Notes: generated by a model from the sequence alone, not told the origin. A stretch of 13,906 nt of DNA from Candidatus Hadarchaeales archaeon (GCA_038872135.1 JAVZGN010000023.1:1-13906); one strand, 5' to 3'. Positions 1 through 13,906 are shown, counted from the first letter of the stretch. A program made the numbers and translations.

Positions 1-2
1 GA

Positions 3-119
3 CAAATTCTCTCTGATAACCCAAAAACGGGGATGAAGGTCAAGCCTGTGTGGGGCCGGCTCAGAATGCTCAGGGGAAAGGAAATCTACGGTTTCAGGTT
101 TGAGCCCAATGTTAAGTAA
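3..119 (+). CDS. 3' end of a Zn-ribbon/OB-fold (DUF35-type) protein, partial at the window start
   Basis: Manual translation of frame 3 gives QILSDNPKTGMKVKPVWGRLRMLRGKEIYGFRFEPNVK*. The GMKVKPVW..L and YGFRFEP motifs resemble the DUF35 OB-fold C-terminus. The stop TAA (117-119) lies inside the IS left inverted repeat. Confidence 0.7.
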   Translation, partial: QILSDNPKTGMKVKPVWGRLRMLRGKEIYGFRFEPNVK

Positions 120-135
120 ACTTTCTAAGTTAACA
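110..135 (+). repeat. IS left terminal inverted repeat
   Basis: 23/26 match to the reverse complement of 1423-1448; starts with TGT. Confidence 0.9.
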
Positions 136-161
136 CTTTCCGTGGCCTTGTCTCCAACCGT

Positions 162-192
162 TATCTTTAAATAGGGATATATATTTAAGATA
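162..192 (+). promoter_or_regulatory. TATA box (TTTAAATA, 166-173) inside an imperfect inverted repeat; probable promoter/operator of the IS genes
   Basis: TATCTTTAAATA (162-173) pairs with TATTTAAGATA (182-192; reverse complement TATCTTAAATA). The ATG at 202 is at leaderless-mRNA distance from the TATA box. Confidence 0.5.
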
Positions 193-201
193 TATGATAG
201 G

Positions 202-363
202 ATGCCTGGGAAAATAACCTCAACCCAGATATGGGTAGTCATTCCCGAGGATGTGGAGGAAGTCCTGAAGAGAAAAGTCACTCCCTTCGGGACCGGCGCC
301 AAGGTCGGCTGTCCCAAAGAGCACATCGGTAAAACAGCCTACCTCGTGGTGTGCAAGAAGTAG
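202..363 (+). CDS. DUF2080 family transposon-associated small protein (53 aa; not in the ORF track)
   Basis: MPGKITSTQIWVVIPEDVEEVLKRKVTPFGTGAKVGCPKEHIGKTAYLVVCKK*. The KVTPFGTGAKV..PKE.IGK.AY.VV pattern is characteristic of DUF2080. Confidence 0.8.
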   Translation: MPGKITSTQIWVVIPEDVEEVLKRKVTPFGTGAKVGCPKEHIGKTAYLVVCKK

Positions 364-387
364 CGAGAAGGCACAAATGAGGGGCTA

Positions 388-1308
388 TTGAAGGGGGGTG
401 ACCACCTGGCGAAGCCACACAAGCCAGCCAAACCGAGATTGACGCCCGAGCAGCGCCGCCAGATGGTCAAAATGGTTAGGGCGGGGGTAAAGAAAAAGCT
501 AGCGGCTAAAACATTTGGAGTGAGCAGACAAACAGTCTGGAAGTGGTGCAAACGCGCCCACCACAGAGGAAACGAGAGCTTCCGAGACCTTCCCAGGAAG
601 CCAAAGAAGAGCAAGATCACGGATAAAGTGGAATTCTCAATAGTCGAGCTCAAAACCAAGTTCGGGTGGGGGACGGAGCGCATAAGGCGAGCGTTATGGA
701 ACATCCCGAAGTATGTGCGCCAGGTGCTGGTCGCATGCGTCCAGAGGCTCCGCCTCTCCAGAACCGCGATAAATGGAGTTCTGAAGCGATTTGGGCTCAA
801 CGGCTATGGGAGGAAGGAGCGGGCTTGGAAGTTCTTCAGGGCAAAACACCCTGATGAGCTGTGGCAGCTCGACATCAAAGGGCCGTTCTGGCTCCATGGA
901 CAGAGGTACTGGTTTCCCATTTGTGTGGACGACTACAGCCGCTACCTCCTCCTCTTCGAGTGCCTCGACCACGAGCCGACCACCGATGAACTCACCGAGC
1001 TCTTGGACAGATGCTCCCGCAAGCCGAAAAACATCCTCACAGATCGTGGCGGTCAGTTCCAGGAGACATGGAAACGGTGGTGTAGGGAGCGGAAGATAGA
1101 ACCCCTCTATGCCCATCCCTACTACCCGCAGGATAAAGGCAAAGTTGAGCGGACGATCAGGAACATCGCAGAGGAGTTCATCAACTTGCTGAGGAAGTTC
1201 CCGGAGTGGTTCAGCTGTAGGGAGGAGTACAGGCAATGGTACAACAGGCATAGATTTCATTGCGGGATTAACGCTAGGCCGGCGGAGCTGTATCCAGCGT
1301 TAATCTGA
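388..1308 (+). CDS. IS481-family DDE transposase (N-terminal HTH + rve integrase core)
   Basis: HTH segment AAKTFGVSRQTVWKW; catalytic motifs WQLDIKG, VDDYSRY, ILTDRGGQF and PQDKGKVER, followed by WYN..RFH. The true start may be CTG at 406, which follows a GGGGGTGA RBS. Confidence 0.92.
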   Translation: MKGGDHLAKPHKPAKPRLTPEQRRQMVKMVRAGVKKKLAAKTFGVSRQTVWKWCKRAHHRGNESFRDLPRKPKKSKITDKVEFSIVELKTKFGWGTERIRRALWNIPKYVRQVLVACVQRLRLSRTAINGVLKRFGLNGYGRKERAWKFFRAKHPDELWQLDIKGPFWLHGQRYWFPICVDDYSRYLLLFECLDHEPTTDELTELLDRCSRKPKNILTDRGGQFQETWKRWCRERKIEPLYAHPYYPQDKGKVERTIRNIAEEFINLLRKFPEWFSCREEYRQWYNRHRFHCGINARPAELYPALI

Positions 1309-1422
1309 GGGCAAAATTACTGTCTGGTCTCACCCAGACATTTCACTTCCCAGAAAAACATCCGTCAGCGAGTTTAGCAAGCATTCAAGGATTGTCGCAT
1401 GGGGGTGCCTATTTGGCTGTTA

Positions 1423-1448
1423 TGTCAACTTGGAAACTTTACTTAACA
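1423..1448 (-). repeat. IS right terminal inverted repeat
   Basis: Ends ...ACTTAACA; its reverse complement matches 110-135 at 23/26 positions. Confidence 0.9.
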
Positions 1449-1528
1449 GGTGGGGCAAAAGAATTTTGTCCAGTAATACATAGTTGTGGAGAAAAATGGG
1501 GCCGTTTCCCATTTCCAAACGATTCCTG

Positions 1529-1702
1529 TCAGATCATCCCAGACCTGAACTTTTCCATGATGCTTCTTTTACTCCTGGGCATAAATTTGTAAAGAAATCT
1601 GTTCACTTCTTCTAGCCACTCCAGCTTTTGTTCTGGAGACAATGCAACATAATTGATTATGGCTTCTTTTGTAACGCTGTATCTGAACCCTTTCCTTCCC
1701 AC
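1529..1702 (-). CDS. Small 57-aa protein coupled to the nucleotidyltransferase gene; probable partner in a toxin-antitoxin-like pair (not in the ORF track)
   Basis: GTG start 1 nt after the upstream stop, with AGGAGG upstream. Sequence MGRKGFRYSVTKEAIINYVALSPEQKLEWLEEVNRFLYKFMPRSKRSIMEKFRSGMI*. The SPEQKLEWLEE helix resembles small genes found beside such NTases. Confidence 0.65.
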   Translation of the reverse strand: MGRKGFRYSVTKEAIINYVALSPEQKLEWLEEVNRFLYKFMPRSKRSIMEKFRSGMI

Positions 1703-1703
1703 C

Positions 1704-2194
1704 TCAGGCCCTCCTCCTTATTTTTTTAACTTTTCTTAAGGCCTCAATGTCGGACAAATCCTGCAAACGTTTCGAGCGTTTTTTCAAAGCGATCAAATCA
1801 TCTAGTGATATGAGGGGTATTGCCACGTCCTTAGCGGTTATAAATTCTACTCGCTCATAAACCTGCCCAAAGTCAAATGGATGATCTAGGATGATGTCTA
1901 CTTCTTCGTAGGGTATTTTAGGATTTTTAAAGCTAAAGGCTCTCATTCCTTTTTCTTTAACCCACCTTTTCAAATTATCGGGAGTTATGTCGGTGAAACT
2001 CACAGGTGCCCGCGGCCTGTATCCAAGTTTTTTCATGACACTCATGAACTTGGCGAAGTTAGAACTTGATCAAGGAGTATATCCAAATCAGCTGTTGCTC
2101 GCGGGACGCCGTGTAGGTTCACGGCTATTCCTCCAGCCAGGATATATCTGATTCTCTTTGCATTTAATTCCCGCAAGACTTTTTCGTAGTACAT
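1704..2194 (-). pseudogene. Pol-beta-superfamily nucleotidyltransferase (DUF6036/AbiEii-like), split by a frameshift near 2065-2072
   Basis: 2194-2042 encodes MYYEKVLRELNAKRIRYILAGGIAVNLHGVPRATADLDILLD (GG.AV..HG..R.T.D.D motif) and stops soon after. The continuation SSNFAKFMSVMKKLGY...EVDI...ISLDDLIALKKRSKRLQDLSDIEAL is in a different frame (ORF 1704-2045). Confidence 0.8.
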
Positions 2195-2402
2195 CAAATC
2201 AACGAAAGCCGAGAAGTGTAAAAGCTTTTACTGGGTAGTGATTGTTTTCTACATCTCCAACTGTGATTCTCGCCTCCTCCTATCAGACCTTGAGGGCCCA
2301 AATGAGCTTTGCTCCATTCCTTTCTCGAATATCACTCTTGTGTTCAACACACCCCTTCACTCATTGCCGTCCTGAATCATGAAGTTCGTCACATAAAAGA
2401 GG

Positions 2403-2474
2403 TGGGCCCGCGGGGATTCGAACCCCGGTTTTCACCGTGTGAGGGTGATGTCGTGACCACTGGACCACGGGCCC
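2403..2474 (-). tRNA. tRNA-Val (anticodon CAC), intronless, full CCA not encoded
   Basis: Reverse complement reads GGGCCCGTGGTCCAGTGGTCACGACATCACCCTCACACGGTGAAAACCGGGGTTCGAATCCCCGCGGGCCCA. Acceptor stem GGGCCCG/CGGGCCC, anticodon arm TCACC-CTCACAC-GGTGA, T-loop GTTCGAATC. Confidence 0.96.
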
Positions 2475-2504
2475 AGTAAAGACTTTGTGTGAGAATATTA
2501 AGAC

Positions 2505-2535
2505 ATTCGTTACATGAATAATTTATAAATAATTT
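2505..2535. promoter_or_regulatory. AT-rich divergent promoter region (TTTATAAATA) between the tRNA and the pilin-like gene
   Basis: AATAATTTATAAATAATTT lies at ~2517-2535, about 25-30 nt upstream of the 2558 ATG and upstream of the divergent tRNA. Confidence 0.5.
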
Positions 2536-2557
2536 CACCGACCTTGTATCGGTGAGT

Positions 2558-3070
2558 ATGAGGGACGAAGAGAACGCGGTGAGCGCGCAACTGATCATCC
2601 TGCTGAGCATTGTGGTTGCGGTTGGGGCAGCAATACTCGTTGTGGGGGCGGGCATGCTGACCCTACGGGGGGGAACTTCAGGCGGCGGGGCATCGGGAGG
2701 ACTTTCTGAGAATTACTTCTCCGTTGACGCAGTTTACTTTGAAAATTTCGTCGATTTCATGGGGCATGTTTCGGAGGATACATTTGGCTTGGTGGTTGAG
2801 ATAACCAGCGGTGGGAGAGGTGTGAGGGAGTGGTCGATTGGGATTGATTACGGCGATGGGATAGGCTTCGTTGACAATGTAGTGGAAGGAGGATTTGGAG
2901 GACACCCCAATCCCGAAACGCACCAGATTAAGCTGAAGGAGGGCGTGAGCAAGTGGTACCTTGATGGGCGCATGCATCCCATCCCGGGACAGAGCTACTA
3001 TGTGAAGCTTACCTTCAGCCTCAGCGATAATTCTGTCTTCATCTGGGATGGATACGCAGGTTATCGCTAG
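2558..3070 (+). CDS. Archaeal type IV pilin/archaellin-like protein with a class III signal peptide
   Basis: MRDEENA|VSAQLIILLSIVVAVGAAILVVGAG is a short charged leader followed by AVS and a hydrophobic helix. A Gly/Ser linker and a beta-rich domain follow. GGTGAG RBS precedes ATG 2558 (the track start is GTG 2552). Confidence 0.65.
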   Translation: MRDEENAVSAQLIILLSIVVAVGAAILVVGAGMLTLRGGTSGGGASGGLSENYFSVDAVYFENFVDFMGHVSEDTFGLVVEITSGGRGVREWSIGIDYGDGIGFVDNVVEGGFGGHPNPETHQIKLKEGVSKWYLDGRMHPIPGQSYYVKLTFSLSDNSVFIWDGYAGYR

Positions 3071-3349
3071 GTTTCATGGCGCCGGGTTTAGGGATCACAA
3101 TTTCAAGCCTCCGGTACCTCACTGAGACCCTGAACCATTTTCCCCATCCCGCTACGAGGATTATTCATCTGCTTTATTCCCTTCCTCGAACAGGAATTTG
3201 GCGGAATTTTTGAGCACTGGAGTTTAGCATGTGTATGAAACCCTCGCCGTTATTTTCGCTTTCCGCAGGTTCGGTGATTTACATGCACAAAGTTGGCTGC
3301 AAAAGCTAACCCTCAGAGAAGCGGGCGGGAGATGAATCGCGAGTTTTCC

Positions 3350-3757
3350 TTAAATTCTTTCGGCGCCTGGCTGTATTATCTCAACTACTCCGTTATCTGC
3401 ATCAACACTCAAAATGTCACCGGTTTTTAGTCTGCTTATGTCTATCTTGTCAACACATGGGATTCCAGCGAGGATAACTCCTGTAGCAACTATCGTCTCC
3501 GTCTCTGCGTTAACTATCGCTGCCGGGGCAACTCCATTTTTCTTCAGCCCATAAATCACATAGGAGCCGACGGTTGACCCCTTCCCCTTTGGAAAAACCA
3601 AAATCTTGTCTTTAACGCACTGCCCCTCCAGCTCATGTCCTTTCTCAATGACCACCCCCGTCTTTGGATCTACTCCACCATAGAAGCTGAGAGGGGTCCT
3701 GGAAACTAGCGCCACTCCCGTTGCCTTCCCCGGGCTTATGACTCTACCCTTCAGCAT
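3350..3757 (-). CDS. Aconitase X swiveling-domain subunit (DUF126); putative phosphomevalonate dehydratase small subunit
   Basis: Motifs LSFYGGVDPKTG..IEKGHEL.G, ILVFPKGKGSTVGSYVIY and ETIVATG. Overlaps the stop of the AcnX large subunit. Confidence 0.92.
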   Translation of the reverse strand: MLKGRVISPGKATGVALVSRTPLSFYGGVDPKTGVVIEKGHELEGQCVKDKILVFPKGKGSTVGSYVIYGLKKNGVAPAAIVNAETETIVATGVILAGIPCVDKIDISRLKTGDILSVDADNGVVEIIQPGAERI

Positions 3758-4938
3758 GAATACTCCTCCAGCAGCTCCTCGACACTTTTGAAAATCACCT
3801 GCTGCTTGCAGAACCCCGGGAGATAGTTTCCAGCCTTTCCAGAGTCGACTGCCACTGTCTTGAAGCCTAGCCTTTCGATTGGAGAGACAACTGCGCAGGT
3901 ATCTGCGACAACTTTTCCCCCGGCGGCCTCAATCTTCTGGACAAGCCCGAGCCGGGTTGCGGCATCCTTTGTGGCCCGGGCGGTGCATACCCAAAGGGGC
4001 TTCTTGAGCTTTTTTCCCTCGAGCATCCCAGCGATTTTTGAAATCTCCTTCAGAGAGGCGTGTGGGCAACCTAAGATTATGATGTCTGGCTCATCCCCTG
4101 TGTTGAGCTTCTCATAGGCTTCCTTTATTTCCCTTCCTGTTACCTCAATCTTCTCCAGCCCCGAGGGATTGAAAAGTGCAGCCTCTGGTGTTATTCCCTC
4201 GACGTGATATAGAGCAACTGCCCCGGAAGCCGCCATCGCTGCCCCAAGGGCCTTCAGCTGATCAACATCTGCCTCCTTGATTCCCCGGAAATAGGGAATG
4301 CCATCCTTTACTATCTTTCCCACATGATATCCCAATGCCCCGAAATCTGCGTTTGTCTTCAATTCTTCCTTCACCTCAATCAACATCGTTGGCCTCCTAT
4401 TCTCCGTTAAATGCAGGCCATAGTTTGGTGTCACTCCGCAGAGGGCTGCCGCAAGAGCCGATGGCCCTCCCTCCCTGTTAGTGCGCGCTCCGAGAACTGA
4501 ATTTGCAAATGAAACGGCGGAAGATTCAGACCAGGCGATGTGCTCTCCAAACCTCGGAAGATTCCCAACCAGATAGGGGGTGCAGGTGGCAGTGGTCATT
4601 ATCCCCATCTGCTTGAAGGCCTCAATTATCCTCATCTGCTTCTCAGCGAAATCTTGAGGGAAACCAAGCGCCTTCCAGTCGACCAGATCCATGCCTGGGG
4701 GATTCAAGGTGGTTGGGACCCTGACTTTTGCTCCCTTTGCAGCGATGTCCTCCAGAAACTCTAGCCCAGGATCCCCAATGGACTTGTAGGAAACGCCGGC
4801 CACCTGAACGGAGCTCACGGGGATCATCCTGTCTGCGCCGTATATCTCACCGAGTCTGACCAAGAGGCGGAAGTTGCGCTCGATCACTTCCCCGTAGGCT
4901 CCGGCGAGCATCTCCTCCTGCTCTTTTGTCAGATACAT
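3751..4938 (-). CDS. Aconitase X catalytic subunit (DUF521); putative phosphomevalonate dehydratase large subunit of the archaeal mevalonate pathway
   Basis: MYLTKEQEEML start, plus SGVSY-like AGVSYKSIGD, TCTPY, AWSESSAV.FANSVLGARTNREGGP, GCPHAS and DTCAVVSP motifs. Start moved from 4992 to ATG 4938. Confidence 0.93.
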   Translation of the reverse strand: MYLTKEQEEMLAGAYGEVIERNFRLLVRLGEIYGADRMIPVSSVQVAGVSYKSIGDPGLEFLEDIAAKGAKVRVPTTLNPPGMDLVDWKALGFPQDFAEKQMRIIEAFKQMGIMTTATCTPYLVGNLPRFGEHIAWSESSAVSFANSVLGARTNREGGPSALAAALCGVTPNYGLHLTENRRPTMLIEVKEELKTNADFGALGYHVGKIVKDGIPYFRGIKEADVDQLKALGAAMAASGAVALYHVEGITPEAALFNPSGLEKIEVTGREIKEAYEKLNTGDEPDIIILGCPHASLKEISKIAGMLEGKKLKKPLWVCTARATKDAATRLGLVQKIEAAGGKVVADTCAVVSPIERLGFKTVAVDSGKAGNYLPGFCKQQVIFKSVEELLEEYSC

Positions 4939-4969
4939 GCAAAAATCAATCTGCTTCCTATTCTTTAAA

Positions 4970-6331
4970 TTATTTGAGCATCTTCTCCTCAAACTCCTGG
5001 AGGTGCTTCACCGAGCGCTTGACGTCTATGAAGAGCTTGTTGGCTTTCACGATGTGCTCCTTTGTGACCTTCTTCGACTTTTCTGCTGCAGCTATTTCTG
5101 CCGCTGGGGCGAGGAGCTGGACGGCATATCTGAGAGAAGCTTCTGCCCCGATGTCGGCGAGGTATTCAATGGCATCCTCCTCCACCGCCACCTTCTCGGC
5201 CTTCGCTCTTATCTTCAGGATTTCCAGGATTTCCTCCCTGGTGTAGGGTTTGGTGGGGATTATGAGAAGTCTGTCGAGAAGGTCTATGGGCATCCCGTGG
5301 GGGGAGATGAAATCTGTTCCTCGGACGGAGGTTATTCCCCGGTTTGTTGCGAAAATCACGATTGGGGCCAGATCCTGCTCCATCCCCCGCCCGATGAATG
5401 AAAATGTTTCTATGTCGAGCATCGAGCACTCATCGATGAAAACCACTCCTGGAAGGATCTCGGCCTTTCCCTCTTCAACCCACCCCCTCACCATCTCGTC
5501 GACCTCAGCTCTCGTTTCATTTGAAATTTCCTTGCGCTCCTCCCCTCCGAAGAAGAGGCTGAAGACACTGGTTCCTGCTCTAGACTGGGCGACATCGAGG
5601 TCATGGAGGGTCACCGGATAGACGAACTCTTTGTGCTTCAGCACTGGCCCATCGGGGACTTCCACAACTGGAACTGTCGCGAGATCTGCCTTCTCCTTCT
5701 CTGCTGCCTCTTTTGACCTCCCGAGCTTTGCAACCCTCCCAGAGTCTGCATCTATCTGAACGACATCCCCGGTTTCCACACCCTGTCTGATCAGAGAGAT
5801 TGCAAACCCCTGATCCATCTTGAGGGTCTGGGTGGCGTCCTTGGTTGCCAACTTGATTGTGCCTCCAACTGGGATTTTTGTGTAGGGGTTGTAGGGGTGG
5901 GGCTGCTGGTCTATTCTCAATTCCTTGACCTCTCCCTCGTAAATTCTGCGCATTTCATGAATCCTGAGGCCGATCGCTTTCCTCAATGCCTGGGTCAAAA
6001 ACTCTGTTTTCTTTATCTCTGCAGAATAGATTTCTGAGGCGGTGAGGGGGACAAAGGGGACGTCCTTCCCGAGCTCTTTTGCTATTCCTATTGCAATGGC
6101 GGTCTTCCCGGTTCCAGGGGGTCCTGCGAGAAGAATGGCTCTTCCAGCAAACTTCCCTTTCTTGATCATTTGAACCACTACTCCCGCAGCTTCTCTCGCC
6201 TCTTTCTGGCCGACCATCCCTGCCGCTATTGGTTTTGCCTTTAAACCATCGAGGCCGAGGCCTAGGATGTGGGAGTGGGCGGCTACCCTTTCCCACTCTT
6301 TCAAATCGCGAGAAACCTGAATCTCTTCCAT
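4970..6331 (-). CDS. TIP49/RuvB-like AAA+ ATPase (archaeal RUVBL1/2 homolog)
   Basis: HSHILGLGLD, Walker A GPPGTGKT, EIYSAEIKKTEFL, VTLHDLD, Walker B FIDEC, ATNRG, PHGMPIDLLDR and SLRYAVQLL. Confidence 0.96.
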   Translation of the reverse strand: MEEIQVSRDLKEWERVAAHSHILGLGLDGLKAKPIAAGMVGQKEAREAAGVVVQMIKKGKFAGRAILLAGPPGTGKTAIAIGIAKELGKDVPFVPLTASEIYSAEIKKTEFLTQALRKAIGLRIHEMRRIYEGEVKELRIDQQPHPYNPYTKIPVGGTIKLATKDATQTLKMDQGFAISLIRQGVETGDVVQIDADSGRVAKLGRSKEAAEKEKADLATVPVVEVPDGPVLKHKEFVYPVTLHDLDVAQSRAGTSVFSLFFGGEERKEISNETRAEVDEMVRGWVEEGKAEILPGVVFIDECSMLDIETFSFIGRGMEQDLAPIVIFATNRGITSVRGTDFISPHGMPIDLLDRLLIIPTKPYTREEILEILKIRAKAEKVAVEEDAIEYLADIGAEASLRYAVQLLAPAAEIAAAEKSKKVTKEHIVKANKLFIDVKRSVKHLQEFEEKMLK

Positions 6332-6353
6332 GGAAATTCCATATACTAATTTT

Positions 6354-6370
6354 ATTTTTTAAAAATTTTC
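6354..6370 (-). promoter_or_regulatory. BRE/TATA promoter of the TIP49 gene (probably leaderless)
   Basis: The minus strand reads GAAAATTTTTAAAAAAT about 25-35 nt upstream of ATG 6331. Confidence 0.55.
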
Positions 6371-6381
6371 TGGGGCTTCAG

Positions 6382-7058
6382 GTGGACACGTGTCTACCCA
6401 AGCCGACCGAACTTCAGTTATGGAAGTGGACACGTGTCTACGCCAGCGATGAATCAATTCATGCTGGTGAAATTCGCGGTCTTGGGATGAGAAATTTCTT
6501 CTTTAAAAAGAGGGTCCACACAAAGATATGGCGGGAAAGTGGAGAAAAAGGCATCGGGGGAGAAATGGCTGCTGCTGACGTGGGATTTCAAGAGAAAAGC
6601 CTATGGGAGGAGCTCATTCTACAAGAGGCTCACCGAAATTTTTTCCCAGTTGCCTTCCGGAAGCTGGCGGAGGGTTGGCGGATCGGTCTACCTTTTGAAA
6701 GGGAGGCATGCCGCAGAGGTTAAAGGACTGCTAACACAGGCAGAAAATTCTGGGTTGAAATGGCGTGAATTTCGTGTGGTCGATTAGTGGACACGTGTCT
6801 ACTCAGGTTCGACAAAATTTTCCAGTCGAGGAAGAGCTGTGGACACGTGTCTATATTTCATCCCACACTCTCAACTCCACATATATCAAAATTTTCGACT
6901 CACGCAGACGGAGAAGTGGACACGTGTCTACTTGAGTTTGATCAAGTTTTCCATATGGGGAGGAGCCGTGGACACGTGTCTACCTGGGCAGAGCCAAGTT
7001 GAACAGGAAGTGGACACGTGTCTACTGAGTTTTTGAGCGACGATAGACACGTGTCTAC
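6382..7058. repeat. Cluster of eight 16-bp near-palindromic repeats, consensus GTGGACACGTGTCTAC
   Basis: Copies at 6382, 6426, 6787, 6839 (last base T), 6916, 6968, 7010 and 7043 (ATAGACACGTGTCTAC). The core GACACGTGTC is a perfect palindrome in all eight. Confidence 0.97.
6539..6787 (+). CDS. 82-aa protein with a Cas2/VapD/PaaX-middle-domain-like (ferredoxin fold) pattern
   Basis: WLLLTWDF (beta1 ending in an acidic residue), RSSFYKRL helix and RRVGGSVYLL (compare Cas2 RVQxSVFE). TTTAAAAA TATA at ~6502 and a purine-rich RBS precede the GTG. Confidence 0.6.
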   Translation: MEKKASGEKWLLLTWDFKRKAYGRSSFYKRLTEIFSQLPSGSWRRVGGSVYLLKGRHAAEVKGLLTQAENSGLKWREFRVVD

Positions 7059-7123
7059 ACTGCGGACTCGATTTGCGAATGATACGACGATTTTAAAATG
7101 AATCACTAAGATGATTTGAGCGA

Positions 7124-7798
7124 ATGGTGAAAAAAATCCGGGAAGAAAGCAGGGTGATAAAACTCGAGACTGTCGGCTACGACTCAAATGTCTATTTGCT
7201 TTTGGGAAATCCCGTAGCGATGATCGACGCTGGGACGGGAAACTACATCGAGCTGATGCTAGCCGAGATGAGGAAACTTGGGCTGGAACCTGAGGACATC
7301 TCTCTCGTCGTCAACACCCACTGCCACTTTGACCACGCTGGAGGAGACCACTTCTTTTTCTCCGCTGGAGCTACAATCGCCATTCACGAAAGTGAATCAC
7401 CTGCTCTGGAAACAGGCGATGAAGCAATAACCTGCTCTGCCATGTTTGGAGAGAAAATGCCCCCTGTAAAAGTTGGGATAAAATTGAGGGAGGGAGATGT
7501 TGTGGAGGCCGGGGATTTTAAATTGAAAGTCCTCCACACTCCCGGCCACACAGTCGGAAGCATCTGCCTCTATGACGCTGAGAAGAAACTGCTTTTCTCC
7601 GGCGACACCGTCTTCTGCGGTGGCGTCGGGAGAACCGACCTCCCAACCGGGAACGAAGATGAACTCCTCAAAAGCCTCAAAAAGCTTGAAAAGCTTGAGG
7701 TAGAAGCCCTCTACCCAGGGCATGGACCATTTGCAGAGAAGGAAGGAAAAAAGCATGTTGAAGAAGCATTGAAAATCCTGGAGGGCGGGTTCTTCTGA
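7124..7798 (+). CDS. MBL-fold metallo-hydrolase (glyoxalase II-like)
   Basis: SNVYL, IDAG, THCHFDHAGG (HxHxDH), HTPGHT.GS, FSGDTVF and YPGHG. Confidence 0.93.
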   Translation: MVKKIREESRVIKLETVGYDSNVYLLLGNPVAMIDAGTGNYIELMLAEMRKLGLEPEDISLVVNTHCHFDHAGGDHFFFSAGATIAIHESESPALETGDEAITCSAMFGEKMPPVKVGIKLREGDVVEAGDFKLKVLHTPGHTVGSICLYDAEKKLLFSGDTVFCGGVGRTDLPTGNEDELLKSLKKLEKLEVEALYPGHGPFAEKEGKKHVEEALKILEGGFF

Positions 7799-8049
7799 AA
7801 CCGAGAGATGTTTTAAACAAGCTGAAATGGGGTGGCAAAAATCTGAGCTCCATCAGGGTCACCATTATCCACAGAGGTGCGGAAGGAAATTTGATGGAGA
7901 TAAAGGGCGAAAACATCGCTGAATTGGGGCGAGGGTTCATGAGGGTTAAATCATCTGGAGGAGATGTGGAAATCCCATACCACAGAATAGTGAAAATCCA
8001 GAGCGGTGAAAAGTTGATTTGGGTGAGAAAGAGATGGAGTTCATCCTAG
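7795..8049 (+). CDS. DUF504/UPF0248 family protein (84 aa; not in the ORF track; apparent CTG start)
   Basis: (M)KPRDVLNKLKWGGKNLSSIRVTIIHRGAEGNLMEIKGENIAELGRGFMRVKSSGGDVEIPYHRIVKIQSGEKLIWVRKRWSSS*. The RDVLNKLKW, HRGA and IPYHRI motifs are the family hallmarks. Confidence 0.85.
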   Translation: MKPRDVLNKLKWGGKNLSSIRVTIIHRGAEGNLMEIKGENIAELGRGFMRVKSSGGDVEIPYHRIVKIQSGEKLIWVRKRWSSS

Positions 8050-9215
8050 CTCTGCTGGTTTTGCTCCTCTATGCAAAGGTTCTCGGTGAGCTCTTCCACC
8101 ACTACGGGTTCTCCTCTCTCATAGGAGAGGTGATAACGGGGATTATCCTAGGCCCGGCGGTGCTTGGGTGGATAGTTCTCTCCCCAAATGATGCGACCAG
8201 CAGTGCAATCGAAGGGGTTGCCCTCCTCGGCCTCCTCGTGATGATGCTTGTGTCCGGCATGAACTCTCGCTTCGACCTGATGGGAAAAATAAAGTGGAAA
8301 GCACTAGCCATCGCTGTCCCGGCCGCCATCCTCGCCTTCCTCCTTTCATTCCTTGCATCCATCGGCGCGGGAATCTCCCTGGAAACATCGCTTTTCATCG
8401 CCATCGTTCTCTCAAACACTTCCATTGAAAGCGTGGCAAGAATTACCAGGGGCCATCATCTGGAACAAATTCTCATCAGCTCAGCCCTGATCGACGACAT
8501 CCTGGCCATCTATGTGATCGGTGTTGTCTCCACCATCGGCCTAGGAAAACCATTTGAGCCTTCAACTTTTCTCATCACCACAATTGAAATCATTGCATTC
8601 TTCTTGGTGGTAACTTGGGTTTCCAGAGAGCTTGTTATCAAGAGAAATCTCATGAAATTTGTGTGGATGAAGGAGGAGCGGGGGGTCCCGGTGGCTTTTG
8701 CCATCTGCCTCGCGCTGGGCCTCGCAGTCATCGCCCATAAAATAGGGCTGCACATGATCATTGGAGCATACATGGCCGGCCTCTTCATAAGCAGGCTGAG
8801 GGAGCGGCCGATGATAACCCTTCAGAGCAGGGTCAGGCTCAACAAAATTCTCGAGGACGTGGGGCTTTCTCTGGAGTCTGTGCTCACCCCTGTCTTCTTT
8901 GCCTACGTTGGACTCCAGCTTGCGCCAGACTGGGGAAAAATAAATTTCGTCCTCTTCGGTGGTGTCCTCCTCGCAGCGCTCGCCGGTAAGTATCTTGGTG
9001 GGAGCCTCGGTGCCGGCCTTGCTGGCCTGAGGGAGGATAGAAGTAAAATTGGAATCGCCATGTGCTCTAGGGGGGCGCTTGAGCTGGCTCTCATCCACTT
9101 TGGGCTGCAGGCGGGACTGATCTCCCAAGAAATCTTTTCAACTTTGGTGTTCACAGTCATAATCACGGCAATTTTGACCCCAGTTCTCTTTGGGCTGATG
9201 AAAAGGGAGAAATAG
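8034..9215 (+). CDS. Cation:proton antiporter, CPA2 family (NapA/KefB-like)
   Basis: About 12 hydrophobic segments with GEVITGIILGP, SALIDDI, IIGAYMAG, PVFFAYVG, GKYLGG and SRGALEL. ATG 8034 is preceded by GGTGA. Confidence 0.92.
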   Translation: MEFILALLVLLLYAKVLGELFHHYGFSSLIGEVITGIILGPAVLGWIVLSPNDATSSAIEGVALLGLLVMMLVSGMNSRFDLMGKIKWKALAIAVPAAILAFLLSFLASIGAGISLETSLFIAIVLSNTSIESVARITRGHHLEQILISSALIDDILAIYVIGVVSTIGLGKPFEPSTFLITTIEIIAFFLVVTWVSRELVIKRNLMKFVWMKEERGVPVAFAICLALGLAVIAHKIGLHMIIGAYMAGLFISRLRERPMITLQSRVRLNKILEDVGLSLESVLTPVFFAYVGLQLAPDWGKINFVLFGGVLLAALAGKYLGGSLGAGLAGLREDRSKIGIAMCSRGALELALIHFGLQAGLISQEIFSTLVFTVIITAILTPVLFGLMKREK

Positions 9216-9393
9216 CACATGTTCTGATGAGTTTAATTCATGACCGCTCCTTAGAGAGTCATCGTGAATGCTTTGGTGGAGTTCTAATTTCGCCCAGTGA
9301 ACACCCTTTATTCTAAAAACAGCTCCTCCGGCATCTTCTGCTCATCTCCAAAGAGATTAATCCCAGAAAAAACTATTTTTTGGAGGTGAGAAG

Positions 9394-9738
9394 GTGAAAA
9401 TCCCCTTGAAAATGATAGTCTGGGATTTCATCCTTGGAGGTGCACTGGTGGCGGCTGCATTGCTCCTAGCAACCCTCTTCAACCCAACTGTTGGCGGGAT
9501 CTTCGCGGGGGCACCCATAAGAGCCAGCGCAGTTCTTTTGCTCAACTATCTACACACCGGAAATCTTGGAGCAACCACAGAGATGGCAAGAGGAGTGATG
9601 GTTGCAATGATCGCCAATGTTTTCTTTGCAGCGGCCCTCTACCTTTCTCTGCCTCGGTTGGGAATAGTCTGGGGCTTTCTTGCAGCCACGGCGGTGTTCT
9701 TCATCGCTATGCTCGCAGTTCAGCAGGTTGCAGGTTAA
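9394..9738 (+). CDS. Small four-TM membrane protein (DUF3147/GlpM-like)
   Basis: Strong GGAGGTGA RBS before the GTG; FILGGALV...GGIFAGAP pattern; four hydrophobic helices. Confidence 0.6.
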   Translation: MKIPLKMIVWDFILGGALVAAALLLATLFNPTVGGIFAGAPIRASAVLLLNYLHTGNLGATTEMARGVMVAMIANVFFAAALYLSLPRLGIVWGFLAATAVFFIAMLAVQQVAG

Positions 9739-9783
9739 GCCGATGCGGTCAGAAGCGCGGCAACGATTTCACGCAGGACAGCA

Positions 9784-10605
9784 TCATTCACTTGTGCCGG
9801 TGAGGGCCCTGACCAGCCGACGGGTCACCTCTGAGAGTGTGGCTTTCCCAGAAATTGCCGGCAGATCCTTTTCGCCGACCAAAACTTTCGCCAGCTCATG
9901 AATCGCCACAGAAGCTGAGCATTCAGGATCATAAACCACAAGAGGGATTCCAGCATTCTCAGCCTCCTGGACTTTTGAATCTTCAGGAATTTCCGCCAGG
10001 ACAGGAATTGGGCCGAGGGCTCTGCTCATGAACTGCTCTACCTCCTTTCCCGTGAGCTCGGACCTCTTTCCCACCCTGTTTAACACTATCCCCCGCGTCC
10101 AAGCCCCGAGAAGATTTGCAAATCTCACCATCTTATAACCGTCAACTATGCTGGGGTGAGTGGGGTTGCAGACTAGGAGCATCTCGCTGGCGGCCGCAAT
10201 TGAAACTATTGTTGCATCCTGGACGCCGGCGGCAGCATCTATCAGGAGAAAATCTGTGTCCTTCAGGAGTTCACGAACAACCTCTTTCACCCTCTCCCTA
10301 TCTATTCCAGAAATGGCCTCTTGAGCATCCTCAAACCTGAAACCTGTCGGGATGACCCTCACCCCTCTACTCTCATAAACTGCATAGTCGAGATCTGCCT
10401 TCCCCTTCAGAACATCTAGAAAACTTGTTTTCACCTGGTGGATGCCCAGGATTATCGCAAGATTGGCCATTGCCAGATCCCCATCGATTATTGTGACCCT
10501 CTTCCCGAGAGTTGAAAGAGAAATTCCCAAGTTTGCCGTGAGGGTTGTTTTGCCTGTTCCACCCTTCCCCGATGTTATCGAGATTGATCTCGCTCTTATC
10601 CTCAT
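9784..10605 (-). CDS. minD: MinD/ParA-family ATPase (archaeal MinD-like)
   Basis: Deviant Walker A SGKGGTGKTT, IDGDLAMANL, LLIDAAAG, GIVLNRV and EIPED..V. Confidence 0.85.
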   Translation of the reverse strand: MRIRARSISITSGKGGTGKTTLTANLGISLSTLGKRVTIIDGDLAMANLAIILGIHQVKTSFLDVLKGKADLDYAVYESRGVRVIPTGFRFEDAQEAISGIDRERVKEVVRELLKDTDFLLIDAAAGVQDATIVSIAAASEMLLVCNPTHPSIVDGYKMVRFANLLGAWTRGIVLNRVGKRSELTGKEVEQFMSRALGPIPVLAEIPEDSKVQEAENAGIPLVVYDPECSASVAIHELAKVLVGEKDLPAISGKATLSEVTRRLVRALTGTSE

Positions 10606-10673
10606 GATTGTCAGAATTATTCTAATTTCGGCTTAAAATAGGTGCTTGGTGGGATTCCATTAAGCGACAGCAG

Positions 10674-11189
10674 TCACTGTTTGAAGTAGCAAATTTTCAG
10701 CTCCTCATCGTAAACTTTTGGCTCTGGTAGCTTTCTCGCCTCCTCAGGGGTCAATCCATCTATTCTCCTCCACCCGTGCATGACGGCATTTGCCCTGAGG
10801 CCCAAGTCAACTTTCCTGAGCAGGCAGGTGGTATTCTCCTGGATTCTCCTGACCTTTTTGAGGGTGCATGAAATATCCTCTTGGACCTTCTGCATCTTTC
10901 TGAGCATGCAAGTGGTGTCCTCTTGGACCTTGTGCATCTTTCTGAGCATGCAAGTGGTGTCCTCTTGAACTCTCCTTATGTCCTCCTGAACCTTTTTCAC
11001 CTCGCCGAGGACCGATTCGATCCTAGAGAGTATCTGATGGGTCTGAGCGGTAGTTGTTTCGATTATCTTTTGTGTCTGGCGGTTGCTTGATTCGATTATC
11101 TTCTGAGTCTGCCGGTTGCTCAAAATAACTGTGACGATTATCGGAAGGGTGATCGCCCCGAAGGCCTGAAGGATATCCATCAATATCAT
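10674..11189 (-). CDS. Membrane-anchored coiled-coil protein with internal tandem repeats, function unknown
   Basis: AGGAGGTGA RBS before ATG 11189. N-terminal hydrophobic helix, then SNRQTQKIIE x2 and QEDTTCMLRKMxKV-type 14-aa repeats. Confidence 0.75.
   Translation of the reverse strand: MILMDILQAFGAITLPIIVTVILSNRQTQKIIESSNRQTQKIIETTTAQTHQILSRIESVLGEVKKVQEDIRRVQEDTTCMLRKMHKVQEDTTCMLRKMQKVQEDISCTLKKVRRIQENTTCLLRKVDLGLRANAVMHGWRRIDGLTPEEARKLPEPKVYDEELKICYFKQ
10876..10967. repeat. 42-bp tandem repeat, two near-identical copies plus a partial one, within a CDS
   Basis: TCCTCTTGGACCTT(C/G)TGCATCTTTCTGAGCATGCAAGTGGTG at 10876 and 10918 (41/42 identical). A partial copy starts at 10960 and degenerate copies flank the pair. 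Confidence 0.9.
11058..11120. repeat. 33-bp tandem duplication within a CDS (SNRQTQKIIE x2)
   Basis: TTCGATTATCTTTTGTGTCTGGCGGTTGCT at 11058 and TTCGATTATCTTCTGAGTCTGCCGGTTGCT at 11091; the differences are synonymous. Confidence 0.85.
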
Positions 11190-11305
11190 CTTTCTTTCAC
11201 CTCCTATTTCTCCTTTTCCCGCCAAAGTTTTGCGAGGAGGTCATTTATAAAGGAGGAAAACCGTGGCTCGAAAACCAACTTGATAAATAAAGGAATGGAA
11301 GGAAA

Positions 11306-11830
11306 TTGGAGAGGATGAACGAAAAGCATCTGCTTGAGCTGCCAGAAGATCTCAGGCCCCTTCTCAAGCGTCCGCTCGGGCGACTTGTGAGAAATCCTCA
11401 GGATGCCGCAAAAGCTCTCAGAAAGCGGAAGGTGGTGGCTATAGGTGATGTCACTGGTGCGACACTTCTGAAGGATGGGGTGCGACCGGCCATTTTGGTT
11501 GTAGACATGAAAACCCTGCGAGGACCTGTTTCCAGAGAGGAGTCAAAAGTCCTAGAGAGTTTCAGGGGGGAAGAAATAAAAGTTGAAAATCCCGCGGGAA
11601 CCATAACCCCCTCCGCCTGGGAAGCCTTCAGGAAGGCCGAGAGATCAACCAAGATTCTAGTTGATGGTGAGGAGGATCTTTTGACAATCCCAGCGATTCT
11701 TCTTTCCCCCATCGGCACAGTTGTTGTTTATGGCCAGCCGGGCGAAGGAATGGTGCTGGTTGAGGTAACGGAAGAAAAAAAGAAGGAGGTCACGGAGATA
11801 CTGAAGAAGTTCAGGAGGAAAGAGAAATGA
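11306..11830 (+). CDS. GTP-dependent dephospho-CoA kinase (DUF359/UPF0218)
   Basis: LPEDLRPLLKRPLG, IGDVT, VDMKTLR, VENPAGTIT, VDGEEDLLTIP and VVYGQPGEGMVLV. The start may be ATG 11315. Confidence 0.92.
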   Translation: MERMNEKHLLELPEDLRPLLKRPLGRLVRNPQDAAKALRKRKVVAIGDVTGATLLKDGVRPAILVVDMKTLRGPVSREESKVLESFRGEEIKVENPAGTITPSAWEAFRKAERSTKILVDGEEDLLTIPAILLSPIGTVVVYGQPGEGMVLVEVTEEKKKEVTEILKKFRRKEK

Positions 11831-12174
11831 AGGCCCGCGCCATCCTCGTGATTTTCCTAATCTTCTGGTCACTTCCAGCGGTGGCCGCCCAAGAGACGAT
11901 GAGTGAAAGGCCCTGGGCTGTGGCCCTCTCCCTCGTGGCATCCTTCATGGCTGTGGCCTGCTCAGCGGCCGCCGTTCTCGTGATGGGGGTCTACCCGAAG
12001 AGCTTCTGGATGCTCCACGGGCTCTCAGCAGTTCTCTTCCTCATAGCTTTTTCCCTCTCGGATACCGGCAGCATTCCATTCATCGTTGCGACCTTTTGCC
12101 TTACGGCAGTGATCCTCGTCCTGATAGCCGTTTGGCTTTCCAAGAGGGCCGTTGCAGCTTTAATCAAAAAGTGA
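11827..12174 (+). CDS. Hypothetical membrane protein (signal peptide-like N-terminus + ~3 TM)
   Basis: ATGA overlap with the upstream stop; very hydrophobic; AVAA|QE resembles a cleavage site. Confidence 0.6.
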   Translation: MKARAILVIFLIFWSLPAVAAQETMSERPWAVALSLVASFMAVACSAAAVLVMGVYPKSFWMLHGLSAVLFLIAFSLSDTGSIPFIVATFCLTAVILVLIAVWLSKRAVAALIKK

Positions 12175-12211
12175 AAAATTTGGAGGGCCTCATCAACATT
12201 TCAAAATTTTT

Positions 12212-12226
12212 CGAAACATTTAAAAA
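12212..12226 (+). promoter_or_regulatory. BRE/TATA promoter for the downstream surface-protein gene
   Basis: CGAAACA-TTTAAAAA about 55 nt upstream of ATG 12278; GGGGGA RBS immediately before the ATG. Confidence 0.45.
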
Positions 12227-12277
12227 TAATAAATGGGGCTTTTGAGCTCAACAAGGCATAGGGTCAATTGGGGGGAT

Positions 12278-13906
12278 ATGCGCAGGCGCCCGCTGCATGA
12301 AGATGAGCGGGGGGTGTGGGTTTCCCTCGCTGCTGTCTTAATGGTAGCTATTTTCGCAATTTCCCTCTCCGTTTACTATGTGAGAGTTCTCCCCGAGCTC
12401 CAGAAACAGCAGGAGTCCACCTATTCCTCCCTCGCAAAGCAGGACTTCATTTCTTTTGCCAACAAGATTTCCCAGCTCACCCCGGGGAAGAGCGTGACGA
12501 TTTCCGCTCCAGTGGCCGTGACCCCTGCCGGAACCCAGGTATCCGTCGACGCCTTCTTCTCCCTCCCCGTCGCAGTCAACCCAACCCTCATGATCAAGAC
12601 ATTCAACACCAGACAGGACTATCTGGAGGGGATGGACTGGAGCGAAAATGGGCTCCACGAAAACATATGGGTGGGTGATGGATACATAACCCTTGACAAC
12701 GAGTGGTGGGGGAACACCTTCATCACAAACACCCACCGTGATGTCGACTATGAGATAACCTCGTATTCCAACCTAGTTTCCTTCAGGTTTGTTGCGGAGA
12801 AGACGGGAGTCATAGAAAACATCTGGTTCTGGGTGTACGTTTACACCTCCGACTACCCAGCCCTGAGAGTGGAATATCAGGACAACACTTACGAGGATCT
12901 GTATCCAATCGAGGATGCCCAGACAAACAGCGGTTCCTCCACAACCAACTATGGCGCCGACACCGATTATATCATTGGAGCAACGACGACAAGGGCATAT
13001 AGAGTTTACATGAAGTTTGATCTCTCGAGAATCCAGCAGAAGCCGGTTCGGAAGGCTCTCCTCGCCCTCTCCTGCTACGACAACGACTACGTTTCTTCTA
13101 CCGGTGCCCCTCTCCAAGTTTACTCCACAAGTGATAGCTGGAACGAGGACAGCATCACCTGGAGCACCCAGCCGGCGGAAATCACTCTCCTCGCCGAGAA
13201 CACAATCAAAGAAAAATACGTTACATACTACTGGGACATTACAAACTATATCCAGTCGGAGATGGCCGGGGATAACATCGCCTCGGTGGTGATCAGAGCA
13301 GCCAATGAAACTCCAACAGAGGCTAAGGACGCTTCGTTCAACTCGATGGAGAAACTCTCAGCAGAGGCCTGGGTGGCGGCAGACGATAACTGTCGTCCGG
13401 GAACAGAGCTGACAACCCCAACGGGAGTGAGGTTCAACCGCGGAGGGGTCTGGTCTTCCAGCCGCAACATCGGGTGGGTGGGAGTTCATGGTCTCAATCT
13501 TCCTGTGACGAAGGACAACATCTATCACTTTGTTATTAAACCGCTGGGTGGCTATCAAACCCCCAACGTTTACTCCTACTTTGTAGTTGGGTTCATGAAG
13601 CCCAGGAATGCCAGATGGACTAACGGAGACCCCAGGTGGGCAAGCGAGAGGGCAGTTCTCTACTATGGGATAACAGAGGGAGTCAGATCGTGGAATGAGG
13701 AGTGGAATTACATTGAAGATGCCGAGCCAACGTTTATCTTGAGGTACAGCGATGGCTCCTTTGGAGGGAACCCAAATCACGCAGGTTTCAAGTTCTATCC
13801 TGAGAAGTATTACTACCCGGACATCGGGGAGAATGGGGATGATAGAACATACATCTCCTACCTGTATTCTTCGTACGAATACTCCGCCGGGAAGATTTAC
13901 TCCTCC
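12278..13906 (+). CDS. Large secreted/surface protein with a class III (pilin-like) signal peptide and a DNRLRE/CBM96-like domain; partial (>543 aa), not in the ORF track
   Basis: The frame is open from ATG 12278 to the window end. N-terminus MRRRPLHEDERG|VWVSLAAVLMVAIFAISLSVYY. Internal motifs LYPIEDA...TTNYG...RVYMKFDLS...WNEDSITWSTQP...WDITNYI...FNSMEK. Confidence 0.85.
   Translation, partial: MRRRPLHEDERGVWVSLAAVLMVAIFAISLSVYYVRVLPELQKQQESTYSSLAKQDFISFANKISQLTPGKSVTISAPVAVTPAGTQVSVDAFFSLPVAVNPTLMIKTFNTRQDYLEGMDWSENGLHENIWVGDGYITLDNEWWGNTFITNTHRDVDYEITSYSNLVSFRFVAEKTGVIENIWFWVYVYTSDYPALRVEYQDNTYEDLYPIEDAQTNSGSSTTNYGADTDYIIGATTTRAYRVYMKFDLSRIQQKPVRKALLALSCYDNDYVSSTGAPLQVYSTSDSWNEDSITWSTQPAEITLLAENTIKEKYVTYYWDITNYIQSEMAGDNIASVVIRAANETPTEAKDASFNSMEKLSAEAWVAADDNCRPGTELTTPTGVRFNRGGVWSSSRNIGWVGVHGLNLPVTKDNIYHFVIKPLGGYQTPNVYSYFVVGFMKPRNARWTNGDPRWASERAVLYYGITEGVRSWNEEWNYIEDAEPTFILRYSDGSFGGNPNHAGFKFYPEKYYYPDIGENGDDRTYISYLYSSYEYSAGKIYSS

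Follow-up and report, generated by a model that had tools for sequence, protein, structure and literature searches.

The window analysed here, a stretch of 13,906 nucleotides corresponding to contig C23 of a Candidatus Hadarchaeales archaeon genome (G000; 1.08 Mb in 34 contigs, 91% complete), harbors an array of a 16-bp palindrome. Eight plus-strand copies were located between positions 6382 and 7058 by a window scan, six of them exact, one with a single mismatch and one with two. By chance 0.03 copies are expected, the count was matched in 0/200 shuffles of the window, and no further copy of the 16-mer was found in the rest of it. The exact copies are R1 (6382..6397), R2 (6426..6441), R3 (6787..6802), R5 (6916..6931), R6 (6968..6983) and R7 (7010..7025); R4 (6839..6854) deviates at the last base, which is T, and R8 (7043..7058) represents a fully symmetric-core variant with two mismatches (ATAGAC...). 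The copies are separated by gaps of 17-61 bp, plus one gap of 345 bp which contains a gene. The eight copies had been noted by a sequence-only reading of the same DNA, which also correctly gave the start-to-start spacings (44, 361, 52, 77, 52, 42, and 33 bp), the G at position 3 in seven of the eight copies, the common orientation of these seven and the presence of a gene within the 361-bp interval, i.e., the open reading frame at 6539-6787, which it did not link to the array. Its proposal of a helical phasing was not confirmed, as 13 of 22 short spacings taken across the family loci described below (n=22) fall within 0.2 turn of an integer compared to about 9 expected, which is not significant.

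A higher-order structure of the array is evident from the R3-R4 and R5-R6 units, which are 81% alike. Between both units, the repeats differ at 1 of 32 positions and the spacers at 13 of 36 (Fisher p = 0.0007), and the motif is thus constrained relative to the intervening DNA, in agreement with the earlier statement that the repeats were kept while the spacers diverged. Unitigs of run X1, possibly the source sample, showed 0 differences to the window over 6330-6986. Among the sequencing runs listed as containing the locus, none is an RNA run.

Divergent from the array, a TIP49/RuvB-like AAA+ gene occupies positions 4970..6331 on the minus strand, with R1 about 20 bp from its TATA-like box. The promoter and start region of this gene (6313-6372) forms a 60-bp stretch of 77% AT which adjoins R1 and ranks at the 99.9th percentile of the genome. 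R2 ends 60 bp upstream of a plus-strand TATA-like box (TTTAAAAA, 6502..6509), the presumed promoter of a small open reading frame encoding 82 amino acids (P0001; 6539..6787, plus strand) between R2 and R3. The GTG of this frame follows about 30 bp downstream of the box, the same TATA-to-gene layout is found in relatives, and the last base of the stop codon is at the same time the first base of R3. A metallo-beta-lactamase-fold (MBL-fold) gene (7124-7798) lies downstream of R8 and features a plus-strand TATA-like box (7092..7098) about 25 bp upstream, with 34 bp separating this box from the end of R8. In addition, a MinD/ParA-like gene is encoded at 9784-10605, 2.7 kb from the array. All eight copies are placed either upstream of a TATA box or downstream of the small frame, and no intact palindrome, only a degenerate half-site-like stretch, is found from the TATA-like box of the small gene to its GTG. 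Judged by these positions, the TIP49 gene is a candidate for a regulated target and the MBL-fold gene may be a further one; in congeners, TIP49 is not retained as a neighbor of the array.

Searches with P0001 yielded no match in Pfam or NCBIfam and nothing in a PDB sequence-profile comparison, and a homologous-protein search returned the query alone. Its neighbors in the ESM Atlas are only clusters of "hypothetical protein" (0.88-0.90), and about seven convincing relatives of 81-109 amino acids were obtained among 1.84 billion representative proteins. A six-frame search of 66 Hadarchaeota genomes detected the family, with a length of about 75 amino acids and so far found only in this phylum, in 50 genomes and in two tiers. 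The P0001-like tier comprises 24 matches of at least 64 bits in 15 of the 66 genomes, often in multiple copies, with internal stops in 4 of the 24 matches, and matches of the C10-like tier score about 40-56 bits, usually with one copy per genome. Up to nine family matches were counted in a single genome (G064). Likewise, a scan of 185,579 species, with one genome per species and a single narrow peptide pattern, resulted in 8 confirmed loci, all of them in metagenome-assembled genomes of Hadarchaeota/Hadesarchaea.

An AlphaFold2 model based on a 29-row family alignment reached a pLDDT of 94.6 and shows a ferredoxin-like b-a-b-b-a-b topology with a basic first helix (a1); the mean net charge is +4.6. 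The invariant residues of the alignment are L, W, F-Y, S and W, all of which are kept in P0001. D or E comes after the first invariant Trp in 29/29 rows, where strand 1 ends, and strand 3 features an S-V-(F/Y) motif. Nearly all of the best Foldseek matches of the model are Cas2/VapD proteins (E = 1.7e-4 to 1e-2, TM about 0.6), with 8d3l_E at the top (E = 1.7e-4), followed by 4es1, 5zyf and 3ui3. By VIA-align, 70 residues were aligned to Cas2 (Z 6.8, rmsd 2.4 A), which is level with NikR-C, ACT, PII and designed ferredoxins; the best Z amounted to 8.3 for a single-sequence model and to 7.6 and 7.8 for the alignment-based model. In the VIA-align searches, no family of any kind rose above generic ferredoxin-like folds, and a DNA-binding family did not stand out in any of the fold searches. 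Comparison of the family profile with Hadarchaeota Cas2 by hhalign gave a probability of 0.9%, 0/29 family members matched the Pfam Cas2 family (PF09827), and a six-frame search of the whole genome found no Cas2. The predicted shape of P0001 is Cas2-like, and membership in that family is not demonstrable.

The connection between the protein and the repeats becomes apparent from other members of the phylum. In all 17 P0001-like loci inspected (L007-L015, the window, L017-L021, L042 and L044), palindromes of the family type adjoin the open reading frame, and in 11 of the 17 a copy is situated within about 40 bp of both of its ends. The palindromes of 14-18 bp are lineage-specific and follow one design across the phylum, i.e., T-(G/T/A)-(C/G)-AC, a self-complementary centre of 4 nt and the mirror arm. 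The types are TGCAC-GGCC-GTGCA, TGCAC-ACGT-GTGCA, TGCAC-AGCT-GTGCA, TTCAC-ACGT-GTGAA, TGGAC-ACGT-GTCTA in the window and TAGAC-ACGT-GTCTA in the congener G001. The usual layout in relatives consists of a TATA box, about 35 bp, a palindrome, the open reading frame and again a palindrome; in three loci (L011, L014 and L042) the ATG overlaps the palindrome, and two others (L007 and L008) feature five abutting units with a 13-bp period on the upstream side only. Moreover, many copies in relatives are situated upstream of TATA boxes and others just past the stop codon. A phylum-wide 12-mer search allowing one mismatch was too noisy for use. In an exact-pattern search, most single GGCC-type sites of gene-less genomes were located inside long open reading frames with unrelated flanks; such sites are probably coincidental, and a few are remnants of the module.

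Placed on the protein tree, the palindrome type requires 16 changes, with a minimum of 14 and a shuffled mean of 26.1, and 0/200 shuffles were as low. The palindrome type thus follows the protein tree, and the association is partly one of co-inheritance. Paralogues within one genome nevertheless feature different palindromes, namely a GGCC centre versus an ACGT centre in G015, two types in G001, and the window type versus an AT-rich type at the C10 paralogue in G000, a difference for which genome ancestry cannot account. Two positions past F-Y in helix a1, N or Q is found in 7 of the 8 loci of the GC-inner type and K or R in 11 of the 13 loci of the CG-inner type (named after the inner dinucleotide of the centre), a purely descriptive comparison which is confounded by phylogeny. 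A scan constraining only the arms revealed a self-complementary centre in 52 of 54 family sites, with ACGT in 32, GGCC in 15 and AGCT in 5 of the 52. Self-complementarity of the centre is needed by a two-fold-symmetric dimer on duplex DNA and not by the loop of a hairpin. Together with the better conservation of the repeats compared to the spacers, this supports the platform for a dimeric protein under selection that the sequence-only reading had proposed, and the further designation of this platform as a centromere or iteron array finds no such support.

Genome-wide, 15 copies of the 10-bp core were counted in 1.08 Mb, compared to one occurrence of a reversed-pattern control, 13 of which belong to two arrays (8 in the window, 5 on contig C4) and two of which are singles. 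The second array (C4:21358-21665) comprises the five core copies and a degenerate one, i.e., six, in an orientation opposite to that of the window array, and shares 95% identity over 111 bp, spacers included, with the R5-R7 stretch. It contains no small open reading frame and lies between L13-S9-RpoN genes, the RpoN label being a reading of the sequence, and PEBP-RuBisCO genes; relative to the genes downstream of it, the array is likewise in the opposite orientation. The two singles (C6:37498 and C33:3392) match at 15 of 16 positions, are each located inside an open reading frame and are the only 15-of-16 sites outside the arrays of this genome, which thus contains 16 sites in total; about 0.025 such matches per genome are expected by estimate. 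SegB and parS sites show such an intragenic location more typically than operators do. In one contig of another study, the gene is apparently absent between two copies, according to a single 171-nt record with a depth of 2.5.

The C10-like paralogue is near-universal in Hadarchaeota and was directly followed by a co-directional CDC48-type AAA+ gene in 10/10 loci examined, an arrangement as would be expected for a dedicated regulator of the CDC48-type gene. In the genome of the window, this paralogue is associated with an AT-rich palindrome of 18 bp that occurs in only two copies genome-wide, 33 bp apart and on either side of the TATA-like box of the gene.

Taken together, the observed sites, their distribution, their association with the gene and the co-variation of both are best explained if the palindromes are cognate double-stranded DNA sites of a symmetric dimer that regulates its own gene and controls neighboring promoters, a reading to which we assign a probability of roughly 60%. 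The 82-amino-acid frame in the array centre probably encodes the palindrome-binding protein. According to this proposal, P0001 would bind the palindromes as a two-fold-symmetric dimer with the basic first helix reading the DNA, and in relatives a site between TATA box and start codon would mediate autorepression. In the genome of the window, the set of sites would have been expanded to eight copies, with sites upstream of three promoters: R1 lies upstream of that of TIP49, R1-R2 upstream of that of the small gene and R3-R8 upstream of that of the MBL-fold gene. The gene-less array upstream of the PEBP-RuBisCO genes suggests that P0001 may act in trans, and the arrays could load several dimers cooperatively and in this way regulate or insulate promoters. 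Among the three options offered by the sequence-only reading, the cooperative operator array fits best, and the parS-like centromere and the replication iterons are not supported. Most likely, the pairing of protein and palindromes represents a DNA-binding regulator of a new kind rather than a centromere or an origin. Some observations sit less comfortably with the operator role, among them the intragenic singles. The window lacks the autorepression layout of the relatives, as no intact site lies proximal to the start, and the positions of the copies are as compatible with activation, insulation or a role outside transcription as with repression. Furthermore, the frequent decay and dispensability of the module, outlined below, are not what one usually finds in a protein regulating core genes, for instance those of RuBisCO or TIP49. 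In a bolder form, which is tentative and rather improbable, Cas2/VapD-shaped mini-proteins would have evolved palindrome recognition and constitute self-contained gene-plus-repeat modules with fast, lineage-wise switching of specificity.

The fold and the distribution also allow a selfish or accessory module, in which a Cas2/VapD-shaped, possibly metal-dependent nuclease or toxin-like factor with its own palindromes would serve addiction, exclusion or mobility instead of regulating host genes. The Foldseek matches, the acidic residue behind the first invariant Trp, in the position taken in Cas2 by an invariant Asp, the sporadic and multi-copy occurrence of the 24 high-scoring matches, the recurrent decay, the fast turnover of specificity and a protein tree that departs from taxonomy are in line with such a module, as is an island in G064 containing three copies together with PIN genes and an integrase fragment. 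We consider it unlikely, since the hhalign probability is 0.9%, 0/29 family members match nuclease or toxin families of Pfam, Cas2 is tied by geometry with many ferredoxin-like folds, a conserved partner gene was not found, and intact flanking sites would be self-destructive for an unprotected nuclease. The history of the module points in the same direction. Flanking genes differ in nearly every P0001-like locus, which might suggest mobility; this was set aside because synteny is generally poor in these genomes and because one site in genus g8 shows old residence and decay. There, G055 and G052 carry the module with an NTP-transferase gene on one side and a PGM gene on the other, and both flanks align at 77-86% identity in five congeners. 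The palindrome or a near-copy and about the first ten codons remain in three genomes (G048, G017 and G010), about the last 30 codons only in G023, and nothing recognizable between the flanks in G051. These remnants at an orthologous site reveal the module as an old, dispensable resident that decays repeatedly and not as a fresh insertion.

Comparably doubtful are centromere-like or chromosome-organizing sites with a SegB-like loading for the segregation or folding of the chromosome, perhaps in conjunction with a MinD/ParA-type ATPase. The site clusters beside the protein's own gene, together with the two intragenic 15-of-16 singles, resemble the SegB pattern, in which, according to the corresponding study, a cluster of sites is located upstream of segAB and 83.7% of the others are intragenic (10.1101/2025.02.07.637068). 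A MinD/ParA-like gene is found not only 2.7 kb from the window array, another one lies about 190 bp from a decayed module (L021), and the gene-less array on C4 provides a second cluster. Still, an ATPase is a neighbor in only 1 of 14 other annotated loci, the ATPases of the window and L021 share just 32% identity, and the predicted fold is not ribbon-helix-helix (RHH). Several checks named by the sequence-only reading also turned out negative. The only ParB_N match of the 91% complete genome (C8:22451-22678) reached 21.2 bits and stays below the cut-off of 26.3 bits, so that a ParB above this threshold was not detected. Concerning the motif in the three same-genus genomes, 0 sites were counted in G002 and G003 and a variant was found at other loci in G001, whereby a condition that the sequence-only reading itself had set as a refutation, absence at the corresponding locus of close relatives, applies; synteny with TIP49 is not kept either, as the gene features different neighbors in G001 and G003 at 68-69% DNA identity. 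A gene and motif that are missing or decayed in many relatives, with a palindrome differing even among congeners, are ill-suited to an essential segregation function.

An action at the RNA level, with hairpins for stability, processing or termination which the small protein might bind or cleave, loosely as in CRISPR systems, is very unlikely. On the plus strand, every copy can fold into a hairpin of 6-8 bp (-4.0 to -10.1 kcal/mol), which is more stable than on the minus strand in seven of eight copies because the single asymmetry turns into a G-U pair; all eight copies are co-oriented, they occur at both ends of the open reading frame, and the Cas2/VapD relatives include RNases. Against this, the 4-nt "loop" is self-complementary in 52 of 54 sites through three versions, the copies of relatives are often placed upstream of TATA boxes and thereby outside the likely transcript, and the C4 array is reversed relative to its downstream genes. 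No tandem period was found in the array, and the best match in Rfam had E = 0.57. A CRISPR array was rejected for similar reasons, i.e., no tandem period, uneven gaps, mutually similar spacers and no Cas2 in the genome.

We likewise give little credit to a neutral expansion, in which slippage or unequal crossing-over would have multiplied an operator pair that once functioned and left an array with no selected role at present. The likeness of the R3-R4 and R5-R6 units and the exchange with C4 indicate recent duplication or conversion, the family decays often, and the apparently gene-less contig mentioned above would conform to it; nevertheless, the repeats of the duplicated units are much better conserved than their spacers, and the small frame has kept every family-invariant residue. 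Least probable of all is a replication origin with initiator sites beside an AT-rich unwinding element. It would be suited by the clustering of repeats within extended intergenic DNA, by the AT-rich stretch adjoining R1 and by the second cluster, a possible second origin, as archaea often possess several. However, both Orc1/Cdc6 genes (Cdc6_C matches), whose vicinity the sequence-only reading had asked about, are encoded on C8 and C3 and the arrays on C23 and C4, a separation seen at the level of contigs. The AT-rich DNA overlaps the promoter and start of TIP49, on contigs this short the GC skew tracks gene orientation, no clear array of ORB-like repeats was found beside the orc1/cdc6 genes, and the sites accompany the small gene in 17/17 loci of unrelated genomic contexts with modules that decay freely.

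Little is known about archaeal transcription factors and chromosome organizers beyond the helix-turn-helix (HTH) and RHH classes, and the Hadarchaeota have not been brought into culture. To our knowledge, a ferredoxin-like domain this small is not an established archaeal DNA-binding fold. In the bolder and rather improbable form given above, the family would represent either a DNA-binding domain new to archaea, with private arrays of sites that follow an E2/EBNA1-like logic within a cell, or a living example of the way in which a Cas2-like protein can become tied to palindromic repeat arrays. The locus offers a compact and testable protein-DNA pair of a protein of about 75 amino acids and a 16-bp site, and its natural specificity variants (ACGT, GGCC and AGCT centres as well as AT-rich arms) could provide a system for a new DNA-recognition code. 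Should the Cas2/VapD likeness reflect ancestry, it would bear on the relation between proteins of this kind and palindromic repeats. An action of the arrays on the promoters of RuBisCO and TIP49, if real, would amount to the first regulatory circuit proposed for the phylum.

With regard to known systems, the nearest in organization is SegB of the Sulfolobales, likewise a small archaeal site-specific protein with palindromes clustered at its own gene and further isolated sites mostly inside genes (10.1101/2025.02.07.637068). SegB is an RHH protein with a co-encoded ParA-type SegA, and its motif is conserved across genera with dozens of chromosomal sites; the family described here features a ferredoxin-like model (b-a-b-b-a-b), 13 of 14 other loci in which the gene has no Walker ATPase beside it, palindromes that differ between congeners and only two sites outside the arrays. 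The parS/ParB system shares the 16-bp palindrome, the CACGTG core and the clusters, according to the comparison drawn by the sequence-only reading; it is set apart by the missing ParB_N match above the cut-off and by the motif not being conserved in relatives, and no linkage to an origin was seen here, with Orc1/Cdc6 on other contigs. Similarity to Cas2/VapD includes size, topology, the acidic residue of strand 1 and S-V-(F/Y) in strand 3. The invariant Y-D of Hadarchaeota Cas2 occupies the same topological place, an equivalence that is a reading of two alignments, and the likeness comes without sequence-profile support, Cas1 or CRISPR context.

RAYT transposases are HUH/Tyr enzymes of about twice the size of P0001, and their REPs number in hundreds. 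The present module resembles them by analogy only, in that a gene is flanked by its own palindromes and gene-less clusters occur elsewhere, and differs in the absence of an HUH motif from the family alignment and in the 16 sites of the genome. Papillomavirus E2 as well as EBNA1 and LANA form dimeric beta-barrels of ferredoxin-like half-barrels, the first helix of which recognizes the half-sites of a palindrome on either side of a short centre, and they occupy multi-copy site arrays on maintained DNA. This parallel is an analogy as well: the context is viral and eukaryotic, these proteins are absent among the listed fold matches, and no homology is claimed. Phr is an archaeal heat-shock regulator that controls an AAA+ ATPase gene, and small plasmid and phage repressors are autoregulated. 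Such repressor-operator cassettes compare well with the dimer-type site overlapping the own promoter in relatives and, in the case of Phr, with the C10-like paralogue directly upstream of its CDC48-type AAA+ gene (10/10 loci); they differ in that the fold here is not HTH, winged HTH or RHH, and in that sites are also found past the stop codon and in large arrays, with a window promoter without a proximal site. The titles and abstracts of the literature yielded no description of the small-protein family or of the gene-palindrome module. Systems of this general kind, in which a small protein has its private binding sites, are already known; the protein family, its fold in such a role and the switching palindromes are new.

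Copies of the 16-bp palindrome are also found elsewhere in the source genome, G000. A second array, which comprises six copies and lacks the small gene, is located on contig C4 (21358-21665, corresponding to 7359-7666 of the inspected locus L001), with L13-S9-RpoN genes on one side and PEBP-RuBisCO genes on the other. Copies R5-R7 of the window are 95% identical to this array over 111 bp. In addition, two isolated matches, each agreeing at 15 of 16 positions, lie within coding regions at C6:37498 and C33:3392, namely in an ORF read by us as DapB-like and in a 388-aa ORF, and their number exceeds the chance expectation.

In the window itself, the sequence at 6512-6521, situated between the TATA-like box of the small gene and its start, is similar to the outer portion of one half-site and may be a proximal operator that has decayed. 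A single 171-nt contig (depth 2.5) from the sequencing run X3, which belongs to a different hot-spring study, relates to window positions 6401-6839; in this contig, only 22 nt separate R1 from an R4-like copy, and the small gene is skipped. This contig may represent a strain-level variant without the gene.

Relatives feature further arrangements of the module, i.e., the family gene with its own palindromes. Upstream of the TATA box, the sites of two genus g8 genomes are arranged as five abutting units that repeat every 13 bp (L007:1360-1430 and L008:1795-1835), the promoter-proximal site being degenerate in both. In genome G001, two inverted module copies, one intact and one frameshifted, were located at the end of contig C9 (L004:7090-7490) and the start of C5 (L005:1-420). 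The same sequence terminates both contigs, and the assembly break falls within an inverted duplication of the module. An accessory island of genome G064 (L047, G064:C24:9800-17300) harbors three copies of the small-protein family within 4.5 kb, accompanied by three PIN-domain genes, a DUF5615/PIN-like gene, a MarR-like gene and an integrase N-terminal fragment.

On contig C8 of G000, a ParB_N-like ORF with a sub-threshold match (22451-22678), a decayed small-gene copy with an internal TAG (24641-24793) and an Orc1/Cdc6 gene (31197-31481) occur within about 9 kb.

The window further encodes an IS-type transposase with HTH and rve integrase core (388-1308), a tRNA-Val (2401-2474, reverse strand) and, immediately downstream of TIP49, the adjacent large-subunit and swivel-domain genes of aconitase X (AcnX; 3350-4992, reverse strand). 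A MinD/ParA-like ATPase gene and the preceding 183-aa ORF, which shows a weak DUF948 match, occupy 9784-11225, and the gene of a CBM96-domain surface protein starts at 12233.

The small protein has a near-universal paralogue, whose gene lies outside the window on G000 contig C10 (18230-18565; related loci L024-L035) and is directly followed by a CDC48-type AAA+ gene in all 10 loci examined. Paralogues of this type are flanked by AT-rich palindromes, of which G000 possesses two copies genome-wide, both around the paralogue's own TATA-like box. The C10-type paralogue is a candidate for a dedicated CDC48 regulator in Hadarchaeota.
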